A DNA stretch of 63,758 nucleotides, the filler included, from Rhabdomonas costata (taxonomy: Eukaryota), in NCBI GenBank assembly GCA_019059605.1. It is 30 parts of 30 records of this genome, joined end to end, with 100 filler letters (N's around TTAATTAATTAA, not from the genome) between each part and the next. Parts side by side here need not be neighbours in the genome. Positions count along the whole stretch, not along the records: positions 36,188 to 38,215 come from JAHMHO010006286.1; positions 38,316 to 40,344 come from JAHMHO010006287.1; 28 more parts are not named here. One strand, 5' to 3'. Below, in pieces: positions 1-63,758 of this stretch. Each line of letters opens with the position of its first letter. Positions within the stretch are counted from its first letter, which is position 1. A program made the position numbers and the translations under genes. Below the pieces are notes generated by a model, which did no database searches, was not told where the DNA came from, and saw only the letters and a program-made list of their open reading frames with translations.

Positions 1-603
1 TGTTTTTTGTTATCTGCCGCACACATGCTCATCTTTGGTGGGGGCTGATGAGCATGTGTGCGGCAGATAGCAAAAAATAACGAAGGAACTGCGACAGCTG
101 CGGCCAAGGAAGCAGACCAGACGTAGGGAACAGTATCAGTGAAGATTAACGGGAAAGATAACTTTAGGGTCTTTCATGCAGAGAAGGGAAACAGGGTTCA
201 ATTGGCAGAGGCCAGTGTTTCTTTTCACGACATCTCCAAATTGAATTTCCGGTTTTAAATTGGCTTCAACTTGGTATCTGGTGGTCTGAAATCGCGCATC
301 CCCCATCCCACCTCATTCATGAAGTTCCGGCTTTTCCCACTGCGTCGAAAACAACAAAGACACAAAAAAGCTTCCAGTTGAATGGAAACAAATGCTGGGT
401 GTCAGGAGGTCAGCGGAGAAGGAGAGAAAGAAGGAGTGCAACCAGTTGTACAACAAGTGCCTAAAAAGCAAATGTGGGCGAGGCGACGGGAACCACACGG
501 AAAGGGCAAAGGAGGGCGGTGACCTGCCAGCACGGATAGCCATTAGTGGATAAGCAGAGAGAGGGACAGATCTCGGGCAGCACCCAAGCAGGGGAGGCGT
601 TGG

Positions 604-1460
604 CTACATCCGGTCCGTGATTGCCCCATCCCCCTCCTCTCTGAGGCCGGGACATTCCCCCAACGCAGTTTGTATGCCGGGAGTGCATTCCTCCAACAGT
701 GTCACCGGCACTCCTGGATAGCTCTCCTTCGGTTCAGTCGTCGGTACATCGGGATGGCGATCTTCCAAAACTTCCACTGGAACCACCGGCACTTCTTGAC
801 ATTCCTTCGACGTCGTCTGCATGTCGGGATGGCAATCTTCCGAAGCTTTCACTAGCACCGGCACCTCCGGATGGCTTTCCTTTGACGCAGTCGTCTGCAC
901 ATCGGAATGGCGATCTTCCGACGCTTCCGCTAGCACTTCTGGACAGCATTCCTCCAACGGTGCCGCCGGCACTTCTGGAGAAACCGCTTGCGTGTCCGGA
1001 CGACTGTCCTCCACTGATGCCAAGCTCATCTTCAGGTGGCTTTCCTTCAAATGTACCACTGAAACCTTTTCCAACGCTGCCGCCGTCTCGGCTTCACTTC
1101 CCACCTCTGGCAATGTGGGCGTGGCCGTGCTCATCTTTCTCAGATTTCCTCCATCTGAGCCTGACTGCAGACCATCTTCCTCTGCTGGATGGGAGACTAC
1201 GGGAAATTTAGGACCGGGACCGGGGTTCTCAGCGATGGTAGAGGAGAGGGCGGCCGGAAAGGGGATCACAGAGGACCCCGGAGAGGGCAGCAGGAGGTGC
1301 CCCACACGGCAGAGGAAGCTGTGCAGAGCAGCAATCACAGTGGGGTCGTCGTTGGGGAGCAGGTCGACGAAGGTGAAGTAGAATGCAGATGCGGGGCGCT
1401 TAACCTGTGCGGACCGGTCGCGGGGCGGAGGAAAAGGACAAGCCCCAGGAGGGGGGGCCA
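604..1460 (-). CDS. Terminal exon of a hypothetical acidic/proline-rich protein with internal tandem repeats
   Basis: Long open frame ending in TAG after a ctcctgcaag acceptor. About three copies of (S/L)ED(R/C)H(P/S)D(V/M)xTTxxKExxPEVPV. A further upstream exon is likely near 1925-2000. Confidence 0.5.
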
Positions 1461-2029
1461 CTTGCAGGAGTGAACAGATGAGTGCACATTTAGCAGTGAC
1501 GCCGACACAACAAGACACGTCACCATAGAATGCAAACACAACACCCGTCACACATCTGGACGACCAACGATCGTTTCATTCGGTTGCAAAACACACTACT
1601 GCGCCAAAAGTTTCAAAGAAAAACAATTCTCACCTCTGTAGACATAGCGCACTGGGGTGGAAACCGAAAAAAAGCGACCACCGCGCTCAATAGCACGAAC
1701 CTAAAACCATAGAAATAGCATCCAAACAGATGCGCGTTGAGCGCTCTTCATCGCAGCATCACGTCTTTGCCGGCTTGTATTCACGAATACACTCGATAAA
1801 ATTCCCACAAACGATATCCCTTGAGTACGATGAGTCCAAAGCATGCTGCAGGGCAAAACTGCAAGCTGGGCTTCCTTGGAGGCACCGCGGAAAGAGTAAA
1901 GCACAAGCAGCGGGTGCGCGTCCACCTTCTCGTCGGGAAGTTCGGCGCAGCTGGCGAGGAACTGGCACACCACGCGGTTCAGAACAGCAACCTCCTGGCG
2001 GGAGGGCGAGCCCCCACCCCCACCCCCAC

Positions 2030-2129
2030 NNNNNNNNNNNNNNNNNNNNNNNNNNNNNNNNNNNNNNNNNNNNTTAATTAATTAANNNNNNNNNNNNNNN
2101 NNNNNNNNNNNNNNNNNNNNNNNNNNNNN
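2030..2129. other. Artificial contig spacer (first of 29 identical N44-TTAATTAATTAA-N44 linkers)
   Basis: The same 100-nt block, with stops in all six frames, recurs about every 2.13 kb. ORFs that run into X's are artefacts and there is no synteny across spacers. Confidence 0.98.
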
Positions 2130-3149
2130 TTTTGTTGGGGAACGCTCCCAGGCTGGTCCTGCGGCCTCTCTGCCGGGTAGAACCACTGGTGCAGTGAGGG
2201 CACGTTTGCTCGGCATAACCATCCATGCTCGTTCACTTTGGGTCCTTGGAAGGGATTTCCCGCCCATTCCTCCACGGTGGGTTATAATTCGAGTGAGCTC
2301 GAGACGGCGGTGGCGGGTGATGGCATTTTCAAATTTTCACTTCTTGGTAGCATCAGTGGGGGCATTTCAAAATTCAATTGCGAGAGACCCGGAGAAGTGC
2401 GAGGGTTTGCTTCTGGCCGTTGTGTTGCACACGCTTGGGGGGCGTGGCCAGTAATTGCACCGCGGAGCAGCGCGAATTTGAGCCCAACCGGTTCTGCCCA
2501 AAAACCATTTCCAAAATAAATTACGAAGAAATTCGATTTTCGAAAACTTTCGATTTTTTATCGTTAAAACCGTTGATTTTTATCGTTTGAAAGTCACCAG
2601 CGGGTTGGGTTGTCAGCAAAGTAAGTTGGTCCTTAAGCTCCAAGTGAGAGGCGAGGTGACGGAGCGATGTCGGAGCACCTTTACCCACCTGTGTGTGTGA
2701 GGAGGGGGGGCTCGCAGCTCCGACATGTGCCACGATGCCCCCTCGTTCCTGCCCTTTGGGGACCCTGCACTGGATCAATCCATCCTTCCCGCACTGCAGA
2801 TCTAGCATGTGCACTGCCGACGACTGCTGCAGACCCGGTACTTGCTAGCGAGGCAGCCTCCCCGCTGCCCTGTTTCCTCCCAGTCATTCATACTCACCGG
2901 CTCAGGGCTTTCAAATGGATCTCCCCATTGTTCTCTTTCAGCTCTTCCGTTCCACCTTTCCCCCATTGGGCTCTTCTTCTCCACTTCACATTCCTTTGCA
3001 GTTGTGTGGTCCCACCTACTCCCTCCACGTGCCATTTCTACCTTTACACAGCTTCTCAGCTCTTTTCTTTTGAGTGTGTCTGAAGCGCAGTTGTGTTTGT
3101 TCCCCTCCCTTCCCTGCGTTTTCATCCCTGCTCTTGCTCTTAGCCTGCT

Positions 3150-3224
3150 TCTTTCTCTCTCGCTCTCTTTCGCTCTCGCTCTCGCTCTCTCTCGCTCTCG
3201 CTCTCGCTCTCGCTCTCGCTCTCG

Positions 3225-3255
<31 letters not shown>
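3150..3255. repeat. Compound (CTCGCT)n/(CT)n microsatellite
   Basis: Directly visible; it produces the spurious RE/RS/LA-repeat ORFs in the track. Confidence 0.95.
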
Positions 3256-3643
3256 ATCTGGACATTTAACTCGCCACTGGGTTGGGACTTTGATCCCATA
3301 CTGTATCCCTTCCTCTTCATTGCTTTCGTCGATCCACCGAGATAGTCACTGAACTCCCGACAAGTTCCCGGTGTCTTTGGGGCGCTGATCATGCTTTTTC
3401 GAGGGCCTTTTTCGACCTTCGTGTCCTTCCCTATTCTGATGCTGTAGAAAAAAAATTGCTGCAAATGGGTCTCCTCCGGGCAACGTGTCGTACGAATGAA
3501 TGGCCCTGCAACTTCGAATTTATATATTGATTTGAATTTGTTCAAAGCAATCAATTTACACCAATGCGGGTGGTCAGGAGAGGAGACAAGGACAAGTTAG
3601 CACCAAAACCCGAATTGCTCTTTAGTGCACGCAAGAGGCGCAC

Positions 3644-3776
3644 CGTCGTTCAGGGACTTGTATCCCTCGGCTACAATGTTCGTGTGGTGCACAAAAACAT
3701 CGGTGCCCGAGGAGGTAGAGATGAAGCCAAAGCCCTTCTCCGAGTTGAACCACTTCACAGTTCCCGTCTCTGACAT
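3644..3776 (-). CDS. Cold-shock domain protein, first coding exon
   Basis: Translates [45 protein letters not shown], with RNP1 (KGFGFI) and RNP2 (VFVH). A phase-1 GT donor follows at 3643. Not in the ORF track. Confidence 0.93.
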
Positions 3777-4334
3777 GTTGTCCTCTCAGGGAAAAAAGGA
3801 AAACAAACCTGAGGAAGCACCAATGCAAGAATTAGGTAAAAATACGAAGCCTTGAACAGTGCGCACGGTGGTGGCGGATCTCTTCAGAACGACCACGTCT
3901 TGTAAATCAAACGTATCCGGGGGAAAATTTTTGGTGGGTGGTGCATTTAACGTTCAGTACCACTTAACATTCAGCACCCTAAACAGTCATAATTTACTAA
4001 CTCCCTTTAAATTAGATTTGTCTGCATGGGGCAGAAGAATTGTACACCCAACCCCATGTTGCTAAAATCGATGCACTGAGAGGCAGATGACACAGTTTAC
4101 CTAACCCCGGATACGTTTGATTTACAAGACGTGGTCGTTCTGAAGAGATCCACCCCCACNNNNNNNNNNNNNNNNNNNNNNNNNNNNNNNNNNNNNNNNN
4201 NNNTTAATTAATTAANNNNNNNNNNNNNNNNNNNNNNNNNNNNNNNNNNNNNNNNNNNNGGGGGTGGTTGGTCTCAGAGATTTAGGGTGTGTGTGATGAC
4301 CTGGGAAGTTACTCACTAGTACTGTGAGCCTTTT

Positions 4335-4860
4335 GGGTGGAAAGACATTGAGGTTGAAGCAGATGAATGTAAAATTGGCAGGAAGAGAAAAGACCTGCAT
4401 GGGCATGATACTGATGTATAAGGGGATTTCAGGGGACTTTTTGAGAGGGGTACTGTGAGGATCTTCATTGATCCTTATGACAAACTGAAAAAGTATTTGG
4501 ATGACAGGAGGTTTGGTCCACCTAGTATTGAAAATGTTCGCCCTTTGGTCGACATGCTGGATACTTTGTCCATTCTTTACTCCTATGGTGCCCGGGCTTA
4601 TGAGTCTTTGGCGATGGAAAAGGGCATCCGATGGTCTTTCGTGGATCACTCTGGTGGTGAATATGTCCGCCGTGAGCGATTGTGTGGCAAACTAAGAGTG
4701 GTGTCTACCAATGGCATAGACGGCACATGGGGTCGGCTAAAGACCTTCCTAATGGCAAGAGGTGTGGTGTCTCAGGACCATCAAGAGTTCCAGTGGCGCA
4801 GGAACCTCCTTGAGGATGCTGATCCACTCATTTACCTTATTTCCTGTGTCGCTTACAGGA
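4335..4860 (+). mobile_element. Degenerate Merlin (IS1595/ISXO2-like) DDE transposase
   Basis: Motifs EVEADECKIGRKRK, GLFERGT, LYSYGARAYESL (SDG mutated to SYG), VDHSGGEYV, STNGIDGTWGRLK and EFQWRRN. In-frame TAA at 4419-4421. Confidence 0.8.
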
Positions 4861-6399
4861 ACACAACAAACAACGCTGATTCGTGTACGTATTTAATGCG
4901 GCCCACCACTCCTTCACGGTTTCTAGCCACACGTACGTGGATATCAAACTATTTAACTTCATTCTGATGATTGACAACATGAAGTCTTTGTGGAGAAGAT
5001 TGTGCTCTCAATTGTCGTAAAGAAATCTCCAACGACTTATCACCCACGCCACAAAGACAACAACAGAAACATATGCGCCTATATCTAACCTGGTTAGCAA
5101 CGCCATCAAGCGGACACTGTAAAGCACTGACACATCAGCGACAGACTTTATTAGCGCAGACCAGACAATTTCAAACAATCAGCTGACTGAGCAAGAAGAC
5201 AACAGAGCTTGGTAAAACCTTCCACTTCATCAGCATATTCTGACATGTGCTGATAAGAGCGCTTTGGTTCCAATTGCCGCGAATCACCGTAGATCATGGA
5301 TCCGCTCAACTACTGATGACACTGAGCACTAAGCAGCGTGAAGCTAAACCACGTGCTGTGGAAACAGTGTTTATTCCATAAGTTTATTGCACGTTTCACG
5401 GGTGTTGTAACTCATTTCCAATAGTGAGAAATAATGCACGGTTCAGCTTTTGTATACTGATATGGTTGCAAAGAAACACCTCATTCACAGTCCCACATCT
5501 CAAATTTACACCCTCCGTTTTTCGTGCCACAACTGCATGGTGCATCGGTTTGTTTTTAGCTTTTTAGTATTTCATTCAACACATAAGCAGACATTCACCA
5601 TCTTCAAGTTTCGTACCTCTGGTGTGTTGATGCATGTTAGGCACGGGCTTGAGTGTGGTCTAAAACAAAAATGCGTAGCGCAAGCCTTCGTTCGAGTGCA
5701 GTTGTTGCTTCTAACTTGGCGACACCCACAGATTCAATACAGGTTAATTTACTGTTGGCCAGATTTCTATCAAGTGCTTATATATTTAATTGCACTTCGC
5801 TTTCAGTCATTTGAGTTCAAAGAATAATTATCCAGAATACTAAGCGGAGTTGGCCTCAAACTCAGAGACCTCCATGCTTTAAAAGTCTTACGCCGAGCAG
5901 TCGTCGTTGGTTTCCCATGTTAATTATTAACTACAGATTTTCTCTCATGAAGCCGTAAGGTTAACAAAAAGTTCATCTAACAACAGATGAAACGCCAAAA
6001 TCACGTGGACCCCATTTACAACGGCATCCAAATATCCAAATCGGGCACAAGTGCATTTGTGTCCCCCCCATATCAAGTGCATTTATGCCCCTCGCCACGT
6101 ACCCACCCAAAAGCTTATTTTTCAATCCCGGGAACCGTGCACCGCTACCTAACACCTGCAAATCCATTTATTAGAATCCCAGGGAACACGTACATCACCT
6201 CCTAACCCCATGCAAACTAAGAAATGGGACCAAAAAACAAAAATTGACAGATCACTCTACCGGGGGGGGGCCTAAATGAACTTGCGCCNNNNNNNNNNNN
6301 NNNNNNNNNNNNNNNNNNNNNNNNNNNNNNNNTTAATTAATTAANNNNNNNNNNNNNNNNNNNNNNNNNNNNNNNNNNNNNNNNNNNNGGTGGGTGGGG

Positions 6400-7211
6400 T
6401 CCTGGGGTGCTCGGTGTCGGTGATGACTAGGGAGATGTTGTAGAAGATGTGGGTCTTGCGGGAGCGCGTGAGGTCTGGGGACCACGCCTCGAAGAACTTC
6501 TGCTGCTGATTCCACTGCTGCAGCCGGCGCTCCTGCTCCTCCTTGCGGTCCACCTACTCCACCAAAAGGGACACAGAGGTCAATTTATGTGTCGTCGTTG
6601 CAAAAGGGGACGGAACCCCGTGGAGCTCTCTCACCACGCATCATGTGAAGAGGCTGCTCCACACACATCCACACACAGCTCATCCTGCAAGAGCGGGGGC
6701 AAGGCCCATTGCGGAATTCACAGCATTGTTGGTCGACAGCGGGGAAAAGTTTCGGCTGCAGGCACTGGCGGGACACAGCAGACATCTCGGCTATGTCTAG
6801 ATATTCGTTCTCTATAGACCCTCAAAAGCCATAGGAAGGATTGGTACCCCACTTGCGGTGGGGTACCAATATCGGCCTCCTTCGGTGCTAACCAGAATTA
6901 TCGAAGGTGCACTGCCGCAGTAGAAACGAAACCCCACTAACCCAAAGACAAAATCATTTCAAGGGTGCCGGGACACTTTTACCAAACCTTCTTTTACGAG
7001 GAAATTTAAGACAGCCGGAAACCATAATCACCCCCCCTCCTCATCGTAAATTGGTTCACCTACGGGGGGTGGGGTTCGGGATGACCTCCTCAAAGACTCC
7101 CTCGTGGTAGGGAAACTTGTTGTAGTCCAGGGCTAGCACGTGGGCCAGGGAGTGACTGATCCGAGGCGCTAAGATGTACGGCTGCTCCGGACCATCCAGG
7201 AACTGCGACTG
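6400..7211 (-). CDS. Two exons of a hypothetical protein (about 7086-7211 and 6400-6553)
   Basis: GC3-rich coding-like frames joined in phase 0 by a GT-AG intron (...YHEGVFEE|VDRKEEQERRLQQW...). No family recognised. Confidence 0.5.
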
Positions 7212-7237
7212 CTGAGAGACCAGAGTCAGGGGAAAGA

Positions 7238-7280
7238 GAGTGAGTGAGTGATTGAGTGAGTGAGTGAGTGAGTGAGTGAG
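7238..7280. repeat. (GAGT)n microsatellite
   Basis: Directly visible. Confidence 0.9.
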
Positions 7281-10200
7281 CGGGAGAAACCATCCTAAGG
7301 GGGCACCTCTCCACAAAACCCCCCGTATCATCAGCATTTCTTAGCAAATCTAATCTACTAGAGCCCATTCTGGCACCCCTATCCCTAACCAACAACCCCT
7401 GAAAGCATTTGTATTCAAAGGCGGGCGGATGTTCAGGTACAAAACGCAACCAACCGAAAACCAAAGGGGTCCGAGGGAAAAAGGTGAAAGGGGGATGTAC
7501 TACTCAGCAGAAACTACTGGAGTTTGCTTCGGCTTACCCCCACCCCCGTCCTCCTCTCTGTGGACGAGTGCTGGGTCCTTTTGCACCTGCCGACGGAGCA
7601 GTTCCCTCCTCAGCTCTTCCTCTTCGCACCGATGTGGTTCCCTCCCCCCATCCGTCGTTTGCAGTGTGTTCCAGTGTGCACTCTATGTGCATATGTTTGT
7701 TGTTTGCCTGCCCCGTGAGCAGTGACGCTCACTTTAGCGTCAGAATTTCATGCTCACGATTTGGTCTAGCTAGCAGAGCTCGGTTATAGGTCAATCGAAA
7801 AAAAACTGCTGGATACCGAAAAAAAAAGCATTTGAATGGCGCACGCATCGCCCTCCAACCCAGCGAAAAGATGGGTGCAGTGGTTTCTGGGAACGAAAAT
7901 CTGAAAAACCAAACTGACAAAAACCCGATTTCAAAAAGGGCCCCCAGATGGCGATTTCAAGTTTGCGTTTGCAAAACCTCCTGTTCCCACGCCGCTAGAA
8001 TGATTGGCTATCCTAAAGAATTTCGAAAACGGTCTTCTTCCACCATTGGAGATAACCCCAAGACCACATTTTTCCGACCACTTTTTTGCTATGCCGATTT
8101 CGCCTGCTCTCGCCCATTTTATGACAATTGTAATTTGTTGTGACGGGAAAACGCCCAGGCACAGAGTGGAGGGGACTGAGTATCCCCCCAACTTTTTTCC
8201 GAGTTTCGTCAACTGGTTTCCATCCAAAAGTACGGAATTCAGCGATGGGGGTGTTAGTCGTGAGTGTGAGTGTGCGAGTGTGTGTGTGTGTGTATTGGGC
8301 GCATTGCGCGCTGGCTGTTGCCTGATTGACTGGTTGCTAGCTTGTTGGTGACCACTGTGGACTGACGGGCGCACGCGCTTTGGCCACAGGTCACCAATAA
8401 GCTAGCAACCAAAACAANNNNNNNNNNNNNNNNNNNNNNNNNNNNNNNNNNNNNNNNNNNNTTAATTAATTAANNNNNNNNNNNNNNNNNNNNNNNNNNN
8501 NNNNNNNNNNNNNNNNNTTTTGTGTTTGTCTTCTCTTCGGATATAACCCCCCTTCTAAAATGAGGACGGTCAATAAGTCATTTGCGAGAGAAGCAGAAGG
8601 ACAGACAAGGAATTGTGGATTGTGTAATTGGCAAGCGCTGTTTAAAAATCGTAAAACCGTCGCTCCTCTTACAAAATGGGTTACAAAACTTTTGCGGACA
8701 TTCTGATGCTTTCTGCCTTGGGGCGAAGACGAAACGATCAGAAAGAATCGAAACAGACGTTTGCACGGAATAAGAACGTCAGGGACGAACAGCCGTACAA
8801 ACATGCGGCGGCAAACAAAAGTTGTTGACAAAGCTGATGCGAAGAAGAAAACATGAGCTTCTTGGAGCAAACTGACACGGTAGGTTTGCGAGGGTTCAAG
8901 GCAGGACACAGCGGCGGAAGCACAGAAGCACAAAGGGCCGAATCAAAAAAGGGGGGGCTTCTAGGAGAGGCGCGCGGGCAGACGAAAGACAGAAGTTTTC
9001 CACAGACCTGTTTGGTCCGATGGTTCATCCGGTCGGTTCGGCGGCACGCGGATAAAGGCCGTTTCTTTTTCAGGAGCCAAAGCGTCTCGCAGGTGGGTGA
9101 CGAAAGGCGGCTGCACGACGGCAAAACATCAAAAACCGAAAGGATTAGCAAAGCAAAAAAATCGCATACCGTCAACGGTCAGAGGGGGATTCACAGCTCA
9201 AAGCCATTTGTTTCTAAACATAGACAGAAGCTCCGAATCCCATGATACGACAGTGAAAGGGCCGGTTGCCCGGCACTTAAGGACATTGGCAATAAAAATA
9301 TTAGTGCTATGGTTTATTTTCAACTTGACGCTTTTCAATGTGTTTGAGAAAATCATACCACATCACGAGTGAGCAACCAAGGTTTCGGAGGACTATGCGG
9401 AGCAACAAGAGTCAAAAAGGAAGAAGCCGTGGAAGAGATGCATTAACGAGCTTAAAAACATTATCAAGCTGCTCAAATTAAGAAATCAAAAGAGATGGCG
9501 ACGTGTGGTTTTGCTCAAGCTGATCCTTAAAAGGAAACGGGAAAGAGCCCACACGCCTCGCGCAAGGTCAGATGAGTCAAGTTTGTACAGGTAGCCCTGA
9601 GGCACCAACACTGATGCAGGCGAGGAGCGTGGTGCTACAGCACACGCCTGAACTTTACAGAAGAATCAGTTACATGGGAACTACTTCAAGGCGTAACAAA
9701 GAAGCCGACACGGCATCATGGCAACATTCACAACACGGGGAAAGCAGACGAGGGAAATAAAACACCTGCGCCAGTCTAACCTCTTTGCTGTCTCTGCACG
9801 GATCGGCTGCGCACACATGCAGCCTACAGTGGGCAAGGGAAATACAGATATGCGCGCGGTGAAGCCAGTGCAGTACAAACCTGTCCACTCCGTCCCAAAC
9901 ATGGCTGCAAGCGGCAGCAAGCTTTCTTTGTGAAGGTTTGAGATGTCTTCCTCATCACTGCTATGAGCAGAAGCTTCTTGGGTGCCAGCCAGCTGTTTGC
10001 CGAAGCAGCTTTTCTGCTATTTCTAGAGAGCTTCAACACGGAGCACATAAATGCTCCATGCTGGCTTGCAAACTACAGCCACTCCGGAGGAGAGATCACA
10101 CATACAGAAAGAACGATATTGTTTGCAATGAAAACGTTGGAAACTGAAGAGAAAGACAGAAGCCGAGAGAATGTACCTCCAAGCAAAAACGAAACATCTC

Positions 10201-10336
10201 TAGCCAAGCCAATCCAGATGACCCACACAAGATACTGACCTACAGGAAGAAGAGAACCGCATCAAGAGCAGGAGCAAGAGACTCAAATGGCACATCCCAA
10301 TAGGTGTCCAACCGGCACCGCCTGTCCGCTCCAGGA

Positions 10337-10377
<41 letters not shown>

Positions 10378-12857
10378 CACGCCACCTCGTTGCTGGAGAT
10401 CTCCGGCTTGCAGCCGTGGCGGATCAGGATGGGGAACTTCCCGGGCTCTGGCCGGCCGCTGACCACCGAGGTGCGGCGGTCCGCGCTCCGGTCCGCGAAG
10501 TCCCATACGGACTGCCGGCGAAGCACATCCTTGCCCTGCCACCCCCCCCNNNNNNNNNNNNNNNNNNNNNNNNNNNNNNNNNNNNNNNNNNNNTTAATTA
10601 ATTAANNNNNNNNNNNNNNNNNNNNNNNNNNNNNNNNNNNNNNNNNNNNGGGTTTTGGTATACACAGAAATACCACGCGAAAATTCACCTGGTGGTGGTG
10701 AAGATGGAGTAATGAGTGATGCTTATGGTAAGGCTCTACGTGATACATAAATAGCCAGAGAGGTGACAGAATGATTAGAGGAGAGGAAGGATTATGGGAT
10801 ACTACTCCTAATTTGTATGACCCTCATTCTTCGGGCCCTGCTACGTGTAAGCATAAAAGCCCAAGATGTAGACTTATGAAGGGGAGCCCGCAGATGGCGA
10901 TATTTAATACTACGGCTTCGTATTCGTGACTCTACTGCGCGGGTATGCCTCGCAAGACTTGTCATTCTCATCCGCGAAGATAATACCAGCTAAGATGATA
11001 CCAAGGTATAGAATTCATATGGCGAAATGTTGGTATGCACGGGGATCTGGAGAGGAAACCACCACACATGCACGAAATAGAGTGATGGGCGGATGGGGGC
11101 CCGAGGTGGTTGCTGTTCGTATGCTCCCTGATGATCTCATACTCACTAAATGCTGAACAACCTATGCCTACTACGTGGTGACCTAAGTGACGGAGTAGGG
11201 CTCGGCATACTCCAAATCTAACGATGAATACAGTACAAAACCCAGATTTGTAAGCATCAAAACGCTGACATTGGATCCTGAGGTCGTGCGAAGTTGTGGT
11301 GTTTTGCAGCACTGCTCAAAATGGTGACATCTGCTTGTGAACACATCCTTGGAGATTTTTGGGAGCTGTTGGCCGAAATAAAGAATATCAAACCATTAAG
11401 TTATATAAATGAGATTTTCAACACACAAAGCCGAAGTACAAAAACACCAAACTTCCATTGGATTCCTTTTTCCCTCTGAATCAGGAAAAATAAAAATCGA
11501 AACAACATGAGTATGTGCCACCGCAAATGTCAACAGCACTTGTTCGTGCATCTAAATCTCAACCTTTTGTGTCGTAATGGGTGTACAAAGTCTTCTTGTG
11601 ACTCTGTTGCCTCGCTCTTTTTCTTGGGTTCTTCTCCTTTGGGATTCGTGGGATTCGTGAAGCGGCTCTCTTTCTGATGCAGTCGTCTTTATCGCGCTAA
11701 GGCGGCCTCCGTGACAAGTGGGAAGTCCATTTTCCATGTATGTTTTACCTGGAAATCCCATCGGAGGTGAGCCACGGCCAAGAAGTCCGACACCTGGCGC
11801 AACTGGCGCTCCAACATTCGGCTGAACAACGGAGCAATGGGTACACCGGCGCCATCAACGTGGTAATGGGCACCCATTCGCGGTATTCTGCCGATTGGTG
11901 GTTCTTGTGTCCGTTCCGGCAACGTTCTGGCTTTGCCCTTGTGTGTGCGTTTGTTTAGTGGCTTACCACTGAGGCCCACTGCGGATGGATGGGTCGATTA
12001 CGCCACCAGAAAAACCATTACAATTCACTGAAAATTCAAATTTTCTGCCACGTGGATATGCGAATCAACGTGTGTGTGTGTGTGTGTGTGTCTCTCTCTC
12101 TCTCTCTCTCTCTCTCCCTTCCCCCCCCCCCCCCCCCCCACAATTCAGTTCAGCTGAATTGTTCCCTTTTTTGCGGCCACATCTCATAGTCCAACTTCCA
12201 TCGTTATGCCCACAGTTCAGCAGAGTAGCGCTGAAGGAAATCAACCGAAGAGATGAAAAGGAAAAATTTAGGCGATTTAATAATGCAATAAATTGCGCTC
12301 TGGGCAGTTGTGCTTGTGGTATTGAGCAAATTGCACCCCAATGTAAGGTGAAGACAAGAAAAACCCTTAAACAACCGATAGAAAACATGGTAAATATTGT
12401 CATTTTCTCAAAAATCAGCCCAACACCGACCACCACTTCCACCCCACAAACCACAAGAGACTATTCCCCAAAACTCCACTAAAGCGATGGCGACTAAAAA
12501 CGGGAGGGGCGAAACTGTGCCAATAGCCCTTTCTTATCTCAACCCATCCCGTTGTTTTGGGGTGGTTTTCCTTCTTCCGGGATAGGTAGTGACGGCAGAA
12601 GAAACGAAGGACCGCCGGTATGTCAAAGAAAAAACATGAAAGACTGCGGCACGTCCGCCGCAGGAGCCCGGCGGGTCAANNNNNNNNNNNNNNNNNNNNN
12701 NNNNNNNNNNNNNNNNNNNNNNNTTAATTAATTAANNNNNNNNNNNNNNNNNNNNNNNNNNNNNNNNNNNNNNNNNNNNGGTTTTGCAAAGAACTTTGGG
12801 GAGAGAGAGAGAGATGTGAGAAGGCGTGTTGGTAGCGGCCTTCTCATTTTTCCGAAG

Positions 12858-14260
12858 GGGTGGCGCCTTCTGCGCGGCTTCGGCCCGTGCTGGAGGCCAT
12901 CCGCGCCCGGCACACGGACGTGTGGGACGCGCGCCCTCTGCCCGCTCTGCTTGCCCAGTACGCCGCCTCGGATGTGGCGATGCTTCACAAACTGCTCGCC
13001 TGCATTAGCGCCAAGGAGCCTTCCGCTGTGAAGGTTTCAACCCCATCTCTGAGCCATTTTTCATTCAACCGGAAAGCGCCCTGTCTTTTGCACCGAGTTA
13101 CCGTACATTCGCATCTTATGCATGGTTCCTGGAGAGCAATTGACAAACCTCAAAATAAAGAGATACTAAAGAGCAAGTAATTCTGTATCTGTCCCCTCTT
13201 CCCCTCGTGGGTCAATGTTGGGACAAAAACTGTCCATATACCGTTGACTTATCTCAGCATTGACTTTTCCGGGAATAGGGGTGGGGGACTGAACAAAAAA
13301 GTGCTATTTAAGCGCTAAATTTGCCTATTTAAGGCTATTTTCGCCTAACTTGGCTATTTTGGAACATTTTGTGCTCGTTTTAGTTGAATATTTGTTGTTT
13401 TTTTGGCCTCCTAAAGACTTCACAGGCGAGCAAGGTCACGGTACAAGAAAGAACTCAGGGGGGGGGACTGTGCCTTCGGATCAAAAATGCCCTCGGGCAA
13501 GGAGTGTCAGAAAGTTTCGGAATTATTTTCCGTGTGTATCTATTTTAAATTGAGCTTTTTCAACGCATTTTAATGACAATGTGAAATAATGTGACGAGTA
13601 ATGTGACGAGTTTTAATTCAAAAATGTGGCAGTCTCCATGCTCGACATCCCACCGCTGTCCATGGGCTTTGCTGTTGATGGAGTGACCATCTAATGCTGG
13701 GCTTCCGCTTGGCCTTTCTGTTCGAATGCGCACTCGGAGATGGCAATGCGGTGCTTCTGGATGAATGGATGTGGTTTTGGACCTTTTTGGATGGGCTTTG
13801 TCATGTCTTGGTTGTGGTTCCACTCATGCGAAAGTGTAGGTTTGCTACTCTGATGGAATAGTTGTGTTGTGTTGTGTTGTGTTGTGTTGTGTTGTGTTTT
13901 TTTTTTTTTTGTTTTTTTGTTTTTTGTTTTTTTGTGTTGTGTTGTGTTGTGTTGTGTTGTGTTGTGTTGTGTTGTGTTGTGTTGTGTTGTGTTGTGTTGT
14001 GTTGTAGGGTTCGCTTTTCTTGGCAGAGGGGGATTCGACTGACGGAGAATTACCTGCACTACTATGGCTCGGGTGCTCTTGTAGAGCAGGAGGCTGATGA
14101 ACAACCCTATTTTGTCCGCATGGACTGGCTGGAGGCTGCGTTTGGGCCGCACCCCAAGGCTCCTCGGAAACCTTGGCTGGCAGCCGCAGGGAAACCACAG
14201 AAGTCGAAGGCTCGCGATTCCCAACCAAACGCTGGTGGTAAAGGCAGCACCGCCGTTTGA
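12858..14260 (+). CDS. 3'-5' exonuclease (DEDDy, EXD/WRN-exo-like), last two exons (12858-13033, 14027-14260)
   Basis: WDARPLPALLAQYAASDVAMLHKL matches the WxxRPL...YAAxD ExoIII signature. A phase-0 GT-AG join reads to TGA at 14258-14260. Confidence 0.7.
13861..14005. repeat. (GTTGT)n microsatellite with T-rich interruption, intronic
   Basis: Directly visible. Confidence 0.95.
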
Positions 14261-15327
14261 GCTGTTGACCAGCGGGTTTGCCAGTGGTGGAGCATTTAAA
14301 AAACGAAAAAAGGTGAACGCTGAGCGTGTTTTCGCAGCCGCAGTCGGAGAGTTTGCAGATGCATTGGCTGTTGCTGTTGCTGAATGGCAGCTGACACTGA
14401 ACAGATCCCATTCAGACGCTCCCCTTGGGGAGGTGTTCGATGTCACTCTATCATGAGCGAGACACTTTTCTGGTGGGTGTAATTCTGCGTACAGAGGACT
14501 AGACTTCGCCGTGCCGTTTTTTTCTTCTTCCGCGTTTTCTTTTCCTAGTTTCAGAAGTACAGACCTGGGGGCTCAACTTTGGGTCTTTGTCTCCGGGTGA
14601 GCGGCCGCATATGGGCGTGCTCAAGAACTTTCCAGTTTTCCTGAGTATGTCCAGTTGATCCATGGGAAATCATTGGCCATTTTAATGAAAAAATTAACGA
14701 ATGCTTTTCTAAACACATAACACATAACACATAACACGACGTGATCTGCTTTGCCGGGTTGGCTGTAATATATGGTTTTCGGGTTATACTCCGGCTATCC
14801 ACCCCCCCCACCCNNNNNNNNNNNNNNNNNNNNNNNNNNNNNNNNNNNNNNNNNNNNTTAATTAATTAANNNNNNNNNNNNNNNNNNNNNNNNNNNNNNN
14901 NNNNNNNNNNNNNTGTTTGTTGTGACGCGGTGCCTGACGACTTCGCCAACTTCACCAGGAAATGGCTTATGCTTTTTCCCTGCATATCTTCTGTTTGGGT
15001 TGCTAGCAAGACCGGCTCGCTGTGTCCTATTGCTGACGGAGTTTTCTGCCTCCTTGGCTCTGGTGGAATGGCGACGTGCAAGTTCGTCTTCTCTTCTCTT
15101 CATACGACACGCGTGCGAAAAGACCGTTGCAAAAGCGAGGAGAGGAGGGTTGGGGAGAGAGGAGAGAGGAGAGAGTACAAATCACCAAGTCAGCTGCTGC
15201 GAGAGGTCGGAATCTGGCTTTGCTGGAATAAGTCAAGCAATCAGAATAATATGTAAGCCCGTGCTTCCATTGTAAATTTTGCTTGATGGATGGGAGACGT
15301 ACGTCAACACACAAAGTTAAGTTAAGC

Positions 15328-15358
<31 letters not shown>

Positions 15359-17044
15359 AAGGGACGAAGATAAACTGGTTGGGAACAGCACCACTTTCGC
15401 AGGGTTGCGCACGGAAAGTCGGACAGCGGAATCGGTGTGTTTCGCCGCTTCGTCGTCCGAGGAATTTTTCTGCCATTTACCGTTCTGCAGGCACTGCAGA
15501 CAGTGGCTCCAGTCGGTACAGTACTGAGGACGAGGAGCCGAGCTCGCGGGAAGGTTCTGACGCTGGGGACGAGGAGGCTGAGGAAAACGACACGGAGGAA
15601 GTCCTTAATGATGACAACGTATAGGCATAGCCAAAACCTTGTTGAATGTCACCGAATGTTATGAATGCGGTTGCACGGTTGCGTTTGCGTGTGCATGCTG
15701 CGGTCGGATGACTGTCTTACTGTGCTGCTTTGAGAGTGAAGTACCTGCTGCGCCTTACCGCGTTGTTCTCCGTTGTGCTGCTCTGTAGCTATCAAGCAAC
15801 TGTATCTAGTTCCAGAAGGGTGTGTGGAAAAAGGCGTTATGAGAATTGGCGACACGGAACGCCAGTCGTCAGTCGTCAACACCCTCTCCAAATGTATGGT
15901 TGAGTTGTGGTTGTGGGTCCTCGCTCTGGGGCCCATTACATTGGTGCGTTTGTTGTGTCATTAATGTTAGCTTTTATTGTCTTCCAACTTGCTCGAATAT
16001 GCAAAGCTTTTTTATGTCAAACTTCAGAACAAACGGTTAAAAAAACGTGAAGTGGCCGTCTGTAAGGCTTCATCTGTTAAATAGAAAGATTGTGTGACAT
16101 CAATTTTGCATGCCTGATTTAAATGATAGTACGGATACCTGAGCATTATATGGGCTGTGGAAGATCTGAGAAAGGGGATTTGCGCTTTTACAGTGCTTTT
16201 TGTTGGTCATCTCTCATTCAAAGTGCTTGCATTATTGCTTTTGCTTTCCAGAGCTGAAACGTTTTTGTGAGGGGTTTGTGGGCTGTCTTTCCGTCCTTTG
16301 GGACCTTGTCCCTTCTTGTCGAAATGGCTTTCTGCGATCAATAACTGATAATGAAGTCACATCTACCCAGGTGTGTGTGTGCGCATTATGGGTGTGACAT
16401 CAGCCGTCATCTCAAGTTTCGCCACTGAACGAGACTCCAATTAACGACTCTTGTGAATGCTCGAGACTCAGGCAACTTTTGACCCCCAGCGGGGGCACCT
16501 GCTGGTCCTCCATGTTTCACGGGGGGGGGGTCCTGGTTACTATGGGATGCGAGAAAAAAACGAGGAAGGATGGAATACGATTAGCCCCTGGACGACCTTT
16601 TTCTCTGCCAGCAGCGAGCCTGCTGAATCGATGGCAACTGCACTCTCCTTTGTTGGTATGTGCTCTTTGATTTCAGACACCGTCTTTGGTCGCACTACAT
16701 TTCGAATCAGCTTTGTTGCCCGTGATTCTTCCACTCACTCTTTTCTTTTGTGCCTTTTACAGCTCGCAGGTCTCCCTGTCCACGATGAAGGTACGCCGGT
16801 GTTGGTGTTGGTGGTGGTGGTGGTGCTGCTGCTCTGTGTGTGTGTGGCTTGTTAATAGTTAATTGTGTATGCTTGTTAATAGGCTTGGACGTCGCTTTCT
16901 CATGTAATCCCAGAGCAGAGGGGTATCATACCACAAACANNNNNNNNNNNNNNNNNNNNNNNNNNNNNNNNNNNNNNNNNNNNTTAATTAATTAANNNNN
17001 NNNNNNNNNNNNNNNNNNNNNNNNNNNNNNNNNNNNNNNGGGGT

Positions 17045-18632
17045 TTGGAGACTTCTGGAAAACTGAATGACACTCTTTGGTCTTTGGTGGAAGACCTTCC
17101 CCCGGCAGCGCATCGCCGAGTGGATATCATTGGCCTTGGGGCCCACTCCCCAGCTTGTGTGCTGGTACAGGACGGTCACGGCTTGCTGTGGCTTTTTCCA
17201 GTGAACCACACGAAGCCTGAGCCGCACCAGCACGAGTCTGCACGGTGGACGTCGCACTGCTCCGTGGTTTCGCCGCCGTTTTTGATTCGCAAGAGAGCAG
17301 TGCGCATTCTCATGAGTGGGGCCTACCCTCCGCTGACGACCTGGTACCCCACGCTGCGGATGAGTACGGGACTACTCCGGGGGTTTCTGCGGCTTCGCCG
17401 AAGTCGCCCACTGTCCATATGGAGGTATCATGCGTGCTCATATGGGAATGGACATTGGTGCGAAATTATTATAGACGAACACGGTTGCCTTGCTACCGCC
17501 ACGTTTATGATCTTTGGCTGTGCGAACGACGGATGTGAATACTGGTGACGCTTCCGCCGCCTCGTTTTCCAACTGCAAGGATGCCATGCGTACGGAGCCC
17601 TGCATTTTCGGAGTGAAATTGCCCACCCAGGTCTCCCCGAGTCCGCAAGCCGAAGGGCTGAACATAACTCTTACCTTATTATTAACGCCGTCTTTTTAAG
17701 GGGGGGGGTCCCCTCCTGTCCCCTGTTGAGACAAGCCATATTGCGAGGGGATATTTTCCTGTTTGAAGGATGGGAAGAACTTTTCATCTGTGGGACGGCG
17801 CCAGCAGGTCGCGCATGGAATACTGAGGGCTTGTCCAAAGCTTTATTCATTAGGACCGTGCACATGAGAGCAGAGCGCGGGGGGGGATTGCAGATGCAGG
17901 TTCATATGGACAGTTCAAAAGATTCGTCCGGGGCAACATCGGCATTCTGTGAAACAGGCTTGAGAATGACGCCGAGGCGTTGCAATGGTCTGCAGTGGGT
18001 CATCCCATCAAGCCCTACCTTGACTCCCTGTACGCAGTGGCCAAGGCCTCCCGGCCCTCCATCCGTGCTGTGGTTGGGCCTTCAGGGGCGGTGGAGTGGC
18101 TGATGTGCGCCCGCAACTCCGTCTCCTGCCCGCAAGCACCCTCGGAGCCCCCGGTGTGGCCTGGGGGTCCACCATGCTGCGGCTTCCTTCTTAGGGAGCA
18201 GCTAATGGTATTTGCATTTGTTATGTTATTCACAACTCTGTGGATCGCCTGAATGACAGTTGGCCGCTTGTCCATTCCTCCCTCTAGTCGCTAGTCGCGA
18301 TCTCGAAACAGGAATCCTTTTACTGCCTCGTCCTAGCCCTTGTTTCCAGAGAAAGGTATCCGAAAAAGGCACTATGACCCCGCCCAGAAGAGGGGGTTGA
18401 TAACCCTGGCACGCCTTTCACCTTATATGCTCTGCCTACAGTTCCTCCGCGAGGCGTTGCCGAAGCACTTTTTTGGCGGAGAGGTGTCGATTTGGCTGGA
18501 CGCCGGTTCTCTTTTGGGCGCCGCTCGGGACGCGAAGCTCATCCCATACACCAACGACAACGACGTCGCCGTTTCGTTGAGGCATCCGCCCTCCCTCAGG
18601 GAGGTCTTCCAGGACCTTGAGACGGACCGAAG
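17045..18632 (+). CDS. Fukutin-related (FKRP)/LicD-family phosphotransferase, partial and multi-exon
   Basis: Exons 17996-18207 and 18442-18632 splice in phase 0 to WLMCARNSVSC...PPCCGFLLREQLM|FLREAL...WLDAGSLLGAARDAKLIPYTNDNDV. The upstream exons (about 17045-17420 and 17580-17630) are less certain. Confidence 0.75.
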
Positions 18633-20203
18633 GTGGCGGTCCTCTGTTTTCAGTATTTCCAACGGGAGCTACATGCAGTTCCGGTGGCAGCTTCGGATGG
18701 CGAGGCCCTGGGTAGGTCGGCTACCCCTCCCACCAGACATCCAAAGCAGACTAGCGGCGATGCCCATGCCTGGATTGGGTCGCCCTCCAAGGTTTCAATT
18801 CGGTTTCTTTGCAGCCACCTTTCGTCGATTGCTCCTTCGCGAAAACCGAAGCCAGATTTCGGCATGGGCCATGTCAGTAAAGGGAAGACCGTAAAGACGG
18901 GCGTAGCTCATCCACGGGAACGATCTGGAAACCCCACACCAACTTTGTTTTCAGCAAACATATTTGAACATTGTATTGCCAAAGTTCGGTACACAATTGC
19001 GCCAGAGCCCACAAAGCAAATGTCGCGGATCTAAAACAGGACAGCACTATGCCATGGAGCCATGCCGNNNNNNNNNNNNNNNNNNNNNNNNNNNNNNNNN
19101 NNNNNNNNNNNTTAATTAATTAANNNNNNNNNNNNNNNNNNNNNNNNNNNNNNNNNNNNNNNNNNNNTTTGTTTTGGGACTTCTCTAACTTGTGTGTCTG
19201 TTCTGTGTGAGGTGTGGCTTTTCCCTGGTGCCCACGCTGGTGAGTGTGAAGCCCAGGGTGAGCGTGGAGAAGACCTTCTGCTTCGCTGCACCCACGGCGC
19301 GCTGATGTGTCCATTTTGGAAGGTTTTCTTGGCCGGCCCTCTGTCGCAAAGGAGTCGAAGTGCGTGGAAGGTCCGGTCGACCGGGCCCGCCCCTCGGAGG
19401 GGTTTCTTCCAGCATTGCTCCCCACAATGAGACGGCACGTCTCAAAATTTGGCGTTCCCTGTGTTCCCTAAGGCAAACAGAAGAAGAAGGCTTCATGTTG
19501 CAGCTACGCTTCTTACAGGACCAAACTTCGGCACATAGTGGTATTTCTGTTGTAAATTCTCTGTTAGCTTTCTGCAATTAAACCTGACAAAAAAAGCTGT
19601 TAGAGCCGCCGCATGAAAGGTAGTAATATGGACAAGCCTTTCGGCGGTACTGCTGAAGACTTCAGATTCAGGATGTTTTGAACCGCCTCTGAAATTCTAC
19701 TTTATTAATCCCTGGACCCGGATGGGCGTGTTTTTTCGTTGGTTAGTTGTGCTATTTTGTCCCTCTTCCCGAAATTATTTTGGCCAATTTTTTGCCCTTT
19801 TTTTTTTGACAAACCCCTAGTCCCCCATGAGGAAGGAAAAAGACCCTGAGCCGACGCAGCAATCAGTTGGTGCCCTTCCCTTCTTACGGTTGGAGGAGTG
19901 CAGCAGACCACCCGCCAACCTTTGTGAGGGGCTCGCACTTTTTCTCTCCCCATACAATGGGAAGGTTAATGGTCTTTCCCCCAAATATGAAAGGCGGTTG
20001 CCTGGAATGTAACCCCTGTGAACTCCGCGTCTGAGAAAGAGGACGTCGTGGCTTAAGCAGAGCAACTTTTCTACGGCTCTCTCGGTCGTTTGGGTTAAAC
20101 CGGAACGCTTGTGAATAAAAAGGGCATAGGACCAAAATTTCCCATTCTTTCTTTTCCTCCGCTTCCATCCCTTCTCAATCTCTCCCTTTTCTCTCTCTTT
20201 CAG

Positions 20204-21004
20204 GACACGGAGTTCCGCACTGCTCTCTTCATGGCCTCGGACAGGAAGGAGACCCGTGTTGGGCTAATCCAGGTCCTCCTGCAGGCCAAGGCCGCGGTGA
20301 ACGCGATGAAGGCGTGTTTGTGCGTGAGTGTACACGCACGGCGCATTGGCCCCTGTCATGTGCTGGCTTGGAGAGGAACACATTCGTGCACAAAATTGAA
20401 AAGATGCTTTGCATTTCGGAACAGCACATCATTTCGGGCTATGGTGGCACTTCGCCCCACTTCGCTTCACGTTGGGGATGATGGGAAGAGGCCAACCGCA
20501 GCGGCGACGTGCAGTGACTGCTTTAAGGTGAAACATCGTCCCCCCCCCCGTGAAGTGGTGGTTTGGTGGAATGCAATGATGGGGTGGGGGGCGCTGCTGT
20601 TGTGGGAAGCCCCTCCTGTACTCATCTATCCCCCGGTGCGCAGTGGTCGTACCGGCGAACAGCATTTGCGCGGAGAGGCACTGCTTTTCCTTGTTTTTGC
20701 ATTTGCATTTTTTTTTGCCACCAACAGCGGTTCCAACAACATCGCTAATGGTTCTGAGGAGGAAGGAAAAAGTTTTGCGTGTGTGTGGTAGGTGAAGGTG
20801 AACGACATGGTAGTCAGGGGCCCGCACTGGGATCAGCGGGGTTATGGGGACAGCGATGGCGGCGTCGGGAAGAGCGGGCGAGTCCTCCGGGACTTTTACG
20901 GTGATAGCGGAACTTTTGAGGTGAAGTGGGAGGAGACCGGGCGCACCGGCAAGTACATCTGCTTCAATTTCTGCACCGGTCTTGTGGTGGTGCAGACCGA
21001 GGAG
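20204..21004 (+). CDS. Ankyrin-repeat plus MIB/HERC2-domain protein, two exons (20204-20311, 20792-21004)
   Basis: DTEFRTALFMAS...LIQVLLQAKAAVN is ankyrin-like. VVRGPHWDQRGYGDSDGGVGKSGRV...EVKWEETG is MIB/HERC2-like. Confidence 0.7.
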
Positions 21005-22250
21005 GTGTGCCCTGGCTGCGTCTGTTTCCCCCGCTTTTTTTTTTCCGCGTTTGGCTCTTTTTCTCTTGGGCTTCTGCGCCTTCACCGACTTTTCTGCACT
21101 CACCCATCTTTCCTCTGTGTATCCCACTCTTCCCTCTTCACTTCCGTTATGTTTACTGCTTCCCTTCTTGAAAAGTTTCAACTATCAAAATTAANNNNNN
21201 NNNNNNNNNNNNNNNNNNNNNNNNNNNNNNNNNNNNNNTTAATTAATTAANNNNNNNNNNNNNNNNNNNNNNNNNNNNNNNNNNNNNNNNNNNNTTTTTT
21301 TGGTTGGGAAGACATCTTGGTACTCAACCAAGATGGGACTTTCCTGTGTTTCTGTTTGTACTGTTGTTACAGTTTTTGTGAATTGATGTAAAATACCTTT
21401 GTAATTTAGTTTTCTCGGGTTCAGTTTATGGTGTACTTTTTTGTCTTCCCGACTGGAAATGCGTCCCTTTTGGTTCGGTATTCGGTTCTCCAGGTGGGCA
21501 ATATCGGGAGGATGGATGTCACTCACAGCCCGAGACAGGTTACAAGTTACAAGTTACAGGTTAATGGTATTCGTCGGATAAAGTGATATAGTGAATCCCT
21601 GCCATGAAAATTCCCTTCTGTCTCTTGTGGATTCTGGTGCAAAGGGACTGAAAGGCAATGCACAGTCTCCATACTTTTCGTGGGATTTGTCAGAAGAATT
21701 CGCTCTCACCAGCAATGGAGGGGGTGGGAAATCCGCCGTCACCAATCTGAATTATCGTTAGAAGTTCTGTGCAGTGCCCCAGATTTAGAACCGAGTTGGT
21801 AGACCCGAGCTTGAGAAGGCAAATAGCAGAGGTTGTGTGCCTGGAGGAAATGGGGCTTGTCCGTGTAGTCAACTGGGTCTGGACAATGAGACAGAGCTTG
21901 CACTCTCCCGGGGTCCAGTGCCACCCCTCCGCTTTGGGGATTCGCCAAAACTACTTTGTAGGTGGGGAAAGGAGGTGCTCCCGTTGACATTTGGTGGCAA
22001 TCTTGTATCCTATTTTATCGATAATGCGATTCAACTGTATTATGGTGCTTGTTGTCTGGAAATGCCCTATTCGAATGTCAGGAAGCTTGATCTTCCTTTT
22101 TGTGCTTGCGCCGCTGCTTGGCTGCTGCTCCGGGTTTCCCCGCGGGCTAGTGCCTGCTTCATTGTTGAAGGAAAATGGGCTCTAGCTCCCCAGTGGTGCT
22201 GGTAGTGAGCTTGACCCTTCTATTTCTCGTCACCACTGTCCCCTCCGCAG

Positions 22251-23280
22251 ACACAGAGGAGGTCCTTGTGGAAGACATCTCCACCGAGCTCCCCTCGCAG
22301 GCGCGACCCTACGATGGGTCCCCCACGGGCAGGCGAGGTTCCGGAAAAGCTCTTTCAGACAAGTGTATGTGCGGTGGTGAAGATTTTCCAACAGCTGTAG
22401 TAACTTCAGTCAGTAAGTTGTTCGAATTTTTGTTGCATTGGGAAAAACCTTTTTCAGACCCAAGAGTTTAGAGCCGGAAAGTTAAAAGATGACGTGCTCA
22501 CTCGTGTGTGCAAATTTGGGGTTGCATAGGGTCTGTGGACTCAAAATAAAAAATAGGGTTCTCTGTACCTTATCATATTTATGGTACGTGGTTCTTGGGA
22601 AGGCCGTATTCTCTCGCAAAACCTACCAGGATGTATTCCCCCATCAATATGCCCATCATTATGAGAATAATATGCAACCAATTCGGAAATGCTAAGCTGG
22701 CTTCTGCTGTTTCGCGCCATGCCTTGAGCATCCCCGCATCCCGCACGCTCCATTTTGACTGGATGCCAAATTGCAGGCGGTTCGTATTGACTGGGCGGCC
22801 CCCTCCATTTCCAGTTGCATACATCCCTAAATCCATGAGAATGGTCATGAACGACATCTTCCTTCGTGGTTAGGGTTGGACAACCAAAAAAAATCCTGAC
22901 GGATGCAGTTTCGATTCTCTCGAAAGTATGAAGATCGACCCCAACCGTCATGCACTTGAGCTCACGCCACCACCTCCTCCACCTCCTCGTCAACCGCGGA
23001 TAGGAAAGGAAAGCGGAAGCGCGACTCGGGCGGGGGAGGGAGGGAGAAGGTCCCCGTCAGCGCCTCCAGCATCACTGAGGGCATCGAGAGGGTGCGGAAG
23101 CTCCTAGGAGAGCTGCTCTCGCACTGCGCGGACTACCGCAGTGTCCTGCACGATGACGAGCACATCCAGGTCATGCAGAAGGGCCAGGAAGAGGCCCTGA
23201 AGGCTATTGCCAGCCTCTGGACGGACTCCCAGCGGGAGGAAAAGGAGGACCCGTCCGTGTTCAAGCCCCTCACCGACGAG
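22251..23280 (+). CDS. Two exons of a hypothetical protein (22251-22332, 23061-23280)
   Basis: Coding-like composition, AG acceptors and a GTAGGT donor at 23281. No family recognised. Confidence 0.45.
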
Positions 23281-23798
23281 GTAGGTGAAGCTTGGGATTG
23301 CGATTGTCTGCCCCACCCACACNNNNNNNNNNNNNNNNNNNNNNNNNNNNNNNNNNNNNNNNNNNNTTAATTAATTAANNNNNNNNNNNNNNNNNNNNNN
23401 NNNNNNNNNNNNNNNNNNNNNNGTGTGTTGGTTTGAGAAGAAGAGCTCTTAAAGTGTGTTATGTGATATTGATTCGTGACTTTTTCTGCTGCCCCCGAAA
23501 TGAAGCCTATCCTTCAGGATAAGTTTATTCCGGGGACACTGCAGAGCGTGCCAGCTGCGTCGATTGGTGCCAGTGGTGATATGTCATGGCCCACCCGGTT
23601 GGCATGCAGTATTTTACGCATTTAGCATACGAAAATAAGAAACATGCCTGCCTTGCAGTCTTGCTAGCGGACCGCCCCGCTTACACCAACAGGACTGTGC
23701 ATCGGAAACGTTTAGCAGTGCTAAACAGGTGATGCCTCCCCAAATAGATATGCTACAATTGTCCCGCGGGCTGGCAGCGTCCACCTCCTAATCTACAG

Positions 23799-24072
23799 GC
23801 AGCGGGAGTGCTGCATCAGCCCGACCGCGACATCGTGCCAGGTAAGGTTTCCCCACGGCCCGAGGCGCGCATGGAGGGCAAGCAGCGTCCAAATCCGGCA
23901 ACACCATTCTGGCATACGAAGAAGAAACTTCGGGGGAGGGGGTGTTTCGCAGGCTTGGGCAATGTGCAGACCTTCTTTGTGAAGTCCACCACCCGGCCTG
24001 TACCCGCCGAGCTAATCGAGCATCTCCACCTGATCATCAACCAGCCCGAGTTCCTATTTGACCTTCAGAAGA
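23799..24072 (+). CDS. Exons of a hypothetical protein, possibly the C-terminal end of a class III nucleotide cyclase domain
   Basis: Spliced reading IVPG|LGNVQTFFV loosely resembles the KGKGxMxTYF cyclase terminus. Weak. Confidence 0.3.
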
Positions 24073-25783
24073 GGTTCTTTTTTTTTTGCTGTTGGTTGTA
24101 GTTCTTCCTGATGCCGTGCATGGTGGTGATAGTGATGTTTGTGGGCCTACTGTTCACTCCACCGCGTTGTCATGCAACACTGGTAGAACTCACGCGCGAG
24201 CATATGGGGCTTGACTCCCAGAGGAGTCAAACAGCACGGGCGCGAACACGATGAGTACAATGACCCACCCTATGGCTGCAGCTTCTGCATTGCATCTTCT
24301 TCTCCTTCTCCTCCTTTCTCCTTCTTTTTCTTCTTTGCGTTTTCGTTGTGTTTCTTCCGGATGCCGTTCATGGTGGTGATGGTTTTGCTTCTTCTTCTTC
24401 TTCAGTTTGCCCTTAAATTTTGCCGCTGTCTCGGAATATTGGAATTCTCTGCAGGGACCAGAGGGGATGCGGGATTAGGAGTATCTCAGAAGTCAGATAT
24501 TTTGTTCCCGTCTTGTTTTTAAATGCGCGTTGCGTGGGAAGGGGGATATTTGTGCTGGACATAACTTCTAAGACTGCTAGTGGGTGAGCCGAAGCCGAAG
24601 CTAGCACATAACTCTTTCATGATAACTTTGTGAAATAGCAATTGGAAAACCAGGCTGGAAAAAAAGACGTATGCATATTAGTAGCTATTTGTGAACCAGC
24701 GGCCAGTGTTGTCAACTCTCTTCTCTCCAGTGCTTATATTTTGGTTCCAGTGTCGTGTGTCTGACGATTCCATCGAAATTCGGTTAGCGGTGGCTCATCA
24801 AGTTGTGATGTATTGTTCTTGTGTGCCGCACCAGCCCAAACTGTTTTGCCATGGTTATGCTTGATGTGTATCTCGTGTTTTGTTGCAATTTATTGCGGCC
24901 TCTTGGCGTTGACGGGGGCGGATACACGTCGTGGCAACAGTTGCCTTATTATTTCAAGTATTTTTTCTCTTCTCACCAGTGGTAATTAAATAATCCCCAC
25001 CGACCCCACACATACTGGTCTAACAAATGCTTGGCTTGGCATGGTTTCAAAAGAAGAAGACTCATCGAAGCCCAAGACATACGCCCTTTTGCGCTGTCAG
25101 ACCATAAAAAAATGTGTTGCCCGACCAGTCCGAAATCGAGAAGGTATTTACAAAGTGGAAAAGTTTCACTTTGAGGTGTCACGGACAATGCCACCTGTTA
25201 TCAATTTTCGCCTTCCGGAGGTCACATGTCGGCCTCTTTGTCCGTGTTCGTCCCTTCATTTTTTATGGGGAAGGTGTGGTGGTTCTCCGGTACTTCGTCA
25301 GGCTGGCCTCGCAGAAGGGCTCCAGCTCCCATTCTGGCAGTAACCCCTCTCAGCCCTCTCACTCTTCCGACAACGCCGCCGCCGCCACAGCCTCCGCGGC
25401 AGCCACTGCCATAGCAGCTGCGAGCACCAGCTCCGATCCCCCCCACANNNNNNNNNNNNNNNNNNNNNNNNNNNNNNNNNNNNNNNNNNNNTTAATTAAT
25501 TAANNNNNNNNNNNNNNNNNNNNNNNNNNNNNNNNNNNNNNNNNNNNGGGTTTTGTTTTTTTAATGGATTGATGTCGTGCAGATCACCTAGATGATATTC
25601 CATCGCTTTGTTGAAAGAGTGTTTCAACGATAATCAGACAATCAGACAGAAAAGAGGAAGAGAATAGAAAAGAGAAAAGAGAAAACAACACAGAGAAGAC
25701 AATAGAAAAAATCGTTGCTGGCACACCGGCGTGCAGGTGGGCGGACGGTGCGCCAGCCTACAGTTCTTTCTCTTATCAGTGCG

Positions 25784-26033
25784 CAGGCCTGCAAAGGGGC
25801 AAAAAGGGCCCTTGCAAGCCTGCGTGAAGGCAAAAAAGGCTCAAAAATACCCCAAAATGGCCAAAATGGCCTAGCGTGGCTCTAAACCGAAGCATCCCGG
25901 CCCACTCCGGTGCCAGCATGAAGTGCTCCTGGGCTCCACCCTTAGGGATACTAACCAAGCCCGGCCGAAAGCTTAGGCTCAGCATACAGGCCTGCAAAGG
26001 GCCAAAAAGGGCCCTTGCAAGCCTGTGTGAAGG
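25784..26033. repeat. 47-bp direct repeat pair (25784-25830, 25987-26033)
   Basis: caggcctgcaaaggg(g/c)caaaaagggcccttgcaagcctg(c/t)gtgaagg, 2 mismatches. Confidence 0.9.
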
Positions 26034-27980
26034 TTGCGGTACGATAAAACAATTTACAAAAAACAAGGCCCACACCAAGTTACGGGGAAAAGTTGCAGGA
26101 ATTAGAAGAGGGCGTGTGAACGGGAGGTTTGGCAGCGGAAGAGAGGGGAATGAACCAGGACAGGAGGGGAATGCACGAGACACACCGAGAGGGGGGGGGG
26201 AGAAGAAACCGTGCTGTCAGCGGTGCAAAACCTTGAAAAAAATGCTGAAGGTGCACCACACGCTCACAAAAAATGCAAAGATTTTAGCTGTCGCTTGCTA
26301 AACTGTGCCTAAGCAATGCAGCGGTAAAAGAGGGGCTGCGAGTCCCAAAAGTGTAAGAAATGAGCACAATGATCATCAGACGACGAGAAAAGAGAGGGAA
26401 CGACAGTGTACTTTCACAATCAATTCAACAAGTGGGAATATGCGAAGAACAGAACAACGCACAAAAGCAGCAAGCTCTCCCATACGTTCCCAGTACCCAC
26501 CACTCATGCCATCTTAGCTTCTAGCTTCTTTTGCGGTGGGTCGTAGCGACACGATACCTTACAGGCATTATCTATGATTGTCTCTCATTGCGTTCGACCA
26601 CCGCAGAGCGTGGAGCCCTCAAATCGGTTAAACGAGACTCAGAGTATAGGCGAAATCTAACTGAGCTCAAATTTGACGGCCAAGATTGACACCAGCAGCC
26701 ATATTTCCAAGAGGGATCTTCTTCTTCTACTTCTTCACAATTGCAAAACGAAACTACCGCAGCCAAGCGCGAGCACGCACACCCTGGCACCAGTCGGGCG
26801 TCACTACCCCAGGGGGGCACATGTCCCCGAGGCCACTCTCCGCACCCTTTGCCGCGGTCATCCTGGCGGTGCTGTATTCCGAGCACACGCGGTGGGGCTG
26901 GCACAAGTCCGTGCCGTGGATGGAGTTGAAGCGCCAATCGTTTCTAGAAAAACAAACACTGGATGTGACCCAACTTCCGGTACGAAGGGCAAAGGCATCA
27001 TTTCCGACTGCAAAAGGGGTTTCAGCAGTTCTTATCGTGTTGGTATTGGATATTCTCGTAGCAATAAACAGACGTTCGGATGAACAGAATGCGGCGCAAG
27101 GCAGAAGCTGAGAGCGCATGCATCGTCACATGAACACCAAAGACAAACTTGAAAACATACACCCCAACCGCATCATACAAATCGAACCATGAGACCCGAA
27201 GCCACCACTCCAACACTAATCTCCAAACCCTGAGCCCAACACTACCACTCCGTTCGTTCTCTGGCAACCATGAGCCCCAACCCTGGCTCCTATCCTCCAA
27301 ACCGTGTGCCACTGGACCAAAACAACTAGAAAACAACACGTGTGGACCTATAGCAGTCCAGAAGCACACCAAAACGGCATGAAACACAGCCCAACCAAGC
27401 AGCGATGCGGAGGCTGAAGAAAGAAGCACTGCAGAATGCTGTACAAAAGAAGGCATAAAGAAGGAGGACGACAGCACACCCTGAAAGACTTCCAAAGCAG
27501 TAGGGGTCGAGGCACCAGTTGCAGTCACCTGCGAAAAAACCACGCAAGCACAGGCCAAAAGCATTTCCGCAAAACNNNNNNNNNNNNNNNNNNNNNNNNN
27601 NNNNNNNNNNNNNNNNNNNTTAATTAATTAANNNNNNNNNNNNNNNNNNNNNNNNNNNNNNNNNNNNNNNNNNNNCCTGTCGCCTGTCGGTTTGGTGGCG
27701 TTTTGCCACCTTTCCAGCTTTTCCTTGGCGCTTTCCTTATGGACCAGCATGGATCGGCGCACCACAGTGGGCGCTTTTTTGTCTGTTTCTATTCCGCTTT
27801 GAAAGCCTTCGCTGTTTGTGCCTTTTGGTAGCTCGTCCTTCTTTCCTCTTTTCCCGCCCACCGTTCTTTTTTGGAGTCGAGCATCGGTGTCAGTGCTTCG
27901 TTTTCCGCAGTTGGTCGTTGGACTGTACTGAAGCTGATGTCCCTCTCTTTCACCCCTCGGGTTTTCAAACAATTTTGTAG

Positions 27981-29434
27981 GATGCCATCCTTGTGGATCC
28001 CAGCCTAGTGGTGGCGCCGCGGGTGCGTAAGGGCAACCTGGGCTTTGTACGAGCCACGCCGCAGCAGGTCTATGCCGCGTTTGGGTGGTGGAAGATGCGG
28101 CGGTACTGCCGTGTCAAGCGGGGCTACCCCGTGGGAAAGCCACTGCTACCCATATTTGAGGTCCAATGTGCCTGCGTGTATCTGTGCCATCCTCTTCCCT
28201 AAGCCTTGTTTGCTGCCAGTTGCTGTCTCGGCATCTGGGCTTCCTTGCGTGTTATCGATAAACCATGGCGTGTCAGAACAACGTTATCGCCGTCCATTTT
28301 TTGTTGGTGTCATGTTTGCTCTAATATTTTTGTTTTTGGGCATGCTTAAGCTCTGTCCTTATTTGCAATGCACTGACTTTCGATAATGTAAGTGTTTTAC
28401 GGAGGTTAGCACATTGTCACCTGCTCGCAGACTTCTCCTGAGGGAGTGGACATTCAGCAGCCCTTTCATCGCCGCGATGCGGCCCCGGTGGCCACAAAGA
28501 GCACTCTATCGATGAACCAGGCATCCCTCCCCGTTTCCTCTATCTGTGCGCGCTTGTTTGGCAACATCCCACCCCATTTTTTTTGTTTGACGGAGCCGCC
28601 CATTCTACTGTTTGTCGATTTGCTTGTGCTTCACGTGTGTATCGGTAGTTCTTTCGCCTTGCAGATCGTGAAGGTGTTCCTGGAGCTATCAAATGGCACC
28701 AGTTGCTGCAAAGCTTTTTTTCTTGCGCTCCGATATTGCTTGCGGATGTTTCATCGTTGAGGAATGGTGCATGTGCGGGGAAGCGGGGACGCTACGGCGT
28801 AGGGCGATGGTGACGGGCGCTATCTCTTTGTCACCTGCGAAACAGTGCGAGGACACCCGGGAGCTGTACGCCGAGCTGCAGTCCCAGCGAAGGTACCTTC
28901 ACCGTGCCCTGCAAGCCCTGGTGGCGATTAAGGAGCGCGAGATGCTCAAGAAGGAGAGCTTTGAGGTATGTTGGGAACGTGTGCAGAGTGCATGGCTGAT
29001 GCGTTGTTTCTCGTCATTCGTAAGTATTGAAGACCCAGTTGTGTTTTCTGGTCATCAGCTGTTTCGGTCTCTGTTGACGATATGCAGCTCCTTTGTCTGC
29101 ATTGTTGCAGATTGGAGGTGCCGCTCCCTACCTTCACCAAAGCGTCTGCTCCGTCTTTGCCTGTTTTCGTTATTCGACTTTTTCTGGGAAGGTACAATTT
29201 CAAATCTGGGCGCGAAAGCGGGAGACCAGCTGCTCCGACGTACTCGGCGCTGTTCCTGGCTCTTCTGCCGCCGTGTCTGCGACCTCCTCGGGGCACCTTA
29301 TGGGGAGCGGTAGCCCCAGCAATCGGCCGCTGAGGAGAGTAGGCGCCACATCACCGATGCTTACCTTTGCAGAGCATGTGCTGCAGAAGTACGGGGCCAC
29401 GGACCCCGTGGCGAAGGAGCTGGCGAAGATTAAG
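27981..29434 (+). CDS. Enhancer-of-polycomb (EPC/Epl1)-like protein, exons 27981-28160, 28431-28520, 28846-28965, 29192-29434
   Basis: Phase-0 joins give VYAAFGWWKMRR...GKPLLPIFE...QPFHRRD...LYAELQSQRRYLHRALQALVAIKEREMLKKE. This follows the EPC pattern YWxxKR...PL...PYxxFRRR...KLxxLRxxLxxAxxLxxxVxxRExxK. Confidence 0.55.
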
Positions 29435-29803
29435 GCTTGTTTGAGAGGGAGTCGAGAGAAAATATAAAAAATGATAGCCATCCCAGCGGTTTTCAACGTT
29501 TGGGTGGCTCCGAGGAAAATAGTTTGAGTTTGGGTTTGGGTTTGGTTTGGGTTTAGGGTTTCTGATTGCAGTTACATGTCACAAGTGTGGAGTGGTTTTT
29601 TTGCTTTCCTATGTCTTTAAATCCACGCTTCCACGTGCATCCACGCTTTCGCGTGGCCTGAACGCAAAGTTTGGTGCCAAAACGGGGCCTGCCCACAAAC
29701 CACNNNNNNNNNNNNNNNNNNNNNNNNNNNNNNNNNNNNNNNNNNNNTTAATTAATTAANNNNNNNNNNNNNNNNNNNNNNNNNNNNNNNNNNNNNNNNN
29801 NNN

Positions 29804-31475
29804 AACTCGGGAGAAAGGTGAAAATGAAACCTTCTTGCTCAAGAACACTGGAACACACCCTGTGGATTTCTAGTGCTGTCTGATCGTGTGTTGTATACCT
29901 CCTTCCACGCGAATTCCATCCATTGGCCTGGCTATCTGCATTGCCAGCGGTATTCCACACTGTCTCCCTGCTGGCATTTCATCTTTCACCTCGCCCTGCT
30001 CTGCTCTGCTTGATATATAGCCTGACACATAACCTGGCAATGAGCTGGCTCACGCGGGGCTGAGCTTCAACTTCTGCCTCAGCTGACCCTTGACAAAATG
30101 GTTCTCTGCAAAAACTCTGGAAAATGTCTGTGTCCCACGCATGTGACTTTTCTCTCACGCCTCTTGATGTGGAACACCTGGGTGATTTGTGCCGTTACAC
30201 TCTCCACTGCTAGTCTCAAAAACAAAAACATGGCATGAATCTGCACCACATGTGGATGAGAGGGACACATCAGCTGGAGCATCATCACACCAGTCTGTGG
30301 AAAGGCTCCCCGCACACCACAAACCTTACACATCTGTATTTTACGCAACGCTGTGGAAACACACACACTCTCACATCATCCGGCACACACTCACACTCAC
30401 ACAGTCATATATATGATCGGTGATAAAAAGATACAACTCTGGAACTCTACACTTAGCAAACCCTAACAACAGTTATTTTTCAACCTTCCTCTGGATTGCA
30501 TATCACCACATTACGGAAATATGCATTGGACTGTCGAAGCGATTCCATAAACGGGGGTGGAGATGGTGGTGGCACCTTCCTTGTGGAAGTCTCCTCAATC
30601 GACTGTGCCTGTATTGGTTGTGGCTTTGGCATTGCTTGCCACTGACGTATGACCGTAAATGCTGCTGGTTCTTCTTCACAATCAAGCCGTGTATTCAGCA
30701 CTGAATGATGCTTCAGCTGGGGTTTAGGTGTGTGGGATACTATGAGGAAACTCACTGTGAATGTGGGTGGTGTGTCTATTGCCACTCCAGTAACTGCAGT
30801 CCCCGTCCATTGTTGTGGAACATTTGTCGTTGATGGCGCTACTAGGCCCCCATTAGCTTCCTTCAGCTAAGATAACTTCCATGGCATCAGCTACTGGCTG
30901 TGGATGTGTTTTGTGGACTGGGGGGACGTAATTCACACCCATTTTCTTGTGTGTGACAACTTTGAAAGAAACTCTCTTAAATAAGGCCTCCTCCTCAAAC
31001 CATCGTTCAACAACTACTCTATTTGATCCCAATCATGTTACAATGGTGAACCATCCACCTTCAACTCTTCAACCACTTCAATCACATACTTCAACAACGC
31101 CTGGTCTTCCAATATTGGCGGAACTTCACTCAAAACATGTAGCTCTGGATTACCTATGGCAACCTGTATCCACTCATTTAGATCCTCTAAAGCTGCAAAC
31201 ATCTCCATTCTCCACTCCTCTAGAATACCAAAGTTCTAGAGTACCGAAGTTCTTGACCTCCTTATTCTCTGTCTGACCTTTGTACTCGGACGATATCCAC
31301 TCCACGCCTGTTATCAACTTCTTGGAATTCTCTATCACCTTTGGATTCAACCTTTGCATAACTTCTTCGCAATTTTTTCCACATCTGTAGCTTTCAGTCA
31401 GAAACACTCCATGCATCTGTCATAACGGTTCTCAGTGTTGGTTCGCACAAACGTCAGGAGGTGTGATATGTAACT
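29804..31475 (-). mobile_element. Probable degenerate LTR-retrotransposon 5' region (LTR end plus decayed gag-like frames)
   Basis: On the minus strand, an LTR-like GTTACA end at about 31469-31474 is followed by intronless, stop-riddled frames with a Pro/Gln-rich stretch and Cys/His clusters. No splice pattern. Confidence 0.3.
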
Positions 31476-31935
31476 ATTACTTGCAGATGGTTGCAACATT
31501 CTCAACTCTGGACTGAGCAACACTGGAAAGTACTTAAGCACTCAGTCAAGCGTCTCAAAAGAGAAACTCCAAAGCACTCAGTAGCTTAGTCAGAGCTCTC
31601 CACACAACCCACGCACGCTGGTGATTTTCACCTCTCACCACACCAACGCTGTGGAGCACGCACACAATTTCACCGCTCCTAATGAGGGTGGCTCTTTCAT
31701 CTGTGGATTTGAAACACCACAGGCGCAGCACTGGGGTCTCGCGGTGGAATTAGATCGAGTGGAGGAACTTTTCCAACTTCTCTTCTTTCTTCTGCGAGTT
31801 GTTCATTGCCACTGAAATGGAAAACAAAAACNNNNNNNNNNNNNNNNNNNNNNNNNNNNNNNNNNNNNNNNNNNNTTAATTAATTAANNNNNNNNNNNNN
31901 NNNNNNNNNNNNNNNNNNNNNNNNNNNNNNNGGGG

Positions 31936-32763
31936 TGTTGGGATTCGAAGAGGGACAATTTTAATGTTAGGATTCCAGCCATGCACTCCCTCAGAAAAAC
32001 GACAGTGAGAAAAGGGTAGAAACTGGAAACACCCTCACACTCACTTCCATCCGTAATTCAAACCTAGTATCGTCGAGACATAAACTCTAACTTACGACTC
32101 GAGCAAAATGAGGGGTCTTTCAACCGATGCAAGCGCTTGGTGACGATATAATAAAAGCACATTGGTACTACCGTAACTACCATTCATACAGCAAAAGCAG
32201 CAAACGCGTACAAACTAGAGGTGTGCGTCTGGTTAGTAAAAGGTATGATGAACGAGATGAAGTCACGTGAGAAATGGAACGCCGTATCACAGAGCAATGA
32301 GTAAAAAAGTAAACGGCTAACGTTCCTTCCTTCTATACGGTGCCTTGTGAGTTTGCTCATTGGTGTAGGCTCTAGTACCGCCCCCTTTGCCCTCGGATCT
32401 AACAGTCTTTCATTCGGGCGGATTGCCCGGTTCACCGCCGCCTCGACGCGTTCGGTCACGGGGACCCTCCACGCCGCATCGAGCACAGCACACAGCAGGA
32501 GGAAACCACTGTACCCACCTCCCAGCAAACTATATTTCGCCACGAGGGTGCATATCAAGGCCTCCTACCAATAAAGGGTCACAGACATAACCTAAAGATC
32601 TATCGCCCTTCTCCAAGCACTTCTCCGCTACGTCGTCCCAATGGACGGATGGAAGTGAGTGTGAGGGTGTTTCCAGTTTCTTCCCTTTTCTCACTGTCGT
32701 TTTTCTGAGGGAGTGCATGGCTGGAATCCCAACATTAAATTTGTCCCTCTTCGAATCCCAACA
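31936..32763. mobile_element. Candidate non-autonomous TIR element with inverted repeats of at least 119 bp
   Basis: 31936-32054 is the reverse complement of 32645-32763 with 3 mismatches. Each arm contains TGTT(G/A)GGATTC twice. Confidence 0.55.
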
Positions 32764-34504
32764 TTGCCCCTTTTGAGTCGGTTTTACAGCGCTCTTGGAC
32801 AGCGCAGCGACCCTCGCCCCCTCATGTGGACTTATTGGAGCGCAGAAGTCCACATCTGCCATTGCAATAGCTTATTTCGCGACTAGTGCTTTAGAGCAGT
32901 CATTAGTTTCAGGGGAAAAAACGAGCCCCCCGCCCTGCTACCCCATAGGCGCCACGGGCAAGGCGCAAACCCTAACCCTAAACCCCTTCGCTGGAACCAT
33001 TTCTCCTGCAGGCCGCAGGAGAAAATACAGAAACCCAAGGGAAAGGTGGAAGCAACAAAATGCCTCAGTTTTCTCTGTTGTTTCTCTCGAGCAAAAAGCA
33101 AAGATGATGAGACTAGCCCATGCCACCGATTCCTTAACATTATGTTACGGCGTGCTTTTGATGGGACTGTGCACAGTTTCACCACGGCTCAACCCCCTCC
33201 CCACTCCACAGCACTTTCCAAAGGGGATGCTTTGCCAGTTTCCCGACCATCAGGCGCCAAAAATGGCCTGTGTGCACTGCGGGAGGCCACACCTGTGGTT
33301 GCGGTGGTTTCTCTCTTCGGAGCCGATTCATAGTCACAGTGAAATGACAGCCCATTCAATGAGAGGGCTTTGGAGCGGGCGAACTGATAAGCACAAGCAC
33401 AAACTTGTGCTTGAGGAATGACCAAATGCGTACGGAGGTCAGCCACACGATTTCGGAACACAAAGATAGCGGACCGCTTCAGTTTCAGTTTTACGAAGGT
33501 CAACCCAATCATTGCCACAGCGTTTGTTCTGAATAGAATTCTTTTTGTCTGCCAACCCGAACCAAAAAAAAGCTTACGTTGTTGTGTGGGAACCCGAAAC
33601 GACCAAACGCCGGAGTCTCCCCCCTGTGGCATCCCACTCGGCAGTTTCCATGGAAGGCTTTGTGTGTTTTCAACGCGTTGGAGTGGTTTGCTGGAATTAC
33701 CCCCTTTGGTGTCTTCCGAGGTGCAGGACCTTCACGGCCAAACCGCTCAGTGACTTTGGAGTGACAATTTGGTGCGTGAGCACAGGACTTTCTGACAAAC
33801 CTTCATGGGCTTCGTGAGTAAGGACGGTGCACCGAGGAAGGCAAGAAATGCGGCCATTAAAATGCCGTCCCCTTTAAAGTACATGGGAGTTACCCGAAAG
33901 TTATATCAGCCCACTCCAGGATGAACTAGGACAAACAAACGAACAAATTCACAAACACANNNNNNNNNNNNNNNNNNNNNNNNNNNNNNNNNNNNNNNNN
34001 NNNTTAATTAATTAANNNNNNNNNNNNNNNNNNNNNNNNNNNNNNNNNNNNNNNNNNNNGTGGTTTGTTGCATGATGCAAGGGCGAAAGATTAACACACA
34101 CATAAGAAAAGAGAGGTCGTCAGTGACACGTCGATCATTCACCATTGGCAAACTTTGGTAGCGAAAGCTTTCAAGAAGTGTCCTGAAGCAAGAGAACATC
34201 AGCTTAAATCTGACATGTTAATAATATTGGAGTGCGAAGCCGAAGCAGTTTTGGGTTTTTGACAATTACAGGGTTCCACAAAATGCGACAGTGGCGCGAT
34301 CCTCTCGTCACAGGTCGTTCTGTGTGTCCCATTTAACAAATGTTCGTTTTTGTATTTTTGCATCACTAATCGGGGTGCGAATCGGACCCCTCTGCTGCTG
34401 GGCGGACGTTCTTGGGTAACCTCACTGGTTCATTGCACCGCGGTTCTGGGGAGCTCCAATTCTCAGGTCACCATTCACGCACACGCACACCAACAACATT
34501 ACAC

Positions 34505-35676
34505 CGCAATTGCAAAGCGGTTGCAGTTGCCCTGGAACCGCTGCGCAAGGGTGGTCAGGCTGTCCGTCTTCTGCGCGATCTGGAACGCCGCGAACTCGTG
34601 GGTGGCCACCAGGTTGGCGAGCGCGGCCAGGAGATGGATCCGCGCCTCGACCTTCCCCAAGGAGGCCCCGCTGAGCTCCGAGAACAGCCGAGAAAGCGCC
34701 GTACCACCCTCCACGGCCATCAAGGCTTCCGCCCCTGGGGGCACCAGGACCAGGTTGCGCAGCGCCGCCAGAACCTCCTGCACAAAATGGCGGCGTGCAG
34801 CGGGAACGCCCCTCGATAAGGTATGCGCTATAAGCCGCGAAGAAATGACAAGTGATGAAGAGTTGCACTGATGGGAAGCAGTTCCCGGGGTAGGCAACAG
34901 AACCTAGTGTCGGGTGGTGTGTGGGCGGAATGACAGCTTGGCGGAATGTTGTAGGTGAGCAGAGGCATGTCCACAGCTGCGCATAAATGGGTGAGGCAGG
35001 GTCTATAAAAGATAAAAAACCAATAGAAACAAGCGGAGAGTTTTATCCGCGCGAGGTCCGAAGCCTTTACCTTCCATTTGGGCTTCCAAAAATGGAGTGA
35101 CCACTCGCCACAGGGAGCCACCACTAGGGATCCACCACCGCTACCACCGCCCAAACATGCCCCTCAGAGGTTTCCCGCAAGGGAAGGGTTCACGATTCGT
35201 CCGCGACGAACCCCACTCGGAATGTCTACCGACTTCTTGCTGCACATTACGACGACACTGAACCAAAGCGTGATCAAAATGCAAGAGAGGCCCTTTCCTT
35301 CCCTGTCCAAGCCTCTCGGGGCCGCAACACGTACCACCCCAATCTCCGGGGCGGCGCCCTTCTTCCAGGCCGCCCACACCACGGACACGGCCTCGTTCTG
35401 CACCAGCACCGTGGCGTGGGCGGGCACGCTGGCCGCCTTGGCCATTGCGGAGAGCAGGTGGCAGATCGTTACCAGCCGCGGCGGGGTGTGGGTCTGCAGG
35501 GCCTCCAGAAGGCTGGGCAGCCCCGCCAGCAGGGTGGCCGGAATGGTCGGGGACTGCAGGTCGGTGTACAGGGTGGACCACTCGGACTCACTGAGCTGCT
35601 CCGTCTGGAGGATCTTCTGCACGAGCTCCGAGCACCGCTGCTCCGGGGTGGTGACCCAGCTCCGAAGCCAGTCCAT
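34505..35676 (-). CDS. Armadillo/HEAT-repeat protein, first exons (35338-35676, about 34505-34777)
   Basis: ATG at 35676 and a GT-AG intron. Helical repeats EVLAALRNLVL..GAEALMAVEGGTALSRL and HLLAALANLVA. Confidence 0.6.
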
Positions 35677-36187
35677 ATTGAGCGTTCAGTCAAACCAACT
35701 CGTGATACACAAGGGCACGAAAGGGCAAACGCCTCCCACTGGGCAGGAAGAAAAGTAACTGAGAAAAAAGCTGTGGGAAAGGGCGATGGGGAGGGAGAAC
35801 GCCGCAAAGAGGAAACGTTCCAAAGATGACCCAAAACGACCGATGCGCAAGATCCAGCACAAAACACACAGCGACTGCAAAAAGAAATGGGGGAGCACCG
35901 AAGAGCGAACAGTTTAGGAACTGAAGAACTTTAATGAAGGCACACGTGCGGACACTGACACAAAAGAGCACGACAAGGGGAGGGGGCAGAGAGGATCAGT
36001 TGAACGAAGCAGCACGAAGAGAAGAGACAGCAATGACTAGGACAACAATTTGTTCATTCCTCACACAAAAACTGCACCACCAAACCCNNNNNNNNNNNNN
36101 NNNNNNNNNNNNNNNNNNNNNNNNNNNNNNNTTAATTAATTAANNNNNNNNNNNNNNNNNNNNNNNNNNNNNNNNNNNNNNNNNNNN

Positions 36188-36337
36188 TGTTCTTTTTCAT
36201 TTACTATTTGGCTTAGTTCTGCTTCCTTATCTAGAAATTGAGTTTCTTGTTCATTTATCTCTTATATGATTTGTTCAAGTTCTTTGTGTGTTTTGCCGAC
36301 GTTTTCATTGTATATGTCTTGAATGACTTGGATCCAT
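36188..36337 (-). pseudogene. Disrupted coiled-coil ORF start downstream of the polyQ ORF
   Basis: ATG GAT CC, then a frameshift into IQVIQDIYNENVGKTHKELEQII*EINEQETQFLDKEAELSQIVNEKE, with TAA at 36262-36264. Confidence 0.45.
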
Positions 36338-36357
36338 TATACTAATACCTAAGATTT

Positions 36358-37407
36358 TTATTGTGGCCTGTTTCTAATTCTGTTTAATAAAACGCTTGCA
36401 GCATGTGCAGCCTGTACAGCCTGTGCGGCCTGTACAGCCTGTGCGGCCTGTATTGATCCTTGTTGCTGTTGGTGCTGCTGTTGCATTTGTAATTGTAACA
36501 GCAATTGTTGTTCTTGTTCCTGTTGTTGCGCTTGTTGTTGTGCTTGCTGTTGTGCTTGCTGTAATTGTAATTGCATCATCAATTGCTGTTCTTGTTGAGC
36601 TTGTTGTTGAGCTTGCATTACTGGTTCATCTTCGTGTTGTTCCTGTAATTCATTAGGTGCAGAGGATGAAGAAGAAGCAGATGATGAAGATGAAGGTAGT
36701 AATGCTGAGAATCTTGGCGCAATCTCTTCAAATTGTGGTAAGTGTTTACCTGTTGCACTTAAATATATAGTATCATTTTCAAGAATATCATTAAATTGTT
36801 TAACAATAAATTTTTCCCATGGCCATTTTTTATTTTTAATTCCATCTTCTAAATAAAGTAAATTCTTGATCATTTCAGGATGTTTTCCCTCAATTTCGCG
36901 TAAAAATTGTTCACGACTTTTTAAGAAATTGGTAGTTTTAGTCAATAAAGAATCTTTTTTCTTTTTAATCAGTTCAAGTTCTGACTGTGCGACTTTCTCA
37001 TCTAATATTGCTTGTTGTATTCTTTCTTTTGCCTTTTCAAGTTGGAGCTGTGCTCGTTTTTCAGATTCTAGTATGTTTCTAACTGCTTTTTTATCTTGCT
37101 GAAAACTGTAAACATCTTCATTAAATGGTATACCGATAAGTTTATCTGCAACTCGTTTGAAAAACCCCCGTTTGTGCGATGGTTCATTATCTCCATCATT
37201 TGGACGTTTCATTCCTCCTATAATCTCTTTTACAATTCCTTTTTTCTTAAGATTTTCATGAGAAGCATTATTAATATGTTCTTCTACCAATTGTAAAAGT
37301 TCTTTGTATTCATTTTCTGTTAGATTTAGTCTTTTTAATTCCCTAATAACATTATGTTTTGTGATCGCTTTTAGACCATTTAGCGATACTTGCCGTTTAC
37401 CTTTCAT
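36358..37407 (-). CDS. Hypothetical 349-aa coiled-coil protein with Ser- and polyQ/QA-rich C-terminus (viral/Polinton accessory)
   Basis: Intact intronless ATG-to-TAA ORF in AT-rich DNA, divergent from the ATPase. Confidence 0.75.
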   Translation of the reverse strand: MKGKRQVSLNGLKAITKHNVIRELKRLNLTENEYKELLQLVEEHINNASHENLKKKGIVKEIIGGMKRPNDGDNEPSHKRGFFKRVADKLIGIPFNEDVYSFQQDKKAVRNILESEKRAQLQLEKAKERIQQAILDEKVAQSELELIKKKKDSLLTKTTNFLKSREQFLREIEGKHPEMIKNLLYLEDGIKNKKWPWEKFIVKQFNDILENDTIYLSATGKHLPQFEEIAPRFSALLPSSSSSASSSSSAPNELQEQHEDEPVMQAQQQAQQEQQLMMQLQLQQAQQQAQQQAQQQEQEQQLLLQLQMQQQHQQQQGSIQAAQAVQAAQAVQAAHAASVLLNRIRNRPQ

Positions 37408-37453
37408 ATATATTTACGTAACATTTTTAATATCACGTAATATTATTATAATA
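37408..37453. promoter_or_regulatory. Putative bidirectional promoter (46 bp)
   Basis: Short AT-rich gap between divergent ATGs, containing TTACGTAA and TCACGTAA. Confidence 0.45.
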
Positions 37454-38125
37454 ATGTCACAAAAGAATAAGTCTAAATTACCAGATGAAATAATTTATAT
37501 TCCTAATGCCGATAAAGAAAACTATGAAAAAGCAGATCCAAACAATCTTGCCAACATGCCTGCGCCTAATCGTATAGCGTTCTGCGGTGTACCAGGCCTG
37601 GGTAAGACACAAGCTATAAAAAACGTACTTATTAGGTCCTTCCCGCCATACGAACGCATTGTTGTTTATCATGTTGACCCAACGTCAGAGGAGTACAGCG
37701 ATATAGACGCAGAGTACGTTTCGGAAATTCCAGAGGTTGATTTTTGGGATAGAAATATGAAAAATCTATTCATTTTAGAAGACATAAATTTTAAACGGTT
37801 AAAATCCGATCAACGCCAGCTCGTTGATAGATACTATGGATCATTCAGTACGCATCATTCAATATCTGTATGGTCCACTTTTCAACGTGCTTTTGCATGT
37901 CCACCAGAAATTAGAGATTATTGTAATATTTTGTTTATTTGGAATTCAAAAAATCTTCGTTCTTTAGTTTATCTAGCTTCGACATTAGGTATTGAAGCCG
38001 ATGATTTTAAATACATATTCAAAAACATCTGTAAAGATAAACATGATTTTCTTGTTATTGATTCAACTAGACCTGATGCACACTTGCGAAAAAATATATT
38101 TGAAGTTATTAAATATAGTGGTTAA
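37454..38125 (+). CDS. A32-like (FtsK-HerA superfamily) DNA packaging ATPase, 223 aa
   Basis: Walker A CGVPGLGKT, Walker B LFILED, then STHHSISVWSTFQ and PPEIRDYCNILFIW, the motif order of A32/Polinton/virophage ATPases. Likely true ATG at 37454. Confidence 0.85.
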   Translation: MSQKNKSKLPDEIIYIPNADKENYEKADPNNLANMPAPNRIAFCGVPGLGKTQAIKNVLIRSFPPYERIVVYHVDPTSEEYSDIDAEYVSEIPEVDFWDRNMKNLFILEDINFKRLKSDQRQLVDRYYGSFSTHHSISVWSTFQRAFACPPEIRDYCNILFIWNSKNLRSLVYLASTLGIEADDFKYIFKNICKDKHDFLVIDSTRPDAHLRKNIFEVIKYSG

Positions 38126-39113
38126 ATTGAATATTCATTTTAACCACTATATTTAATAACTTCAAATATATTTTTTCGCAAGTGTGCATCAGGTCTAGTT
38201 GAATCAACAACCAACNNNNNNNNNNNNNNNNNNNNNNNNNNNNNNNNNNNNNNNNNNNNTTAATTAATTAANNNNNNNNNNNNNNNNNNNNNNNNNNNNN
38301 NNNNNNNNNNNNNNNGTGGGGTGGGGGCAGGGTGCGCTAGGTATAGTTTTGCCGAAAGTCGACCCGGCCGAAAGCCTGTGATCAGTATGCGAGAAAAAGA
38401 TCCAAAAAGTGCCCTGGTGGAAATGGCACTAATGGCTCCGATCATCTTTCCCGCCCCAAGCATGCGCAAGCTGGGGAATTTTAATTCAGGTGCACAAAAA
38501 TTATGCAGAACCGAACCGAACGGAACCGAGGCGAAGGCCGACGCTCAGGATCACCATTATCACCATGGTTGGGGTATTCAAGGGGAGCACACAAGCCCAA
38601 AACGAAACAGCTCGAATGAAGAAAGACAAAGTCGGATGTACCTTCCACAAGGTCAACATCTCAACCGCAGTCAAAAACAGCCAGTGAGTGGCAACAAATT
38701 GGCTTGCTGTTAGAGTGTTGCAATGTTGCGAGGAGAAAGATGATTCCTCAGCTTCATTCTTGCTGCGACAAAAAGCGAACCCGAAACTCGAAGTGAGAAC
38801 TCGACTCAACATCGAAGTTCTCACGGGATACTAACATCAAATAGTAACAACGAAAGACGTTATAGAGGAAAAAAGGCAAAGTGCTACAATGGGACACAGC
38901 AGGAACCCTAACTTGCAAATAACATTCCAACCATCTTGACCTGGGGCCACACCACATCCGCATAAAAACTTCACAACCTGCGAACACTTGACGTTTTGTT
39001 TTTTGCTTCAACAGTGCCATCCTGAATCACGATGCCTTGTTCACCAACCCGTGGCAAATCGACTTCTTAATCTTTATGTCTGAGCGAGGCAGGCTCAAGA
39101 GTGCGAGTCTTTT

Positions 39114-40223
39114 CTACCACCAGTACAAGGGATACTGCCGCCCCTTGGGAAGGTTGTTCAACACCACGGCAAGCCCCAGCATCACCAGCGTACCAGAGAG
39201 GGCGGGCATGACAACGTACAGATAGCCTGCGCTCTTGATCTGCTCAGAGCCCAGGACGGCTAACAGCGCGGTAGCTCCACCTGCCGTTGACAGAAAGTGA
39301 ACATCCGCTGTTGACCAACACCTAGGAGGAGTCCTTACAATGCACCCAAAATCGCAAGCTACATATAATTCAAGCAATGAAAAGACTGCGCACGTTACTG
39401 TAGAAAACTGTTTGCGCTTAGTGTGGCAATACCATACCATACCATACCATACCATACCATACCATACCATACCATACCATACCATACCATACCATACCAT
39501 ACCATACCACATGACACCATAACGTTTCATACAACACAACCATACAACACAACACAATACGATACCGTACTAAACCATACAATACATCACAATACGCAAG
39601 ATACCGAGACACATGACACTTTCCTCACGCACTCGACCCGTTTCTCGAGAACGGCACGGGATGCGATACAGTAGGTCGTTCCCAACAAAAGCCCTGCAGT
39701 GAGACAATGCCAAAGGAGATGCGGTTCGTTGTCCATCCAATAAACATGCGGGAACCCCAACAATGAGAGATCTTGAAAACCTTGGAAGACTCCACGCAAA
39801 AGAAAGATCGAGGTGGAGAGAGGATGCGCAATAAAACCAGCACAAACAGGCCCGTAGCACCATGCCTGGTGGGTGTGCAGCATTGGCCAGGCTCATCAGG
39901 AAAACGGCCGAGGCCACCGCCAGCCCCGATGAGAAGCACCGGAAGGCATACGGGTCCCCAAACGCAGAGAAGATCTTTTGCACCGTCACTCCCGCGAGGG
40001 CAGAGAGGACCTGCCCCAGCACAACATTTCGGGGCTGCGCCGCCGGGGCAGTGATCAGTTCATACAAAAGCACCGCAGAAGCCCCGAAGGTGGGCACGAT
40101 CATCACCAAATCGGTGCTTTCAAGAGCGTTGAAGTGCAACGCCCCCACCGTGGTAATCCCAATGAAGGTGAAGAGGGCAGACCACAGCCATGTTCCTTCG
40201 CAGGACCAATGCAGGCTTTCGCG
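39114..40223 (-). CDS. HPP-family integral membrane protein, last two exons (39866-40223, 39114-39280)
   Basis: FGASAVLLY...APAAQPRNVVLGQ...HPPG|GATAL...NNLPKGRQYPLYWW*. The HPPGGATAL motif is restored only by a GC-AG intron at 39865-39281. Confidence 0.9.
39429..39510. repeat. (ATACC)n microsatellite in the HPP intron
   Basis: Directly visible. Confidence 0.95.
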
Positions 40224-40448
40224 CTATCAGCGAACAGAATAGAACCGGCAGCAATATGGTCGAACAACCCAGCAGCCTCCACCTTGTTCGGCGGACCAAA
40301 TCTGCGCTCATCAGAATCAGAGCATAGCTTGTCAAATGTTTCCANNNNNNNNNNNNNNNNNNNNNNNNNNNNNNNNNNNNNNNNNNNNTTAATTAATTAA
40401 NNNNNNNNNNNNNNNNNNNNNNNNNNNNNNNNNNNNNNNNNNNNGGTG

Positions 40449-40491
<43 letters not shown>

Positions 40492-41123
40492 AGGCACGAG
40501 CTCCGACCCACTTTGGTAAGCACGTTTGTTCGTAGCTTCCAATCGTGATTGCTCGCACCTAACGGGCCCACTTCCACGGCTGACGAGACTTTTCTCTTTT
40601 TCCCCAGAAAATTCTGACCGAAGTTTACGAGCACTCTGCGGAGCTGATGACAGGTCTGAACCTTTGTTTGGTGAGCCACCGTCAAACCGTGAAGCAGTTG
40701 ATGATCGCTTTTGTTCTTTTATCTCGCCTCGCGTTCTCCCTTGAGTGAGGAAAGATCAACCGCCACAGAAAAAGACAGTGGCGCTCTTGTGTTGCGGTGG
40801 CAAACTCATTATTTTGATGCTTCGCTTTGACCTCCTCTCTTCTGCTCTGCTCCGCATAACACTGCCGTGCCCCTCTTTTTTTTTTCGTGTCATTGAATGG
40901 GATTTGGGTTGCACGGCGCTGAATGATGGTATTGTCAGATATGCTCAACGGAGAGAAGAGATTTCAGATTAGTCCGGCAATTATTAGTAGCCCGGGGAAT
41001 CCGCAATGCCGAACAGAGGTCATCTGTTATGAATTCATTGCATACACGGTTCCTCCGTTTTCCTCCGTTTTTCTTATGCGCGCTTGAGGGTGTGGGTGGG
41101 TATTTGCATTGCTTTGTTGGAAG

Positions 41124-41715
41124 ATCCTTTTGGGAACTACTTGATCCAGAAGCTCCTGGAGTACTGCAACGACGAGCAGCGCACGATGATCATTCAGAAG
41201 GTCGCACCACACCTGGTGAACATCTCCCTCAACATGCATGGCACGAGAGCTGTGCAAACCCTCATCGAATGCCTGCGCACTCCAGCCCAGGTGTCTGTGG
41301 GATGTGGGATCGTATACACCCACTTCCTGCAGATAAGAAGGACCGATCCTCATCCTCATCCGAGATGCACTGGCCAGATCAATTGAAGTACGAGTCAAAC
41401 GTGAACAGAGTTAGGCTTGCGCTCTGTATTTGTGTCATATGCTATCCGTGTGTGTTTGTCGCCGGGGTGGGGGGGAACGCCCAGGCGAATGCCCATCGCA
41501 CTGCTTGATCCTTCTACCATATTGCGTTACACTGCTCCACTGACAACACGTTTCTGGTTTCTGCTCTGTTCCTAATTGCATCGTTTTCCCATCCTCCGAT
41601 GTACTGGTGCCATGTGCACCGCAATCTGTGGTGTGCAGATGTGTTGCCGCTTTGTACCGCACAGGTTCGTCTCCTGACGAAGGCCCTGGAGTTCTCTGTC
41701 GTGCAGCTCATTAAG
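41124..41715 (+). CDS. Pumilio/PUF RNA-binding protein (Puf4/5-like), exons 41124-41290 and 41665-41715
   Basis: DPFGNYLIQKLLEY...VAPHLVNISLNMHGTRAVQTLIE...Q|VRLLTKALEFSVVQLIK are consecutive PUF repeats. Confidence 0.92.
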
Positions 41716-44700
41716 GAAAGTTTGCGCCTTTGATGGGTGGGCATCGGATTGGGGGTGGGGTGATGGAACGGCAGCAGTTTGTGCTGGTTTGAGCTCAAGT
41801 TTGTGCGCAGTATGACCTCCAACTTCACTCTTGATCTGTGACTTAGGAGTATCTTTGAAAAAGAGAATAGAAAGAACACCGTTGCAAGTTGAGAAGAAAT
41901 GAGTAGGTACCTTGCCCTGTCTTCTTTCGGTCATCACTCTGCCCACGTGCACCCCATCACTGCTCCCCCTCCACTCTCACATATCACTTAGTCTCTTCCC
42001 TATACTTCCGATCCTCACCTTTCGCCTCCCTTCTCTCTGCTGTTTTCCAATCTCTCTTCACTGTTTTCCTTGTCCCCACGCGTGTGGGCTTCGGCTTCGC
42101 CCCCTCTCGGTACTCTGCCCCTTTACTGGACCATGAATTCTGTCCGTATGAACTTAGCTCGGGTTGGGGGTTACGGACGGATAATTAGCGCGCTGTTTTT
42201 TTTTTGGCAGAGCTTGTGTGGAGCACAAGTGCTTGCTCGGGATGTGGGTCCTTTCCCTGAAATCGTTTTTGCGAGTTCTGGCTTTGTGTACCTGGAGATC
42301 GCGTGATGCTTCCTGTGACTATTTCAGCGCATTGCTTTTTCCCGCATTGGAGGAAAGTCTTGCCGATCACCCTTTCCTTTTTTGTGCATGTCACTTGTTT
42401 TGGACACTGGACAACCGACTGAAGCCCCAGAAGTGTCACCTGATCCTTCTCATACCCGCCCACAGGACCTCAACGGAAACCAGGGCATNNNNNNNNNNNN
42501 NNNNNNNNNNNNNNNNNNNNNNNNNNNNNNNNTTAATTAATTAANNNNNNNNNNNNNNNNNNNNNNNNNNNNNNNNNNNNNNNNNNNNTTTGTTTTTTAA
42601 TCGGTTTAGCAGCTTTCCTTGAGTGTGGTGCTGTAGATGACACTGAACCCGCGATTGGGGGGTGAGGAGGTCCATCTGTTGGGTTTCTCAGCGGGGCGGC
42701 CACTCCAACAACAGTCCCAATGTGGATCGGCTCTACCAGGCTCCTCCTCTCGCATACACACGATGAAGTGACCTTGATCGAGCAAACCTCTCGTTCGAGC
42801 GCAGTTTCTTCTCCATTTTGAATAGTATTCAGCTTTCAGTCATCAGTAAATTAAAAACGGTGCTTCATGTTGGGATGGGGTCGAGAATGGGGATGAGGTG
42901 GAGCGTGTATGTGTGTGTGGGGGATGACGAAGGAAATGGCGTTCCTGACTCCAGCACCATGACCTCCACGTTGATCACCCAGCACTTCGTCTTGGAGATC
43001 TTTAGTGTGGCCCAAGGGAGCACGTTCTCTCCTGTTCCCCACAAAGATCAAACACGAATGCAGAGGAGCTACCTAAACGAAATTCGGGATATAAAATTCA
43101 CATCAATGGAAGAGAGAGAAACTCAAAAGGCATCCTCACACACAATTCAGTTGGACTAAAAAACAAACCGAAGGTACAACAGTATTTTGGAGAAGCTGGG
43201 GGCCTAAACGTTTAATGGCGTTTCACGACTTTGTGGATCGATGAAGACAACATTATTGTAGGGCCGGAGCTGAAGCGGACGGATAAAGACGGGGACGTGC
43301 AAGGGAGAGAGGGGAAAGCCAAAAAGTCTTTGACTGAAAGACTTTGGTGTTCAACATATTAAACACCGATTTTTTCGTGTTTCTGTCATTCCTTCCCTGT
43401 CTCTATCTTTCTCTCCTTCGGCGTACCAGAGAGGACCCTGGAGAGGTGCTGGGTCCACAGCAGGTCCTGCGTGCTGCGGTCCCCGGCCTCGAGCTCCCAC
43501 GAGCACGACGCGCTGCTGTTCACAACGACCTCTAGCCGGCCCCTGCGCACCACGCCGCCACATCTTCATCTGCACTCCGGACTCTTCAAACCCTCCCTCC
43601 CTCGCTGCCCACCATCCCACCGCTCACAATGGCTAGGGCCAGTGCCCGAGAGAGCAATGAAGGACATGACATATTGATTTTATCGATTGCATCGAATCCA
43701 TCGTAAACGATTGTAAAATTCCCTCCTCTTCTCCCATCAGGTCAACACTGACTGGTTCAGAGTCCGAATCCTTTGCGCAGCTGCTGCAAAAGGGTATATT
43801 GGTGGTGACAGCACAACAAATTACAAGTCTTCGGAAGGGTAACCAGAGTCGTCAGAGAGAAACAAAAATATTTGAGTATTGGCCCATTTTTTGTTGTGCG
43901 GTTCCAAGCATAGCCGCGATGCGCCCTGCCGAAAAACCTGGACTTCGGAAACGATGCCATCGGCTCACAGGGCGGTTGTAATGTGAGTACTGGATTGGAT
44001 TGGACGAGACAAAGCACGGAAAGTAGCAGGAGGCTGCGCTGTTCCGGAGGGAGCCACCACACACCAGTCTGGCTTCTCTGGCGCTGGGTCACCGATCGAG
44101 CACTTCACACCAACTAGAACCTCCGAAAGCCCCAGCGCCAGCCGTGCGGAGCCGTTCGCCAAGGGAATCACAGAGGTCTCTGAGCATCCCCACACCACCC
44201 CCCACAAGCTTTGCGTCTGGCAGTCAGGGTTAACCAAAAATTTAGTTTTCCGGAAAAAAAACCTTTCACATATTTTCCATTTTCTCCAATTTTGCATTTC
44301 ATTAACATTTGGACCAAATTATCAGTTTTTTTTTTAGCAAAGTGAAACAAGACTGGTTTTGTTTTCGTTTTTTTATGGTTCTTACCAGGTCGGTCAGCTT
44401 TTTTTTTTGTAAAAACTGACCGACCTGGTAAGGACCATTAGCAAACAGCCTGCATTGGTAAGTACTCCAGAGCAACCAGCACAAAGAAGCGAACACAATA
44501 AATGGAGCTAGAATAAATGAAGGCCGAATACGCATTGCGAGTTCGAGCTGAGTGGCAACCGGCAGCGTGGGCGGAGCAGCGGAGGGACGCCCACGCTAAC
44601 CGAAACATTTGCCNNNNNNNNNNNNNNNNNNNNNNNNNNNNNNNNNNNNNNNNNNNNTTAATTAATTAANNNNNNNNNNNNNNNNNNNNNNNNNNNNNNN

Positions 44701-46882
44701 NNNNNNNNNNNNNGTTGGTGCATGTTCCCTTGTTCGAGGGATACTACAAAAGGAAGCAATGTCTTTTTTCTTGCATTCGAGACAACCTGTGAAGGCTTTC
44801 TCCCTTTTCTCGTTGTACTTGCGATGTTCCCTCGTGTGTAGGGGTGTGTTTGAGGTGTATGTACAAATGAACCCCATCCCCGGTTCCCCACTTCGTTTCC
44901 ATGCCGCTCGCTTTTCTTTATTTTTTTTTTTGCGCTGTGCGGAAGGCTACAGAACACAACCGCAGCGGGTGTACAGTTCGCTTCTCCCATTTGGGCGAGG
45001 GTGAATGGGGGCCCGCATAGTGTTGACGTTGCTGCTGCGCCTTTGGCTTTCTTCTCTGAGTTCTTCGTTTTCGGGGTGGGTGCTTTAGTTCCGCAAATTT
45101 CTCGTTGTGTTGGTAGTTGTCAAACGGTTCTTGTTGAGTTTTTCACCCCATTGTAAGGCTTTGTATTTTATTGTTTGTAGCTTTGCGGTTTTCTTCTGGT
45201 TAACGGTTCTTTCAGATGACGTAAAAGTTGCAAAGGTTGAATTGATATCAATCATATTAACCTGGGTTGTCAGCGTTTCATGTGGAAAATATTGGGAATT
45301 GGATGCATGTCATACTCCAAAAAGGTTTTCTTTTGTGCAAAAAAAAAACAACGAAAAGATCCAGAGTGCTTCCGCCCAAATTACCTGTGCTGGTTTTTTT
45401 GGTTTTAGTTGCATACGCTTCTTAGGTCTCACACCTGCTACCATAAAAGGCGAGAACTGCTTTGCTAAAAGACGTCACAGCAACCTTCTAGCACGAAGGC
45501 AGCAAGAACAAACCACGCAGAAAGGCAGCAGTCACACGCAGAGGAGTGCTGAATGGTGGCAAAAACTGTGGGGTATCGAAGGGCTTCAGCAGTGAATTCG
45601 CAAACAAGAAACCGCACAAACACAGCATGGAGGGTACCATGCGCCGAGTTTGCAGAAAAGTTGCGTGCTCTGTGGTTTACGGTGATGGTGGTGGTGGTAG
45701 GTGTATTTGCGTATGTACCCTTTGAATTGCTTAGGCAAGTGTTGTATATAGGTGGAAGGTGAACGGCTCTTTCCCCTTCTTTTTCCTGCAAGAATAAAGA
45801 CCGAGCACGGTTGCGGTTTGCTTCCCTATAGTGTGCGTGTGTGTGTGGGGGGGTTCCTTTTTCACCAAGTTCTCTGGTGAAAAATGATGCCTGGCAACGG
45901 CCTTCATGGCGAGAGCTCGCTTTTACCGTTCCGCTTTTCCAAACAAAACTACTTACATTCCCAAACATAGCTACTGCCTGTGGTAAATTTGCTGCGGACG
46001 TTTAGTACCTCGCAACCAGTTTCTGTTGCCAGCTGTTTTCTCTTGGGAAGTGGATTCCCACCATTTATCGCTTTCATCTCGACCACCAGTTGCCCACCAT
46101 CTGACATACGGCACGGAGGTCTCGGAACAATCACGTGGCTCCTGCGACTTCCCCGCGCAGACAACTCGATCCGCTCCCCTCCGCTGTCCCTCCAGACAAA
46201 GCTTTCTCTTTGTGAGCGCTTTCAAAGCACCAAGGTAAGAAGGCTTCTTTCCTCCGGGTTGGCCTCGCTTTCGCTGCGGGCACGGCAGATTCTGGCATCA
46301 AGCCCTAATCGCAGATGCCCCAGCCTGCGGACTCTTGGCGCCGACTCTCGTTAGCCACCATCCCCTCTTTCACACCCTCTCGTTTGCTTCTCAAACTCCT
46401 CCAAAGTGAACTTAACCACCTTTGCTCCACAATTCGCCTTAATACGCCGGATCACGCGACCGCCTTGTGCGGGGAAAGCGTTGCAGAAACGAAAGCCAAA
46501 TTGCAGGAGCGCAGATGGGCCGAATCTAAGGGAGGGAGGCTCCGAGGAGAGGCGCGCGGGCAGACGAAGGAAACAGGCGTAAGGAGGCGCCAGGAAGGGC
46601 AGAAGAGGTGGTACTTGGCGGGGGGAAAATAGAAATGGTGGAGACCGCTGGTCTCTTGACAAGGCGCGGGCGGCAAGGAAAGGCCAAAGCCCATCACAGC
46701 AACGCACGGTGAGAACACACGCACACAACACCCCAACCAAGNNNNNNNNNNNNNNNNNNNNNNNNNNNNNNNNNNNNNNNNNNNNTTAATTAATTAANNN
46801 NNNNNNNNNNNNNNNNNNNNNNNNNNNNNNNNNNNNNNNNNTTTTTTTTTTTGCCTTGAATGCTCTCTTTATCACTGCTCAG

Positions 46883-48489
46883 CGGTGGACTGCGTCGGGT
46901 ACCTCGCCCCGCCGACGCCGTGCAGCCAGAGCTGCGGCACAGGGGTGCAGTCACAGACATTCTTCGTGCTCACCGCGGCGGCGTACGGCGGAGCGGCGTG
47001 CAACTACTCCGCCAACGCCATCCTGAGCACGGCTTGCAACACCGACCCATGCCGTATGCGTGCCCAAATCTTTGCCTGCACGTTGTAATTCGATGGCTCT
47101 GCCCCAAGGTTGCTTGCTCTTTGGGGTATTGCGAGTTTCTGGAGCGGCGCTTGTTGAATGAGTTGTCGAGCTCAGTTTGGTGAGTGGAAGAATTCACCAC
47201 CGGGGCGGAATATGATGAGGATGAGGATGCAGAGGTTTTTGCTTTCTTGTCGAGGGTGCCATTGTAAGGATAGTTACACCCCGAATCTCATACGGCTTTC
47301 TTCGCTCTGTCAGCACGAACCTGCGCCACGGCTCCCACGGTGTCGTGCGGGGAGGGGCTGGTGCTGAAATCGGACCTTAGCGGATCCCGCTGCGCCTCCA
47401 CGAACTGCACGCAGGACGAGTGCTGCAAGCCACGCATGCCTCCCTTCCCTTCCCTTCTCTCTTCCCCCTTCGATACCCTGATAGCACCCGTTTTGAACAT
47501 TCAATCATGTGCGAGAGCGGTCCAGTTCGCTGTGATCCAGCTTTTCTCGCGCTGTTTCCTTTTGTAACAGCCATATATTCCCCGAGCAGCAAGCAGGGCG
47601 GCCAGGTCAGTGGCAGCACCACGTGGAAGCCGCCGACATGCTTATTCTCCATCCGTGATCCGTGGAAAGATCAAAGCCCACACATCTTGAGTGGGGAGTT
47701 CGTGAGCCTAGATGCTTTGTTCATGTGGCGTTTGACACAGTGTCTTTATTATTTTTATTTGTGGTGCTCTATGCTCCTCACCGAAGTCAAAGAGGACCCT
47801 TTTCTTCCCAGCAACACCTCTCTGGCTTCGAAATGGGACAAAAGTGTGCGGATGAGCATTCGCACACTGGTTCTCTCAATTTCTCAGTTCCCGCGTGCGA
47901 CGTGCAGAACTTTCTGCTGACCTGTGCGGCGGGGCGGGTGAAGAGGCCCAAGCTGAGCCAGATCACCTGCAACAGCTCGACTTGTCTGGAGGCGGAGTGC
48001 TGCGAGGATGGTGATCGCCTCACTCGCACCCCCCCTCTCTCTTGCGCCCTGCCCCGTCACAGCATACCTGTCGCTGCTTTTTTGGCTGTGTTGTTCGATG
48101 TGGGCATCATGAGTCCTGGTCTTGGCTCTCTGGGCACAGGTACCATCGCAAATGTGACAGGGCACCAGTGCGGTGAAGGAAAAGTTTACTTCTGAAAGTA
48201 ATTGCGATAAACTGAAATTCAGCGCTAAACTGCGCCACACGTCTTCGTACACTGTTGTGGGCAATTCCGCGTGGTGTCTTTGAGCTCCGAAGCATCTGGC
48301 ATGACTCCACAACACTCTAACAAACTGCAACCGTGTGCATAACCACGGGACTGCATGTGCATGTGTGCACAGCGCCAACCTGTGCGAACCAGTCCGTGGT
48401 GTGCGGCACCGACGCGGTGGCGGTCAGCAGCCCCTCCAGCACCCTCTGCGCGACGCACACCTGCAACGCCACGGACTGCTGCATAAGCC
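46883..48489 (+). CDS. Extracellular Cys-rich protein: one TSP1 (spondin-like) domain plus three 6-Cys repeats
   Basis: Exon 46883-47053 reads VDC...PCSQSCGTGVQ...YGGAAC...CNTDPC. Exons 47314-47433, 47888-48010 and 48373-~48489 each read C-x6/7-C-x14-C-x4-C-x4-CC. Confidence 0.8.
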
Positions 48490-49899
48490 GTTCGTCTTTC
48501 CCCTCATCCTCTCCCCTCTGGATGCAATGGGAAACCTCTTCGCGAACTCCTGATATGCGTTTTGTGCGGAGAACGCGAAACCGTTTCCACTGACCGGACG
48601 AAGTGATGCGTTGCTCTGCCAAAAGGAAACGCTTTAGCTAAAAAAGTCATAACGAAAGAAAGGCTTGCCTCATACTTCTCGTGCTCGTTTCTCCTCCCAG
48701 ACCACACTGTCATTTGGCCGTGGGCATCCTCTGCCGGAGTGCGCAGTGGAATGTCTCCTGATTGCCTGCATCTGGGTTTTGCCAGTGTCGTGTTCTGCTC
48801 TCCATTCAATGCACTTCAATGTCATCGACCGTTTTGAACCATGGCAGAGCCCACGTGTTCGGAACACCNNNNNNNNNNNNNNNNNNNNNNNNNNNNNNNN
48901 NNNNNNNNNNNNTTAATTAATTAANNNNNNNNNNNNNNNNNNNNNNNNNNNNNNNNNNNNNNNNNNNNGTTTTTTGTGTAATTTTATCGTTTTATGTAAC
49001 GCACATTTGGCTTTTGTCAGTCCAAATGGCATAGAGGTTGTTTTCTATTGATATGAATTGGTAATTACTGCTGGAAGCTTGTCTTGAAAGACGCCTAGTT
49101 AGTCTAGTAATTCATATGGCACAGGTGCTGTGGAAACAGGCGGCACACACCTCCAGTGATAGACTATGTAGTGGAACGTTAGCTTCATACTCCTTTTGTT
49201 TACAACGGCTCTTGGATTTCGAGGTTAGTGGGCGAGTTGGTGTAGATAATCCTGGTGAGGCATGTGGCGTTTGCGCTCCAGATGTGGAATCAGTCTGCGG
49301 CAAACTCCAATAGATTGCGACACGTTGTGTGGTAGGTGATGGTTTGACACTGGAGTGGGTAATATGCTTTGTCCTTGAAGCTCCAAAACTTGGTCCAAAA
49401 CTTCCGGCTGTAGCGTCAAGGCTTAAGTGGGTGGGATTGCTTCTAGGTATGGCTAGATTTCGAGCTTGATTTAGGCATCTTTGATATGTTTGAATATCCT
49501 CTAACATGGACAATGACTGGCCTACGCCAAAAATCTGGTAATGACGCCTAATACATCAGCTTCCGACAGAAGTGACACTTGTGTAGAAATTTCCTACTGA
49601 AAAAACGCTGGAGGGTATACCACCGATGCAGAAAAGACAGTAGTGGCAGCATGTTCCTAAGAACGTGATCCAAATGCTGTATAGACAGCTCAGTAGTGGC
49701 TGACTTCCATGCAACCACAACAGTGTCCCACCACTCCAAAAAACACAATCAATCCCTACATATACACAAGCACTACATCGTTCTGATTATCAACCACCAA
49801 ATCTGTCCTCGTTTGCATAGCGAATTCTATTCACACTCGCCCATAGTTGAATTGGTTTATTTGGTCACAAATATGAAGGTTAACGTTTTGTATAGTTAC

Positions 49900-50760
49900 A
49901 AACTGCAGTGATGTTGAAATATACGACAACACGTAATGTCAGTACGATGACATTATGGCGGAAGATTTGCCGTTATCTCACACAACAGCACACGGTGTCA
50001 AATGTTGTGGTAGAAAAATTAGAGAGAGGTTGTTTGCACAACCATTGCCATGTCCAAATGCCGCGAGCGGCGATAAATATGTCTTATGGAATGTATAGGT
50101 CAAAGAGCATTTGCACAAAATCGTCACAGGTTGTGATTGTGACTTTGTGTAAATAGCCATATGCGCCATACACCATGGCATGTGTGACGCATAGTACTGC
50201 TACATGGTATGGCAGATGCATGGTTATTTTTAATCAGATAGACTTGATGCAACCACTGAAGGAGCCATGCACGATTACAATTCCACTTTTGTGCATATAT
50301 TCCAGCTTTTTGGTGATTGTAGACAAGTCTGATCTTTCACTTGTAGGATGCTGTTTATCGTTTTCTTGATCAAAAAAGGGATTATTTAAATTCCAGATTC
50401 TTCAGATTCTTTTCATTTCTTGCATTGGTTATAGAGATGGATTTGTATCGGAGAAGATTTTCAATGTATCTGGTAGACGTGGAGATGATTTGATAAAACA
50501 ACCGTGATAATCACACACAGATAGACAAATGTGCCAAATGTTCTCTGGTTTAACTATTTTTTTCGACTAATCGATGCAACTGACATTGGAGATTAAACAC
50601 ATAAATCAGGTGGTGGCAAGTCAAACAATAGGAGATGTTAAAACTGGTGCTTGCGCTCGCGTATATTTAATTATGAGGAGATGTATTGTCATCGATTTTG
50701 GTAATTCTTCTGTAGGTTCGTCGGCGAGTGAGCATATCATGCTTGGTGTCGTGGATTGTT
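49900..50760 (-). mobile_element. Possible highly decayed non-LTR retrotransposon 3' portion
   Basis: AT-rich, intronless, stop-riddled DNA. One frame reads HNL*RFCANAL*PIHSIRHIYRR, resembling an eroded CCHC finger. Weak. Confidence 0.25.
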
Positions 50761-51296
50761 TTTGAGGTAAGTATAATTGATGTGAAGTATTTGTAGCTTT
50801 TCAAAATACATGGTGATTATTTGTCTATTCACTCAACCGCTCCAAAATCTGTCTTAAAAGTGACAACGTTTCCAGAAACTTTGTCACTTTTAAGACAGAT
50901 TTTGGAGCGGTTGAGTGAATAGACAAATAATCACCATGTATTTTGAAAAGCTACAAATACTTCACATCAATTATACTTACCTCAAAAACAACCCCNNNNN
51001 NNNNNNNNNNNNNNNNNNNNNNNNNNNNNNNNNNNNNNNTTAATTAATTAANNNNNNNNNNNNNNNNNNNNNNNNNNNNNNNNNNNNNNNNNNNNGCCCG
51101 TATGCTTGCCCGTTCCGCCACGTGGACATGTGGCCGTGTGCCATCATAACTGGAGATATAATGTGGAAGCATCTGATGTCGGCGTCCTTATTTGAAAATC
51201 AGTATGGATGGCGCACATGCAAGGGATGAAGCCGTAAAAGGGCGTTGTACTTCCCCCATCAGTTTCTGCTGCAAGGGGCTTTCTTGGGGTGTGCAG

Positions 51297-52420
51297 GCCT
51301 CACTGATTTGGGAACGAAACCCCCTGCGGTCTCCCCAACGGTGGTTGCCGACTCCTCCCGGGCGGCGTCCTCGAGCAGCTCAGCTGTGGCGGGGAAGAAG
51401 GGTGGCATGACTCTGGGGACCAAGAAGTCCGGAAAAGAGGTGGTCTCCCACTCTTGGGACACACTTAGGTTGAGGTCCGATGCATTGGGGGAAACGTTTT
51501 AACGACGTTAAACCGCTTACCCCCCCCCCCAAAAAAAATGCTTGGGACCGCTAGGTTGCTGCAGTCCGTTTTGATGGCCTGTAAACAGAAAGGCATGGAA
51601 ACGTGTCAGAACTACCTATATTATATTTTACTACCTATCTCTTACTTTAGTGCTCTCATTTTCGTTTATCTTTGTTGTTTTGATGTTGAGAGAAGATCAA
51701 CTGGGGCATACGCTGAAGCACAGGAAACAGCTGCGCGCTGGCCCTTGCTCCCCACGCCACTAGCTTCCATTTTTGGCTGCACTTGTACTTTGTGCAACGT
51801 TGTGCGGAGGATTTGATGAGGGGCACTCATTGATGGCTAGGCCCATATCTTTTGAAACCTCTTTTTGTCGGGGGATGGGATGCTTCTCTTCTGTTTTTTC
51901 CGCGGCGTAGGACTTGCTGTCGAAGATGGTAAAGTCCGGGGAGCTCGAGGACCACGGCGGGGTCTCGGCTGCTGGTGGTCGAGGCGGAGGTGCGTCCGCT
52001 GGTGGCCGCGGGGCCAGTGGGGGTGCCGCAGCAGCCTTCTCACGGCCCGCTCACCTCTCCAACGTAGTGATGGAGAACGTGCACATCAAGCTGGAAGAGA
52101 CCATTGCAGCCGTGCTGAACCGCGACGGAGGTTTGTGTGGCGCACGTGCGTGCGGTCGGAAAAATTCAGGGAAAGGGAAAAATTCAGCGGAGTCACAAAA
52201 TCTGCACAAAAATCTCCAGAATTCGCTTCTGGCTTCTTGCTAAGTATAAAAAAATAGAGAACCTGCTTGCCATGCCCGAAAAATTCTCTGTCGTATGGTG
52301 CGCACAGGGTTCCAGTCTGTTGAGGTGAAGGGGGACATGTTCCTCACAATCTCTGAGAGCAGCCGCGCGGCGGTGAAGATTCACCTCAACAAGGACCACA
52401 ACAACGACTTCGCGTGGAAG
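51297..52420 (+). CDS. ARCN1: Coatomer subunit delta (delta-COP), exons 51297-51439, 51911-52130, 52308-52420
   Basis: Splices to GGMTLGTKKSGKE|DLLSKM...ENVHIKLEETIAAVLNRDG|GFQSVEVKGDMFLTISE...FAWK, the linker and start of the delta-COP mu-homology domain. Confidence 0.88.
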
Positions 52421-54068
52421 GTCCCTTCTTTTCTCACCCCTGCTGCCATTCACTGTTGCAAATGTGGTTAATGGCAACTTTCACAACTTTGTTTACGCCC
52501 TTCTTCGGCTTTTTCTGATTGAATGGTAAGACTCATCCGTTTGCTGCTGGTTTGGGTTGCTGAGACACTATGTCCTTGTGGTGTTGTGGTGTTGCCCACT
52601 CCCCCCAGCTTTGTAAAAACGTCAAGGACCGTGATATGAATTCTCTTTTTCTGGATTCCCCCTGTCTCGGGGTAATATTTATAAGTGTGAACGCCTTCTT
52701 TGGCGGGGGTGACCGTGATGCAGTGATGCGGTGATTTTTGTGGGCTGCAGGCGGCCAAGAGCCAGTTGCCGAGCCCCTTTCGGCGTGGATGGTTCGTTGT
52801 AAAGCACGTTGTGAGTGATATCGTAAACCCTCCGCTGCGTGGGGCAAGAAGCCGCCAAGGGGCACTACAACCAGCCTTTCAAGGAATCTCCTGACCCCAA
52901 GGACGCAGCATTTCGGGAGGCCTGCTGTATATGCAAAAGACCCCACGCCGGCTTAGCCCATTGTATATTGGTTTTAGTTTAGTTGAAAAAAAAGGGTTTT
53001 GCTTTTTCACTGTGATTGCAATCTTGGGTAAAGTTTTGTGTCGGTGCCTGCTTCGGTTCTGTATTGTTCGAAAACTAGGGCAAATGTACTCCCGAAGAGC
53101 ATAGTCACAGTTTTCGAACAAANNNNNNNNNNNNNNNNNNNNNNNNNNNNNNNNNNNNNNNNNNNNTTAATTAATTAANNNNNNNNNNNNNNNNNNNNNN
53201 NNNNNNNNNNNNNNNNNNNNNNTGTTGTGGGGATTGTAGGTGCCTTTCACAGCTAAGGTATAAAGCAGCCCTCTCGCCTTTCTCGCGTTCTCCGGATCAC
53301 AGGGAGTGAGCCGGGAGAACGCCCCGCCTTCAATGAGTCGACGCATGTCCCACAGCTACTCACAATGATTGATTACTATTGCCTATGACACATGACTTTG
53401 CAGTAGTTTTGAAGTGGTGAGTGTAACTGTGTTCTTCGGGATGGGGTGACGTTTTCGTCCCGAATCCGCGGCGAAACCCAACCATCCAGTCAATCAACCC
53501 TTGCACCCCCTCCCCTTCCTCTTCCGAGGAAAATATAGTAGGAAAATAACACGGCGCACAAAATTCGACCAACAAAGATCAGAAAGCCAACAACCCCATA
53601 CGACACAGACCCTGAAGCATGATGTCAAATACAGATTCTCTAGAAGGTCAAGAAAGGAAACGCGCACTGGGACCTGCCCAGAGTGATGTGCTGCGCCAAC
53701 AACAAAAGTCTCTGTTTTCTTTTTGTTCCTAATGTTCGGGGCCCATCATTGGGATGCTGAGTATCCTATAGGCGTTCTGCTTTTTGTCACCAGGTCTCAG
53801 CTTAGACGGGAGAGAAAGGGAGAGAGACCTTGTCTGTGCACTTCTGGAGACTACTGCAGAGCCATGGTTCGGAAGAGAGGGGATACAAAAGGGAGCGGAG
53901 AAGTATTTCCCTCGCGTGCCACCAAAAGCGTTGGACAGGGGCTCGCTAAGTTATTACACAGTCCTCGGTGATTGAAAAACACACACAGAAAGATAGAGGA
54001 GCACAAGAGCACGAGTGCAAGTATGCACAGGCAGGTCAAATGCTGAACCAGAAGTAACAGAGAATAAC

Positions 54069-55225
54069 CTCAGCATCATGGATCTCCTTCAACATCGACA
54101 TCTCTTTCGGGTCGATGGCTAGGCCATCCAGGTCCATCGTGGCAATCCGATGGATCATATCCACAAGCCGCACCAATGGCGCAGAAATTGCCACAGTGAG
54201 GCCCACAGCCAGCAGCACCGCTGCCACAGCAATTGCAATGCTAACAAACACCGAGGTCAGCAGCATCACCCGAATCTGCGCCATACTCCGGCTGTGAGCT
54301 TCTTGAGCTCGGTCACCAATATATTCGATAATAGTCAAAACCTGTGGGTCAAAATAATGCAAGAAGTGCTTTCCGCAGCAGAACCTGCAAAAACTCAGCG
54401 GATAGGCTCAAGTCGGCAAAATAAACGACTCCATATCAAGCAAAAAGTGCTATCGTGCTGGGTTTGAAAATCACCTGTTGATGCATGTCCATGTGGCGCT
54501 CCATTGAATCCGCAGTGGCCCGGCGTGTCTGGTTCAGCATTCGGGCGGAGAGCTGGGCCTGCTGCGCCTGAAGCAGCCCTAGGTACGATGCCGATGGGGT
54601 CACCACAACGGCCACCCACTGCAGGTTCAGCACATGAACCGCTCGGGACTGCACAATGAATTCCGTGGGAGCGCTGCCGCTTGTAGTGGAAATAGGGACG
54701 AAGCTGTGACTTGTGGTGCTGCGGGCAACCGAAGACCAGCTGCCGTAACGCTGCAGCAGCCACTGCGCAGACTGGCTCACTGCGGGCTCAGAGAAGTTCA
54801 GGACGTTTATCATGGTCACACTCTACGCCAAAACAGCGGCCAGTTGCACAACACGGCAACCAACAGGACACGTGCGGCGAAAAAGCAATACCTAATCCTC
54901 CGATTGTGAATTCCGGTAAACCACACCGGACAGTCCTCAGATAAAACATTCCAAGCACGGATTCTCATAATTATTTTGGACATAAATAACATGTGAATAA
55001 CTCCATCAAAATGGCACCGCTAAAAATTCGATGGAAAATGAATGAACTGCTTTCAAGCGGGAGAAGGGAAAGCAGGAATCGTGCTCATTTAAAACTATTC
55101 CAGCGCCCCCCAGGCACACACACATACGCACCACGTTGCCCGCGCGGCTGTGGCTGCTCCCCACCACGGTGCCGGACAGGTCCACCACGTACATCATCTG
55201 CCCAGCCGTTGAGCTTACCACGAAG
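54069..55225 (-). CDS. Membrane receptor fragment: Cache-like sensor, TM helix and HAMP domain
   Basis: Exon ~55135-55225 (MYVVDLSGTVVGSS), exon 54475-54822 (LQWVAVVVTPSASYLG) and exon 54069-54341 (hydrophobic helix, then ISAPLVRLVDMIHRIATMDL...SMLKEI). Confidence 0.7.
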
Positions 55226-56073
55226 GCCGTACAGGAGGAAAACTGAGAGNNNNNNNNNNNNNNNNNNNNNNNNNNNNNNNNNNNNNNNNNNNNTTAATTA
55301 ATTAANNNNNNNNNNNNNNNNNNNNNNNNNNNNNNNNNNNNNNNNNNNNGGGTGGGGGGTATGGGGACCTTGTCAGGGACCTTGAGCGATCGATATAATA
55401 TATGTTTGTATGGCATCCGGGCATCCCCGCCTACCCCCACAACTCCCACTGGCTACAAACCAAACGCAAAATGGAAATGACCGGAGACGCCAGAAGCAAT
55501 TTAATTCCAACGAACTAAGTTTTACGAAGAAACCAGAAGACCCATATGACGATGTCATATTATTTAACCCACACACCCAAAAACGCCTGAAAGTACCCCG
55601 TGAGAATAGCATAACCCTGAATATAGCATACGATGCATGAGGGTTTCCGAGGGCTTATGTCCGGCCGCGTGCTTCACCCGATGTCCCACAACCCCCCGCT
55701 AACTCTCTCAGTTGTCCTGAAAAAAGTGCTGTCTGGTGATTAACGGGGTGAAGTCTAGTAATTTGTTGCTCAGTTCGGCCACTAGCCCTGGCACTTATCC
55801 GGCGTATTATGCATTTTTTGATGTGTTCTGCGACAGTCGACGACAACGACAACAGCGACATGCGAATGTCGATATTCATGTCAGCAGTGGGAAATTTTTT
55901 GACGAGAAAGGTCTACTATACGAATGCGACGAAACAAGTTCTGACATTTCTAACCATGATTGTGTTACGTTGGCATCGGTCTTTGGTTTTATCAACTCCT
56001 CCCTCCCCCTCCCTCCAAAGAAATTTGCCCCAGACAGCCCGAGTTTTAAAATGGGGAGGGGGGGGCTCTGGCA

Positions 56074-56745
56074 GGGGTTGTGCTGGTGTACCATCTGCTG
56101 CGGTGCGCCCGCACCGGGGCACACTCGCTGGTGCTGGAGGCCCGTATCTGTGAGGATGAGGTTGTACCGCTGCCCCGGCTGCCCTTCTGGAGACCCGCCC
56201 GCCACGGCCCAGTGCTCACGGGTGGCAGTGATGGCAGGGGGAAAGAAGGAAAAATAGAGGGTGGGTATTATGAGAAGGGGATGCGGAAGGAACAAGATTG
56301 CGACAACTTTTTTGATTGCGTGTTTTCAGCAACTCTTGAGCAAAACGGTTCAGCGATGCTATTGTTCACACAGGCATACCCAATAGCTTTAAACCCTGTC
56401 ATCATGATGCAAGATACATGGCGGTGGCGCAAACGTATCCTTCGTGTGAACTCACAATTGCACCCCCCGGTTGCCGCGCGCATCAAAGGGTATGCAAACG
56501 CGAAAGACTCTTTTTTTACCTCAGGGTTGGCAGTGCATGTGGAAGACCCCCAGGTCCTGGCATTGTCCTCTCGAAGCAGCAGAAGTGGCGGCGGCGGCGG
56601 CAGCGTGCTGGTAGGTGACGAGGCAGCCGTTGCCCTGTACGTTACGGATGTCCGAGGCACTGTGAGGGTGCACCGCCTGACTCATCCGTTGCTGCCCCAA
56701 CTGTCCGGGGCGGAAGGTCGCTCGAGGTCCATTGCCAGTGGGAGG
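56074..56745 (+). CDS. Two exons of a hypothetical protein (about 56074-56233, 56525-56744)
   Basis: Coding-like GC-rich blocks after AG acceptors. No family recognised. Confidence 0.35.
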
Positions 56746-59700
56746 TTTATGCATGTTTTGTGTGGTGGTGGTGGTGGTGGTAGTAATAGTAGTAGTGATG
56801 GTGGGGGGGTATGTAAACCTACAAGTATTTTCCGACTTTTCGGTTTTTTGTGCAGTCATCAGGTCCGATTACTCGGCCCCAATGTGTTTCTAGTGCAGCG
56901 TCCCTTTTGACTTCGGGCAGTAAGGCGCTCCTTCGGCTTCCACTGTATTCGAGTCCTGCTTCTGCCTGCCTTCAGGTTCGTCAGAGATGAACGTATGTTG
57001 GGAACTCGAGAAGTCCGCCTGGCTCAAGCACTTGCCCATGCGACCCATGTGCAGGGCTAGGGGAGAAGACTTGAGCGCAACGCGCGCTGTACGTTTGGAT
57101 GAGTTCTCCGTGTCGTGGGGAGTGGGGGTGGGTCACCGATCATCACATGGCCCCTAATGGCTTGGTGACTGTGGCAATGTTTTCCGCGATGTTTGTGGCT
57201 TGTTCCAGTGCTTTTTGTGGGCAGCGAACGAATTTGAGTTCGGAAGACTGGAGTGGAGTTCTGTAATATATCGCCGTTCTGTGGTGCATTGTTCGAAAAG
57301 AAATTGCTCCAGACCGGCGACTTGGAGGCATGTGTTGAAGCCTGGGGAAGCAAATAACCAAATCATTCGGAGGCTGNNNNNNNNNNNNNNNNNNNNNNNN
57401 NNNNNNNNNNNNNNNNNNNNTTAATTAATTAANNNNNNNNNNNNNNNNNNNNNNNNNNNNNNNNNNNNNNNNNNNNGTGTTGGGTGTGGTTGGGTGGTGG
57501 GTTCACGACGCGTACCTGAAAAAGAGGGCCTGGCGGTGTGACGTCTGGCTGGAAGCACGACAGTACTCGGGCGGCATTGCAACGCCGTTATGTTGTCCGC
57601 TTCACTTAAGAACTGAGAACTGAGAATTTTTTTTCTTGACGCTGAACCCCAGCCCGTGCCGCAGTGCCGTGAATTGGTTGATCTACAAAAACGGAGGAAT
57701 ATGATAAAATAAAATGGGACATCAGTTTCCCATTTTGCTTCGGGGCGTTGTTGTTGGACTTACAAGTGCTGTTGAAGGCGGAAGGCAGGAAGGGGTTGGA
57801 CCAAAAAAGCGCGGGCGTTTAAAGAAAATCCATCCATCCATCGAATGTTAAGTGCATTGTGATCTTCACAGCCTGCTCAAAGGGGGCAAGTGCCTTGTTT
57901 TCGACATCCCAACAACAATCTTTAATCACTCATTTCTGCACGTTGAATTTACAGTTTTTTTTTTCGTGACGTGCAGTTTTCATGACTATCACGATCCTTT
58001 TTCTGCAACGGAGGCACACAAAGGTAGACAGACCCATAAGAGATCATTCAGGGGGTCTGCAGCACGGGAATTCCAGAAATGAAAGACATGCACCCACGCA
58101 CAAACACACACCTCCAAACAAAGAGAAGTAATGCAATTCTATGCTGTGCAATACAATGTGGTGCTAAGCGCGCCAGTGACCTTAGCGCCGCACTGTCTTC
58201 TCGCGGGGGAAGGGAGACCAGCTCTCCAAGTCCAGCCCTGAAAGAAAGAGGCAGTACAAACCCTCTTTCGAAACCAGAGGTGCATTTTCAGCTTTTCTCA
58301 TTGTTCCAGAAAGCCAGGCGATCATCTTCAATCGAAGAAAAAGAAAAAACCTGCTCCCTAGCACACAAACATCCTTTCGCAGCGACCCAATAGATTCCAA
58401 TTTTCGCCCAAAACGTGGTTAGTAAATTTTTTTTTTTGCAAATTCGTGAAACGCATTCCCTCCATCCCTTTTTCCTCTACCCTGTCTGTCCTTGTCACTC
58501 ACACCGATAACCGGAAATCAGCTTCCAGTTTTATAAAGTCCTCCCACAAATGTACAATACGTATTTCTTCTATTATTGAACCCCAACACCATCGCCATTG
58601 AGAACGTCGCAGCACTGACGACTGCATTCAACACCAAATCAAATGTCATGGCACTTTGGCACACCATCGTTGGTCCTTAAAAAAATGTAAGGGGGTAAGA
58701 ATCAGTGACACTACTTTTCCATCGAAAGAAGGACTCCACAAAATGAGCTGTCTGGTTTAAAGACCGTGAATACCCAACAGAAAAAAAACAACTCGTAAAA
58801 ACCCGTATGCAAAATGTCCGGTCCGAGGCCTTTCCTTCTTCCAGAACAGAGCAGAGCAGTTCAGCAACCGCTGGGGCGAGAACAGCCTCCTGGCATGGTG
58901 GTAGCTCTGGGGGTCGTGCAGGTCCACGCTCAGCGCGGGCCGCGGCGCCAGTCCCACCCGCTCCGCCACCGCAGAGCTCCAGCGGTACCTCGATGAGTTT
59001 GCACTGTGTGTGATCACCCACGTCAGCATCCCCCTGCTCTGCGGAGAGGTCACCTCTGCGCCCGAGCTGCCGCCACGAGGAAGTGCAACGGCACAGAAGA
59101 CGACGAGCGCAAGGGTCGGAACCCACATCTGACGGGCACAAGCTTTTTTTTGGGGGGGTGACGGTCCACCCAATTATCGCTCCCTGTCCCTGTCTGAAGA
59201 AGGGAGTGGTGTCGACAGAAGCAAGGAGGTGGAAGGAATAACCACACCTTCGGAAAAAAAAACACCGATCTGTGAGACACGTGGAGCTGGTTCGTGGAGT
59301 TACTCAGCCCAGACCTCACACACCACTACCTCACAGGAACCAAAGCGTTCAGAAATGTGTGGAAAGGAAAGAAAAGAAAAGGTGGCGCAGCTTGTCGCGC
59401 ATATGGACAGGATACGACGGAAAAGAGTATACACAGACGCACAGTGTGTGCGCTAAGACGTCAGGAAATTCTTCAGCGGGCCCCATTTGGCATCGTCCAT
59501 CTGANNNNNNNNNNNNNNNNNNNNNNNNNNNNNNNNNNNNNNNNNNNNTTAATTAATTAANNNNNNNNNNNNNNNNNNNNNNNNNNNNNNNNNNNNNNNN
59601 NNNNGGTGTTTTTGTCAAAGCCCAGAAGGTCCTGAGAGCAAATCTTACCCAAGAAAAGGGCACTCAACACATCCTGGGGCCAATTGTCCCCTGGAACCTC

Positions 59701-60012
59701 CAAAAGGTCTTGTACCCACATTTCTGGGCAAATCTCACGTTATTTTGCCACGAAACTGCCAAATCTGCTGACCATGGCGCTATTTTTTTTTGGCTGAAAT
59801 TGCCGCAAAAGGCCTTGACGACGTCATTTTGGCGGTCCCTATGGGCCGCCCGCCCGAAGCAGGAGGGCCAATTGTCTCGAAGGGTGAGAAGTTGCCGCGC
59901 AGAACACAATCTGTTGAGATTGATGCCATTTACCTGTCGGGGGGAGCATATGAGCGGCAAATGCCTTACCCCAAAGGTTACCACAAATGTATTGCTCAAT
60001 CGAGGGGTACTC

Positions 60013-60450
60013 TTAAACCTCTGTTGAATTGATCCATGAGAAGACAGTTGGCCACGGAGATCGGCGCCTCAACGTGCCATTGTCTTCCAAGTACAGCGGT
60101 TGCTTCCAGTACCGCAGATCTCGTCTCAATCTTTTCAGCTTTTTATACCACGAGGCATCCGGCCAGTACGGTGCCCAGCCAACAGTACCCTGCTCCGGTC
60201 AGTGAGGATTTTGTCAAGTACCTCGTTCAACAACGACCACGGACGATTCGCAAAAAGGATTTTGTCCGGTACCCAGTGGTAGTTGAAGGCGTTGTAGCCC
60301 TCGGTCTGCCGGTCCTCCGGATCAGCTGAATAGTACCTGCTCAATTGATGATGTTTTCGGCTTGCAAACAGATCCACCTGAGGAACCAGATCAAAGTTTT
60401 GGCAGATTTTCAGGAACAGTGTGGGAAAGCATCACATCCTCATCACTTTC
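60013..60450 (-). pseudogene. DIRS-type N6-adenine methyltransferase-like (Dam-like) domain, frameshifted
   Basis: With two frameshifts it reads EDVMLS/PTLFLKICQNFDLVPQVDLFASRKHHQLSRYYSADPEDRQTEGYNAFNYHW...FANRPWSLLNEVLDKILTDRSRVLL/APYWPDASWYKKL...SPWPTVFSWINSTEV*. Confidence 0.8.
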
Positions 60451-60899
60451 AAAGCTGGGATCCTGTTCCCATGCAATCTTTATTAGCGGGTAACGGCCCT
60501 GCTCAGTCAGAAGTGGACTAGTCCGCTGTGATAGCGGCGCACAGTCGCTGGATAGTACCAATCCCATGCATTGCTCCACAACTGGAAGTGGAGCAGCCTC
60601 TTTCGGTTGGTATGGTTGGAGTTGAAGCACAGTTACCTCCCGATCGAATTGCACCACTTTGTGGGGAAATTTAGATCGCTTCCTTATCCTCTCAGTGTGG
60701 ACACACTGAAATTCATACACAACAAATGGGTCATCCTCCTTAAAATCCCGTTGTGAGTTGCTTTCCACAAAACTCTTGTCCACATACCGTTCAGCTGTCT
60801 TGCTTTTTGTAAGCCGTGGCATTTGTATATCACAGTGGAAATATCAGTTCTTGTTCCATATCCAGTTTTTCCTCCGCTTAAAGAACGTGATCATCGGCA

Positions 60900-61620
60900 T
60901 GCTTATGCGGGGGCAGCTGGCCAACTGGGTTCATCTCCATTGTCTCGAATGTAGTCAACTCGATGGAATAGAATTTGGTGTCATGGATGTCAATTTCGCA
61001 GGTGTTCTTCGTAATCTGACTCTTGATCTTGTAAGTACCAACGGCCTTCGGTGCCAGGTGGCCAGATCGTTCCGATGGTCCTTCCGCTGGTTGATCAACA
61101 CTTCCTTAACAACAACAAATTGATAATTGGCACAATACACAAAACCCCAGTCATAGTTTAGATTCTCAAGTCATTCATTGATCGTCACTGTTCTCTAGCC
61201 GTTTAGTCTCTACTCGTAAAAGTTGAGGACGTCAAGAAGAAGCTAGAGTGGTAGCATATGTTCAAGAAGTATGGTCTGAGCTCTGAACCTTCGAGTTGGG
61301 CGTTGTTGATGGCGATCTTAACAAAGTCCAGCTGGGCAGCCTCACGTTCAGGACTTCTTGCATTTTGGCGAGTACAATTGACCGCAGAACCTGTTTCATT
61401 GTCTGGTTCGTTCTCTCCGCGGCGCCATTTGCCCGCGGATGGAACTGGAACGTCATGCGCTGCTTGATTTCCAGAAATCGCTAGTTAACGTGGTGTACCT
61501 GTCGGAAATGATGATGGATGGCAATCCCCTGTGGCGCAACACATAATGCAAAAAGCTCTGCAACTTGTGGTGCCTTTACTTTGAATCAAGATCATCTGCT
61601 TTGAAGAAAGGTCTGTGGAG
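60900..61620 (-). mobile_element. Degenerate Ty3/Gypsy integrase core plus GPY/F module
   Basis: RHRGLPSIIISDR..LTSDFW, MTFQFHPRANGAAERTNQTMKQVLR, IAINNA and LAPKAVGTYKI...ITKNTCEIDI, with several frameshifts. Confidence 0.88.
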
Positions 61621-62140
61621 GTAAACACACANNNNNNNNNNNNNNNNNNNNNNNNNNNNNNNNNNNNNNNNNNNNTTAATTAATTAANNNNNNNNNNNNN
61701 NNNNNNNNNNNNNNNNNNNNNNNNNNNNNNNGGTGGGGGGGGTCGGACCACTTACTTCGGCTCAAATCGTCTTTCTCTGGGGAAGTCCGATCTGGGCCCC
61801 CTGGGATGAGAGTGGGACCAGAGTCCGAGACGGGCCGAAGGACCTGACACGTATTTTAACTTGAGCTAGACTTGCCGGTTCGCCCATGGCCTTTGTGACT
61901 ATATTTGTGCTTGCATGTTAATAGTTGGGACTCTTCCCTGTGCGATTGACAAGAAGGGTGGACAGTTTCCAGTGGTTCGTGTATCAAGTGTACACCAACA
62001 CACCAACTTCTGTGCAGTGCCCCAGTTTCCACTCTCTTTTGGCAAGCCCTTGAATTTGCAACCTTTGTTGTTGATTGCTTTCTCCTTACCTTCGCCTCCC
62101 GGTTCACTAGTTTGAAGTCTGTCAAAGAGCAGTTACGATT

Positions 62141-63758
62141 ATGGCGGACCAGGAAGCCGTCAAGAAGACAAACCAGGACGCCTGCCTGCACAAGATGCAC
62201 TGCGTGACAAAAGGGTACTGGGAGGACCCCTTCATCGCCTACTTTCTCAAGGTGCTGTGCATCATTAACTCATAACGCGAAAGAATTGCAAAGAAATGAG
62301 GACTTCGCTTTGCACGGTGATTTTTTTGTGCATAGGGTGGGTGAGTTGTTTTTTTGGCACGGCTGTTTCGGAATGAAGGACAAGTCGGGAATGCGTGACG
62401 AGCTACGTTCGACTTTTGATCATTCGGCGCCAAGCTCTTTTTTTCCGATTGGATGCGATGCGATTCTTTTTCTGTGCAGGGTGACATCCTGGACACCCCC
62501 AACTCTCCGCTGATCAACCGTGGCTACTGGGCCCGCGTGGCCTACATATGGACCGTGATTGGGTCCTTTCTGGACCAGTATCGTGGGCAGAACCCCCAGG
62601 TGACCGCAGCGAGAATATGTGCGCATTCATGTCTGATATGCTCAAGCGATGAATGTGTGTGGACTGCACCACTTCGACTTGGATTCAGATACCCAGCCAG
62701 GTCCTACTTCCCGATAATACAAAATGATGTTGCTGTGCACCGCAAAAAAAAAATCGCGAAAGTAACGGTACCGCGCATTTTTTTGGGGGGGGGATTTGGG
62801 ATCCACGCTTTGCTCGAAAACCTCGGAAACCTCTCAGGTGATCAGCATCGGTGCGGGGTGGGACATGCTCTTCTTCCGAATGAGACAGAAGGGCATCATC
62901 GAGGGCGGCCACGGGGTCAAGTGGGTTGAGGTTGACTTTCCGGACGTCAACCGGAAGAAGAAGTCGGTGATCGCTTCTCATTCTGACCTGATCCGGTGCT
63001 TCCCTCTGCAACCGCTGCACTCTCTCCACTCACTTCCCGTGAGCATCGCAGTGCTTTGGTAACAAGTTCTTTTCGACTTCATCACGTTCGTTCGCACACA
63101 AAGAACCTCACCCGTTCTGAAGCCCGATCTTTGCTGAAGCAGACGCGCCTCCGGGATTTACTTTGCTCTTTATGGGAAATGATTATGTTTCCGTCCTCTC
63201 TATCACGGCTGGGTTTGACCTCTCCGCTAAACGGGCGGAGAATGTGAACGGACGGACGGTGATCTCCCCCACTTGAGAGTGGCGGCCTTGGAAAGCGCGT
63301 AGCCTGGATACCATCCAAAGCCTGCTGGAGGACCTCCGCTCATCCCGCGTCCCAGCAATATTGAAGCTGAGGTGAGGAGTCACTCTTACTGCATGAAAGG
63401 CAGCCGCAGGAAAAAGCATTCGGTGACAAAAAAAAGTTGCTCCTCCTCTGGTGTGTTGTAATGCGCCTGCGAGGGAGTTTTTGCTTTGCTCTTCTTTTTT
63501 TCTGCCCCGCGCCGAACATTTGGTCGAACTTCTCCTTTCTTGTTCCTTAGTTTTTTTGCCTTCAAGATTTGTTTCGGACACACCCCAGAGTGCTGTTCTT
63601 GTCGCAGGTACATATCTGAGACGCCCACAGGCGTGAGCTTCTCAGACACAGAGGTCCGAAGCCCCTCCTATAGCCTCCTCGCCGCCGACCTGAGGCAGCC
63701 CTCTTCCCTTCTCTCCCAGCTGCTGCAGCAACAGCAGCTGCCCGGAAGCAGCAGTCCC
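62141..63758 (+). CDS. LCMT1: Leucine carboxyl methyltransferase (LCMT1/PPM1), exons 62141-62251, 62480-62599, 62838-62995, 63608-63758 (3' partial)
   Basis: MADQEAVKKTNQDA..KMHCVTKGYWEDPFI|..SPLINRGYWARV..Q|VISIGAGWD..VEVDFPDVNRKK..|..YSLLAADLR. All three introns are GT-AG and in frame. Confidence 0.93.

Follow-up and report, generated by a model that had tools for sequence, protein, structure and literature searches.

In double-jelly-roll viruses, the packaging ATPase occupies a single vertex of the still empty capsid, where ATP hydrolysis drives the linear genome in; this role is established for P9 of PRD1, B204 of STIV, and A32 of vaccinia virus. Water and protist genomes are rich in polinton-like viruses (PLVs), very few of which have been tied to a host. 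According to the sections of Bellas & Sommaruga (2021; PMC7805220) drawn on here, all PLVs have an MCP, an mCP, and a packaging ATPase, each PLV group has a highly diverged ATPase of its own, and most of the other genes are hypothetical. The same sections describe pPolB as rare and a protease as absent in classic PLVs, and the boundary between Polintons and PLVs as blurred. Adintoviruses, as presented in part of Starrett et al. (2021; PMC8502044), carry PLA2-like genes whose C-terminal domain is pX-like, and their virion proteins appear to be restricted to animals. Here, we report a contig from the assembly of the protist Rhabdomonas costata that is very probably a 2-kb piece of a small dsDNA virus genome of the polinton or polinton-like class (Polisuviricotina), with a complete packaging ATPase.

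The contig, JAHMHO010006286.1 of assembly GCA_019059605.1, occupies positions 36188–38215 of the window, i.e., of the whole 63,758-nt stretch that was analysed, in which 30 contigs of 2025–2044 bp each are joined by N44-TTAATTAATTAA-N44 spacers. The GC content of this 2028-bp contig is 0.332, as compared with 0.401–0.562 in the 29 other contigs, and it stays at 33% along the entire length. The contig holds two divergent intronless ORFs separated by 46 nt, encoding a 223-aa P-loop ATPase on the plus strand and a 349-aa protein on the minus strand, and homologues of both were found only side by side on metagenome contigs. The contig was described in the initial annotation as AT-rich, intronless, and tightly packed, and all three properties are borne out. 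Both the GC contrast and the metagenome homologues of the two ORFs point to the contig as a whole being a viral fragment.

The other contigs contain only short ORFs; of ten long host ORFs scanned against Pfam, one matched, to an HPP domain. None of the 29 had a tblastn match to any ORF, the capsid-like one included, of the 24 metagenome loci that encode relatives of the ATPase. A second low-GC contig (48969–50995, 40% GC) was considered as a viral candidate and rejected, as it has no virus-like ORF and no match. Scans for Rfam families and tRNAs found nothing in the whole window.

The ATPase gene (37454–38125, plus strand) encodes 223 aa with no internal stop codons, and its assignment to the A32 / FtsK-HerA type of genome-packaging ATPases draws on the translation, the family profile, and the fold. 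The protein aligns end to end with homologues of 216–224 aa and retains every residue that the 106-sequence family alignment shows to be invariant (three) or nearly so (13), so that the earlier description of the gene as intact holds. The motifs follow in the order Walker A, Walker B, S132-T133-H134-H135, and Q144. The P-loop GVPGLGKT (residues 45–52; 37586–37609) fits the Walker A consensus GxxxxGK[ST]; in the family, K51 is found in 106/106 sequences, G50 in 105/106, and T or S at position 52 in 101/106. LFILED (residues 105–110; 37766–37783), a hydrophobic strand with an acidic end, has the form of a Walker B motif, with E or D at position 109 in 105 and D110 in 101 of the 106 sequences.

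The STHH stretch (residues 132–135; 37847–37858) aligns with N-R-H of STIV B204, which corresponds to the RH motif after Walker B in A32-type ATPases. The initial annotation treated STHH as a departure from the usual RH. Within the family it is no deviation: all 106 sequences have H134, preceded at position 133 by T in 59 of them and by S in the other 47, and S-[T/S]-H is the norm. Further downstream, after the next beta-strand, lies Q144 (37883–37885), which is Q in 104/106 sequences and aligns with a Q of B204. Three conserved residues, R126, R154, and R212, could provide the arginine finger.

Taken alone, the ATPase sequence gave little beyond P-loop noise against Pfam, PHROGs, and the sequences of PDB entries: it matched no Pfam family at E ≤ 0.01 and did not match Pox_A32 (PF04665) at E ≤ 1, and in PHROGs there was a weak, partial match to phrog_2666 (2.3e-6, residues 134–200). 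Its relatives are more informative. A set of 5.8 billion proteins yielded 15 homologues at E ≤ 0.01, with 40–80% identity over the aligned part, and 678 cluster representatives match the ATPase family at E ≤ 1e-3. Of 106 family members, 56 match PF04665 at E ≤ 0.01, the best of them with 6.5e-11, and the family profile matches the genome-packaging NTPase STIV B204 (4kfr) with an E-value of 3.1e-6 over profile positions 41–205. The membership of the window ATPase in the A32 family is based on its relatives and its modelled fold, and not on a Pfam match of its own.

The AlphaFold (AF2) model was built from the 106-row alignment and reached a pLDDT of 94.3 and a pTM of 0.89; single-sequence input gave a pLDDT of 36.6. 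In the Foldseek search of the PDB with this model, chains of B204 took nine of the ten top ranks (E-values from 6e-7 to 1.6e-6), and a HerA chain took rank 9. Lower ranks contained FtsK-like coupling proteins, and also P-loop ATPases that are not of the FtsK type, such as Elp456, RAD51 paralogues, and RuvB. The 50 best matches in BFVD were largely A32-like or packaging ATPases of giant viruses, Yellowstone Lake virophage, and Sputnik V3, together with an FtsK-like protein of an adintovirus; identity to the named viral ATPases among the BFVD matches listed is 9–20%. The initial annotation had asked whether the best structural matches would turn out to be cellular, and they are viral packaging ATPases instead, namely B204 in the PDB and A32-like proteins in BFVD.

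Relatives of the ATPase are common in metagenomes, where they were found at 24 JGI loci and in 15 protein clusters without an informative name. A collection of 50,697 phage records contained no relative of the ATPase, and scans of IMG/VR with the ATPase alignment and with an alignment of the capsid-like protein described below, using two peptide patterns for each, found no relative either. In the tree, the window ATPase, P0003, and the ATPase of the metagenome locus L003 form a group (support 100/99) within an 11-row clade (100/98) that includes L001, a 19-kb metagenome contig with a GC content of 27–35% whose ATPase is 68% identical to that of the window.

L001, of which 16.5 of 19 kb were covered by the analysis, has a set of genes typical of polinton-type viruses, i.e., pPolB-like, capsid-like, PLA2-like, and protease genes. 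Language-model features of its 1087-aa protein match DNA_pol_B_2 + Endonuclease_7 clusters (0.96; 223/256 features); sequence searches with this protein recovered an Endonuclease_7-type stretch only, below the Pfam cut-off, and nothing among the PDB sequences. The features of a 550-aa protein match double-jelly-roll capsid clusters (0.93), the top ones being of the NCLDV type and DJR-like, and there was no sequence match to it in Pfam, PHROGs, or the PDB. The polymerase and the capsid protein of L001 are therefore candidates, both called solely from language-model features. Other genes of L001 encode a PLA2-like protein (PF08398, 2.1e-8) in which Gly-Gly / Gly-x-Gly sites are conserved, an HNH endonuclease, and two candidate cysteine proteases, one of the papain family (PF00112, 7e-8) and the other adenain-like. 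A 264-aa gene located two genes downstream of the ATPase has homologues in L002, L014, L016, L017, L019, and L021; its product has no family match, and by its position it is a candidate for the penton (minor capsid) gene. The order ATPase / PLA2-like / 264-aa gene is also found in L002, L014, L016, L019, and L021. None of the nine L001 proteins scanned matched an RVE integrase.

The second gene of the contig (36358–37407, minus strand) encodes a 349-aa lineage-specific protein, in which the translation and the homologues reveal a conserved basic N-terminal domain, a coiled-coil middle, and a Ser-rich/Gln-rich tail. The statement in the initial annotation that the neighbouring gene resembles nothing recognisable still describes it well. 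Searches of Pfam gave weak coiled-coil matches only, and its relatives consist of three database homologues at 40–42% identity, a full-length syntenic homologue in L003, 42.6% identical and likewise divergent from the ATPase, and a weaker, N-terminal match in L012. Homology to the gene in the equivalent position of L001 was considered and rejected (BLASTP E-value of 0.88; hhalign probability of 0.1%). The stretch I62-x-G64-G65-M66-K67-R68 (37204–37224, minus strand) is invariant in a seven-sequence alignment of this protein, and we read it, by comparison with the adenain consensus, as a candidate adenain-type cleavage site.

The 46-nt spacer between the two divergent genes (37408–37453) has a TATA-type box immediately upstream of the ATPase start. 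TATA occurs within 15 nt of the ATPase start codon in 20 of 20 sequences (the window and 19 loci, 17 of them distinct), against a background of 11% of 15-mers. Downstream of the 349-aa gene, 170 nt remain before the contig break (36188–36357). In the stop-to-stop ORF list, this left end has no ORF with a start codon, and it does not match the ORFs of the 24 related loci. One of its frames would be open if TAA and TAG were read as sense codons; this possibility was rejected because each of the two full genes ends in a TAA codon, and does so at the length that its homologues predict.

At the right end, arm comparison identified a fold-back palindrome (38054–38211), in which a reverse-complement copy follows the final 72 nt of the gene for the ATPase and a further 7 nt. 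The arms, 38054–38132 and 38133–38211, are 79 nt long, 97% complementary, and not separated by a loop. The mirror copy is also visible as a second, reverse tblastn match. As 38133–38211 is a mere reverse complement of 38054–38132, the unique sequence ends near position 38132. The palindrome is probably a snap-back artefact of amplification and not a genome terminus. A genuine hairpin terminus was rejected for three reasons: one arm is coding, relatives have more genes past the ATPase, and a primer-like run follows. This run, the last 11 nt of the contig (38205–38215), consists of C and A only and resembles the primer-type ends of other contigs in the count of end composition. C/A-only runs of at least 8 nt end 15 of the 30 contigs and G/T-only runs of at least 8 nt start 24 of them, whereas the internal frequency of G/T-only 8-mers is 1.7%. 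The final 83 bases of the contig probably consist of a mirror-image artefact together with the primer-like run, a lesson in assembly hygiene, and the G/T-only and C/A-only ends of most contigs in the window should not be taken for telomeres.

The viral structural matches, the gene set of L001, and the lack of a phage relative support the interpretation of the contig in the initial annotation as a fragment of a polinton-like virus or Maverick. The protist DNA was amplified from low input, and the viral DNA would have been sampled along with the protist. The 223-aa ATPase would perform the same genome packaging in this virus as its counterparts do in other double-jelly-roll viruses. The 349-aa gene occupies a variable slot, flanked in the nearest complete relative by the capsid-like gene on one side and the ATPase gene on the other. 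With low confidence, we propose that this fast-evolving protein is a precursor of a virion core or scaffold component, which the cysteine protease of the virus would cut at the invariant I-x-G-G|M site. Several observations count against a virus of the polinton or polinton-like class. The ATPase has no Pfam match of its own and is remote from the named viral ATPases; the contig lacks capsid, penton, polymerase, and integrase genes, and the 29 other contigs do not match the related loci; the capsid and polymerase of L001 are called from language-model features; the IMG/VR scans, with two peptide patterns each, gave no relative; and the 349-aa protein shows no homology to its positional equivalent in L001.

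The contig could instead derive from a provirus of the Polinton/Maverick type that has inserted itself into the nuclear genome of the protist as an endogenous copy, and not from free or replicating viral DNA. We regard this as possible though rather doubtful. Integrated polinton-like viruses are frequent in protist genomes, as reported in portions of three studies (PMC12220804, PMC12721341, PMC10214139). This contig and the host contigs also come from one amplified library, as the shared C/A-only terminal run indicates. On the other hand, there is no host-like sequence at either end and the GC content is 33% throughout, both genes are intact with all their conserved residues, and no integrase gene was seen, be it on the contig or in the 16.5 kb covered of the 19-kb L001. 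A young insertion would nevertheless fit all of these observations on so short a contig.

It is improbable that the contig is a fragment of a virophage, which would need a giant virus as its co-infecting partner in the protist, rather than of an autonomous polinton-like virus. The virophage reading draws on the BFVD matches to the ATPases of Yellowstone Lake virophage 5 (rank 13) and Sputnik V3 (rank 17), on one capsid-feature cluster of the 550-aa L001 protein that has Sputnik_MCP domains (rank 30, score 0.89), and on the conserved AT-rich box just before the ATPase start, which resembles promoters of the giant-virus type. These virophage ATPases, however, are only 14–15% identical to that of the window and no closer to it than the giant-virus ATPases, the top capsid-feature clusters of the L001 protein are not Sputnik-type, and none of the 30 contigs, in which ten host ORFs were scanned, could be recognised as coming from a giant virus. 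An origin from a giant virus (Nucleocytoviricota) or from a contaminating bacterial, archaeal, or phage genome is very improbable: although the best BFVD matches by E-value are proteins of Klosneuvirus, Medusavirus, and Mimivirus and the best solved structure comes from an archaeal virus, these giant-virus and archaeal-virus matches have 12–20% identity, whereas relatives at 40–76% identity lie on small contigs, the longest of which (19 kb) has a polinton-type gene set, the phage records contain no match, and the PHROGs match is weak and partial.

Returning to a virus of the polinton or polinton-like class, we put forward a more specific proposal, which is speculative and on balance unlikely: the window contig, P0003/L003, and L001 would represent an unnamed family-level lineage of protist viruses within this class, with the 349-aa protein as a cleaved core or scaffold precursor. 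Marks of such a lineage may include a pPolB with an Endonuclease-VII-like insert, the combination of adenain-like and papain-like proteases, a PLA2-like entry protein, a hypervariable slot that separates the capsid gene from the gene for the ATPase, and the S-[T/S]-H variant of the RH motif. If the contig truly comes from inside or from the surface of the sampled protist cell, it links a clade known from metagenomes only to a host; and if the lineage is real, this low-input protist library is the first to connect it physically with a host cell. Knowledge of polinton-type viruses as such is unchanged, as fragments with A32-like ATPases are to be expected in protist assemblies and the find is an ordinary one.

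Among the known systems, vaccinia A32, STIV B204, and PRD1 P9 share with the window ATPase its stand-alone character, its size of about 220 aa, and the order Walker A, Walker B, His, Gln. B204 is the closest by predicted fold (TM 0.53–0.63), and the family profile aligns with it over nearly the full length; identity to the window ATPase is 12–14%, and where B204 has the Arg of N-R-H, every one of the 106 members of the ATPase family has Thr or Ser. Unlike the members of PF04665 proper, the window protein falls below every Pfam threshold. The ATPases of Sputnik V3 and Yellowstone Lake virophage 5 are of the same fold class and of similar size (Foldseek E-values of 1.4e-8 and 2.3e-8), and differ in the low identity given above. 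L001 resembles Polintons/Mavericks and adintoviruses in its gene set, with a candidate pPolB-type polymerase, an ATPase of the FtsK/HerA kind, a putative adenain-like protease, and a PLA2-like protein; unlike in Polintons/Mavericks, neither an RVE integrase nor a terminal inverted repeat was seen in 16.5 of its 19 kb, and the 2-kb window contig itself lacks the pPolB, protease, and PLA2-like genes of Polintons and adintoviruses. As compared with classic PLVs, in so far as the sections of PMC7805220 used here describe them, L001 stands apart by its pPolB-like gene and two candidate cysteine proteases, whose rarity or absence in classic PLVs is noted there. Otherwise both L001 and the window contig agree with the description of PLVs as having a highly diverged ATPase among mostly hypothetical genes, and an AT-rich, tightly packed genome of the size of L001 agrees with it too.

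The AT-rich contig at 36188–38215 very probably derives from a polinton-type small dsDNA virus and holds the complete gene of a predicted packaging ATPase of the A32/FtsK-HerA type, with its motifs intact. The window comprises 30 separate contigs of 2025–2044 bp, joined by N44-TTAATTAATTAA-N44 spacers, and is not a single locus. As the initial annotation had observed, this contig stands out among its neighbors, having a GC content of 0.332 vs. 0.401–0.562 in the remaining 29. The ATPase gene (37454–38125, plus strand, 223 aa) and a divergent gene for a 349-aa protein (36358–37407, minus strand) are separated by a spacer of 46 nt (37408–37453). In the left-hand 170 nt (36188–36357), the ORF listing shows none that begins with a start codon, and this stretch resembles nothing in the related metagenome loci.

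ORFs of the 24 related loci had no matches in the other 29 contigs of the window, which says little, since these contigs look like a size-defined slice of the assembly (sizes within 20 bp). The contig at 48969–50995, with the second-lowest GC content (0.401), has short ORFs only and is unmatched by the virus-like loci. Ten host ORFs were scanned with Pfam, and the sole match was an HPP transmembrane domain (PF04982, 4.8e-29) at 39573–40223 on the minus strand. A tandem repeat at 39114–39612, in a host contig of 50% GC, encodes WYGMV and YHTIP pentapeptide repeats in several frames.

Taken alone, the ATPase yielded only P-loop noise against Pfam, PHROGs, and PDB sequences. In a set of 5.8 billion proteins it has 15 matches at E ≤ 0.01 (40–80% identity over the aligned part), all of them metagenomic and without names. 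Matching cluster representatives number 678 at E ≤ 1e-3 and fall to 379 and 43 when the cut-off is tightened to 1e-10 and 1e-30, respectively. Within the family alignment of 106 sequences, the protein retains 3/3 invariant and 13/13 nearly invariant residues. Among these 106 sequences, 56 match the Pfam family Pox_A32 at E ≤ 0.01, the best of them at 6.5e-11, and generic AAA comes second with 25 members. The genome-packaging NTPase B204 (Sulfolobus turreted icosahedral virus) aligns with positions 41–205 of the family profile at E = 3.1e-6; better E-values came only from a cilia protein and adenylate kinase 9, whose short matches were confined to the P-loop.

The STHH motif, read in the initial annotation as a departure of this gene from the usual RH, is indeed present (residues 132–135), but it is a family-wide rule and not a peculiarity of this gene. 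H134 is found in 106/106 sequences, position 133 is occupied by T (59 sequences) or S (47), and the motif lies opposite N-R-H of B204. Hence, the arginine has been replaced in the whole family. The conserved residues R126, R154, and R212 are candidates for the arginine finger.

The AlphaFold2 model of the ATPase, built with the family alignment, has a pLDDT of 94.3 and a pTM of 0.89. B204 chains occupy nine of the first ten Foldseek ranks against the PDB, with a HerA chain at rank 9; lower ranks contain FtsK-like coupling proteins (TcpA, EssC) as well as non-FtsK P-loop ATPases (Elp456, RAD51 paralogues, RuvB). Among predicted viral structures, the best 50 matches are for the most part giant-virus ATPases of the A32-like or packaging type, together with those of a Yellowstone Lake virophage, Sputnik V3, prokaryotic membrane-containing viruses, and an adintovirus FtsK-like protein, at 9–20% identity. 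Since B204 and the viral A32-like ATPases lead these searches, the best structural matches are not cellular ATPases, the outcome that the initial annotation had considered incompatible with a viral origin.

A scan of JGI metagenome contigs identified 24 loci encoding relatives of the ATPase. The longest one, L001, covers 16.5 kb of a 19-kb contig (27–35% GC), has tightly packed genes, and encodes an ATPase 68% identical to that of our contig. Its 1087-aa protein (3–3263, minus strand, open at the locus end) resembles protein-primed family B DNA polymerases: its language-model features approach clusters with DNA_pol_B_2 and Endonuclease_7 (0.96; 223 of 256 features), and the nearest clusters, carrying this domain pair, come mostly from eukaryote genomes, whereas Pfam detects only a sub-threshold Endonuclease_7 stretch. 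This zinc-binding stretch spans residues 624–664 (Pfam; phrog_2633). A 550-aa protein is close in language-model features to double-jelly-roll capsid clusters (0.93) and has no Pfam or PDB sequence matches; the capsid and polymerase assignments, made from such features only, are thus probable. The locus also encodes an HNH endonuclease, a papain-family protease (PF00112, 7e-8), a PLA2-like protein (11049–11774, minus strand; PF08398, 2.1e-8), a conserved 264-aa protein, and a 1245-aa fibre-like protein. A 149-aa protein (6395–6844, minus strand), unmatched in Pfam and PHROGs, shows an H...D...Q...C pattern that, read by eye, suggests a cysteine protease of the adenain/Ulp1 type. The gene order ATPase/PLA2-like/264-aa recurs in L002, L014, L016, L019, and L021, and PLA2-like homologues are encoded in these loci and in L017.

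In the maximum-likelihood tree of 62 ATPases, the protein of our contig groups with its relative P0003 and with that of locus L003 (support 100/99), nested in an 11-row clade (100/98) that includes L001. Judging from its genes, those for capsid and polymerase being probable, L001 represents a polinton-type virus. The initial reading of a virus fragment with an intact ATPase was essentially right.

The N-terminal domain of the 349-aa neighbor is basic and conserved, the middle is a coiled coil with weak Pfam coiled-coil matches, and the tails are Ser-rich and Gln-rich. Three homologues, at 40–42% identity, were found in the large protein set. L003 carries a copy (42.6% identical) in the same divergent position beside the ATPase, L012 has a weaker match to the N-terminal part, and the L001 gene in this position has no detectable relatedness to it; the gene slot is hypervariable. 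Conservation within the protein family peaks at I62-x-G64-G65-M66-K67-R68, which is invariant in seven sequences. The adenovirus protease recognizes the consensus (M/I/L)-x-G-G↓x, and I62-x-G64-G65-M66 fits it, making this a candidate cleavage site. All seven PLA2-like sequences from the related loci retain two sites close to the C-terminus, G-G and (I/L)-x-G-x-G, and six of the seven have a G-x-G motif toward the N-terminus. From these sites we tentatively propose, as a possibility we consider less likely than not, that the 349-aa protein could be a core or scaffold precursor of the virion, processed by the viral protease.

In 20/20 sequences (the window and 19 loci; 17 distinct), a TATA is present no more than 15 nt ahead of the ATPase start codon, compared with a background of 11% of 15-mers. 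In our contig this TATA-type box lies within 37439–37453, its counterparts occupy the corresponding 15 nt in the loci (numbered between L001 and L023), and the divergent partner gene starts directly after an ATATAT run. Such conservation suggests that the box may be a promoter producing a transcript with a very short leader or nearly none.

The right end of the contig is not unique sequence. Positions 38133–38211 are the reverse complement of 38054–38132, forming a loop-free fold-back (38054–38211) with 79-nt arms of 97% complementarity, whose axis, in the sequence read by eye, coincides with a natural palindrome of 10 nt, located 7 nt past the ATPase stop. A hairpin terminus was rejected, as one arm is coding and relatives carry further genes downstream of the ATPase; the fold-back is probably a snap-back chimera from amplification. 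It is followed by an 11-nt C/A-only run at the contig end. G/T-only runs of at least 8 nt open 24/30 contigs of the window (e.g., 1–11, 6389–6400, 57477–57503), and C/A-only runs of at least 8 nt close 15/30, while G/T-only 8-mers occupy 1.7% of internal positions. The contig starting at 40445 opens with 37 G/T-only nucleotides (40445–40481), mostly a (GT)n microsatellite. Degenerate G/T amplification primers exist for low-input libraries, and these ends look like remnants of such primers and not telomeres. Contig ends in this assembly need trimming ahead of any interpretation.

No relatives were found in a phage collection or in two scans of IMG/VR limited to two peptide patterns each. The contig adds one more to a well-known kind of virus fragment, expected in protist assemblies according to PMC12220804, PMC12721341, and PMC10214139; it would gain significance if the assembly yielded the remaining genome and tied this metagenome-only clade to a host. 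According to Bellas and Sommaruga (2021; PMC7805220), all polinton-like viruses have a major and a minor capsid protein and a packaging ATPase, and the boundary between them and Polintons is blurred. Finally, adintoviruses, as portrayed by Starrett et al. (2021; PMC8502044), have virion genes combining a PLA2-like domain with a pX-like tail, and the PLA2-like protein of L001 and its homologues resemble these virion proteins.
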